Assembly: GCA_002269645.1 (NCBI GenBank)
Contig: NIVC01001560.1
Coordinates: 14,338-78,337, forward strand
Direction: 5' to 3'
Length of the DNA: 64,000 bases
DNA from: Macrostomum lignano
Lineage: Eukaryota
The position numbers were made by a program, and so were the translations under genes. Every line of letters starts with the position of its first letter. Position 1 is the first letter of the stretch. Below, one piece after another: positions 1 to 64,000 of this stretch. The notes under the pieces were generated by a model that was given only the letters and a program-made list of their open reading frames with translations, had not been told where the DNA came from and did not search any database.

Positions 1-2345
1 ACTGAAATCATTGTGTCTATCGTAGACTCCGCTTCAGTGTCTATGGGGTAGACTCCGCTTCAGTGTCTATGGGGTAGACTCCGTTTCAGTGTCTATGGGG
101 CAGACTCCGCTTCAGTGTCTATGGGGCAGACTCCGCTTCAGTGTCTATGGGGTAGACTCCGCTTCAGTGTCTATGGGGTAGACTCCGCTTCAGTGTCTAT
201 GGGGTAGACTCCGCTTCAGTGTCGATGGGGTAGACTCCGCTTCAGTGTCTATGGTAGACTCCACTTCAGTTTCTATGGGGTAGACTCCGCTTCAGTGTTT
301 ATGGTAGACTCCACTTCAGTGTCTATGGTAGACTCCACTTCAGTTTCTATGGTAAACTCCGCTTCAGTGTCTATGGGGTAGACTCCGTTTCAGTGTCTAT
401 GGGGTAGACTCCGTTTCAGTGTCTATGGGGCAGACTCCGCTTCAGTGTCTATGGGGCAGACTCCGCTTCAGTGTCTATGGGGTAGACTCCGCTTCAGTGT
501 CTATGGGGTAGACTCCGCTTCAGTGTCTATGGGGTAGACTCCGCTTCAGTGTCGATGGGGTAGACTCCGCTTCAGTGTCTATGGTAGACTCCACTTCAGT
601 TTCTATGGGGTAGACTCCGCTTCAGTGTTTATGGTAGACTCCACTTCAGTGTCTATGGTAGACTCCACTTCAGTTTCTATGGTAAACTCCGCTTCAGTGT
701 CTATGGGGTAGACTCCGCTTCAGTGTCTATGGGGTAGACTCCGCTTCAGTGTTTATGGTAGACTCCACTTCAGTGTCTATGGTAGACTCCACTTCAGTTT
801 CTATGGTAAACTCCGCTTCAGTGTCTATGGGGTAGACTCCGCTTCAGTGTCTATGGGGTAGACTCCGCTTCAGTGTCTATGGGGTAGACTCCGCTTCAGT
901 GTCTATGGGGTAGACTCCGCTTCAGTGTCTATGGGGTGGACTCCGTTTCAGTGTCGATGGTAGATTTCGCTTCAGTGTCGATGGGGTAGACTCCGTTTCA
1001 GTGTCTATGGGGTAGACTCCGCTTCAGTGTCTATGGGGTAGACTCCGCTTCAGTGTCTATGGGGTGGACTCCGTTTCAGTGTCGATGGTAGATTTCGCTT
1101 CAGTGTCAATGGGGTAGACTCCGCTTCAGTGTCTATGGGGTAGACTCCGTTTCAGTGTCTATGGGGTAGACTCCGCTTCAGTGTCTATGGGGTAGACTCC
1201 GCTTCAGTGTCTATGGGGTAGACTCCGCTTCAGTGTCTATGGGGTAGACTCCGCTTCAGTATCTATGGGGTAGACTCCGCTTCAGTGTCTATGGGGTAGA
1301 CTCCGTTTCAGTGTCGATGGTAGATTTCGCTTCAGTGTCTATGGGGTAGACTCCGCTTCAGTGTCTATGGGGTAGACTCCGTTTCAGTGTCGATGGTAGA
1401 TTTCGCTTCAGTGTCTATGGGGTAGACTCCGCTTCAGTGTCTATGGTAGACTCCACTTCAGTTTCTAGGGTAAACTCCGCTTCAGTGTTTATGGTAGACT
1501 CCACTTCAGTGTCTATGGTAGACTCCACTTCAGTTTCTATGGTAAACTCCGCTTCAGTGTCTATGGGGTAGACTCCGCTTCAGTGTCTATGGGGTAGACT
1601 CCGCTTCAGTGTCTATGGGGTAGACTCCGTTTCAGTGTCTATGGGGTAGACTCCGCTTCAGTGTCTATGGGGTAGACTCCGCTTCAGTGTCTATGGGGTA
1701 GACTCCGCTTCAGTGTCTATGGGGTAGACTCCGCTTCAGTGTCTATGGGGTAGACTCCGTTTCAGTGTCTATGGGGTAGACTCCGCTTCAGTGTCTATGG
1801 GGTAGACTCCGCTTCAGTGTCTATGGGGTAGACTCCGCTTCAGTGTCTATGAGGTAGACTCCGTTTCAGTGTCTATGGGGTAGACTCCGCTTCAGTGTCT
1901 ATGGTGCAGACTCCGCTTCAGTGTCTATGGGGTAGACTCCGCTTCAGTGTCTATGGGGTAGACTCCGTTTCAGTGTCTATGGGGTAGACTCCGCTTCAGT
2001 GTCGATGGGGTAGACTTCACTTCAGTGTCTATGGTAGACTCCACTTCAGTTTCTATGGTAAACTCCGCTTCAGTGTTTATGGTAGACTTCACTTCAGTGT
2101 CTATGGTAGACTCCACTTCAGTTTCTATGGTAAACTCCGCTTCAGTGTTTATGGTAGACTTCACTTCAGTGTCTATGGTAGACTCCACTTCTGTTTCTAT
2201 GGTAAACTCCGCTTCAGTGTTTATGGTAGACTTCACTTCAGTGTCTATGGTAGACTCCACTTCAGTTTCTATGGTAAACTCCGCTTCAGTGTTTATGGTA
2301 GATTCCGCTTCAGTGTATTTTACGGTAGATTTAGCTTCAGTGCCG
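1..2345. repeat. Minisatellite of mixed 26-bp (actccgcttcagtgtctatggggtag) and 24-bp units
   Basis: Direct tandem periodicity. A higher-order ~330-bp duplication is visible (the cagactcc variant pair at 101/127 recurs at 431/457). The array probably extends beyond the window start. Confidence 0.97.
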
Positions 2346-3569
2346 ATAGAACAAACATGAGTCCCTAAGTCTACAATTTCTCCCTAAGTCCCCAAGTCAG
2401 CAGCATCCAAGCGCCAGCACTAGTCCAGCAATTTGTTCACCCCAAGCACAGCATAGGCCAGGGCGGTCAGTCGGAAACGACAGCTGCAGCCACGCACACT
2501 ACTGAGCGACATCGTGGCGCCAGGGATCATTGATCCATAATTGCCAAAAGCAGAGGCAACAGGATTCTTACAACACAACAACAGCGCATCCTTCGCCCCT
2601 AGGCTCCCTTCTCATCTTCTTTTCTATGTATCTCCATGTATCTCCCATCCTAGTTGCTGGCGCCGTCGCTCTGAGGGAATCAAGAAGGAGAGTTGGGGGG
2701 GGGGTGCAACAAATTCTTTTGTTTTCAAGAACTCTTCCTCTTCTCCCTGCTATCTGCTTCTGTCTGTTTCAGTATGCGCGCCCTCTCCCCCCCTCTCATA
2801 CTCACCTGTCCGCCTAACGCAGGTTTGGCCCGGCTTAGCGTCTTCAAGCTCAGGTCGCCGCGAGAATGACTGATGGGCCCTGGCCGCGAAGGAGAGGGAA
2901 ATCGCGGCCGACCCTAGCAGCGCCGCTGGCCTCCCGCTCCCCCAGCCTCCTCCCAGCGTTCCAAGCTGGAGTTTCCGGGACCAGACCCCGGGCCTCAAAC
3001 TTCATCAGCCGCAGCTTACTCGGGTCACAACAATGGGATGCAAAATCCGCCAGGACGATTTGAAGGCTTCTAAGGTTGGCTCCTCCAGAGGGTTCCAACT
3101 CCTTCTGAGTTCTGCTCAAAGACGGATGCAGAGTGAAGGACGGCGCGAGCCTCAAGTGACTGAGTGCGATTACCCAATGCCTCACACAGCGCCTTGCCAG
3201 ACAAGAACCCTTCCCACTGAGAGGTGCCACCCGACCCTGAGATCCCCGAGTCCTGTTCTAAGCTCGCATATCCTCCTTTTTGACTCTCTGTCTCTCTCTC
3301 CATCTAACGCTTCATCTTTTCAGCTTCGCGAAATAAGTGCCATTTTAGCTAAGCTCAGACACTTGAGCGAGCAACTCGTGTCTCAGCTCCATTGTCAACC
3401 CCTCTGCTCCCCGTTCCCACTTAGTAGCTCCAGTCACTGCGCGGGCTGATCTGGCCCGCCAGCAACAAAGAACTTCCAGGTTCTCCTCTGGTTTGACTTG
3501 CCAACTATTTTTATATCTAAATTGAACTAGTAAGTCATTTCATTGATTTTATTTCTCTTCAAAAACTTG

Positions 3570-4298
3570 GCGAGCAATGTATCAAATTATAAGTCACCAA
3601 TTTTAGCGCCAAATATATCAAATTATAAGTCACCAATTTTAGCGCCAAATATATCAAATTATAAGTCACCAATTTTAGCGCCAAATATATCAAATTATAA
3701 GTCACCAATTTTAGCGCCAAATATATCAAATTATAAGTCACCAATTTTAGCGCCAAATATATCAAATTATAAGTCACCAATTTTAGCGCCAAATATATCA
3801 AATTATAAGTCGCCAATTTTAGCGCCAAATATATCAAATTATAAGTCACCAATTTTAGCGCCAAATATATCAAATTATAAGTCACCAATTTTAGCGCCAA
3901 ATATATCAAATTATAAGTCACCAATTTTAGCGCCAAATGTATCAAATTATAAGTCGCCAATTTTAGCGCCAAATATATCAAATTATAAGTCACCAATTTT
4001 AGCGCCAAATATATCAAATTATAAGTCACCAATTTTAGCGCCAAATGTATCAAATTATAAGTCGCCAATTTTAGCGCCAAATATATCAAATTATAAGTCA
4101 CCAATTTTAGCGCCAAATATATCAAATTATAAGTCACCAATTTTAGCGCCAAATATATCAAATTATAAGTCACCAATTTTAGCGCCAAATATATCAAATT
4201 ATAAGTCACCAATTTTAGCGCCAAATATATCAAATTATAAGTCACCAATTTTAGCGCCAAATATATCAAATTATAAGTCACCAATTTTAGCGCCAAAC
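3570..4298. repeat. 36-bp AT-rich minisatellite (atatatcaaattataagtcaccaattttagcgccaa), ~20 copies
   Basis: Near-identical tandem units ending ~190 bp upstream of the ATG at 4492. Confidence 0.97.
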
Positions 4299-4491
4299 TA
4301 GCCAATGAAGATGGCCCAACCATCCTCAGCCACTTATCGGTATCCAAGGAAACAAAAATATCAAATAAATGAACCCAGTCTCAACATGAAAGCTTAACTC
4401 CCAGAGCAGTCTGAGCTCCCTAAGATTAACATCCGAAGAAGCTGAGGATTTCACAGGTGAAGACAAGCGGAGAAATTCGAAACATTTGGAA

Positions 4492-6255
4492 ATGCCAGCT
4501 GGAATTCTAGCGCTGCTGTTCGGCTGCATGGCTACCGTGACAGGTGAGGCTTCTCATGCATGTTTGTCAAATGCACTGAGCGCCTGCGAATGCGTAACGT
4601 AGTCTCTATTTAACTAAATCTGAATAGATTTCTAAACCTACAAAACATCAAGAATTGAAAATTTTTAGAGTTGTCAACCACCTTTGTAAACTGCTGTGAT
4701 GGCGCAGCCACAGTTTTCAATGCACAGAATCTCCTCCAACCAACAGGTGCGAACCGATCCGGCTGCTTCACTGCCGTCACCGGACCCGTCCTGATCAGCG
4801 AAACCTCCAGCAGCGAACTCGTCAACCTGACTGGCGTCCAGGCCCGGCTGGAGTGTCTGGCAGCTTGCCAACGCAAGGGCTGCCTGCTGGCTTCGCTCAT
4901 TCCCAGCTCGCGCGTCTGCCAGCTGCTGCTGCTGAACGACGCGTCTCAGGCGCCGGGACCGGCTGGGACTCACGAGCAGAGACTCGTGGGCTCCGAGCCC
5001 GGCGCCAGGCTGTGGGCGGCCGAGAACTTCACGGAGCTGATGCTGATGAGGAAGAGGATGCTGAACGTCACCATTGAGCTCAAAAGTGAGGAAAAGCTCA
5101 TGTTTGCAAAGTTTCTGTGCTTCAAGCATTTGCTGCACCTTGACATCTGATCTGCAGCGCCTTCTTTCACTGCAGACAGCGGCACGGGCAGGGCCGGCTC
5201 CATTCAGTCCGTGACGATCCCCTCGACCGGCTGCTATTGGATCGAAGTGTCGGGCGCCAGAGGCGGCACCAACTCCTTCTCAGGCAAGGCTGGCGGCAGT
5301 GGCGCCTTCGTGTCCGGCGCCTTCAACCTGACGGCCGGCACCCAGCTGAGCGTCGTGGTCGGACAGGCCGGCGGTCCGCCTAGCTCGAAGTACAAGGGAG
5401 GCGGCGGAGGCGGCGGCAGCTTCGTGTACCGGACGGCAGACGAGCTGCTGCTGGCTGCAGCCGGAGGCGGCGGTGCCGGGACCTACAGCTCAGCTGGTGA
5501 GTCAAAAATTCTTCAGGAAAAACTGCAGAAAGCAAATCTTCTAAAAGCTCTCCGACTTTTAAGTGTTTAGCTTATTCTTGTGCCTGGTTTGCAGTTGATG
5601 TCAATTTTCGATAGAGTTGACATCAGGTCCGAACACGAAATCAGTTCGATTCCATGTGGCAAAAAACTTGAACTTACCAAATTGGGCTGCTCAAATTTTA
5701 TTTGTTTTTGTTGGCCGGTTATATTGGATTTATTGAAGGTGAGCCATGAGCAACGAATTTGCAGGCCTGCCCGGAGAGGCCGGCGTCAACGGCTCCATCG
5801 CGGATCTGAGCGGAAACCAAAACAGCCACGGCGGCAGCAACGGACAGCCGGGCTTCCACGACTCCAGCGCCATGACCGGCAACCAGAACCTCGCTGGCTG
5901 CGGCGCCGGCTGGCTGGGGAAGCCGGTGTGCACCAGGCGGGGACCGGACGACGGTGACGGAGGCGGCAGTCGGGCTGAAGGCTGGCTGGGCGGGGACGCT
6001 GGCGGCTCCAACACCGGCAACGGCGGGTTCGGCGGCGGTGGAGGCGGCGGCACGACAAACCCCAACTTTGGCGCTGCCGGGGCCGGCGGCGGCTTCAGCG
6101 GAGGCGCCACCAACTTCTGGGCGAGCTACCCAGGAGGCGGCGGCGGCTCCTTCTGCTCCGGCAGCGGCTGCAGCGGCACCACGGGCGGCAGCGCCAGTCA
6201 GCACGGCCTGGTGGTCATCCGGCTGGTCGAGCCGCTGAGCAACTCTTGCGAGTGA
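4492..6255 (+). CDS. Secreted protein: signal peptide + PAN/apple-like module + ALK/LTK-type glycine-rich domain; 4 exons
   Basis: Exons 4492-4543, 4669-5085, 5176-5496 and 5744-6255, all joined by GT..AG phase-1 introns. Signal-like MPAGILALLFGCMATVT. PAN-like CLAACQRKGC...C. GRD motifs SIQSVTIPSTGCYWIEVSGARGG, GAFVSGAFNLTAGTQLSVVVGQ, GGGGGGSFV, LLLAAAGGGG, GGFGGGGGG and HGLVVIR. The exon 4 acceptor is uncertain. Confidence 0.82.
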
Positions 6256-6874
6256 CGTTTTCATGGAAACTGGACATTGTCCAGCGAAACTGAGACTGCG
6301 TTGTTGTAGGAGTGGAATACTGTGCAGTTTTTAGAGAAATTTTCAGGTCTTTACTTTTTTATTAACGACTGTTTCCGCTACAAGCCGAACACTATCAAGT
6401 CTAGGTGAAGTGGATAGACTTTGGCACCTGCTTTTATGCCTATTATGATTGACTCGTGCGAGACCAGTAAATTAGCAATAATCCTTGCCTCAGTTTAATC
6501 TCGTGTTGTATTCTTGCACTTTTGTTTCAGTGCAACGACAGGGCACCCCATCCTTTAGTCGTTGTGGTGACTCAGTTAGTTAGTCCCCCCTTGCGTCTTG
6601 GCTCAAGCTGTGGCGCTTCATGCGCCATGCACAAGACTGAGTTTTCGTATGGCTTAATCTTTAGCCGTTAGTAGTTTAACCCCCCTTTCCCAGTTCTCCT
6701 TATTGTCACAAATTTTGTGTCTTGCGTGTACTTTTTGTTGTTTACTACATTTCTGATTGGCTGGGCCGGCGGCGGGCTGGTGTTTCCTTTCCCCTTTTGG
6801 TGGGGTGGACCCCCCTTCCTCGGGCCGTGGCGCGGGGTTTCGCTTTTTCGTGCTTTGATTCACTCTCCTCGTCA

Positions 6875-7010
6875 GCCGGAAAGCTCTTACTGCGAAGTCT
6901 CAATCTAGTGCGATTTGCACACTGAAACACTGAATAAAGAGAAACCAAGTCCCGTTAGAGACATACTGAGGCTTAACGGCCCGCGTGTGCCAGCGCCTGT
7001 TGCCAATTGG
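6875..7010 (+). other. Spliced-leader-like sequence (6875-6911) heading a putative non-coding first exon that ends at a GTGAGT donor (7011)
   Basis: gccggaaag-ctcttactgcgaagtctcaatctagtgc resembles the Macrostomum SL as I recall it (GCCGTAAAGACGGTCTCTTACTGCGAAGACTCAATTTATTGCATG): 25/28 in the core and 8/9 at the 5' end, with a 5-nt gap. A reverse CCAAT box and GC-rich tract lie upstream (6740-6870). Confidence 0.6.
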
Positions 7011-7867
7011 GTGAGTATGCTGCTCTGCGTTCATTCTTTCTGTTGTCTTGGGATTCGGAGCTACGACTAACTAACGTAGAATAGAGGGTTACACTGGTAC
7101 GGCACTTGCTTTATTGTACGCCTGTCTGCACTACCCCAGACATCACGGGTCTGTGTATCAATACTGTAGCCTGTTGGCTTTGGATCCAGGGATACACTAC
7201 TCTCTTGACATCTGAAATACTTTAGTTTGTTAGTAGTTCTTATGAAGGGGTTTAAATTTGCATTTTTCACTTCCTCCACAATCCCATTAAGTCTTAAAAG
7301 GCTCATTAAAACAATTAAAAGGCTCATTTTCTTAAAAAAAACATTTCAGGAATCAGGATTCACCATGAGAAACCATTTAAGAATCGGCACTTTGACACCC
7401 TACTTTGGCACCTGTCCGTCTCAATAAGATATATATATAGACAGGGAAGAGCGCTGAGTCTCCAGCAGACCTTGCAGGCGGCTGATGCACCCAAATCCTT
7501 GCGATGGTGTTGGGGTAGACAGCCGCAGCATTAATTTCACACCCTAATGGAACAGCCCAGCACAGACTGCACATCCATACACTGTTGCTGCAATATCTGC
7601 GCCTGGTTAAGCAGGTAAAATCTCTACCTGAAGATGTATTTATATTAGCAGATACGTTAGTATTTTTATAAGAATATGAATTCACGCTCTACCTATGAGC
7701 TGGTTATTCCAATCCGGTATGCGTAAGCAAGGCGTATTCGTGCATTCTCTATCCAAAAGGATTCCGTAGGAAACCATGCTTACCATTTCCGTGCTGTGAA
7801 ATGCACGCTTGTGTCACTGAAACACGGGTTGAGCTGCGCATTAGCCCTCTAAACTGCTTGAATACTG

Positions 7868-8115
7868 GAATCATGAGAATCCTGAGATCTTGAGAATCCT
7901 GAGAATCCTGAGAATCATGAGAATCCTGAGAATCCTGAGAATCCTGAGAATCCTGAGAATCCTGAGAATCCTGAGAATCATGAGAATCCTGAGAATCCTG
8001 AGAATCCTGAGAATCATGAGAATCCTGTAAATCCTGAGAATCCTGAGAATCATGAGAATCCTGTAAATCCTGAGAATCCTGAGAACCATGAGAATCATGA
8101 GAACCATGAGAATCT
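7868..8115. repeat. 9-bp tandem repeat (gagaatcct), ~27 copies
   Basis: Direct periodicity with cat/taa variants. Confidence 0.95.
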
Positions 8116-9833
8116 GATGCATAGAATTCCTTCATTTTGAAATTGCAAGAAGATATTTTGGAGAAGAGAACTGCTAGAAGCTTCTCTTAGAGGTTAGATG
8201 TTCTCACAGATTGTCAAATTTTGATTTTGTCTGTCAATCATTAGAATTAGCTATACGAGTATTAGACCTTACACCGAGAGCCGAGCTCTGGTATAGATGA
8301 TATTTCAATTGATTGACAATCCGAGTCTCAGTGCACAGGAAATTTACTGCTTAAATTTAGGCAAATATCCCGGATCCGCTGCTTCAAGCTGCTGAAAAAA
8401 ATTCAGCCAGAGATTCTGCAGCCAATACAGGGAGAATTAATTTCAATTAAATGAAATCTTGAGTGGAGCCCCGGAGACACTGGCTGGCAATCAGGGGGGG
8501 AGGGGGGGGTGAGCGAGATGAGGCAGCAGTGGTGCAGCGCTGCTCATGGCCTCCTTTTGTTGAGTAAGATAAAAGCAGAATCTGCAACAAGTGATCCGCC
8601 TTTTTTCATTGCCCGTGACAAAGCCTGATGGCTGCGGGCGATCCGCCATTTCAATCAGGGGGATTGGGGACGGAGGCCTACCAAACGATGGGGGGATTGA
8701 GAAAAAAATGTGACAGTCAAGGCTGAGATTTTTCTTTATTCCTTCTTTTAGAAGCAGAAAAGGAGCTGCCCCGCCCGAAACTGCGCCGCTGATTATCTTT
8801 GGCACAAAGACCGCGAGGTCTCCTCAATTGAATTCTAAAGAAGCAGATTTTGGAAATCTGCGTGACTCAAAATCTGGCATGTGGCTGACCAATGCGAATC
8901 CACAATGAGAGATTCGAATCTTCTGTTTGCTGCTTTCAATTCTGATGAAGAATGCAAAAAAATTGAAACTGCGGAAGGGAGAGGTGGAAGAGAATGAAAA
9001 ATGCTAAGAAATTGAAATTTTATAAAAGACAAAAAACAAGTGTTGCATCATTCTGGATTGTCGTTTTGGATTTTCACAATGCACAACAGATTTCATTTCA
9101 TAAAGTTGTATGCATAGTAGGATATGTGTGTGTGTATTTATGCATATAGAAATATTTTATGCCAGTGTGTTAAAAATCTTCTTTCACAAGCAAGCGCAAG
9201 CAATCGAACAAAGGGAAGGAACATCTTGTCGTTAAAGCGCAGACAAGATCAGTGATTCACCCTTTCTGTTTCAGAAAGGATTAAACTGTTTCAGAAGCCA
9301 CAATAGAAAAAAAGTGGTTTTAAGCTTGGAACGGACTCTGATGGAGCTGCTGGTACAGGATAGTCAAAATGCAGGTGCCATCACTCAGATGCTTAAAATT
9401 TGAATTTTCCCTTAGTAACCAGCTGATAAAAAACTGATTTTGGAATAAATATGCGCTGATTGACAGATCGAAAAAAGTGGCCGATTGAAGACGGAAACGC
9501 AAACGCAGAAAAAAAGACGATGCTTTTCGGACAGGGAATGTGGGGTCCAAGCGGATCCTTTGCGCAGAGACAACAACTGCTCAACACCTGAAAGTTGGCC
9601 AGCAAAAGACGAGAGAAGCAACAGAAACCAATTAACAATAAGCGAATGACAGCAATAATATAATAACTAGTTAATAATATGCACAGTTATCTGACGAGCA
9701 CGAGACGGGGAGATGAAAGCAAACACAGCGGGAACTGGGGCCGAGTCAAGTAATAATTATAACAAACAAAATCCAAACTCTTCATTGGTCTGTGCACTCT
9801 CTGCTTGTCTGTCTGCGTCCATCTGGTCTCAGC

Positions 9834-10259
9834 TCATATGCTTCCGATGGTGGGCAGATTGTCGGGACTGCTCTGACCATTCTGCATGTACTGCATGCAC
9901 AGGTGCTCGGCGAATCCTGCCTGAACCAGCGGGGTCGGAGACTGGCTGCCACCGCCGCCGCCACCGATGCTGCCTGCTGGACTGCCGGCGCTGCCAGTCT
10001 CCTGTTTGAGCATGTAGGAGGAGGCCGCGGCGGCGGCGGCTGTCATGTAGCCGGGGCCGCCAACCATTCCTGACATGCCTGGAGCTGCGTAGGCGGCGTA
10101 GGCGGCTGGCAGGTGCGGCAGGTAGCTGCCATAGTGCGACATGTTCATCATGTTGGAGGCGGCTGCCTGCTGCTGCTGCTGCTGGTGATGATGATGGTAG
10201 GCCGCAGTCGGATCCATGCTGCCCAGATGATGATGGTGATGATGGTACTGCTGCGGTTG

Positions 10260-10334
<75 letters not shown>

Positions 10335-13300
10335 GTGATGAGGCATGTACGGCTGGGTGCTGTACAATTCCCTAGGCAGAGGCTGGGCAACGGCTGCTCC
10401 AGGGGCCGCAGCCGTATAGCGATCCTGCCGCTTCAACAGGGTCTTCGTCTTGCGCCTCGGCCGGTACTTATAGTCCGGGTGGTCCTTCATGTGGATGGCG
10501 CGCAGCCGCTTGGCCTCATCAATGAACGGGCGCTTCTCAGTCTCGCTGAGACTCTTCCACTCGGCGCCGAGACGCTTGCTGATCTCCGAGTTGTGCATCT
10601 TCGGGTTCTCCTGGGCCATCTTCCGGCGCTGACCCCGGCTCCACACCATGAAGGCGTTCATTGGGCGCTTGACGCGGTCGTCCTTTCGGCCAGACGAGTC
10701 GCCTCCAGATGCGGCGGTTCCGGCGGAGCCCTTCACCGATGACGTCATTGCCGGAGACAGCAGGCTCAGGTGGCCGACAGGGGTGCACTGCAAAGGCACA
10801 GGCAGGCAGGGGGGCTCTTCGGGCATTAATGACGCAAAACTTGCAGCAGAACAAGCGGTGGCCCTCTTTGAGCGCGGTAAAGTTGGTCTGAAGCCACCTG
10901 TGGCCCAGTGTCTAGGGATAATTACTGACTGGTTCCCTTTGGACAGCCGGGGACTGCCGTAAAGTGTGGAAATTACGTAACGCAGAATTATATGAGGTAC
11001 ATAGGGTGATTTATCTTCGTGATATTCAGAAATCTTTCATGAAAAGTACTCGTATAGAATGAGTGGGATTCTTAGAGATTTAAATTCTTATAGGGACCTG
11101 TTTTTAAACCGTTCTTTTTATCCCCTACTTACCTACTATCAACTTACAGATGCATCCACTATTATACTAACTTCAGCTGCCGATCCATCTATCTATCTAC
11201 CTACCTACCTACCTACCTACCTACCTACCTACCTACCTACCTACCTACCTACCTACACACCTACCTACCTACCATACTACCGATTAAAATACCAACCTAC
11301 CACCAAAAACTGCCCAATATTTTACAGTACTGCCCCTGAAAAAGCTTCTGGAAGGGTTCGAAATCCAAAAACTGTTAGCTACCCAAGAAAACAAACTCCT
11401 ACAGAGTGAAATGCACATTTTTAATTGAGGAATATTGACTAGCAAAAGACTCTTGAAATTCTTGCCCCTGCCCGGCAAAGCGGGGAAAAAAGCATGAGCA
11501 TAGAGGATGAGAGGCAAGTACTGCTCCGACAGAAGTGCACCCCGGGGGCCCCTAATGACAGCTTTTTTTCTCGAGGCGCGCAGGTGTGCTTTTGCGTGCG
11601 AGACTTTCCCCACACATTTGCAGCAAGCCAGCCAGCCAGCCAGTCTCTCTACTTTGCTCCCATCACTTTTTCTGCTTCCCTCATTCCCCGCTGAGGGTGT
11701 ACGGCACACGGTGAGACTGACAATGGGCCACGGGCGCAGCCGTAGCCTAGTTACCTAGCCATGACAAGCTGCCAGACTGGAACACTACGGCTGATGGCGC
11801 TCACTAAGGGTTGACAACTCGAAGGGGGATGGAGAGCGGAGCAGAGGCGGGATCCCAAACTCCCCCACCCACCCAAAATTATTGCTATGGGACCCCCCGC
11901 GGCGCTGGCATGCAGGATGTGGGGACTCGACGCCCACCGCCGCCGCCCCCCTCCCCAAGGGGTCCGCCCGAGCGACAAGAATTTTAATATAATAACGACA
12001 AGATGGAGCGAATTTTTTCATTATGAACTACGACGCAAAAGCGGAGGGGAGCCGCAGCGCTGCGGGGGGCTCGCTGGTTGAGAGGCTAAGTGAAGCCAGC
12101 GAGCACCTGTCCCAGCCCTATAGTCCTTCTCACTTGTCACCTGTCTTATCTCCCCTGTCTTATCTCCCCTGTCTTATGTCCCCTGTCTTATGTCCCCTGT
12201 CTTATGTCCCCTGTCTTATGTCCCCTGTCTTATGTCCCCTGTCTTATGTCCCCTGTCTTATGTCCCCTGTCTTATCTCCCCTGTCTTATGTCCCCTGTCT
12301 TATGTCACCTGTCTTATCTCGCCTGTCTTATGTCTCCTGTCTTATGTCCCCTGTCTTATGTCCCCTGTCTTATCTCACCTGTCTTATCTCACCTGTCTTA
12401 TCTCACCTGTCTTATCTCACCTGTCTTATCTCACCTGTCTTATCTCACCTGTCTTATCTCACCTGTCTTATCTCACCTGTCTTATCTCACCTGTCTTATC
12501 TCACCTGTCTTATCTCACCTGTCTTATCTCACCTGTCTTATCTCACCTGTCTTATCTCACCTGTCTTATCTCACCTGTCTTATCTCACCTGTCTTATCTC
12601 ACCTGTCTTATCTCACCTGTCTTATCTCACCTGTCTTATCTCACCTGTCTTATCTCACCTGTCTTATGTCCCCTGTCATATGTCCCCTGTCATATGTCCC
12701 GTCTTATGTCCCCTGTCCCCTGTTTCATGTTCGCCGTCTTATATCCCCTCTCGATTGTCCTATGTCTCCTGTCCTATGTCCCCTGTCCTATGTCCCCTGT
12801 CCACTGTCCTATTTCCCCTGTCAACTGTCCTATGTCCCCTGTCCACTGTCCTATTTCCCCTGTCAACTGTCCTATGTCCCCTGTCCACTGTCCTATGCCC
12901 CCTGTCCACTGTCCTATGTCCCCTGTCCTATGTCCCCTGTCCTATGTCCCCTGTCCTATGTCCCCTGTCCTATGTCCCCTGTCCTATGTCCCCTGTCCTA
13001 TGTCCCCTGTCCTATGTCCCCTGTCCTATGTCCCCTGTCCTATGTCCCCTGTCCTATGTCCCCTGTCCTATGTCCCCTGTCACTCACTGAAGCGGAGTTA
13101 TTAGACGCCATCGCGGGAGTTGACGCAGGTGACATGTCCTCGCCCATGTCTCCGCCGCCGGCACCGCCGCCGTTGCACGAGTCTCCGCTCAAGCTGTTGT
13201 CTCCGCCGTCGCCGCCGCCGCCCTGAACGCCGCCAACGCCAAGAAGATGATGCTGTCTAAGATCGTCCGGCTGCAGCTGCTGAGGCTGCAAATGCTGATG

Positions 13301-13439
13301 CTGGAGCAGCTGGTACTGTTGGTGCTGCTGCTGCTGCTGGTGCAGCGAATGGTAGCCGAAGTCCGGGTACATGTCGTAGCGACCGTACGCGGGATGCTGG
13401 CCTGAGTAAGCATCGCGAAGCAAATGATGTTGCTGCTGT

Positions 13440-13471
<32 letters not shown>

Positions 13472-13501
13472 CTGCTGCTGAATGTGCAGCTCTGCCGTCA
13501 T
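9834..13501 (-). CDS. SoxB1: SoxB1-group HMG-box transcription factor, two exons (13501-13088, 10787-9834), ~455 aa, polyQ/polyH-rich
   Basis: HMG box [39 protein letters not shown]...[14 protein letters not shown] (the KTKTL group-B motif is typical of B1). Exon 1 (414 nt) ends at a TCA|gtgagt donor in phase 0. It matches a phase-0 acceptor, cccccctgcctgcctgtgcctttgcag|TGC, at 10788/10787. Family call about 0.95; two-exon model about 0.75. Confidence 0.9.
11185..11275. repeat. (ACCT)n microsatellite in the SoxB1 intron
   Basis: Direct periodicity. Confidence 0.95.
12105..13081. repeat. 14-bp minisatellite (tgtcttatgtcccc / tgtcttatctcacc / tgtcctatgtcccc) in the SoxB1 intron
   Basis: Three homogenised sub-blocks. 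On the minus strand the array begins 6 nt after the donor. Confidence 0.97.
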
Positions 13502-15379
13502 TTTTATAGATTTTTATCTGCCCTCTCTTCTCCTACTTCTGTCCTAGACGATGTCTTTATTCTTCTGGCTGAGCCGGGGCGCGAATCAATTCTGAATTGG
13601 GTGGGCTTAAACAATAACTCAATTATTACGTTGACAATAGAGAGACAGATGGGGGAGCAGTATAATAAGCCTCTGTGAATGGATCTCGGTGGATTATTGT
13701 CCTACACAATAAGTAGTTCACAAAGCGTCTGCCGCCGACCAGCCAAATAATGGGGAGGCTTTGCTTTTGTATCTTTTGCCTGTCTTTCTTCTGCCTGTCT
13801 CTCTGCACCGCGCGGAACCAAAGAAAGGACCAATAAGAGAGAGAGGAGCTTCTGTCAAGGGCTACCGTATTGAATTTTGTCCTGCCGGTTTGGCTTTTGC
13901 AATGGATTGGTGGGGTCATGGACTCCGGTACTATATGCTTAATAGCAATATATCTGAGGCCGGGGTGGTGGGGGTGGGGGTTGGCCCACTGAGGGGCTGC
14001 GGGCCCGGCAGCCACCCCACTCCGCCTACTAACGATGAGATTTTGCTCTCTCTCTCTCTCTTTGCTGCATTGAGACTCTTCCCAGCTTGTCATTGGTCCG
14101 CTGGCCCATTGTTGCTCAGCTTTCTCCTCAGCCCCCACCTCAGCATTGGACTGCAGCCCGCTAGCAGAGTGGGAGAGAGAGAGAGACAGAAAAAGAGTTG
14201 CTTCCAAGCATCTGCAGTCGCCATCAGGCTTTAACTAGGCTTTCCCAGTTTCAAATCCCATTTTCTATGAGGCAAGAGACTTAGCCAGGTCCAGCCCACT
14301 ACGCGCAGATGGGCGTAAAAGGCTGCCCACCGCAGTAGGGATCTGGGAATAAGAACTCAGTCGCAGAAGAGCTGCAAAAACGGGTAGAGTCCCAGCTTCT
14401 CTACTCCAGCCAGCCAAGCCTCCAAAGTGATGGCGACTGACTTTTTCCTTTAAAAAATGTCTTTTCCCTCCCTAAAAGACGGGGGCGTTTTAACCTTCGC
14501 GTCAAACAGTCTTGCTTCTTTTTGTCAGGTGTTTTGACTAGAACTAGAAGCAACACATGGTTTCCCTAGTTCTGTAGTGCTAGCTATGCAAGTGTTATAA
14601 TAGACTTTTCAAAAAAGGAACAACAAACTTTAGCACACGGCCTACAGAGAGGCCAGGCCTGAGATGCTAACTAAGGGACTGTATGAGAATGCTAAGCCTG
14701 CCACAGCAGGTTCCGACAATGCAACTAAGCTAGCGATATTCGAACTTTGAGTCTGAGTCACCTCATCTTAGTCTCATTATGATGAGGGTACGAAGAAGGC
14801 AACACAAGCGCAGCTCTGCTCAATATTGTCCAGTCGTCCTATATCTGTCTTACCTATATCTGTCCTCTGCTCAAGCCTCTCTCAGAATCTTCCAACAATC
14901 TACGACATCATCCGCCATCATCAAGCTCAAGGGCGGCCGTGTGTAAATTCCATTTCGCTCATTATGCCAGCCGCACCCTGACTGACTGACTGGGCTGATT
15001 TCTAGCTGTTCAGGCCGGGAAAAGGGGCGGCGCGGACCCCACATGCAAAACGATGCGGGTATTGCAAGCTCTTTAATATACGGGCTCAAAAGCAGGGTCC
15101 TGTTGGTGGCGGTTGCCTTCTACTAAGGTGCAAGGGGAATGGGGAAATAATCGACCGCCATCCACTTTGGGATTTTGTTCCGAATCTAGCAGATAAAATG
15201 TTGAAATGTCGGATCGGATTTCTGCCTACCGATGCTTGCTCCAGTCCCCGGATACCGCATGCGTGTAGAAATTCGATGAGAAAAATTATCTGCTAACAAA
15301 TAGATTCACGGGATCTTTTCGAATTGTCGTTGCTCAAAAATTGTCCTAATCAAAATTAGACAGAAAAGGATGAGGTGAC

Positions 15380-15945
15380 AGAAAAGGGGAGAGAGGGTAG
15401 AGAAGGAGAGAGGGTAGAGAAGGAGAGAGGGTAGAGAAGGAGAGAGGGTAGAGAAGGAGAGAGGGTAGAGAAGGAGAGAGGGTAGAGAAGGAGAGAGGGT
15501 AGAGAAGGAGAGAGGGTAGAGAAGGAGAGAGGGTAGAGAAGGAGAGAGGGTAGAGAAGGAGAGAGGGTAGAGAAGGAGAGAGGGTAGAGAAGGAGAGAGG
15601 GTAGAGAAGGAGAGAGGGTAGAGAAGGAGAGAGGGTAGAGAAGGAGAGAGGGTAGAGAAGGAGAGAGGGTAGAGAAGGAGAGAGGGTAGAGAAGGAGAGA
15701 GGGTAGAGGAGGGGAGAGTGGATAGAAGGAGAGAGGGGAGAGGGTAGAGAAGGAGAGAGGGTAGAGAAGGAGAGAGGGTAGAGAAGGAGAGAGGGTAGAG
15801 AAGGAGAGAGGGGAGAGAAGGAGAGAGGGGAGAGAAGGAGAGAAGGGAGAGAAGGAGAGAGGGGAGAGAAGGAGAGAGGGGAGAGAAGGAGAGAGGGGAG
15901 AGAGAGAGGGGAGAGGAGAGGTGAGAAGAGGAGAGGGGAGAAGAA
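15380..15945. repeat. 17-bp polypurine minisatellite (gagagggtagagaagga)
   Basis: Direct periodicity with degenerate ends. Confidence 0.95.
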
Positions 15946-17867
15946 ACAGTCTCAATGCTGGAACCCAGACAAGGCCAGGCCTGTTTGAAGCGCGGCAGCA
16001 CAAGAGTGAGAGATGGCCGATACGGGCCCGCTCCAAGTGCTTCCTGTGACAAGCGCTGCGCCAGGTTTTTGCATCCACAGCCTCTCCCTGCTCCCCCCCC
16101 CCTGGATCTTAATCTATCATCCTTGCCTTGCGCAGTCTTTTTCATCAGCGGGAGACCCCGCGCAGTACAGAGACTACCGGGCTACGGCTCTCTGGCATCC
16201 GGCTTACAAGACTCCTAGGAGAATAACACTCCGCTCCGCTACTCTGGAGAGCAGGAAAAAGTCGGCGCTGCTTTCTGAGCTTCTTTTTGAGTTTTTATTT
16301 TATTTTTCCCGGGAGCTGCAAGCGTTTCCTCTTGGCAGGCGGCTCCCAGCCGAGGACCAGATGTCCCAGCTAAGGTGGTGGGGGGGGGGCGAAGCAGCAT
16401 TCCGAACGCAAACTCCGAATGCTCAGGAGTCAGCGTAATGGGCAGAATTGTCGTCAGCACTGGCTGTGCGATGAGAGCGCGCAAAATACCAAAAAATCAT
16501 AAAAAACTTTAAAATCAGTTTTAGAAGAAATTCATTTCGAAGTAAGAAGTGAAATTTGTCGTCAGCGTAGCGTCCTTTTTACTTTTACTGGTCCATGCTC
16601 GCACCTGGGTCTTTGCGGTGTGGGTGTTATAATCTGAGAATAATTAGTCCAACCTAGTCCAACCAACTGCTGAAGTTTGGCACGTTGCGTCTGGCTCAGC
16701 ACAACCCCCGACCCTACGGATTAGCGCATTTGGCGCCGCAGCTGCTGGTACGGCCCCCCTCAGCACGTCAGCTGCTCACAGCTAATTTTCTTGGAGCTGA
16801 GCGAGAAATTTTTCTTTGGCGGCAGGTGCGATTTTGCAGAGAAATTCGGGAGGAGGCTCTGGCGGATGGCGCAAGAATCCTGGATGCGATAATTACCTAT
16901 GAAGCGTCAAAGTCCATTGCCATAAATAGTTCCTGGATGAATAAACTACGGCTGGTTGGTTGGCTTGGTCGCGGCACGTTAAGTCTGGTGATTACGTCAT
17001 CCGACTAGATGGTATGATTTATTACGCACGGATCGGCTACCAGGGTTAGGCTAGGCACTGAGCACTTGTGCCTATTTTTATATATTAGATGGCATTTACA
17101 CTGGGAGTTGTCTAGGCACCCGGGGAGCCACTTGTGCCGGCTATTCAATCATAGATTTTTTAGATCCCCAAGGCTATGCTAACACTGAGCACTGTCAAGG
17201 GCCCCCGCCTCGCCAGAGCAGTCACCTGTTGTTCGAGATCTTCGCAACTTCAAGTGGTCTGGGAGAAAACACTGGAGATGAAGCACTGTTCATTGTCATC
17301 GAATCTTATTCTTCTGTAGAGACTTCCCTCCCCACATCTCACGTTCCCTGGCTAAACCGTGCCTATTGGCATAAAATATGACCGCGCTATGCTTTTTAAT
17401 TAAATCCCGGATATTGAGACACCCAGGCTGAGGGGCCTGATGAGGAGAAATGCGCGGAGACAGTGCAGACCGGATTAGGATAAAACTTGCAGATTCAGAA
17501 GCAGCACGTTATCGCCACCCCCAAGCCAACTGAGAGAGAGACTCAGCATCAGATGAAGGACCACCGGGATCTGAATAAGAAGAGTCGGTTTTATAAGCGA
17601 CATCAGCCCTTCCAAGTCAAACTGGCCGCAGTGACTGAGAGAACAGCCGCCCATATTACAGACCTCATTTTGAAGATCTCATAGGCCTGATAGATGTGAT
17701 TGAATTTGCATAACAACTTGGGAGAAAAGGCTGCGGATGCGGGGTGAAACAGGTTCTGCATTTATTTTACTTTGACTCCGGCATACACTGGAATGGGAAG
17801 AGGAGTTTCTGAATTGGCAAGCTGCATTGACCAGAGGATTAAAGAGCGGTACGGCAGTAGGAAGTCA

Positions 17868-18520
17868 GGAGTGACTGAGACTGAGAGTGACAACAGTAAG
17901 GAGTGACTGAGACTAAGAGTGACATAACAGTAAGGAGTGACTGAGACTAAGAGTGACATAACAGTAAGGAGTGACTGAGACTGAGAGTGACAACAGTAAG
18001 GAGTGACTGAGACTAAGAGTGACAACAGTAAGGAGTGACTGAGACTAAGAGTGACATAACAGTAAGGAGTGACAGAGACTGAGAGTGACAGAACAGTTAG
18101 GAGTGACAGAGACTGAGAGTGACAGAACAGTTAGGAGTGACAGAGACTGAGAGTGACAGAACAGTTAGGAGTGACAGAGACTGAGAGTGACAGAACAGTT
18201 AGGAGTGACAGAGACTGAGAGTGACAGAACAGTTAGGAGTGACAGAGACTGAGAGTGACAGAACAGTTAGGAGTGACTGAGACAGAGTGATAGAACAGTA
18301 AGGAGTGACTGAGACTGAGAGTGACAGAACAGCTAGGAGTGACTGAGACAGAGTGATAGAACAGTAAGGAGTGACTGAGACTGAGAGTGACAGAACAGTT
18401 AGGAGTGAATGAGACTGAGAGTGACAGGGCAGCCCTAGGAGTGACAAAGTTAGGCAGTGGCAAGGTCGGTCGGGAGTGACAAGGCCGGTCGGGAGTGACA
18501 AGGTCGGCTGGGAGTGACCA
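17868..18520. repeat. 32-34-bp minisatellite (aggagtgacagagactgagagtgacagaacagtt) followed by ~3 copies of a 19-bp unit
   Basis: Direct periodicity. Confidence 0.93.
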
Positions 18521-18672
18521 GAAGTCTCTTTCACTTATGTGTATGACACAGTGTCACAAAGGGCATTTACATCTTATTTCATATCGAACTGCCCTCTCGC
18601 GCAGAAAGAAAAAGGCAAGCAGGTTTTTTGTCTCAACTAAATTTTCTATTCTTTTCTCTTCATCTTTTTTGT

Positions 18673-18675
<3 letters not shown>

Positions 18676-18753
<78 letters not shown>

Positions 18754-18762
18754 TCTCTCTCT
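18676..18762. repeat. (CT)n microsatellite
   Basis: Direct periodicity. Confidence 0.97.
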
Positions 18763-19984
18763 TTGAAGAAAAAAATAGAACGGTTCGGCGCGCTTTGGCG
18801 GCAAAGAGTAGAAAGATCGAGTGTTTTATTTGAGCAGACTCTCAACAGGTGCACTCTCCGCCCCTCGGTATGCACCCCGCCGTCCTTCTGTCTTGTCGAA
18901 TAAAAAATACAAAGTTAAGAAATGCTAGCAGCTCAACTAAGTTTGAGTCAAGTTGGTCTATTATTTGTTATATACGAGGCTGACTGTGCCTGCTGGTGAC
19001 TGAGCAGCAGTAAAGCGCTCTGTAGCCAGATAAATGGCTATAGCAGCACCTATGTTAGCCCCCCGCAATTCTGCCTCACCCACCACCCCATCCCAGCAGT
19101 TTCCGCATGGCTGCCCGCCGCTCAACCCCCCCCCCTCAACCCCCTGCACCCCTGTCGTTCCGCTCATCTAGACAGACACAAAAGACCAGTGGTGCTGGTG
19201 GCTGGGGCTGGGTTAGACTTCTTGCAGCTTCCCTTGAGCATCATCTCTCTCTCTCTCTCTCTCTGACCTCTGTCTCTCTGCTTTCGCGGTTGTCAGAAAT
19301 TGTTTCTCGCTTGCCTCTCTCATTGCTGACTAAAAATTGCAGGCTCTGGTAGTCTGTTACACAGCAATATTTAAATCTGCCTTTTTATAACCCGAGTGTG
19401 CTTCTATATAAATTCTATTACTACTATGTATTAATATTAGAAAATAGCTAGAGCCCATCAACTTGCTGTGGGTTTTGAGCTGTAAGAGTCGGATGCAGCT
19501 AAGTTAAGCTGAGGAGCTCCCTCTCTCTCCATTCCCGGAAACTGGGAGGGGGGGGGAGTCCCCGAGATTCTTCCGCATCTTCATCATCAACTCAAAGCTC
19601 TTTAATTCCCCATACACACGTGGGATAGGACGAAAACTTAAGGGCCGGCCGGGATGTGGGGGCTCCGCGAGGCTCCAAAAAGTTTGGAATTACGTTAGAA
19701 ACCCTGGAGGGGGAGGCCGAGGAAAATGGATGGTGGAGGGTTTGGGGAAGGCGCTTCGCTTATCCCATCCTTTTCTTCACGTGTCTCGCGCCCACCTGGA
19801 AGCTTCGCTTCCGTGCTTGGGAGTGAGGCTGTGGATTTGGCCAAGGCGATGCCCGAGCCTTCAGCTTCATTCCATAGAGAGGATGAAGCCGTTTTTCGTG
19901 TCTCTCGCATGCCAAAGATTCTTGGCCACTCCAGTTAAGTCTGTTCGTCAGAGGCCGATTCACCTATAAGGGATCCAATGGAGA

Positions 19985-20968
19985 AAGGATTTAAAGAGAG
20001 GGGATCTAAGAGGGAGGGGACCTATAGAGAGGGGATCTAAGAGGGAGGGGACCTATAGAGAGGGATCTAAGGAGACGGGATCTAGGGAGAGGGGATCTAG
20101 GAAGAGGGGATCTAGAGAGAAGGGATCTAGGGAGAGGGGATCTAGGGAGAGGGGATCTAGAGAGAAGGGATCTAGGGAGAGGGGATCTAGGAAGAGGGGA
20201 TCTAAGGAGTGGGATCTAAGGAGTGGGGATCTAAGGAGTGGGGATCTAAGGAGTGGGGATCTAAGGAGTGGGGATCTAAGGAGTGGGGATCTAAGGAGTG
20301 GGGATCTAAGGAGTGGAGATCTAAGGAGTGGGGATCTAAGGAGTGGGGATCTAAGGAGTGGGGATCTAAGGAGTGGGGATCTAAGGAGTGGGGATCTAAG
20401 GAGTGGGGATCTAAGGAGTGGGGATCTAAGGAGTGGGGATCTAAGGAGTGGGGATCTAAGGAGTGGGGATCTAGGGAGTGGGGATCTAAGGAGTGGGGAT
20501 CTAAGGAGTGGGGATCTAAGGAGTGGGGATCTAAGGAGTGGGGATCTAAGGAGTGGGGATCTAAGGAGTGGGGATCTAAGGAGTGGGGATCTAAGGAGTG
20601 GGGATCTAAGGAGTGGGGATCTAGGGAGTGGGGATCTAAGGAGTGGGGATCTAAGGAGTGGGGATCTAAGGAGTGGAGATCTAAGGAGTGGGGATCTAAG
20701 GAGTGGGGATCTAAGGAGTGGGGATCTAAGGAGTGGGGATCTAGGGAGTGGGGATCTAAGGAGTGGGGATCTAAGGAGTGGGGATCTAAGGAGTGGGGAT
20801 CTAAGGAGTGGGGATCTAAGGAGTGGGGATCTAAGGAGTGGGGATCTAGGGAGTGGGGATCTAAGGAGTGGGGATCTAAGGAGTGGGGATCTAAGGAGTG
20901 GGGATCTAAGGAGTGGGGATCTAAGGAGTGGGGATCTAAGGAGTGGGGATCTAAGGAGTGGGGATCTA
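19985..20968. repeat. 15-bp minisatellite (ggggatctaaggagt), ~50 homogeneous copies after a degenerate block
   Basis: Direct periodicity. Confidence 0.97.
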
Positions 20969-21511
20969 ATACTAAATAGCCTAATTCCAGTTCCCATTCC
21001 TCAATAATTGTTAACCGCCATAAATAAAAACTAAGCAAGACAACAAATTTTGCTTTTCTGTTGCCAATAAAAATAACGAATTTCTTTGGAAACCGAAGAA
21101 ACGCACAGAATCAAAATGAGTCAGAGAGTTCACGAGGATCCCAGGGCCATTGATAGTAAAAAAATAGAGGCTGCTTAAGGCAGCAGCAATTTTAAAGGGA
21201 TTAAGGCCCGCATTTCCCCGATCGGCAGTGATGAGGACAGGAGAGACTGGGGAGCGGGGCCCGATGAAGGTGATGGTACTGATGCTGAGTCCCCGGGATC
21301 TGATAAATTTCGCAAGTGCGGGAGCAGGCGTGCAGCCTGAATCAGAAATATTCATCATATGGCTTTTTAATAACGCTACTATGCGTTACCAACCCTACTG
21401 ACTCTTGCTGACTCCGGCAAGCATGAATTGAAATTAGTCAATTGAGTTGCTGAGGGCAGGAGGCCAATGTCAGTACACAGATACATCACTTTATCTGTTT
21501 TATTTGTCCAA

Positions 21512-22248
21512 ACTTCCTTATCCTTCCTTATTCTCTCTTCCCGATTCCCTGTTGTTTTTCTTATTCTCTCTTCCCGATTCCCTGTTGTTTTTCTTATTCT
21601 CTCTTCCCGATTCCCTGTTGTTTTCCTTATATTCTACTCTCTTCCCGATTCCCTGTTGTTTTCCTTATACTCTCTTCCCGATTCCCTGTTGTTTTCCTTA
21701 TACTCTCTTCCCGATTCCCTGTTGTTTTCTTTATACTCTCTTCCCGATTCCCTGTTGTTTTCCTTATACTCTCTTCCCGATTCCCTGTTGTTTTCCTTAT
21801 TCTCTCTTCTCGATTCCCTGTTGTTTTCCTTATACTCTCTTCCCGATTCCCTGTTGTTTTCCTTATTCTCTCTTCCCGATTCCCTGTTGTTTTCCTTATA
21901 CTCTCTTCCCGATTCCCTGTTGTTTTCCTAATTCTCTCTCCCGATTCCCTGTTGTTTTCCTTATTCTCTCTTCCCGATTCCCTGTTGTTTTCCTTATTCT
22001 CTCTTCTCGATTCCCTGTTGTTTTTCTTATACTCTCTTCCCGATTCCCTGCTGTTTTCCTTATACTCTCTTCCCGATTCCCTGTTGTTTTCCTTATACTC
22101 TCTTCCCGATTCCCTGTTGTTTTCCTTATTCTCTCTTCCCGATTCCCTGTTGTTTTCCTTATTCTCTCTTCCCGATTCCCTGTTGTTTTCCTTATTCTCT
22201 CTTCCCGATTTCCCTGTTGTTTTCCTTATACTCCATTCCCGATTCCCT
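21512..22248. repeat. 33-bp minisatellite (ttctctcttcccgattccctgttgttttcctta), ~22 copies
   Basis: Direct periodicity. Confidence 0.96.
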
Positions 22249-22734
22249 GATAATAAAACTGACCCTGAATTCTTAGCTCAAAAAGCAGAAAATAAAAATT
22301 TCAAGCCTCCATCTCGGGATTTCTTATCTGGTTTCAGTAGAGGAAAAATAGACTACTCCAAACACGAGGATTAATTGCACACTAATGGAGCTCTGCTACT
22401 ATACTTTTCCTACCTGCATGAAAATCCCAAGCAATAATTCCAGTAATGGCTCCGCTTCCCGCAAAGAAAGATGGCAAAGCGACTCGCAGCAATTCAACCA
22501 TTGAAAGGGGTGGCCTTCTCAGGCCCGCAGAGAGAGATGCTGAGCTTGGGATAAAAATCCCGCTAAATGTCACCGCATTTGCCAGCATGCTTTCGGCTCC
22601 CACCTGGGATGCTGAGCTGGAGAGATTGCGTTGCAATGCTCTCATTGAGAGCTCCCATTTGCCCGCCTGAGCACAGACAGCATCCGCCTTTTGAATGTGG
22701 GATCATCTTCTCCCTGCCTCTGTCCTCTAACTGC

Positions 22735-23300
22735 CTCTAACCTCTCTCTCTTCTATCTCATTCTTATCTCTCTCATCTTTCTCATCTCTCTCAGCTCTCT
22801 CATCTCTCTTATCTCTCTCAGCTCTCTCAACTCTCTAATCTCTCTAGTCTCTCTCTCATCTCTCTCACCTCTCTCATATTTTTTTTTCTATCTCTGATTT
22901 CTCTCATCTCTATCATCTCTCTCATCTCTCTCATCTCTCTTATCTCTCTTATCTACCTCTTATCTCTCTCATCTCTCTCATCTCTCTCATCTCTCTCATC
23001 TCTCTCATCTCTCTCATCTCTCTCATCTCTCTCATCTCTCTCATCTCTCTCATCTCTCTTATCTCTCTTATCTACCTCTTATCTCTCTCATCTCTCTCAT
23101 CTCTCTTATCTCTCTTATCTACCTCTTATCTCTCTCATCTCTCTTATCTCTCTCCGCTCTCTCAATTCTCTAATCTCTCTAGTCTCTCTCTCATCCCTCT
23201 CACCTCTCTCATATTTTTTTTCTATCTCTGATTTCTCTCATCTCTCTCATCTCTCTCATCTCTCTTATCTCCCTCATCTCTCTCATCAATTTTATCTCTT
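22735..23300. repeat. 9-bp pyrimidine-rich repeat (ctctctcat) with an internal ~150-bp duplication
   Basis: Direct periodicity. The block tctctaatctctctagtctc...tctatctctgatttctc occurs at ~22830 and ~23165. Confidence 0.92.
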
Positions 23301-24063
23301 TACTTTCATCTCTATTGCAGCTATCTCAATTACTTTAATAAGTATAGGAGCAAGCCATTGAAATAACGTTTAATAAGATGGTTTTAACAAAAAATAAATA
23401 GCTAGTAGCCGGGCTCTGCAACAATGCCCGGCGGTCATGTTGAAAATTGCACTGCAGGCCTAACTTGATGCACTGTTGACTTAAATAATTGAAGCGAAAT
23501 TTAATTCCCCACTTAGTAGGCGGAGGGACGATTACATATCCATATCCCTATAACTGTCGTCTGTTGCCACCAGGGGGGGGGGTAATAAAACCGCGCAGTG
23601 GTTTATGGGCCCTGGTTTCTAGGGCAGGTCCTCGATTCGGTTGAGCTATCGCTCTGTGAGCGGGAGGAGTGTCAAGTTACCGCCAGAGAAATCGATAATT
23701 TTGGAACTTGCAGATCCTAGCATAATTCTACTCCGACAGTGAATTCTCAATGTTTAACATTTGTCTGCCAGTTCAGAAACTAAGATATAAAAAACTTGAT
23801 AATAAATAAGTGATTTTGCCGTCAAAACTCCCCTCTAGACAACAGATTAACACAATTATGACATGATAGTCGGAAACTTCACATATTTCCTAATTTCTAC
23901 TTAAAGTAGCTGCTTCGTATGTCACGCTTAAAATTTATCTGCCGAAATAGAAACTCATCAGCCTTTGAAAACATGCAACTGATATTCAAACGTCCTCTAT
24001 CTGTGTCCATTCGTCTGTGTCTGCGTGTCTATCTGTTTTAGTGTCCTAGCGTCTTGGTGTATT

Positions 24064-24093
24064 AGTGTCTGTCTGTCTGTCTGTCTGTCTGTA

Positions 24094-24188
<95 letters not shown>
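24064..24188. repeat. (TGTC)n microsatellite
   Basis: Direct periodicity. Confidence 0.96.
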
Positions 24189-24836
24189 AGCATCAAATCT
24201 GTTGATTAGGCCCTGAGCTCAATATCTGTAATCCTGCCCAGGCTGGTTTGCAAGGAGACTGCCAGGGCGAAGTCAATCAATTAGAGCAGCAGAGTGAAAA
24301 GATAAGAGAACTGCCTCGCCAATTCCTTAAAGAACAGAGCAGACTTTTCTTTCAGCCATTATCTACAGAAAGTAATAAATCTGGTCTATAATACAGGGGA
24401 AAATCATCGCAGCCAGTGTCTCAGCTACTGAGTTCACCAGTAGAATAAAAATCAATTCAAATCTTAATGACAGCTGCAGATCAACTTCACTGTCTTTGAG
24501 CATCATTCGCGAAATTATTTAAGACCCAGTGATTAAAGGAAGCGAGAGTCTGAGGATCTGCCAATCCGATGTCGAGTTTTGATGCACTGGTACAGAAAAG
24601 AGGAACTGCAGGCGGACAGCCCTGTCCTCAGAGCCAAATTGTTACGAAATTCATAAACGGGAATAAACAAGCCAAGCTCACTTCCTGGAAAGCATTTTTC
24701 TGTCTATGAAGTGGAAGCAGCTTCCCGTCTGGTCTTCCGCGAACTTCGATTTTGTGGGCTATCTACCGGACTATTAGGTGACTCACGGTGAATGGACTTT
24801 AAAAGGCCTATACTTTCCAGCATATACATCATTTGG

Positions 24837-25735
<899 letters not shown>

Positions 25736-26221
25736 ACTTACATTCTCACTCCCACTTTCACACATTCTTATCGATTTTCATTCTCATTCTCCATATTTAA
25801 GAAATTGTGAAATCAGTAAATTCAGGATTCTTATCACAAAAGACTTCTGTATCATCACTTGTTCCATGGACAGCCAAAATTTATTGGTGAGTTTCGATGT
25901 CCATGACAGGTTCTAAATCTTTTCTACGCTCGCAATATAAAATTGAATCCATTGCACAAAAATTATCTGTATTGTGGGAGCAAGCCTCAATATTAGTTTT
26001 ACGACGTAATTATTGCATTCTGCAAGTACGTGCAAGTACGTCGAGTACTTTGAGTACATAATGCTTGTTCTCGCATTTGATAATTGTTCGGTAAAAATAT
26101 ATCAAATCTATCGCTAGTAACAAGTTTTGAATATCGATACAAATGGACAACGATGCAAATGAATATTTCCAGTGAATTAAATGGAAACGGGGTTTACTCA
26201 AAAACAAATACAAAAATCCAT

Positions 26222-26715
26222 TGACAGCCAATCAGCGACAAGATAGAGATTAAGATGCGACAACAGATATACTCGAAGCCAATCAATGACAAGATAACGG
26301 CAGAGACACAAAAAATCTACGAGATACAAGATAAAACAGCTCTATCTCGTACGAGCTATCTAGCCAATCAGCGACAATCAGGACAGAGAGACAACAGCTC
26401 TATCTACAGCCAATCAGCGACAAGATAGAGACAGAGACACAACAGCTCTATCTAAAGTCAATCAGCGAAAAGATAGGGACAGAGAGACAACTGATATCTA
26501 CAGCCAATCAGCGATAAGAAAGGGACAGACAACTGATATATCTACAGCCAATCAGCGAAAAGATAGGGACAGAGAGACAACTGATATCTACAGCCAATTA
26601 GCGACAAGATAGAGACAGAGAGACAACGTTATATATCTACAGCCAATCAGCGACAAGATAGGGATAGAGAGACAACAGCTCTATATACAGCTTATCAATG
26701 ACAAGATAGGGGTAG
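26222..26715. repeat. Degenerate ~45-50-bp repeat built on cagccaatcagcgacaagatag
   Basis: About 9 recurrences of the core motif. Confidence 0.85.
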
Positions 26716-26875
26716 AGAACTAAAAACATCTCTAGCGATAGCAGCTGATAGCAAATGATTGCTTGTACATTGCATATTGTTTGGGTAATAGAGCTGGTAT
26801 TTTAAAGAAGTTTATTAAACAAATTGATCGGGTCTTTCATAGTTATTTGACGGGGCCGAATCTGTCAGCTGACAG

Positions 26876-28717
26876 TCACGGGTGCTGGCACCGACCGCCC
26901 ATAGAGTTGCATAGGCTGTACACCTGCTGCTTGAAGTAGGTGTTCATGCAGCCGTAGATGATTGGATTAACGCCGTGGTTAATAAAATAGCAATAAAATA
27001 TGATATTAACAATGATATCCTTGAGCCTGTTGCTCCAATTCGAGAACTTGTCAACTTCAAGTTTAGAGGTGAAATTTCCGGTGGAAGTTGATAAAATCTG
27101 GATTCTGCCGGAGCCGGGCCAGCTGGGGCTGGGCCAGCCGCTGCTGCTGTTGTTGCTAGCGGCCACTACAGGCCCTGAGCTGTCGGCATCCCAGCCGGGG
27201 CCCCAGTGAGCATTGTACACGAGCAGAAATGGCAGGTAGGATAACACGTAGAAGAACGTGATGACACTCAGCACTTTAGCGGTTTTAATATGCGGCCGTT
27301 TGCGCGCCCGTTCGGCCAGATCGCGACGCGCCTGCGCCAGCTGCACTGACCCGATTGAGTTGTCGCGCGCTGAGGTCCAGGAACGGCGCTGCGGCTGCTG
27401 CTGCTTCGACAGGCGGCGCTGCTTCACCTCCTCTTGCACTGCGGCCGGGTCGGCGGCTTCAGCTGCGTCCTCCTCCTCAACAATCCTGTCTGAGCCCGGT
27501 CCGGTGTCAGCCTCATCTTTAACTAGTCCAGCCTCCTCGGCTGGGACCTTCTCAGCTACTAGCGACTCAGCCGCTCCATCATTAGTTGGAGCAGTCAGCA
27601 TCAGCACTTCATCAATGTTAGTCTCCAGGCAGCAGTCCGACACACCTGCTGACGCGGAGGCATCGGCGCCGTTAAGGGCTGCCAGCGCCGCGGCCACGGC
27701 CGACGCGCCTCCATGGTGACTCATGAGCTCCACACCGGCGCAGGTGGTCACCTCCGTCTCTTCAGCGCGCGACGACAGGCGCCGGACAACGCGTCGCTTT
27801 TTTTTCTTGTCGCCGGCGCCCCTACCGGCGCATTGGCCGCCTCTGCTGCAGGCACCGCCGCAGCTGAGCTCAGCTGAGCAGCGGCCCGCTTTCGATCCGA
27901 TCGAGTGCTCAACCGGGCAGTCGCCGCTAGACATCCGGGCTGCCTTGCACCTGCTCTTGCTCCGGCTCCGGCTGCCGGCGTGGGCCACCCAGGAGCGCGA
28001 CCGGGCCCACCGGTGCTGCCGGCGCCGCACAAACGCAAAAATGTTGGCGTAGAAGAACAGCAGCAGCAGCAGAGCGCAGGCGAACAGCACAGAGAGGCCG
28101 GTCTTGTACGCCTGCATCACTGGGGTGCTCACCAGCTCGTTGTCGGTGGTGCAGTAGGCCACGGGCAGCTCCACGCCGCCGTCGGCCAGTTCAATGCGCA
28201 TCCTGGTGCCAGTTGTGAGGCCGCCCGGTACACCGACAGCGCAGCCGAGACCCACCGCCAAGGCCACGTAGGCCAGGGAGCTGCGCCGGCCGGTCTGCAC
28301 GCCGGGCACGAAGCAGATGATGACGAACCGGTCCACAGCGATGAGGCAGAGCAGAAAAGCCGACGATGGCACCAACGAATAGCGAAGGATGTGGAAAAGT
28401 TTGCAGCACAGCTCCGAGCTAGACCTGTGCCAGACGTCCTGGTAGAGAGTCGACGGGATGACCACAGCGCATACCAGCAGGTCCAGCACCGCCAGTGCGA
28501 TCACGTAGACATTCTGAGGCAGGTCGCGGAGGCTGCGGTGGAAGAACACAATGACCAGACTGTTGCCAACAATGCCGAGCAGGGAGATCAAGCACAGGCA
28601 GACTGTGATGCAAATCAGTAGCGAATTTGGCATCCGATTTTCAGCTCGACGTCTTTCGATCAGTTCGGCCAGGTGGATTTTGTACAGGTCGGGGTGAACA
28701 GAGGTCCAGTTGGCCAT
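26876..28717 (-). CDS. Intronless class A (rhodopsin-like) GPCR, peptide-receptor type, 613 aa
   Basis: Seven hydrophobic segments; TM1 GN, TM2 LAxxD, TM3 C and DRF, TM5 Y, TM6 SYLP, TM7 NPIIY; N-terminal NWT sequon; ICL3 of ~250 aa. Confidence 0.93.
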   Translation of the reverse strand: MANWTSVHPDLYKIHLAELIERRRAENRMPNSLLICITVCLCLISLLGIVGNSLVIVFFHRSLRDLPQNVYVIALAVLDLLVCAVVIPSTLYQDVWHRSSSELCCKLFHILRYSLVPSSAFLLCLIAVDRFVIICFVPGVQTGRRSSLAYVALAVGLGCAVGVPGGLTTGTRMRIELADGGVELPVAYCTTDNELVSTPVMQAYKTGLSVLFACALLLLLFFYANIFAFVRRRQHRWARSRSWVAHAGSRSRSKSRCKAARMSSGDCPVEHSIGSKAGRCSAELSCGGACSRGGQCAGRGAGDKKKKRRVVRRLSSRAEETEVTTCAGVELMSHHGGASAVAAALAALNGADASASAGVSDCCLETNIDEVLMLTAPTNDGAAESLVAEKVPAEEAGLVKDEADTGPGSDRIVEEEDAAEAADPAAVQEEVKQRRLSKQQQPQRRSWTSARDNSIGSVQLAQARRDLAERARKRPHIKTAKVLSVITFFYVLSYLPFLLVYNAHWGPGWDADSSGPVVAASNNSSSGWPSPSWPGSGRIQILSTSTGNFTSKLEVDKFSNWSNRLKDIIVNIIFYCYFINHGVNPIIYGCMNTYFKQQVYSLCNSMGGRCQHP

Positions 28718-28814
28718 GGCTCTGATGTCAGCGTGGGAAGATTTTCCTGCGTGTTTTAATTTGCGTTGCTAGGCATCATTATTCAAGCATCATAGTTAGC
28801 AGTCGTTTTTCCCA

Positions 28815-29105
28815 CCTGAGGATTGAAGGTGGAGGTAATTTCTCAACCTGAGGATCTGAGGTAAAGGTAATTTCCCAACCTGAGGATCTGAGGTAAAGGT
28901 TATTTCCCAACCTGAGGATCTGAGGTGAATTTATTCCCCGACCTGAGGATCTGAGGTGAATTTATTCCCCAGCCTGAGGATCTGAGGTGAATTTATTCCC
29001 CAACCTGAGGATCTGAGGTGAATTTATTTCCCAGCCTGAGGATCTGAGGTGAATTTATTTCCCAACCTGAGGATCTGAGGTGAATTTATTTCCCAACCTG
29101 AGGAT
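28815..29105. repeat. ~31-bp minisatellite (cctgaggatctgaggtgaatttattccccaa), ~9 copies, upstream of the GPCR
   Basis: Direct periodicity. Confidence 0.92.
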
Positions 29106-29711
29106 GCGAGGCAAAGGCAACCTTAAATCACCAAAAAATCTGAAGATTTTAGCCATCTTCCCTATCAGACTTTCATTTGAAAAAAAATCTCTCAATAATT
29201 TTCCCCAAGGGGCCGATGAGTGCAACGGCAAGTTCATTAAAAGAAAAAAGGAAAATTTCTGTGTGAGGCACAGCCTGCGGTATCCGGCTGCAGCTGCTAT
29301 CTGGGTTTTTTGACAGGGACTTCAATTAGTTCTTGACTGAGTAGCGGAAGCCTTGAGGATTGATACAAAATTTGGAAATTGCTTTATTACTCCCGTATTA
29401 TGCAGCTAATGAAGGAAACTATTTAGAATTAGAAAACAGAAAACTTACTAATTGGAGTTCCGATTGGCTTCTGTTGAAGATTTTAATCAATTTCTTACCA
29501 GACTCAACTCTGCTCTTATGGAGTTGCGGCTGCCTTGAGCACAACGGGCTTATCTCTGCACTCCCAACATATAGATTTATCAGGACTGCGAGCTGACCAA
29601 TCAGAGCTCAGCTGACTTCCATTTGTCAGCTCAGGCTTTTCACTGCTATTGGAAATTTTCTAGAGGCCATTGGCTCAGAAAGGGTATTGTCTGGAGTTCT
29701 AACTAACTAAC

Positions 29712-30024
29712 TTGTTAGTCCAGTGCTCTGATGTGCCAGCAACCCAGGCTCGATTCCAAGTGCAGTCACATTAGTTTGGGGCTGCTAAATTGGAATCTCA
29801 GCTTGGCTCTGCTCGTGCAATTAACGGCCTTGAGGTGAAGTGTACATGCCTAACGATAAATAAAGTTAGGGCTGCTGTACACTCCTGTGTGAGTGTGTGC
29901 CTGCGTACGTATCCGCGCGCTTGTGTGCCTGCTCAGGGGAGTCGGCGGAATGGGCAGCAATGCCTCTCGCCGGTTGTGTGACAATGTCGCTTAAAGTGCG
30001 CCAGGGTGCACACAGCCTCCTGCA
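29712..30024 (+). mobile_element. tRNA-derived SINE-like interspersed repeat, family 1, copy A
   Basis: Inverted homolog at 48676-49008 and a partial homolog at 61284-61440. Degenerate A box (tagtccagtg) and B box (ggctcgattcc). Confidence 0.75.
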
Positions 30025-30859
30025 TCTCAATAACTCAAGCATTAGTAAGCACAGCAGTTTTATTAGCCAGATTATTTAGTTGAAGTGTAGCAATATGATG
30101 CTGCCATCCAGTTGCCATGCAGTTTTCTCAACCACTTGGAGAGAATATTTCGGAGAAAATAGATAGTAATGTAATTATGTGATGGTCTAAAAGACATGAT
30201 GAACTTTGCAAAAAACAGCTATCAAAATTAATCAGTAACTTCATATTGCATGTCAGTTTTAATCTTGGAAATTCAAATTAATTCTAGTTATTAAGATTCA
30301 TTTTTTCTTTTCAGAGTTCGAAAAATACGTAAATTTAGGGAAAGTCAGTCAAGCCAATGTGAGATGGTGGATGAAGTTAAAAGAGAAAAAAATCACCTGA
30401 CTATTGACTGCCAGATCCCTCTGTATCAATTTTGATTTGGGACAAAATTCAAAAGATTAAAAAGCTGTGTCGCTAGGCACGCAAGCAAATCAAGCATTGA
30501 ACGGCTCCTAATTCTGATGATCCCAACGGTTTCTATCTGGCTTTTTTGCCTCAAGCACGCTACTGCTCAGCTGCGACTTTCGCGCTTGCTTACTTTTTCA
30601 GTTCAGAGACTCGCGCGTCAGTGATCCTTGGTTCGATTCCGTGCGTACCCACATTTATTTGGAGATTGACAATCAGGAGAGTTCATCGCGCGACAAGCTC
30701 CGGGAGTCGAACCCGGGTAACTCTATTCTCGAACTGGGTTTTAACCAATCACACCCCAGCAGCAAGGAGGACGAACAGCAGGCAGGCAATGTCTATGGCC
30801 GAAGCAGCGCGAGAGTTTGGGAAAACGACCCGTAGAAACGATAAGTTCCGGCAGGAGCG

Positions 30860-32075
30860 ACGTGGCACAGAGGGCGGCGCGCATATAAAAAGCGGGTGAG
30901 CAAACCCCCACACCACGGAGAAGTATAGAGGGCGGCGCGCAGATAAAAAGCGGGTGAGCAAACCCCCACCCCACCCCACCCCACGGAGAAGTATAGAGGG
31001 CGGCGCGCAGATAAAAAAGCGGGTGAGCAAACCCCCCACCCCACGGAGAAGTATAGAGGGCAGCGCGCAGATAAAAAAGCGGGTGAGCAAACCCCCACCC
31101 CACGGAGAAGTATAAAGGGCGGCGCGCAGATAAAGAGCGGGTGAGCAAACCCCACCCCCACCCCACCTCACGGAGAAGTATAGAGGGCGGCGCGCAGATA
31201 AAAAAGCGGGTGAGCAAACCCCCCACCCACGGAGAAGTATAGAGGGCGGCGCGCAGATAAAAAGCGGGTGAGCAAACCCCCACCCCACCCCACCCCACGG
31301 AGAAGTATAGAGGGCGGCGCGCAGATAAAAAAGCGGGTGAGCAAACCCCCCACCCCACGGAGAAGTATAGAGGGCGGCGTGCAGATAAAAAGCGGGTGAG
31401 CAAACCCCCCACCCCACGGAGAAGTATAGAGGGCGGCGCGCAGATAAAAAGCGGGTGAGCAAACCCCCCACCCCACCCCACCCCACGGAGAAGTATAGAG
31501 GGCGGCGCGCAGATAAAAAGCGGGTGAGCAAACCCCCACCCCACCCCACTCCACGGAGAAGTATAGAGGGCGGCGCGCAGATAAAAAAGCGGGTGAGCAA
31601 ACCCCCCACCCCACGGAGAAGTATAGAGGGCGGCGTGCAGATAAAAAGCGGGTGAGCAAACCCCCACCCCACGGAGAAGTATAGAGGGCGGCGTGCAGAT
31701 AAAAAGCGGGTGAGCAAACCCCCACCCCACCCCACCCCACGGAGAAGTATAGAGGGCGGCGCGCAGATAAAAAAGCGGGTGAGCAAACCCCCCACCCCAC
31801 GGAGAAGTATAGAGGGCGGCGTGCAGATAAAAAGCGGGTGAGCAAACCCCCCACCCCACGGAGAAGTATAGAGGGCGGCGCGCAGATAAAAAGCGGGTGA
31901 GCAAACCCCCACCCCACCCCACCCCACGGAGAAGTATAGAGGGCGGCGCGCAGATAAAAAGCGGGTGAGCAAACCCCCACCCCACCCCACCCCACGGAGA
32001 AGTATAGAGGGCGGCGCGCAGATAAAAAAGCGGGTGAGCAAACCCCCCACCCCACTGAGAAGTATAGAGGACGGC
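30860..32075. repeat. ~56-70-bp GC-rich minisatellite (ggagaagtatagagggcggcgcgcagataaaaagcgggtgagcaaacccc(cac..)n), ~20 copies
   Basis: Direct periodicity. Unit length varies through (cccca)n and the A-run. Confidence 0.97.
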
Positions 32076-33102
32076 GCACAAAGGCGGCACAAAGTACATC
32101 GCAAGGAGGGGTGGATGGCTAACACCCATTTCACTCCAGGCTCACAAAGGAGCCCTAAGAGAAATGGAGGCATCAAAAGTTTTCCAAGGTGAATTTCTAA
32201 ATAATTGCTGCTACATCTGCTCCTAGTAGAAATACGAGACAGATAAAGCACAAGTTGCCCTTTTGTAGCCACACAATATAAGTATAATGTTGCCTAAACG
32301 AAAACAAAAATTCATATCGCCTAAAAGACCCCGTCAATTTTGGCGATCAATACTTCAATTTTTCAATATTCGAGTCCAAGTTAAAAATTTTGGAAACAAA
32401 ATTTGTCATGAATAAAATCATAAGGTAGTGATGGTTGCCAATGCTTGCGCAAAAAAAGTTGCACAAAATGTCAGCCGGCTGTTCTTTTAAAGATTTTGCC
32501 AAGCTTGATGAAACCGAGACGTGCTCCACTGGCGCACTGCTCAGCCGGGCGACTTGCCGCAGGGCCTGCGGGCCAGAACCCAACCGCCTGCAGTTGGTGA
32601 CGTGAAGAAAATCACAGGAAATGCTCTCCAATACAAAGACACTGGGACTCGCTTCTGCAAAGAGAAAAAAAACGTCCATCTGACTATTCGACAGATTTCG
32701 AACTGCCCAGCTCTCTCTCTCTCCCGGGATCCCGGGACGCGTGCGAGACAGTCGAATGAGGCAATAAAATGCTACAAAATGCTCTCGGGATGGGCCAGGG
32801 ACTACTGAATGAATCTGGAACTGCTTTTTTACAACTAGAGGTCATTCAATAATCCCTATTGTCGAAGTGCAAAATACTTAATAATTTTTAAACAAAAGCG
32901 TTCGATTTCTAGAAATTGGTGACACATTTTCGAACTGAATAAATTATTTCGTGCGAGCCGGAAACACCAGCCAACTCTCGCGCCACAGTTACAGGCTTTT
33001 TAGTGCGCGCCTAGTCACGTTAATTTATTGTTTGCGGCTGGCAGCGTGATTTACGTCCATGAGGGAACAAGGCAACAGAGTGAGGTGATGAGAAACCGAG
33101 AC

Positions 33103-33178
<76 letters not shown>

Positions 33179-33234
33179 GTTAGCCTGAACCAGGCTAACT
33201 TACCAGGCTAACTTAAAGCCTGAACCAGGCTAAC

Positions 33235-33272
<38 letters not shown>

Positions 33273-33286
33273 GGTTAGTTAGTTAG
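33103..33286. repeat. Palindrome: (CTAA)n arm, hairpin core, (TTAG)n arm
   Basis: taagttagcctg-aac-caggctaactta (33176-33202) is a perfect 12-bp stem. The core is partly duplicated (33217-33231) before the (TTAG)n arm. Confidence 0.93.
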
Positions 33287-33290
33287 TAGC

Positions 33291-33548
33291 TGCTTGCCGC
33301 AGCCAATCAAGCTGAAAGCACGCACACAAGATCACCGGAAACGATTAAGGCAGCTGGAAAGCCAATGGGCGCGGTAAGCGCTTTTATCCAGAGGAACTAC
33401 CTGCTGGAACCAGCTATGCCGAACGAAAATCAGACTACTCAAGTAGTGCAAAAGAGTACGTGCAACTACCGAGAAATCTAATTTTCGTAACCGCTCCGGT
33501 GCAGGTCCTGGCTATAGATAGTAGATAGCGAGAAAGAGCGAGCGAAGC
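33291..33548 (+). mobile_element. (TTAG)n-associated ~220-bp interspersed repeat, copy 1
   Basis: 33291-33512 is nearly identical (1 mismatch seen) to the reverse complement of ~42017-42232. Confidence 0.8.
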
Positions 33549-34238
<690 letters not shown>

Positions 34239-34875
34239 CAACAAGGACTCTCAACTCTACGACTCCCTTTGATGAGCTGTGGATTCAAGCTCAGCCGTCC
34301 TGCTTGGGCTCGTCACATTCAAGCATGTGTCTGTTTTACCCTAGGTTTAGCAGCGCTCATTAATTTTTTATTTACAGCAAGAAACTCCAAGCTGTGTCGT
34401 TACGTCTCCTACTTGCGATTTGAATGCGTTTTTTGGGGATTTTTTCCCTATCGACTGGAGATATGAGAGCTCGGTTTTGAAGCCCCAATGTATTTGGGTT
34501 TCAAATTTCAATGGAGATTATACGAGTGCCAGATGTGAGACACAAGAAAATCTAGGGACTGTTTCCAATGCCTCTGTTCAAGTGCGTTTATACATGCGCC
34601 CTTTTCCCTGCCATTGGAACTGAAGTTTCCCAATTTCTGATTTTCTTGTGTTGCATAAATGTTTTGTCTGACAGACTCGCTTTGACTAAAGGAGCTTTAC
34701 TCAACTCACTAGCTGGTCGGGGCCTGCTAATCCCCTGCCTCGCTTGGATACTGGGATTATGAGCTTATCGCCTAATCTCTCTAATCTGTTCATTTAGGGG
34801 CGCAGTTCGTTACCGTTTGGCGACACTTTTGCGAAAAATGTTTTTTGCCCTCTGCACCGCAGCACGGAGAGAAGG

Positions 34876-35522
34876 GTGCCAGCTACAGATGTGGCGCTAT
34901 GCCAGCTACAGATGTGGCGCTATGCCAGCTACAGATGTGGCGCTATGCCAGCTACAGATGTGGCGCTATGCCAGCTACAGATGTGGCGCTATGCCAGCTA
35001 GAAATGTGGCGCCATGCCAGCTACAGATGTGGCGCTATGCCAGCTACAGATGTGGCGCTATGCCAGCTAGAGATGTGGCGCTATGCCAGCTACAGAGATG
35101 GGATGCTATGCCAGCTACAGATGTGGCGCTATGCCAGCTACAGATGTGGCGCTATGCCAGCTAGAGATGTGGCGCCATGCCAGCTAGAGATGGGATGCTA
35201 TGCCAGCTACAGAGATGGGATGCTATGCCAGCTACAGAGATGGGATGCTATGCCAGCTACAGAGATGGGATGCTATGCCAGCTACAGAGATGGGATGCTA
35301 TGCCAGCTACAGAGATGGGATGCTATGCCAGCTACAGAGATGGGATGCTATGCCAGCTACAGAGATGGGATGCTATGCCAGCTACAGAGATGGGATGCTA
35401 TGCCAGCTACAGAGATGGGATGCTATGCCAGCTACAGAGATGGGATGCTATGCCAGCTACAGAGATGGGATGCTATGCCAGCTACAGAGATGGGATGCTA
35501 TGCCAGCTACAGAGCTACAGCT
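34876..35522. repeat. Minisatellite switching from a 23-bp unit (gccagctacagatgtggcgctat) to a 25-bp unit (gccagctacagagatgggatgctat)
   Basis: Direct periodicity with interleaved units at ~35085-35200. Confidence 0.96.
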
Positions 35523-36056
35523 ACCTATTACACACTAACGGCGATGCCCGATAAAATTTAAAGATATGGCTGTACAGACACGCTTTAGAGGCTTAGGATC
35601 TTGGTACGCATGTTTTTCACCTAAAAACTATAATATTTTGATCAGAAGCGTCATCTCACTAGAGTGCGTGTTCACTGGATTTGCTCTGTCAAATGATCTT
35701 TTATAGCTAAAATATACTCGTATCCATGAAACTTGAGCTGTCACGCAGAGATAAGGAAGTTTGTAAATCGTGAGAGCCGAGCTCTCAAGTCGAGCAGAGA
35801 CACGAATAAAGCGCGCCCCATGTTGACAAACCAAGTTGAAGCAATTTTTTATCTTGCAATGAAATAACCGGTTGCGCATTTCTCTTCCGTCATTGGCTTC
35901 TTTTTATTGTATTCCATTCTATCAGTCCATAGCGAAATGCAAATAAGACTCGTCTCGCAGTTGTTTAGGTTTTAAAAACACAAAATGAGCAAAATAATTA
36001 AAGTGTCACACAAAGACGGGAAGGTTGCCGTGGAGGAGGCTGAGCTCATCCGGGAT

Positions 36057-37154
36057 TCAGATGAACTTGTTGACGCTGTTTGACTTCCTGCGCGGCCCGA
36101 ACGGGGCTAAGAATGTCCTGCCGGAGCTGGAGTTGCCCGTCACCAGCCCGGCGGAATTGCCCGCCGAAGATGACGAGGCGATGGCGAGGGGGCCGGTTAC
36201 CGAGGCGGCGGTGGCCAGGCCCGCCCGGCTGGTTCGCCGGTAGACCCCGATGGTGAAGTCGTCCGACCAGAGCGGGCAGATGCGCAGGTTGGACGGCCGG
36301 CGCAGACGGTCCCGGTCCCCAGTCGGCAGCATCTCGTCGGCCCAGACGTCCCACGGCACGATGGACTGCTTCGGCGGCACCAGCAGCTCCTGACGCTCGC
36401 CAGGCACTCGGGGATACCAGATTAACGACTGGGCAGCGTTGCAGTGCGGCGGGTGCATCGCTGACAGCGGCACCGACTTATCGGTTTCGCAGATTATCGG
36501 CAGCTCCGGCTGTTCGTCCATGACGGCTTTGAGTCGCCGGCCGAGTCTCTGGTGCGGATCAAACTGTAGATGCATTGTGTAGCGCCAGCGCATTGTCTTC
36601 AGCACGAATAATTCGTCTCGGCCCAAGTGGAATTGTTCGTTATTGGACCGTTGTCTGCGCAGAGCGACCAGCCACACCCAGAAGTCCTGCTTGCGTATGA
36701 CGTCAGTTAGGTGCACGCCGCCGCAGAACGGCAGCTGCCAAGCGACGGTCGGGTAGAAGTGGTCGCTGTAATGCAGGCGCACCTCGGATTCCGCCACGGT
36801 GCCGCGCGGTATCTCGCATTTGCTTGTAGTCAGGCTGTAGAACGGATACTGCCGCCCGTCGCTGTCGTTCACCATTTTGTGTCTCCGGGCGGACATAGGG
36901 TGAAATTCCCAGTGCGAGCTGCCGAATTTGCCGTACCTATTCTCCAGGTACATTCCATCGCAGGCCTGCACGAGACCCACCGTCCAGTGACTATTTGCCA
37001 CCGACTCCTCTAGTGTTAATGTGGTCTTGCAGCGGAAGTGCTGGCTCTCGTACTGCACTAGAAATGGCTTCTCGGACACTTTAGTCTGCGTGGAATTGTC
37101 ATAATACACTTTCATGCTCTTTACGTGGATTTTATCGACGTCGAACTTCGGCAT
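36057..37154 (-). CDS. FAM78: FAM78-family protein, intronless, 365 aa from the first in-frame ATG (MPKFDV)
   Basis: Motifs WTVGLVQAC, YG..GSSHWE, NDSDG..YPFY, DHFYPTVAW, QDFWVWLVA, PPHCNAAQSLIWYP and LLVPPK parallel recalled FAM78A/B motifs (WVVGWIQAC, DSDGVNYPWY, DNFYPSVTW, QSFTTWLVA, VIPPK). Confidence 0.88.
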   Translation of the reverse strand: MPKFDVDKIHVKSMKVYYDNSTQTKVSEKPFLVQYESQHFRCKTTLTLEESVANSHWTVGLVQACDGMYLENRYGKFGSSHWEFHPMSARRHKMVNDSDGRQYPFYSLTTSKCEIPRGTVAESEVRLHYSDHFYPTVAWQLPFCGGVHLTDVIRKQDFWVWLVALRRQRSNNEQFHLGRDELFVLKTMRWRYTMHLQFDPHQRLGRRLKAVMDEQPELPIICETDKSVPLSAMHPPHCNAAQSLIWYPRVPGERQELLVPPKQSIVPWDVWADEMLPTGDRDRLRRPSNLRICPLWSDDFTIGVYRRTSRAGLATAASVTGPLAIASSSSAGNSAGLVTGNSSSGRTFLAPFGPRRKSNSVNKFI

Positions 37155-37771
37155 GGTGAATTTGGTCGGCTGTCGGTAATCGTGCGTACTTTTTGTGTTT
37201 TTAGTCCTGCCAGCAGACCGGCTGAGTGCGCCCAGCAATCTCGTCGATGGGAGGGAAGTGCTGCGCCCCTAATCATTTTCACTTTCGTCTGTCAGGCTTG
37301 AGTCTGTTTTGACCATGGACTAAACGCAGTTCTGCTATAGGCGTAGTTACGAGCGTATATCCCAGAATGCAACGCTGCTGTCTATGCTCAAAAGACTTCA
37401 TTCATTGCATTGAGTTAGACCCGGCTGCACTGCTAAATGAGGGCAAAGAGTAGAAAGCGGCACACACGACTGCTTTTACTCGTAAGTAACAAGAGATAGA
37501 GCCGTCAATAAGTTGGAACCATGGAAACTCTGCAAAACCCTCTCTGATGTCACGGATGCAGTGCACGTGATTCCCATCATTCGGCGCGTTTCTCGTGTCA
37601 ATAAGGGCAAGCAAAGTCGAACATAAAAGTCTGCTTTGATTTACTAATTAGTGTTTGGTTCTCTGATATGCTTCACCTGTCTATAGTCACAACAGAGCAC
37701 TTTTTTGTGTGGATAAATGTACATAGCCGATAGCTTTAAATAGATATTTCATGGACTCACAGCCTTCAGTA

Positions 37772-38697
37772 GTAATCCTTCAACGCTTGTCGCAACAATG
37801 CACTCATCCTTCAACGCTTGTCGCAACAATGCACTCATCCTTCAACGCTTGTCGCAACAATACACTCATCCTTCAACGCTTGTCGCAACAATACACTCAT
37901 CCTTCAACGCTTGTCGCAACAATGCACTCATCCTTCAACGCTTGTCGCAACAATGCACTCATCCTTCAACGCTTGTCGCAACAATACACTCATCCTTCAA
38001 CGCTTGTCGCAACAATACACTCATCCTTCAACGCTTGTCGCAACAATGCACTCATCCTTCAACGCTTGTCGCAACAATGCACTCATCCTTCAACACTTGT
38101 CGCAACAATGCACTCATCCTTCAACACTTGTCGCAACAATGCACTCATCCTTCAACACTTGTCGCAACAATGCACTCATCCTTCAACGCTTGTCGCAACA
38201 ATGCACTCATCCTTCAACGCTTGTCGCAACAATGCACTCATCCTTCAACACTTGTCGCAACAATGCACTCATCCTTCAACGCTTGTCGCAACAATGCACT
38301 CATCCTTCAACGCTTGTCGCAACAATGCACTCATCCTTCAACGCTTTTCGCAACAATGCACTCATCCTTCAACGCTTGTCGCAACAATGCACTCATCCTT
38401 CAACGCTTGTCGCAACAATACACTCATCCTTCAACGCTTGTCGCAACAATGCACTCATCCTTCAACGCTTGTCGCAACAATGCACTCATCCTTCAACGCT
38501 TGTCGCAACAATGCACTCATCCTTCAACGCTTGTCGCAACAATGCACTCATCCTTCAACGCTTGTCGCAACAATACACTCATCCTTCAACGCTTGTCGCA
38601 ACAATGCACTCATACTTCAACGCTTGTCGCAACAATGCACTCATCCTTCAACGCTTGTCGCAACAATGCACTCATCCTTCAACGCTTGTCGCAACGT
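37772..38697. repeat. 31-bp minisatellite (atccttcaacgcttgtcgcaacaatgcactc), ~30 copies
   Basis: Direct periodicity; no unique spacers. Confidence 0.97.
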
Positions 38698-38923
38698 CCC
38701 AACTTGACTCTTGAACAGAGTATTTGAAAATCATTGGTCGTTTTGGTTTTGGCTCTCTTGGATAGTTTTGCAAAATAAAGAAATACATGCGTAAACATGT
38801 GGTGTCTAGTTCGGAGAAAATCAGTCAAACACGCCGTGATGGAAGTGTTAAATGTATTTTTTTGCTTGGCTTATCATTGCTGTCTAAAAGAAGCGACAAT
38901 CACGCAAGAAAAATACGATGAGG

Positions 38924-40266
38924 CTTCACAAGCGCTAATTTTCATAAGCGCTAACTCACTCACTTTCACAAGCGCTAATTTTCAAAAGCGCTAACTCACC
39001 TACTTTCACAAGCGCTAACTTTCATAAGCGCTAACTCACCTACTTTCACAAGCGCTAATTTTCATAAGCGCTAACTCACCTACTTTCACAAGCGCTAATT
39101 TTCATAAGCGCTAACTCACCTACTTTCACAAGCGCTAAACTTCACAAGCGCTAAACTTCAGAATAGCGAAACCACCTACTTTCACAAGCGCTAAACTTCA
39201 CAAGCGCTAAACTTCAGAATAGCGAAACCACCTACTTTCACAAGCGCTAAACTTCACAAGCGCTAAACTTCAGAATAGCGAAACCACCTACTTTCACAAG
39301 CGCTAAACTTCACAAGCGCTAAACTTCAGAATAGCGAAACCACCTACTTTCACAAGCGCTAAACTTCACAAGCGCTTAACTTCACATTAGCTACGAATTT
39401 GTCACCTACTTTCACAAGCGCTAAACTTCACATTAGCTAAACTTCACAACCGCTAAAACACAAATGTCGCCTATTTTCACAAGCGCTAAACTTCACAAAC
39501 GCTAAACTTCAGAATAGCGAAACCACCTACTTTCACAAGCGCTAAGCTTCATAATAGCATACAAATTCGCCACCTACTTTCACAAGCGCTAAACTTCACA
39601 AACGCTAAACTTCACAACCGCTAAAACACAAATGTCGCCTGACTTTCACAAGCGCTAAACTTTACATTAGCTAAACTTCACAACCGCTAAAACACAAATG
39701 TCGCCTACTTTCACAAGCGCTAAACTTCACAAACGCTAACCTTTACAATCCCCAAAACACGAATGTCGGTTTCTTTTACAAGCGCTAAAATGTTAATTTA
39801 CTATATATACTCACAATATACTAAATCTCTAAGATCTGTCTGTCTGACCGGTATTCCAGTAATATACTAATACTAATATACTATACTAATACACTAATAT
39901 ACTATTTTAGCGCTTGTGAAAGTAGACGGCATTCGTGCTTAGCGTTTGTGAAGTTTAGCGTTTGTGAAGTTTAGCGCTTGTGAAGTTTAGCGCTTGTGAA
40001 GTTTAGCGCTTGTGAAGTTTAGCGCTTGTGAAGTTTAGCGCTTGTGAAAGTAGTTGGTTTCGCTATTCTGAAGTTTAGCGCTTGTGAAATTTAGCGTTTG
40101 TGAAAGTAGGTGGCGAATTTGTAGCTATTGTGAAGCTTAGCGCTTGTGAAGCTTAGCGCTTGTGAAAGTAGTTGGTTTCGCTATTCTGAAGTTTAGCGCT
40201 TGTGAAATTTAGCGCTTGTGAAAGTCAATGTCGTTAGCGGTTATGAAAATTAGCGCTTGTGAAAGG
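38924..40266. mobile_element. Foldback-like non-autonomous element with internally repetitive inverted arms
   Basis: Left arm 38924-39790 is built of ttcacaagcgctaaac modules. Right arm 39905-40264 carries their reverse complement. The outer ends match (ttcacaagcgctaattttcataa.cgctaac). AT-rich ~115-bp spacer; no clean TSD. Confidence 0.72.
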
Positions 40267-40557
40267 GACCCAAAAATACAAGGCTAGTTTTTGCCTACTT
40301 CATGTAGTAGACAGTGGTCCATGCATAGTAACTGACACGTCGTATTCTTCCCTAACAATGCAAACAATATTTCTTCCAGTTCAGTTACAAAATTGAAACA
40401 ATTATAAGTAAAATATAACTCACAGTATGTGAAGCAGGTGCTAGGAAAAACAGCGAATCAACGAAAACTGTGCAAAAATAAAACTGTGAAATTTTTTGTT
40501 TGTACGTTACGAGTACATAAGTAAATGCGAGATCACACAGGTGAGAGCGTGAGCACT

Positions 40558-40730
40558 CCATTGGACTGGGTAAGCAGATCGGTGGTTGATGTCCAGTGGA
40601 CTGGGGAGAAGACCGGTGGTTGATGTCCAGTGGACTGGGGAGAAGACCGGTGGTTGATGTCCAATGGACTGGGGAGAAGATCGGTGGTTGATGTCCAGTG
40701 GACGGGTAGAAGACCATGGTTGATCACATC
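40558..40730. repeat. 34-bp repeat, ~4.5 copies (cggtggttgatgtccagtggactggggagaagac), 3' of CCDC24
   Basis: Direct periodicity; each unit has a ccagt-gg-actgg mini-palindrome. Confidence 0.88.
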
Positions 40731-40871
40731 CAGCAAAAACCAAAAGCTCACAATGGTCAAGCAGCACTCTATCTGAATTGCTGAAGCATCTGACCACAAC
40801 TATTTTGAAGACTAAAAACTGAACTGCGATGCAGACAAACAGAAGCTGAAAAAAACCTGAAATCTGTCACT

Positions 40872-44664
<3,793 letters not shown>

Positions 44665-47600
44665 AGCTGCGCTTTAGAATTATTTTCTGCTCTCCTCCGC
44701 CTGGGAATGAAGAAAGCAAAATATCCGGTGTTCTGGATGAGTCTATCAGTCTAAACAGCAAATTCCAATGGTAATAATAAAAAATATAAATGCATAAAAC
44801 TTAGAAATATTAAATGCTTAATATAGCATATCCTGTTAAACCCAAGTTAAGTTCAGCTGGAGAAAAACGTCAGTTATAATTGAAACAATAATCTTTTTTA
44901 GTTGTTATGTTTTCTAGTTAGTTTTTGTTCCTGCTCAACTTATTATACAATGACCAAATTAAAGCAAGTACATATTTTATATTTCGAAAACTATAAAATC
45001 GAGCATATAACCACACATTCATGATATGATGAGATTCATTCTAATAAGGAATATAAAAAATTACCAGTCAGTCACTTAGGTCTCAGATTGAAGTTGTAAA
45101 TATTTTTGCCAATTTACTTTTGATAATGAAAATTAGACAAATTTGCGGATATTACAAGATCACTGAAATAATAAAAGTCGTAAAAATGATCGAGAATAAC
45201 CAAGAAATCATTCAATAATCTACATTAGATTAAATAAATTTAAAGTGCTTCCCATTGTTTTAATTGTCAATATAAGGTTTATAGTAACACAATTTCAAGA
45301 GCTATAATTTGCCTGCAGTGCTAAAACCAAGCCTGTGACGCTAAAATATTTCGTTCAGTTCAGAGACTAGGAACTAGGACTGGGCGGCATAGTGGCAAAA
45401 ATCTTCTGTGGTGTAATTTACCATCGATTGTTACAATAACATTTACTATGCATGTTTTGCCCGCGACTACCCTCACCAGATGAAAATCCTGGCGTCTAGC
45501 TACACCACTGAACGTCAGAACGTGAAGGTGGAATCTCTGAATTACGATATCGCTGGGATCCGACCTCGATCTGACCTAAAATTGGTCATTGACTTTTAAT
45601 TTATTGTTCATTTAATTTACAGTAGTTTCAGTCGTTTTAACAAATACTTTGGCAGTGGTGTGAAGTTCAAAGCTAAAACGAACAATTTTACTGTCATTTA
45701 TTAAGAATCACTATATCAATAACCATCGATATCTAAAAGCAAGCCGAAGTGTATAGCAGTTCTAGGTTTTAAATAATACATTTGTTAATAATTTCAACAT
45801 CAGCTAGCTAGTTCTACGGGCCCCATGTGATTAGGCCTTGTCGCCTGCCTTCTTTTTATATACATTAAATATTAGAGTCCTAGGCCTATCCCTTTTAACA
45901 GCCACGCGCTTCGCCTGTATTTTAATCTGCAATTGGCTTTGAGTCAAATAAATGACAGAACTTATCAACCTACTGTCTCTTATCTGTTATCTTTTCTGAA
46001 CTGAACCTAGGCTAGGCCTATACACTTTCCTTAGGCCTATAGGCCTACTAATTTACTTATGTTCTACAACTAAGCTGTCAGGAGGCGGCCTGGCTTAGTT
46101 CTTTTAAAAAAGCTGAGCTGCTCCTGCTGAAGCCAAGGCAGAAAAGCTGCCAAAACTTCAAATGCTTAACTTAAGTATCCAGGCGAAGTGTTTAGGCCTT
46201 GTTTATTGTGTTTGATATAAATCTGTAAGTAAGTTAGGCCTATACTATGACTAGGCCTAATATAAAATAGGCCCTACTCATACTAGGCTAGGTATAATAT
46301 GAGTATTTTATATTTGTAGAACAATTAGCAACTTTCATTGTTTTTGTTAACTGAGCCTATTCCTGGCATAATCTTTGGGCCTTGTTTTCCTGCGTTAAAT
46401 TAGGCCTATGAGTTAAAATTAGTCCATAGCAGTCAATAGTCCACTGAGCTCACTAAATGGCATAATAATAAACAACCCAGATCTAGTTAGAAACTACAAA
46501 TTAGGAACTTTACATATGAATATCATTGAAGGGACTTGGATGCATATCAAGGCAAACTTCCAAAACATGAATAGCACTAGCAATGGCCTATTCAATTTGC
46601 ACTTGATTACTTGAATGAGTACTTCTGGCGCCACCTTTACTTAGAAAAGTCCTTTGGCTATTTCTTGTTCTAGGTAACAACTGGATAAGCCAAGGTAAGT
46701 CGCAAAATTGAAAACAAAAAATGAAAAATTGGGGGAGGAAAGAAAAGAGAAAAAGAGAAAGGGAAAAGAGAAAAAGAAAAGAGAAAGAAAAACAAGAAGT
46801 CATATACAAAGTGAAAATTAAGTCACAATTGGGGGAACTAAAGTCACAATTGAAAGGAACAAAGTCACAAATCTGGACAAAACTAAGTCACATTGGACAT
46901 GTGAAATTTTGAGGTTGGGCATATATGTTAGGGCCTAATAAAAATTGTAGAAATATAAAATTTCAAAATCTCACTGGAGTCCCTAGTCTGTCTACTAAGT
47001 CTACTAAGTCTGACTAGACAGGTGAAGATAGGCCTAATTAATACTAATTAGATGACAAGGTATTTACTCCTGCTGTTTACCCAAACCATTAATACCATTA
47101 TTGGGGTTGTGGGAAAATCTGGCAATGAGATCATTGTTTCCTTTTGTTTGTATGCCATTTTGGATAATAAAACAAAAGAAAAATGAAGAAAGTAAAAAAT
47201 TAAAAATAAGTTTTGCTCTCTTGCAGAAAATAATAAAAAATGCTAATTTTTCTACTGTCAGTAGCTTTAGAAAACTTCAAATGCAAAAAAATGCCCATGC
47301 AGGACACTTTACACACAAACTGATTATTGCATTGTATTCAGATAGGCCTATGAAATCTATGCTAAAAAAAGATTTCAAAACTTTGTTGCTTCTTTTCCAT
47401 AATAAAAAGATATTTTTTAAATCCTTATGGACATTCAGTGCAAAAACTACAACCTAAGAAAATTCTCCACAGGAATACCTTTTTTGGATGTGTTAATTAC
47501 AATCAATACACTCTACAAGGCCCTGTTTGAAACCAAACATTGAATCATTGCTGTCATTAGAAGGGTTTGAAAAAAATTCCCACTAGCCAAATAGGGACAT

Positions 47601-48675
47601 TAGGAAATTTTTTCTTGCTGTTTTGTCCTTGAACACACTTTAATTGCTACTCTACTCATATCTGGTCTTTATTTGTGTTTAAATGGGCTTAATTTACTCT
47701 AAATTTAAATTTCCAAAACATTGGTTTTTTAAGTTGTGTCCTCACTTTGGTTTTTCTACCAAAAGTAGCCAAACTTCCATCTAACATAGGCCCCTAACTT
47801 GGTTTGTGTTGCACATTTTAAGATAGTTAAAAACTATTGACATATGTTCCATTTTTGTCTGTTTTCAGTGTATGTTTCAATTTTTCTGGTTCATTTGTAT
47901 ATTGGCTCTATTTCAATTTATGATAGGCACTATTTACATTTTTTCTGCGACTTTTGGCCCTGTTTTTCAGCTCGTCAGAGTCCCTACTTGATATATAAGG
48001 CCTATATTTTTGATAAAAAATTATTTCAACAATTGTTTAAATGTTTTTAAAAAAAATTATAAATCAAAAAAAATTCTTATTATTTTATTAATATATTGCA
48101 ATGTCATATATTTATATATGCTAATCTATATGCCAAAGCCCTATCCACAAATCTACTATGCATATATATATTATATGCCAGAATATTCTATATAATGGTT
48201 ATCTTCAATATATTATATTTATAGGATAGGATTACTAGTTTAAATCAATTAGATTAAGTAGATTTTCAATACAAAATGAAAGTATATAACTAATTAGATC
48301 TTGGCTTAGCTTTTTTCTTTGGCAATTAGCTAGCAGAAAATATTAAAAGTATAGGCCTAGATAAAAAGCTTTGTATATATATATATAAGTTATTTTAGTT
48401 TTTGTATTGAGGTATATAGATATATAAATATATAGGTGGTACATAAATTTGTAATAAATCATTTATAATTATAGAGATGTATCTATAAATCAGGAAGGTC
48501 ATTCATTATAAAACTTTAAGACAGTCACCAAAGACATGCAAAGAAATCTACACAAAAGGATCTTATAAAACTAAAAAAGACAAATTGACTAATTGACTTA
48601 AAATATTGACCCTATGATAGACACTTAACACAAAACACACAAATACATGTAGCTGTTTAGAAGAAGAAAGAAAAG

Positions 48676-49008
48676 GCAGGGGGGTTGTGTGCACCCTGGC
48701 GCACCTTAAGCGACATAGGCACACAACTTGCGAGAGGCATTACTGCCAATTCCGCCAACTCCCCTGAGTAGGCACACAAGCGCGCGGATACGTACGCAGG
48801 CACACACTCACACAGGAGTGTACAGCGGCCCTAACTTTATTTTTATTGTTAGGCATGTACACTTCACTGCGCCTTGGGGGTTTGGCTCTCAAGGCCATTA
48901 ATTGCACGAGCAGAGCCAAGCCGAGATTCCAATTCAGCCCCAAATTAATGTGACTGCACTTGGAATCAAGCCTGGGTCGCTGGCACACCAGAGCCTGCGC
49001 TAGACTGC
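48676..49008 (-). mobile_element. tRNA-derived SINE-like repeat, family 1, copy B, ~120 bp upstream of the ATAD2 ATG
   Basis: Reverse complement aligns along copy A. It has an extra ~20-nt segment (agccaaacccccaaggcgca) shared with copy C, and a T/CTT-rich tail. Confidence 0.78.
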
Positions 49009-49124
49009 TGGGCTATGGCCCCCCTTCATGTAGCTGTTTACTTTGATATGTCTCTATACTTTTAGATCAAATCCTGAAGTATATTATAGCCAGATGTTTT
49101 GCTGTTTTTTTTAATCCAGCCCAC

Positions 49125-52100
49125 ATGGTACACACGAGGCGATCCGATGCCCTCGAGATAAGTGGCAGCAGAGGCTGCGGCGCCGGCAGCAATGCCAGCG
49201 CCTCTCCAGTGTTTAACAATCGAAAATCTGGCGGCAGTGCCACATCACCGCAGCGTCAGTTGCAGCCTCTGCAGCAGCCTCATCATCATAACCATCACCA
49301 CCATCATAGCCATCATCACCAGCAGCAGCAGGACTATGACTCCAGGCCAGATGGTCGCCCGAGAAGACTAGCCGCCAGTGAGAATGGTGCTCATATTGGC
49401 GACAGTCGGAAGCGTCGCCTGCGATACGCCGTCAGCACAGAGGATGAGGAGGATGAAGATGACGAGGATGAGCACGAATTGGTTGGCAACGGAGGGCTGG
49501 GTCACAGCGAAGACGACGATGGAGAGTCTTTAGATAGACGTAGCCGGCAGCCTCGACGCGTCGTTGAACGACTGTCGCGCCGGCGCAGCCGACAGCAGAA
49601 GCGGCCGCGTCGGCACCTTCAACAGAGTGACGTTGATGAAAACGTCGACGAAGATGACGAGGAGGATGATGCAGAGCAGGCAGCTGAGGCGGCGACGGTG
49701 TCGAAGAATGCGACAGACGAGCAGCAGCAGCAGCAGTTCTCCGATATGTACACCCGGGTGAAACGGCCGCGCAAGAAGTTCATCCGCGACATGTACGGCC
49801 AACTAGTTGCCGTCGAGAATCAAGTCAGCGCCAAGGGTCGACGCCGCAACAGAGAGGCAGAGGAAGAAGAAGACGACGAGGAAGAGGGCGCCACCGAGGA
49901 GGACGCTGCCGGGGGAGGCGGCGGCGGCCAGCAGCGTCGGCCGTACCAGCTCAGACAGCACAGGCGGCGCACCGACGTCTACCAGACGTCGGCCTACGAA
50001 GCCATGCCACGTCGGAGTCGCGGAGGCGGAGTCGGCGGCGTCGGCAGCAGCCGGGAAGCGTCTTACCGGCGTCGCCAGCGCTCGTCGTCCGGTCGAGCTT
50101 GTCGCCGACGTCGCCGATCGCTTCAAAGAAATCGGCACGGCTCGTCTAGCACCGAGTCGTCCTCGTCGTCGTCCTCCGGCTCTGACTCAGCCGACGACAA
50201 TGCCAACGATGAGCGTCGATTTTTGCGTCGAAAGAATCGCAGCATGGCCAAGGCTAGACTGCGCTGTCTGCCGATGAATCTGGCCATGCAGGATGCGGAA
50301 CGGGGCATCCGTCGGGACCGGTCAAAGATTGGCGCCAGTCTGGCCGACGTCGATCCGATGTCGATCGACACCGGCGTCACATTCGAATCGATTGGCGGCC
50401 TCGGCGACCATCTGCGCTCGCTGAAAGAGATGCTAGTATTTCCTATGCTGTACCCGGAGGTGTTCGCCCATTTGAGAGTCGATCCGCCCCGCGGCGTACT
50501 GTTCTACGGGCCGCCTGGCTGCGGCAAGACTCTGGTTGCCAGGGCTCTGGCTAACGAATGCGGCCGGGCCGACGCCAGGCGCAAAGTTGCCTTTTTTATG
50601 CGCAAAGGCGCCGACTGTTTGAGCAAATGGGTTGGAGAGAGCGAGAGACAGCTCAGGCTGCTGTTTGATCAGGCCTATCAGATGCGGCCTAGTATTATCT
50701 TCTTTGACGAGATTGACGGCTTGGCGCCAGTAAGATCGACTAGACAGGATCAGATTCACAGTTCCATTGTGAGCACTCTGCTGGCGCTGATGGACGGCTT
50801 GGATGCTCGCGGGGAGGTGTGTCTTTTATTTTCGAATATATTGAGAATATATTAGATTATTGCTGTTATATTCCTCTGTGTTGTTACTGATGGATGCATT
50901 GAGCACAATTATCTAGTTTTATTGGTTGCTATGGTCGCTAAGTACATCCTATTGTTGGTTTCTATGGGCGCTATATACGTCACTGTTTTTGGTTGCTATA
51001 GTCGCTGAGTACACCTTAGTGTTGGTTGCTATGGGCGCTGAGTACATCTTAGTGTTGGTTGCTATAGGCACTGAGTACATCTTAGTGTTGGTTGCTATGG
51101 GCGCTGAGTACATCTTAGTGTTGGTTGCTATGGGCGCTAAGTACATCCTATTGTTGGTTGCTATGGGCGCTAAGTACATCCTATTGTTGGTTGCTATGGG
51201 CACTGAGTACATCTTAGTGTTGGTTGCTATGGACGCTGAGTACATCTTAGTGTTGGTTGCTATAGGCACTGAGTACATCTTAGTGTTGGTTGCTATGGGC
51301 GCTAAGTACATCTTAGTGTTGGTTGCTATGGGCGCTAAGTACATCCTATTGTTGGTTGCTATGGGCACTAAGTACATCTTAGTGTTGGTTGCTATGGGCA
51401 CTGAGTACATCTTAGTGTTGGTTGCTATGGGCGCTGAGTACATCTTAGTGTTGGTTGCTATAGGCACTGAGTACATCTTAGTGTTGGTTGCTATGGGCGC
51501 TAAGTACATCTTAGTGTTGGTTGCTATGGGCGCTAAGTACATCCTATTGTTGGTTGCTATGGCCACTAAGTACATCTTAGTGTTGGTTGCTATGGGCGCT
51601 AAGTACATCTTAGTCTTGGTTGCTATGGGCGCTAAGTACATCTTAGTCTTGGTTGCTATGGGCGCTGGGTAAATGCTAGTGTTGGTTGCTATTGACAGGT
51701 ACATCAGTAGTATTTATTTTTCATCATTCTTCATAATTCATAATGGTTGCTATGGCTGCCCCAGGTGATCGTGATCGGTGCCACCAACCGGCTGGACAGC
51801 ATCGATCCCGCGCTGCGCCGTCCCGGCCGATTCGATCGGGAGCTTCGTTTCTCGCTGCCTAACGAAGCAGCCCGTTTGGAAATTCTTCGTCTACATCTCG
51901 GACACTTTCAACTGTCCGAGGAGACGCTGCGCTCGGTGGCCGAGTCTACAGCCGGCTATTGCGGCGCGGATCTGAAAGCCTTGAGCACCGAGGCCGGCCT
52001 GTCCGCGCTTCGCCGAGCTTATCCGCAGATCTACTACAGCAAGGATAAACTGCTGCTGGATAATGCCAGAATCTCAGTTAGCGCCGGAGATCTGACCGCC

Positions 52101-54387
52101 GCTCTTGTCCGAGTCCGGCCAGCCGGACAGCGATCCACGCCGGCCGTGGCCCGGCCGCCCCCGGCCTATTTGAATCCGCTCTACTCGGAAGCGGCCGCGG
52201 ACGCTGCTGACCGGCTTCGTCAGCTGCTGGCCGCCAGGCCGGCCGGCCGGCCGAGTGGAAGCCAACGCCGGCTAGTCATGCTGCTCGGACAGACTGGCGA
52301 CTGTCTAGCCAAGTATCTGGGCCCGGCCATTCTGCACCGAATGGAATCCTTGCCGGCTCACTGCCTAGATCCGGCCGCTCTGTACGCTTCGGCCAGTGTC
52401 CGCTGTCCGGAAGAGGCCGTGGCCGATCTGTTTCGCGAGCTCCGTCGCGCCGCCCCAGCCGCCTTGTACGTGCCGGCTTGCGACTCGCTGTTCGGCGACT
52501 CGTCAACTGGCGGCCTGTCGGACACGGTGCGTCGCTGCCTGCTGGCAAGCCTTCGTGACTTCGATCCTTCGCTGCCGCTGCTGGTGCTCATGACTCGCGA
52601 GTGCATCAATCTGGACGCTGACGAAATCGGCGATTCGTTTCAGCCGCCCGACTGGCTGGACTGCTCGTCTGAGGATCTGGTCACCGTCCGGGTGCCAAGT
52701 CCAACTGACGCTCAGCGACGGGCCTTCTTCAGCGATATGGTGCTCAATGCTGCCACGGTGCTGGATGATGCCGACGGCGGTGTCGGCTGCGGCAGCGGCG
52801 GAGAACTTCCGCCAGCCGAGTCGCTGCCGCCGCTGCCGCTGGCTCCGGCCAGTCCGCCGCCCGCGCTGACCCGGCTGAAGCCAAGCGACTCGCCCGTAGA
52901 GAGGAGGGGCAACTGCGAGAGTTGAGAATCTTTCTGCGCGATACTTGCAACAAGCTGGCTAGGTGAGTCGGGTGAAACCGTCTTGCGTGCTTTTAGACTA
53001 TGGCTCCTCTCATTTTGATCCTTTGAATTTCACAATATTCTAAAACTTTTAGAACCACCATAATTCTGAAACTAAAGTGTGCTACAATTATACCATCATG
53101 AGCAATCATCTTGCATCTTCCAGAACCTTCAGATCCGCCATCCTGAACCTTCAGATCCATCAGCCTGAACCTTCAGATCCACCATCCTGAATCTTCAAAT
53201 CCGCCATCCTGAACCTTCAGATCCATCAGCCTGAACCTTCAGATCCGCCATCCTGAACCTTCAGATCCATCAGCCTGAACCTTCAGATCCACCATCCTGA
53301 ATCTTCAAATCCGCCATCCTGAACCTTCAGATCCATCAGCCTGAACCTTCAGATCCGCCATCCTGAACCTTCAGATCCATCAGCCTGAACCTTCAGATCC
53401 ACCACCCTGAACCTTCAGATCTTCCATCCTGAACCATCTGATCCATCATCCTGAACCTTCAAGCCCATAATCCATTTGCCTCCTTGACCCCTCAGAGACC
53501 GCCGATTCTTCGTATTCGCTAAGCCGGTGACAGACGTCGCTGACTATTACGACATCATCAAGAATCCCATGGACCTGGCCACCGTGATGGACAAGATCGA
53601 TCGCGGCGACTACTGCTGCGCCGAGGACTTTCTAGCCGATGTAGACTTGATCTCTCGCAACGCCTTGGAGTACAACCCGGTCACCGACGACGAGTCCGTA
53701 GCCATCCGACACCGCGCCTGCGCCCTACGCGACGTCGCCCAGGCCATCGTGAAAGCGGAGATGGACTCCGACTTCGAGGACGACTGTAAACGAATTCGCG
53801 ATCGTCGACGCGACGACGGTGCACCTGCCGCCGCTGCTACCGGCCAAACTGCTGCGACAAAGAAATCCTCGCTTTCAACTCACCCGTCTACTAACGGACC
53901 AACCCGGCAACAGCATGGCAACGGCTGTTTGAGCGGCAGCAACAGTGGTAGTGGAGTGTCTCGCGCCGATCGGTACAGCCGCAGATCCGCCACTGTTGCC
54001 ACTTCGGCGACAAATGATGCTGAAGCTGAGACAGCAAGCGCTGCTGCTGCTGCAACTCCCACTACTAGACGGTCTTTGTCAGCTTCTGCCAGCCCTCCAC
54101 AGCAGCAGCAGCCGCCGGCTGCTCAGCCGTCATCGTCAGCTGCCGGTGGCTCTCCGTATCGTCAGCCGGATGCCATGGTGGTTAGAAACCGGCTGCAGAA
54201 CCTGCTGAACCAGCTGGTCAGTCGGACGGCTAGTCTGACCAGGCAGCAGCTGGACTCTGCCTACACTCGACTGAGTGACTGTCTGGCCGGACTGCGGACT
54301 GCTAATTCCACTGCCGAACAGCAGCAGCCACAGTTTGCTGATCAAGTGTGCGCCTCTATTGAAAACTTCATCCAGACAATTGCTTAG
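49125..54387 (+). CDS. ATAD2: ATAD2/Yta7 AAA-ATPase + bromodomain protein, 3 exons (49125-50816, 51765-52962, 53496-54387); needs one extra nt at ~52871
   Basis: Acidic/Arg-rich N-terminus; DRSKIGASLADVDPM; Walker A GPPGCGKT; FFMRKGADCLSKWVGESERQLRLLF; Walker B IIFFDEID; GE|VIVIGATNR; PALRRPGRFDRE; degenerate second AAA; LRELRIFLRD in a shifted frame; bromodomain KNPMDL...NALEYNP...IRHRACALRD. Confidence 0.95.
50920..51695. repeat. 30-bp minisatellite (ttggttgctatgggcgctaagtacatcttagtg-type) in ATAD2 intron 1
   Basis: Direct periodicity, ~25 copies. Confidence 0.96.
53123..53462. repeat. 22-bp minisatellite (atcc(g/a)(c/t)ca(t/g)cctgaaccttcag) in ATAD2 intron 2
   Basis: Direct periodicity, ~15 copies, most ending in CCTTCAG. 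Confidence 0.95.
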
Positions 54388-54530
54388 TTTTGTTATTTTC
54401 TAAATTCATGGCATCGATTAAGGTTCTATAATATAGCTTATTTTTTGCTATAAAACTATTTTATAAAATACCAAAAATTTCCCTTTAATCCCAACTACCA
54501 CAGATATGAATATAAGCCTGTCACTTTTAG

Positions 54531-55165
54531 TTGACTGACTGACTGACTGACTGACTGACTGACTGACTGACTGACTGACTGACTGACTGACTGACTGACT
54601 GACTGACTGACTGACTGACTGACTGACTGACTGACTGACTGACTGACTGACTGACTGACTGACTGACTGACTGACTGACTGACTGACTGACTGACTGACT
54701 GACTGACTGACTGACTGACTGACTGACTGACTGACTGACTGACTGACTGACTGACTGACTGACTGACTGACTGACTGACTGACTGACTGACTGACTGACT
54801 GACTGACTGACTGACTGACTGACTGACTGACTGACTGACTGACTGACTGACTGACTGACTGACTGACTGACTGACTGACTGACTGACTGACTGACTGACT
54901 GACTGACTGACTGACTGACTGACTGACTGACTGACTGACTGACTGACTGACTGACTGACTGACTGACTGGCTGGCTGACTGACTGACTGACTGACTGACT
55001 GGCTGACTGACTGACTGACTGACTGGCTGACTGACTGACTGACTGACTGACTGACTGACTGACTGACTGACTGACTGGCTGACTGGCTGACTGACTGACT
55101 GACTGACTGACTGGCTGACTGACTGACTGACTGACTGACTGACTGACTGACTGACTGACTGACTG
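54531..55165. repeat. (GACT)n microsatellite, ~635 bp, just 3' of ATAD2
   Basis: Direct periodicity. Confidence 0.98.
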
Positions 55166-56439
55166 AACAGACGTCTGATGAATGAAAGTAGTCTGCTATC
55201 ACAGATAATGGCAATAAAGTCTTCTAAGTTTAAAATGCAAACAATGCTACTGCAGCATTCAGTATTCAGTAGTGTTAAAACGATTTAATTTAATTTTTTA
55301 TATCTCAGTACCACAGAAAAGCCATTTATATAGGTGCTGTAGTTCTTTTGCGTCTCTCTAGCACACAAGTTTGTTTTTATTCGTGTGTCATGTTAGGTGT
55401 GTTTATTTAATTAAGCTTGTGTACTATTAATAATGATTATATATCCATATAATTGTCCATTTGTTGTGTGCTTAGGTTAATTATGTATGCTAATTTTTTC
55501 AGCTAATAAATTCCCTTATAAACTTTGCTCAGTTGTAATAAGTTTGTTAATTTCTATTTAAATTAATTTAATCGTTTTATTCTTACCTTTGCCAAACTAA
55601 AATCTCTGTGTTTCTCTCAGTCCCCACCTGTGTCAGCTTTTTTGTTGCTGTTGTTTAATAATAAGCTTTCAAATTATAGTTTGTATAATAAAATTACTCT
55701 GTTAAATTTTATTCCTTCAAGTCTTTTTAATTGTAAATTTGTATGAATTTTAGAACTATTATTATTGTAGTTAATAAAAGTCAGACAATGCTTTTATCGC
55801 CCAATAATCTGTATGTTAATATAACATTAAATATAATCCAACTTATAATAAAAAGTTGTCGATTAAAGCAAGCATCTCAAACAGGGTTAACCATTTCAAG
55901 CATGCATAAGTCTTTGACAAAGCATTTAAATTTTAAATAAAAGTTTTACAATATCCCACTCACGCGAGCTGTTTGTCACGTCACGTGTCTGTTGAAAATG
56001 AAAATAATGAAAATTCATTGTTATTTTGTTAATTAATTATTTATTTATTGAGTTCAGGATCAAAGTGCTGGCCAAGTGAAAAAACCTAGTTGTTAAATAT
56101 CTAAGCTATGGTAGAAAATCAATTTAGAACTGAAATAATTTCAGTAATAAATTAATATTGCGGTATGTTACAAAATTGTAAGGAATAATTCGTATGTGCG
56201 TTTCTGTTTGCCTGGTAAAAAAGCGGTTAAGATTATACATTACCTAGCTAGAATATGATAGATTGTAAACTTATGCTCAAAACGCTGACTACTTATTTTG
56301 CATCTTCAATAATCCTGATTAGTCGGAAAGTGAAGCTAATTAGTAAAGAAAAGTGACAAGAAAATAGTTATTTGTAAAACTACTGAATATTTGCCTCATT
56401 GAATTTATTATAACTGACTCGTATTCTTGCACTTTAAAA

Positions 56440-56940
56440 TTTCTCCAGCTCATTCTGTGATCTCCCAGACTTCCCCAACTCAATCTGTGGGCTCCCAGAC
56501 TTCTTCAACTCATTCTGTGAGCTCCCAGACTTCTCCAGCTCATTCTGTGTGCTCCCAGACCTCCTCAGCTCATTCTGTGAGCTCCCAGACTTCTCCAGCT
56601 CATTCTGTGAGCTCCCAGACTTCCCCAACTCATTCTGTGAGCTCCCAGACTTCCCCAACTCAATCTGTGGGCTCCCAGACTTCTCCAGCTCATTCTGTGA
56701 GCTCCCAGACTTCTCCAGCTCATTCTGTGAGCTCCCAGACTTCTCCAGCTCAATCTGTGAGCTCCCAGACTTCTCCAGCTCAATCTGTGAGCTCCCAGGC
56801 TTCTCCAGCTCATTCTGTGAGCTCCCAGACTTCCCCAGCTCATTCTGTGAGCTCCCAGACTTTCCACAGCTCATTCTGTGAGCTCCCAGACTTCCCCAGC
56901 TCATTCTGTGAGCTCCCAGACTTCCCACAGCTCATTCTGT
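56440..56940. repeat. 30-bp minisatellite (ctcattctgtgagctcccagacttctccag), ~17 copies
   Basis: Direct periodicity; starts ~75 bp past the K2P stop. Confidence 0.96.
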
Positions 56941-57015
56941 AAGCCTTCTAGCTGATTCTGGTAATCAAGTGTCAGAAAAAGTGAAATTCTTCAGCATGAC
57001 AATGACGGGTAGCAA

Positions 57016-58608
57016 TCAGCGCTCCTTGCTGTTCCCCTCCTCCTGGTAGCTGTACTCGGCGTGCACCGGCGCCGGCTCCGGGTCGGCAAGCCAGCTGGCC
57101 AGCCGCTCGTTGAGCTGGTTGAGCAGCAGGGTGCACAGGGCGAGGCCCAGTGTCAGATAGGCCACCGAGGCGACTGTGCGGACGGGGTTGGCGTGCCCCG
57201 GCACCAGGTCGCCAAGGCCGACGCTAGTGGCCGAGATCACTGCAAAGTAGGCACCGTCCATGGGGTTCCAGCGCTCGGTGACGGCAAACAGACAGGCGCC
57301 AAGGCAGCAGTAGGCACCGAATATGGCCGCCGTGGCGTCCAACGTCAGGCCTGCGCCGCGCCAAGCGTTAGCGCGCAGTTTGGCGCCAATTTTGCGTTCG
57401 AGTAGAGCAGCCAGACGGCCGATGTACACGAGGCAGAGCGGTATGCCAGCTAGGGAGTAGAGAACGCTGAACCATTTGCCTGCGGAGCTGCGGGCCGACA
57501 CGTGTCCGTATCCTGTATAGGATGTCAGATTGAGAAGGATTGAGTGTGAGACAGCAGCTGTGATGAGAGCTACATACTTAGCATTGACCAGACTGCACCC
57601 TGTACTCTCTAGCTTTTCTCCTCTCCTCTCTTCTCTCTCCTCTCTCTCCTCTCCCTCTCTTCTCTCTCCTCTGTAGCCTCTCCCTCTCCTCTCTTCTCCT
57701 CTGTAGCCTCTCATCTCCCTTCTCTCTATCCTCTCCTCTCTCCTCTCTTCTCTCCCTTCTCTCCTCTCTTCTCTTTCCTCTCTAGCCTCTCCCCTCTTCT
57801 CTCTTCTCTTTCCTCTCTAGCCTCTCCCTCTCCTCTCTTCTCTCTCCTCTCTCCCCCTTCTCTCTCCTCTAGCCTCTCTCCTCTCCTTTCTTCTCTCTCC
57901 TCTCTGGCCTATCCTCTCTCCCCTCTTCTCTCTCCTCTCCTCTTTCCCCTCTCTTCTCTCTTTTCTCTCTCCCCTCTTCTCTATCTTTTCTCTCTCTTCT
58001 CTAGCCTCTACCCTCCCCTCTCTTCTCTCTCCTCTTTCTCTCTAATCTCTGCCTCTCCCCCTCCTCTTTCCTCTCTCCTTTCTCCTCTCTTCACTTGACT
58101 TTCCTCTATTCTTCTCTTTATTCCTCTCTCATCTGGCCCGCGGCCATGAGATGGATTCTTTATCTGGCGAACTGGTGCTCTATAATGCGAGCTATCCGAG
58201 CGTAGCTCTTATCCGTTAGCTTTTGTCAGCATCGTAGATTTAGTAAATTTACAATGGTTCTCACTTCTCACCTATAGTAGTGTGCAGAGTGAAGCAGTAC
58301 AGAAACGCTGAACAAAAGTCCCACTCTAGATTAGCCTTCACCTCCTGCCATTTCTCCATCTCTTTAATAGCAGTCTCGGCGAATTTCTCCCTAGAGATGA
58401 GCTTGCTAGTTCGAATCTCGTACAGCCGGAAGAGGAAGTCTGTGTCCGCCCGATCGGGGCTGATGCCGCGGTTCGCGGTTGGGACTTTACGATTCTCGAT
58501 GCACATGATGGCGACAGCGCCCAGGGCTGTGTAAACTAGCAGGACCAGTGACAGCGCCGGCACGCCGCCCAGAAATGCCAGCAGGTGCGAATCCTTCGAC
58601 TTGCCCAT
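57016..58608 (-). CDS. Two-pore-domain K+ channel (K2P/TWK-like), 2 exons (58608-58272, 57512-57016), 277 aa
   Basis: 4TM/2P topology. P1 WDFCSAFLYCFTLHTTIG|YG is joined across a phase-1 GT-AG intron; M2 LYSLAGIPL; P2 WNPMDGAYFAVISATSVGLGDLVP; M4 YLTLGLAL. Confidence 0.92.
57605..58130. repeat. CT-rich low-complexity tract in the K2P intron
   Basis: Degenerate ctct/cctct repeats with tagcc interruptions. Confidence 0.9.
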
Positions 58609-59424
58609 CTTCCGTTGAATAGGCTCGTCCCCTGTTGCAAAATCTCGACTCAGAATGCATTATTCTAACCGCGTTTAGGTTTACGGCGCCTCGAGCCGCT
58701 GAGGTGGCCGGGTTCCGCGCCGCCCAATGGTCGGGCGTTCAACTTATTGATTGCTTCCATAGACTTTTCAGCCCGCTAGCGTTCTGGCGCACACAGGGGC
58801 CGGTGGGGGTTTGGGATATCGTGGGGGGACGGACGAAAGACTTACTTGGCTGCTGCAGCCGTGCGATAGCAACTGCAGGGTGCGCGCATGGTGGCAGTGC
58901 GCTATTAATAGACCATAGGCTATTCGACTATCACGCAGGCCGGCTGGTAGCTAAGGGGAATTGGGAATGCAGGGATTTGACTCTCCTGCTGTCTACTATC
59001 TATGGCAGAGACAGCGGGGGTGCAACACAAAATCCCAGAAGGATCCCAGCGCAGTTCACGCTGTTATCACTTTGACAGAACCCGTCTTCTCTCACTCTAG
59101 AGTTTCTATAGGTTCGTTAGCGGGCCTCCTAAAAAGAAGCTTCTAATTGTCTATCTTCCATTTTCCTATTGTTCATGGAGTTCCGTATGAAAACGTCTGG
59201 ACAAATCAGAGAGGAAAGGAGAGAGAGAAGAGAGAAGAGAGCTGAAAAGAGACAAGCCTTAAGCGAGACGGATTGCCATTGTAAAGTTTCAAAGGACCCG
59301 AGGACCCGAATAGAGAGGCTTAGCGGGCCGGAGTTTTCCATAGACGAAAGATTGACATAGACGAAAAAGGAAACCAAGTTGATTGTTCGGCCATAGACAT
59401 CAGCACAAAAAAGATGCCAGCAGC

Positions 59425-59427
<3 letters not shown>

Positions 59428-59511
<84 letters not shown>
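59428..59511. repeat. (CT)n microsatellite
   Basis: Direct periodicity. Confidence 0.97.
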
Positions 59512-59517
<6 letters not shown>

Positions 59518-59967
59518 ATTGTCCATGAGCAGTTCGAAGCAACAGGAAACCCGTGCGTATGCATACAGTATGGAATGGAACAGGCAGGGGGTTCTGCCGG
59601 GACGAGGCCCTAGATGAATGCTTCAGAGGCGGGCACAGCCTGGTGCAGTGCTGACAGCTAAGCTGAGGGGGGGCCATGTGATTTTTACCGGCTGTCACTG
59701 ACTGCGCGCTGGCTATCTGCTGGGTAGAAAATTTTCTCTTTTGACAGCTCGGTGATAGAATGTCTGTACATGTATGCTATAAAATATATCAAAATTCAGT
59801 CGCTTGACAGAAGCTCAAAACGAAAATTTAGCCATTTGCCGAAGGCACACGCATTAACATATCGGTAAGTAATGAATTAATCGTTTATACAGCCTTTAGG
59901 GAGTTTTACACTGCTTAGAATTGTGTAGCTCGTACTGGTAAGAAAAAGGCGTTTAAAATCGCCGGGT

Positions 59968-61282
59968 TCAGGTCCGGTTTGTTTCCGGTCTATTAAGTTT
60001 CCGGTCCTGTTAGTTTCCGGTCCGGTTTGTTTCGGGTCCATTAAGTTTCCGGTCCGGTTAGATTCTGGTCCTGTTAGTTTCCGGTCCATTAAGTTTCCGG
60101 TCCTGTTAGTTTCCGGTCCGGTTTGTTTCGGGTCCATTAAGTTTCCGGTCCTGTTAGTTTCCGGTCCGGTTAGTTTCCGGTCCATTAAGTTTCCGGTCCT
60201 GTTAGTTTCCGGTCCGATTTGTTTCCGGTCCATTAAGTTTCCGGTCCTGTTAGTTTCCGGTCCGGTTTGTTTCCGGTCCTGTTAGTTTCTGGTCCTGTTA
60301 GTTTCTGGTCCTGTTAGTTTCTGGTCCTGTTAGTTTCCGGTCCTGTTAGTTTCCGGTCCTGTTAGTTTCCGGTCCTGTTAGTTTCCGGTCCTGTTAGTTT
60401 CTGGTCCTGTTAGTTTCCGGTCCTGTTAGTTTCTGGTCCTGTTAGTTTCTGGTCCTGTTAATTTCTGGTCCTGTTAGTTTCCGGTCCTGTTAGTTTCCGG
60501 TCCTGTTAGTTTCCGGTCCTGTTAGTTTCCGGTCCTGTTAGTTTCTGGTCCTGTTAGTTTCCGGTCCTGTTAGTTTCTGGTCCTGTAAGTTTCCGGTCCG
60601 GTTAGTTTCCGGTCCGGTTAGTTTCCGGTCCATTAAGTTTCCGGTCCTGTTAGTTTCCGGTCCGGTTTGTTTCCGGTCCATTAAGTTTCCGGTCCTGTTA
60701 GTTTCCGGTCCGGTTTGTTTCCGGTCCTGTTAGTTTCTGGTCCTGTTAGTTTCTGGTCCTGTTAGTTTCTGATCCTGTTAGTTTCCGGTCCTGTTAGTTT
60801 CCGGTCCTGTTAGTTTCCGGTCCTGTTAGTTTCTGGTCCTGTTAGTTTCCGGTCCTGTTAGTTTCTGGTCCTGTTAGTTTCTGGTCCTGTTAGTTTCTGG
60901 TCCTGTTAGTTTCCGGTCCTGTTAGTTTCCGGTCCTGTTAGTTTCTGGTCCTGTTAGTTTCCGGTCCTGTTAGTTTCTGGTCCTGTAAGTTTCCGGTCCG
61001 GTTAGTTTCCGGTCCGGTTAGTTTCCGGTCCATTAAGTTTCCGGTCCTGTTAGTTTCCGGTCCGGTTTGTTTCCGGTCCATTAAGTTTCCGGTCCTGTTA
61101 GTTTCCGGTCCGGTTTGTTTCCGGTCCTGTTAGTTTCTGGTCCTGTTAGTTTCTGGTCCTGTTAGTTTCTGGTCCTGTTAGTTTCCGGTCCTGTTAGTTT
61201 CCGGTCCTGTTAGTTTCCGGTCCTGTTAGTTTCCGGTCCTGTTAGTTTCTGGTCCTGTTAGTTTCTGGTCCGGTTAGTTTCC
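59968..61282. repeat. 16-bp minisatellite (gtttccggtcctgtta) with higher-order duplicated blocks
   Basis: Direct periodicity; ccattaa/ccggttt variant patterns recur about every 420 bp. Confidence 0.96.
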
Positions 61283-61283
61283 T

Positions 61284-61440
61284 ACACGCTCACACAGGGT
61301 GTACAGCAGCCCTGACTTTCTAATCATCAGGCATGTACACTCTCTGTACCTTGGGGGTTGGCCCTTATGAGTGTGAATCGAACCAGGTGCCGTTGTGGCG
61401 CGCAAGAGTCCGACGCGTTCACCACTGAGTCGCTCTGCCC
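61284..61440 (-). mobile_element. tRNA-derived SINE, family 1, copy C (5' half, clear Pol III head)
   Basis: Minus strand GGGCAGAGCGACTCAGTGGTGAACGCGTCGGACTC...GGTTCGATTC, then the family-1 core gtgtacatgcct...agggctgctgtacac.ctgtgtgag. It is cut off by the 16-bp array. Confidence 0.75.
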
Positions 61441-61924
61441 CTCCCCTTCAATACTTCTGAGATAAACTTTTTCAATGGCATTTTACCTTTCATCTTTTCC
61501 TTTCTTCGCCTTAGAAGAAAAGCAGTCGTGTGCAGTGGCTTTATTTATTAGAACGTTGCCCATAGCGGCATGGATAGCAGATGAAATGGCATCAGCTGCC
61601 GGCTGCTGCGAAGTCGGCCCCCCCCGTAAGTCAGTGTCGCACACCTTTAGCTCTAATACTGTCTCCAAGCTTCCACCTTCCCATTTCTTATCCTGACTTA
61701 TAGCCATAAGAAGGAAGTGCGGAGGCCACTGCACTCTTTCCTTTCCTCTCCTTTGTTGCGGTTTCCAAATTACTTTTTTGCGTCGCTTGGGAAACAGGAT
61801 AGCAAGAAACAATAAACTTGCTGCATTTAGTATTTTAAATGAGAATGCCTACTGAGATCAGTAGCATAGTGCGCTTATTCGAAAAGGTTTAGGTCCATTG
61901 GGCTGAATTAAGACTTAAGATAAA

Positions 61925-62185
61925 CAGGCATCAGGCTTGATAGCTTGATCAATAGAATTGATAGCTTGATCAATAGAGTTGATAGCTTGATCAACAGAGC
62001 TGATAGCTTGATCAACAGAGCTGATAGCTTGATCAACAGAGCTGATAGCTTGATCAACAGAGCTGATAGCTTGATCAACAGAGCTGATAGCTTGATCAAC
62101 AGAGCTGATAGCTTGATCAACAGAGCTGATAGCTTGATCAACTGAGCTGATAGCTTGATCAACAAAGCTGATGGTTTGATCTATC
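61925..62185. repeat. 21-bp minisatellite (gatagcttgatcaacagagct), ~12 copies
   Basis: Direct periodicity. Confidence 0.94.
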
Positions 62186-62204
62186 AAAGAGGTTCAAATA
62201 CGAT

Positions 62205-62490
62205 GAGAGGGTTTGTAGTCTACTGATTAGAGCGTCGGACTCACGACTTGAAGGTCGGGGGTTCGATTCTCGGCCCACTTAGAACAATCTGTGTCCTTGA
62301 GCAAGACACTTAACTCTGCATTGCTTCAGTTCACCCAGCTGTAAAATGGGTAATTGAGGGTGTGTGGCGACCCCCCAGTCCTTGGACTGAACAGCCGTAC
62401 GCAGCCTTCAGATGCGCCGCGCAATAGCTGCGGCTGAGCTGTCGGTTGCACATTTGCCCATTGGGGCAGGTGTAATCAATTATTATTATT
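62205..62490 (+). mobile_element. tRNA-derived SINE with a CORE (MIR-like) central domain and (TTA)n tail
   Basis: A box tgtagtctactgattag; B box ggttcgattctc. 62291-62350 (gtgtccttgagcaagacacttaactctgcattgcttcagttcacccagctgtaaaatggg) parallels the recalled MIR core GTGACCTTGGGCAAGTCACTTAACCTCTCTG..CCTCAGTTTCCTCATCTGTAAAATGGG. Ends in aattattattatt. Confidence 0.8.
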
Positions 62491-62529
62491 GATAAGTAAA
62501 TCTGATAGCTTGGTCAAAAGGGTTGCCGC

Positions 62530-64000
62530 ATGCATTCACCCCCTCCCCTCATTATCAGTCAAATGCCGCCGCAATCAAAACAGCCTCAGCGCCACGCGCC
62601 AGTCAGCGCGCCAGTTCAGCGCCGCGTCGCCTACAACCCGGACACCAGCAGGCGGATCTCGCGCCTACCACCCTACATGGAGATCATTCTGGAGAGCGAG
62701 AGGCACAAAGCCATGCTTAACAGGGGGCGAAGCGGCAGCCACACGGACTGGTGCATCAGCTCAGTGCGCAGCTGGAGCCAGCAGCTGAGCCTGACCTCCA
62801 TACTCAAAACTCTGTTCTATAGGGGTGAGTGCTTTTCAACCATAGACAGCAGTAGGGCGGAGTTTCGCGCAACCATTAAAAATGCACTATCGAAACCTAT
62901 CATTATTGGTCGTACAAAACATACACGTATTTAATGCTTAATAAGCTTCGAATTCATATTTTTCATGAAGCTTAGAACATAACCTACAGAACAAGGACTT
63001 GTTGAAGACATGTCATAGTGGAAACTCGCTACTAGTGAGCCAGGATTAATGCCTTTTTATCCGATTGAGACCCTATTTTTCGCGGCATTGGGCCCTGAGT
63101 TTGAGTCGAGTCCCACCGTTATTCTGTATTTACATTTTTTGCTGCTCCCCTAGAACTCTCCCAGATTAGATAAGAAATGGAGCGCTGTGCCACCTCGCCA
63201 GCTCTCTGTTTTTGCGCCTGGACTTGATATAAATAGAGCGGTTTTTATAGAGCTTCACATGAGAAATATTAGTCTAACTACCGTCTATCTGCCACTCTAC
63301 AGAATCTGTCCACATAACTATTAACCTATCTTCTACTTAACTGTCTACCTACCTATATACTTACTTAAATTTGTAGCTACTACCCATCTGCATACCTACC
63401 CGTCTACCTACCCGTCTATCTACCTACACGTCTACCTACCTACCCGTCTACCACCTACCCATCTGCCTACCTACCCATCTGCCTACCTACCTGTCTATCT
63501 ACCTACCCGTCAATCTACCTACCCGTTTACCCTACCTACCCGTCTACCTACCTACCCACAACTCAATCTACCCATCCCAACTGTCCCGTGATTAAAGCCG
63601 AACGGAATTCTCCAAATCCAAATCCAAATCCAAATCCAAAGCCAAACCCGCAGAGAACCCAAAAAATGCCTCACGGCGAATCTCCAGCGTCCATAGCGCC
63701 ATCAGTCAACGTCAGCGCAGCCTCCGCTTCTCGCAACCGTCTTACCTTCACCACCACCACCATCGCCGTCCATCTTCGCCGAGCACAGGCCGAGCCAGCG
63801 GCCCCCAGCAACAACAGGACTCGTCCCAAGCCTCGCAAGCCGGACCCAACCAGATGACCTGGTGGCCGAAGGCAAGGCCCTGTGCCTCGAATACGTCAAT
63901 CATCGGCTCAGACGGAGCGGCGCCCTCACCCAGCGCCAGCTGGATGCCCTCGGCCCCGCCAGCCGAGTACAGCGAAGTCGGCGAAGAGCTTCGCCTAGTT
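62530..64000 (+). CDS. BOK: BOK/Debcl-like Bcl-2 family gene, 5' part (exon 62530 or 62563 to 62824; exon from 63654 to the window end), with apparent frameshifts
   Basis: Phase-1 splice TATAGGG|gtgagt ... cccgcag|AG. From 63853 the sequence reads DDLVAEGKALCLEYVNHRLRRSG, matching the recalled BH4 regions of BOK (ELVAQAKALGREYVHARLLRAG) and Debcl (DIINQGKCLCGQYIRARLRRAG). PAEYSEVGEELRLV in the adjacent frame fits the approach to BH3. Confidence 0.78.
63330..63645. repeat. Degenerate (CCTA)n tract plus (CCAAAT)n near the BOK intron acceptor
   Basis: Direct periodicity. Confidence 0.88.

What the first reader, a model, noticed from the sequence alone, without database searches (positions are those of the whole stretch)
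6875..7010. Spliced-leader-like sequence encoded in the genome at the head of a cis-spliced exon
Seen: gccggaaag ctcttactgcgaagtctcaatctagtgc (6875-6911) follows a reverse CCAAT box and GC-rich tract. About 100 nt later comes a canonical TTGG|GTGAGT donor. Recalled knowledge: the Macrostomum SL is GCCGTAAAGACGGTCTCTTACTGCGAAGACTCAATTTATTGCATG; the match is 25/28 in the core and 8/9 at the 5' end, with ACGGT deleted. Unlike a true SL RNA gene, it lacks the terminal ATG|GT and any nearby Sm site. Inference: three options are (a) a retrocopy of a trans-spliced RNA, (b) an SL-derived first exon that gives a transcript a leader by cis-splicing, or (c) a divergent SL paralogue or SL-associated mobile element. 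A locus that supplies its own leader would be an unusual route out of trans-splicing.
Basis: partly seen in the sequence, partly recalled or inferred. Interest (0 to 1): 0.8.

Follow-up and report, generated by a model that had tools for sequence, protein, structure and literature searches.

The report
Relict spliced-leader copy in flatworm genome
A real but degraded single copy of the Macrostomum trans-spliced leader sits between two genes; it is most likely the fossil 5' end of an old reverse-transcribed RNA, not a working leader gene, and nothing yet shows it is reused as an exon.

Summary
Window 6875-6911 aligns to the published 45-nt Macrostomum spliced leader (SL) from its first base to base 42. 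The match is 8/9 plus 25/28, with a 5-nt deletion that removes the 3' arm of SL stem-loop I. Chance is excluded.

I recovered two true Macrostomum-type SL RNA genes from public contigs (L004, L006). They share an identical SL, ATG|GTAAG, a conserved intron half with ATTTTTAG between two hairpins, and a stable fold.

The window copy has none of these beyond the leader. Similarity stops at the SL/intron boundary. There is no donor there, no Sm-type site and no fold signal, and a covariance model of the true genes does not find it. So it is not an SL RNA gene or a whole-gene duplicate.

An exon-only copy starting at SL base 1 points to an RNA intermediate. The only poly(A)-signal-plus-A8 combination in the 128 kb of both strands lies 460 nt downstream on the same strand. 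Best reading: a decayed retrocopy of about 467 nt (6875-7341) of a trans-spliced RNA.

The "self-supplied leader by cis-splicing" idea is untested. The donor is good, but no coding exon follows. Relict genomic SLs are already known, so interest is modest.

The parts
6875..6911 (+). SL-like segment. It corresponds to SL bases 1-42 with 4 substitutions and a 5-nt deletion (ACGGT, the 3' arm of SL stem-loop I). An alternative MAFFT alignment extends the match to 6919 through a 7-nt insertion (GTGCGAT, 6908-6914) followed by TTGCA (6915-6919). In that alignment CA replaces the final TG of the SL's ATG.
   Evidence: published SL
6912..7333 (+). Body of the proposed retrocopy. It is non-coding or decayed, with stops in all three frames. 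It shows no similarity to the SL RNA intron half. It contains AATAAA at 6933-6938 and the donor-like GTGAGT at 7011-7016.
7305..7341 (+). Candidate retrocopy 3' end: ATTAAA at 7305-7310 and 7314-7319, then an A8 run at 7334-7341. This is the only A[AT]TAAA-plus-A8 combination on either strand of the window.
7011..7016 (+). Donor-like GTGAGT preceded by GG. If it is used, 6875-7010 would be a 136-nt ATG-free first exon.
   Evidence: M. lignano donor motif GT[G/A]AG from PMC8629364
7344..7427 (+). Acceptor-like TTTCAG ending at 7349, then CACC-ATG at 7365 opening only a 20-aa ORF (stop at 7425-7427). It lies just outside the proposed retrocopy.
6753..6874 (+). Upstream tract with a reverse CCAAT (ATTGG, 6756-6760) and about 60% GC. 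It is not alignable to the upstream flanks of the true SL RNA genes, and its CpG o/e is unremarkable.

Best explanation
The segment is a relict, DNA-encoded copy of the spliced-leader exon. It marks the 5' end of an old retrocopy of about 467 nt (6875-7341).

Proposed history: a transcript that had received the SL by trans-splicing was polyadenylated, reverse-transcribed and inserted between two convergent genes. It has since decayed by 4-5 substitutions, one or two indels, loss of the SL's ATG, and loss of any ORF.

Shown: the homology is real. It is confined to the SL exon. The features of an SL RNA gene are absent. A poly(A)-signal/A-run lies downstream on the same strand.

Inferred: the RNA intermediate, the 3' end of the insert, and the present lack of function.
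For: 1. Real homology to the SL from base 1 to base 42 or 43.

2. Two true SL RNA genes recovered here (L004:615-722 and L006:1589-1694) are 91% identical over the whole gene of about 110 nt, while their flanks are unalignable. The intron half is therefore strongly conserved. The window shows no similarity to it beyond shuffles (p 0.26-0.73). Exon-part identity is about 88%, so the similarity ends at the splice junction, as expected for a spliced product.

3. The functional SL is invariant in three named Macrostomum species and in 6 environmental sequences. The window copy is degenerate and has lost the stem-loop I arm and the ATG.

4. The only A[AT]TAAA-plus-A8 site in 128 kb (both strands) lies 460 nt downstream on the same strand. 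That is roughly 0.4% if one such site were placed at random.

5. Precedent exists. DNA-encoded SL remnants are the accepted tag of retrogenes in dinoflagellates (PMC6050394, PMC12014239). Partial-leader loci attributed to retro-integration, and SL-RNA pseudogenes, are reported in parasitic flatworms (PMC12582326).
Against: No target-site duplication abuts the proposed ends. The only candidate is a 7-mer, GATTCAC, 11 and 15 nt away from them.

No parent gene could be sought, because no genome of this species or a close relative is reachable with these tools.

The body has no ORF or Pfam match, so it cannot be recognised as an mRNA.

The A8 run is short. An AATAAA also lies at 6933, so the 3' end is ambiguous.

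LINE-mediated retrocopies are often 5'-truncated, whereas this one is full-length at its 5' end.

The species' own SL was not determined.
Confidence: 0.6

Rival explanations
1. Exapted first exon. Whatever its origin, the SL-like block now heads a transcript that starts near 6875. That transcript would be cis-spliced from 7010|7011 to an acceptor such as 7349, so it would carry an SL-like 5' leader without trans-splicing.
For: GG|GTGAGT fits the M. lignano donor motif GT[G/A]AG (PMC8629364), and such a site is expected within 150 nt only 2-5% of the time. There is no ATG in 6875-7016. The acceptor TTTCAG at 7349 is followed by CACC-ATG. ATTGG and a GC-rich tract lie upstream.
Against: The ATG at 7365 opens only a 20-aa ORF. 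No + strand ORF longer than 66 aa lies between 7011 and 9700, and none has a Pfam match. Beyond that lies a Sox gene on the opposite strand. ATG-free 142-nt stretches make up 29% of the window. [CT]TNCAG acceptors are common, and CpG o/e is at the 68th percentile. The leader copy is degenerate and cannot form SL stem-loop I. No transcript evidence is available.
Confidence: 0.15
2. SL RNA gene, variant SL paralogue, or SL RNA pseudogene made by DNA duplication.
For: The similarity begins exactly at SL base 1. Upstream flanks of true SL RNA genes are not conserved even between the two true genes, so the lack of upstream similarity does not exclude a DNA-level copy. A mini-copy with a similar deletion lies next to a true gene in L004:601-613.
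Against: There is no GT at the end of the leader and no Sm-type site within 325 nt. No similarity to the conserved intron half was found. The fold z-score is -0.9 or +0.7, against -3.0 for a true SL RNA. Covariance model R1, built from the two true genes, does not list the site among 16 hits at E<=10 with filters off. The copy is single and not in an array.
Confidence: 0.07
3. Fragment of a mobile element, such as a non-autonomous retroelement, whose transcript had been trans-spliced before integration. In that case it would be one member of a dispersed family rather than a one-off retrocopy.
For: This is the explanation proposed for 597 partial-leader loci in parasitic flatworm genomes (PMC12582326). 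The body is non-coding.
Against: No reverse transcriptase, integrase or other Pfam domain occurs in any ORF from 6.6 to 9.8 kb. No second copy of 6400-7500 exists in the 64 kb. No terminal repeats stand out: the best inverted pair is 11 nt, with about 0.2 expected by chance.
Confidence: 0.12
4. Chance resemblance, or an assembly or cDNA-contamination artefact.
For: None specific.
Against: The exact 21-mer has 0.01 expected matches, and the independent 8/9 block has P of about 1e-3. Contamination by cDNA would carry the canonical leader, not a diverged one with indels.
Confidence: 0.02

Closest known systems
Relict DinoSL at the 5' end of dinoflagellate retrogenes (PMC6050394, PMC12014239, PMC5585692)
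   Same: A genome-encoded, often degenerate spliced-leader remnant marks the 5' end of a sequence that passed through a trans-spliced RNA and reverse transcription.
   Different: In dinoflagellates the remnants head recognisable, often expressed protein-coding retrogenes and can be stacked. Here the body is short (about 420 nt), has no ORF and no identified parent, and the host is a flatworm.
Partial-leader loci and SL-RNA pseudogenes in parasitic flatworm genomes (Calvelo et al. 2025, PMC12582326)
   Same: These are flatworm loci whose only SL RNA feature is a partial leader sequence. The authors interpret them as integrated copies of trans-spliced retroelement transcripts. They also report pseudogenes that lack the AUG or the donor.
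   Different: Those loci were linked to annotated LTR or LINE repeats. No repeat or reverse-transcriptase signature was found here. This host is a free-living macrostomid relative.
Macrostomum SL RNA gene (109 bp in M. lignano, PMC8629364; L004 and L006 here)
   Same: It shares bases 1-42 or 43 of the leader at about 88% identity.
   Different: It lacks ATG|GTAAG, the conserved intron half, the ATTTTTAG Sm-like site, the three-hairpin fold, the stem-loop I 3' arm and any multi-copy arrangement.
M. lignano locus Mlig013257.g1 (noted in PMC8629364)
   Same: That paper reports that the SL RNA sequence published earlier maps to the 5' end of a protein-coding gene. A leader sequence at the head of a gene has therefore already been seen in this genus.
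   Different: That case is described in one sentence and concerns an annotated trans-spliced coding gene. I could not retrieve it for comparison.

Membership tests
SL RNA gene (Macrostomum type) | Leader exon sequence present | tested here: met
   Partly met: bases 1-42 at 33/37 identity, with a 5-nt deletion.
SL RNA gene (Macrostomum type) | Leader ends in ATG followed at once by a GTAAG donor | tested here: not met
   The window has GCGAT or GCACA where true genes have GCATG|GTAAG.
SL RNA gene (Macrostomum type) | Conserved intron half with an Sm-like site (ATTTTTAG) between two hairpins | tested here: not met
   No similarity beyond shuffles. No Sm-type motif in 6875-7200.
SL RNA gene (Macrostomum type) | Stable multi-hairpin fold; matches a covariance model of true genes | tested here: not met
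   z = -0.9 and +0.7, against -3.0 for L004. Model R1 does not report the site at E<=10. The model rests on only 2 sequences.
SL RNA gene (Macrostomum type) | Leader found on mRNAs of the species | not testable with these tools
   No transcript data for the source species. In three public collections only the canonical A-variant was found.
Retrocopy tagged by a relict spliced leader | DNA-encoded leader that starts at SL base 1 and ends at the SL/exon junction, without SL RNA intron sequence | tested here: met
Retrocopy tagged by a relict spliced leader | Poly(A) signal and poly(A) remnant at the 3' end | tested here: inconclusive
   ATTAAA twice plus an A8 run at 7305-7341. This combination is unique in 128 kb, but the run is short and an AATAAA also lies at 6933.
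Retrocopy tagged by a relict spliced leader | Target-site duplications abutting the insert | tested here: not met
   Only a non-abutting 7-mer was found. Decay could have erased a short duplication.
Retrocopy tagged by a relict spliced leader | Intron-containing parent gene elsewhere that matches the body | not testable with these tools
Protein searches found no near-identical proteins of this species.
Cis-spliced first exon of an expressed gene | Transcription start at about 6875 and a 7010^acceptor junction in RNA | not testable with these tools
   No RNA data. Only sequence motifs could be checked.
Cis-spliced first exon of an expressed gene | Downstream exons with coding capacity or conservation | tested here: not met
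   A 20-aa ORF only. No + strand ORF longer than 66 aa up to 9700, and no Pfam hits.

The most novel reading that the evidence does not exclude
The relict leader has been co-opted. A promoter upstream, or the leader itself acting as an internal promoter element, starts transcription at about 6875. The 136-nt ATG-free exon is then cis-spliced from GG|GTGAGT onto a downstream acceptor that would otherwise be a trans-splice site. The transcript would thus acquire an SL-like 5' end without the SL RNA. That would be a concrete example of a gene leaving trans-splicing by hard-wiring its leader.
Probability: 0.1. Interest if true: 0.6.

Novelty: new member of a known kind. Interest (0 to 1): 0.3.

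Why it matters
Relict leaders are timestamps of RNA-mediated insertion. In animals with SL trans-splicing they could be used, as in dinoflagellates, to list retrocopies and to measure how often trans-spliced RNAs re-enter the genome.

For annotation it is a caution. A leader-like string in the genome is not an SL RNA gene. M. lignano's first published 'SL RNA' was such a mis-assignment (PMC8629364).

As a by-product, this work recovered two complete Macrostomum-type SL RNA genes from environmental contigs. They define the conserved intron half and the Sm-like site, and they give a usable test for true SL RNA genes in this group.

Tried and rejected
Rfam. There were no hits in the window at gathering scores or at permissive E-values around the site. 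The true SL RNA gene in L004 is not hit either, so Rfam has no model for this RNA and its negative result means nothing.

Species identification and orthologous loci.
- Exact look-ups of the Sox and GPCR ORFs were not on record.
- All three homology searches (Sox, the Apple/Gly-rich gene, ATAD2) found no near-identical protein.
- The two top ATAD2 hits were double-AAA artefacts.
- The only taxonomic signal is that the 10 best hits of the Apple/Gly-rich gene are M. lignano proteins at 38-54% identity. These have no contigs on record, so no homologous locus could be fetched.

Promoter homology with true SL RNA genes. One shared motif, TTTCTG(A/C)TTGGCTG, gave p of about 0.017 in one scoring scheme. 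It was not significant under others, and the two true genes do not share upstream sequence with each other. I dropped it.

Other checks that led nowhere.
- The viral contig scan gave nothing.
- There are no tRNAs.
- Inverted and direct repeats around the site are no better than chance.
- An antisense role in the Sox 3' UTR was considered and set aside. Minus-strand AATAAA signals (TTTATT on the + strand at about 8736 and 7111, read) precede the site.

Full report
**The observation**

Window 6875-6911 reads GCCGGAAAGCTCTTACTGCGAAGTCTCAATCTAGTGC. M. hystrix and M. lignano (PMC5173321; PMC8629364) have the same sequence.

A 21-mer is exact. With up to 3 mismatches the window holds one match against 0.01 expected. 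Given the core, the 5' block adds an independent P of about 1e-3. It is the only copy in the 64 kb, and the surrounding 1.1 kb is unique in the window.

The following also check out:
- the donor GG|GTGAGT at 7010|7011;
- the upstream ATTGG at 6756-6760;
- the absence of ATG|GT at the end of the leader;
- the absence of any Sm-type motif in 6875-7200.

The deleted ACGGT is the 3' arm of the first SL hairpin (GCCGU-AAAG-ACGGU), so the copy cannot form that hairpin.

**A reference for what a true gene looks like**

No Macrostomum genome is reachable with these tools, and Rfam has no model for this RNA. Even the true gene below is not hit, so the Rfam negatives for the window carry no weight.

A pattern scan of public collections gave six loci.
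- Four contigs from one sample (L001, L002, L003, L005) are transcript-like. They begin with the canonical leader, which runs ...TTGCATG straight into different exons.
- Two contigs carry complete SL RNA genes: L004:615-722 and L006:1589-1694. L006 is labelled as a Flavobacteriaceae MAG contig.

These two genes share:
- an identical 45-nt leader;
- ATG|GTAAG;
- a conserved intron half (GTAAGACACCG.TGATCCAAT..TGGATC..TATTTTTAGCAGCCCT...GGGCT);
- the Sm-like ATTTTTAG between two hairpins.

This matches the description of the 109-bp M. lignano gene (PMC8629364). The two contigs are alignable only over about 117 nt, at 91% identity. Their flanks, including the upstream regions, are not alignable. 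The L004 RNA folds with z = -3.0.

**The window copy against that reference**

Similarity covers SL bases 1-42. MAFFT's alternative alignment extends it to base 43, with a 7-nt insertion and CA in place of the final TG.

Beyond that point the window sequence is no more similar to the conserved intron half than shuffled sequence is (p 0.26-0.73 under three scoring schemes). Upstream shows nothing robust either. One motif reached p of about 0.017 under one scheme only, and true genes do not share upstream sequence with each other.

The window segment does not fold better than shuffles (z = -0.9 for 106 nt and +0.7 for 136 nt). A covariance model built from the two true genes and run with filters off over the whole window does not list the site among 16 hits at E<=10, and it finds no SL RNA gene anywhere in the window.

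The locus therefore fails every defining feature of an SL RNA gene except partial leader sequence. If a whole-gene DNA duplicate had decayed evenly, it would still show its intron half at roughly the 88% identity seen in the leader part. It does not.

**What that implies**

A copy that consists of the leader exon only, begins at the RNA's first base and ends at the splice junction is what a spliced product looks like. It points to derivation through a trans-spliced RNA and reverse transcription.

I looked for the other hallmarks of such an insertion.
- On the + strand the window has only five A runs of 8 or more. One is at 7334-7341, preceded by ATTAAA at 7305 and 7314.
- The combination of A[AT]TAAA 5-40 nt upstream of an A8 run occurs once in the 128 kb of both strands, and it is this site, 460 nt downstream of the leader on the same strand.
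- No target-site duplication abuts the proposed ends.
- The body (6912-7333) has stops in all frames, and the one ORF within it that was scanned has no Pfam match.
- An AATAAA also lies at 6933.

The functional leader is invariant in three named species and six environmental sequences. This copy has 4-5 substitutions, one or two indels and no ATG, which fits an old, unconstrained relic.

The locus lies between two convergent genes. One encodes an Apple/glycine-rich secreted protein and ends at 6255 on the + strand. The other is a SoxB1-like gene on the - strand at 9834-10826.

**The cis-spliced exon idea**

In favour:
- GG|GTGAGT fits the M. lignano donor motif, and such a site is expected within 150 nt only 2-5% of the time.
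- There is no ATG in 6875-7016.
- A TTTCAG acceptor ends at 7349 and is followed by CACC-ATG at 7365.

Against:
- That ATG opens a 20-aa ORF.
- No + strand ORF longer than 66 aa, and no Pfam match, occurs before the opposite-strand Sox gene.
- ATG-free 142-nt stretches make up 29% of the window.
- Acceptor motifs are common, and CpG o/e is ordinary.

Without RNA data this reading is neither shown nor excluded. I give it about 0.15, including non-coding transcripts.

**Species**

The organism could not be named. The 10 best hits of the Apple/Gly-rich gene are all M. lignano proteins, at 38-54% identity. Searches with Sox and ATAD2, and exact look-ups, found nothing near-identical. The source is therefore a relative of M. 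lignano whose own proteins are not in the collection. Its own SL was not determined. This is the main caveat on the statement that the copy is diverged from the functional leader.

**Comparison with what is known**

DNA-encoded leader remnants are the standard tag of retrogenes in dinoflagellates (PMC6050394, PMC12014239, PMC5585692). In parasitic flatworms, hundreds of partial-leader loci have been attributed to integrated trans-spliced retroelement transcripts, and SL-RNA pseudogenes lacking the AUG or the donor have been described (PMC12582326). In M. lignano the first published 'SL RNA' was later found to map to the 5' end of a protein-coding gene (PMC8629364).

The present locus is therefore a new member of a known kind. 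It is not a member of the SL RNA gene family, because defining features were tested and not met.

**Verdict**

- Observation: confirmed.
- Interpretation: option (a) favoured at about 0.6, plus about 0.12 for a mobile-element variant of the same mechanism. Option (c) is rejected as an SL RNA gene. Option (b) is untested and weakly disfavoured.
- Interest: 0.3.

Noticed in passing
L006:1589-1694 (JAGQZA010000190.1): A contig deposited as 'MAG: Flavobacteriaceae bacterium HKST-UBA79' carries a complete Macrostomum-type SL RNA gene. The contig has 38% GC. It is most likely flatworm DNA mis-binned into a bacterial MAG.
   Followed up: partly
L004:601-613, just upstream of the true SL RNA gene at L004:615-722: A 13-nt mini-copy, GCCGTAAACTCTT, equals SL bases 1-8 joined to bases 15-19. 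It has lost GACGGT, almost the same stem-loop I arm deletion as the window copy (ACGGT). This could be a recurrent slippage across the hairpin or a trace of a minor leader variant.
   Followed up: no
L001, L002, L003, L005 (sample Ga0316592): Transcript-like environmental contigs that begin with the canonical Macrostomum leader joined at ...TTGCATG to different exons. One of these exons (L001) looks VDAC-like by eye. This indicates macrostomid mRNA in a public meta-omic sample.
   Followed up: partly
window, whole length (e.g. 22-2316, 3576-4297, 12135-13081, 19987-20969, 30869-32077, 43187-44287, 59967-61282): The window is unusually dense in tandem arrays. About 30 arrays have a TRF score of at least 300, with periods from 4 to 442 nt. 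Many create long spurious ORFs on both strands.
   Followed up: partly
window 7860-8114: A 9-nt tandem array, (GAATCCTGA) x about 29, lies between the SL-like element and the Sox gene. It produces a false 128-aa ORF on the - strand, with weak and meaningless Pfam hits.
   Followed up: yes
window 4490-6255 (+): A multi-exon gene for a secreted Apple/PAN-like plus glycine-rich (ALK/LTK-type, PF12810-like) protein. Its 10 best database hits belong to an expanded M. lignano family at 38-54% identity.
   Followed up: partly
window 9834-10826 (-); 26876-28717 (-); 49125-54387 (+): Three further genes: a single-exon SoxB1-like gene with long poly-Q/His tracts, a 613-aa GPCR-like ORF, and an ATAD2-like AAA+/bromodomain gene whose introns hold tandem arrays. 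None has a near-identical protein in the 5.8-billion-protein collection.
   Followed up: partly
window 7294-7307 and 7315-7328: A perfect 14-nt direct repeat, TTAAAAGGCTCATT, spaced 21 nt start to start. This local duplication is why the ATTAAA signal ahead of the A8 run appears twice.
   Followed up: no
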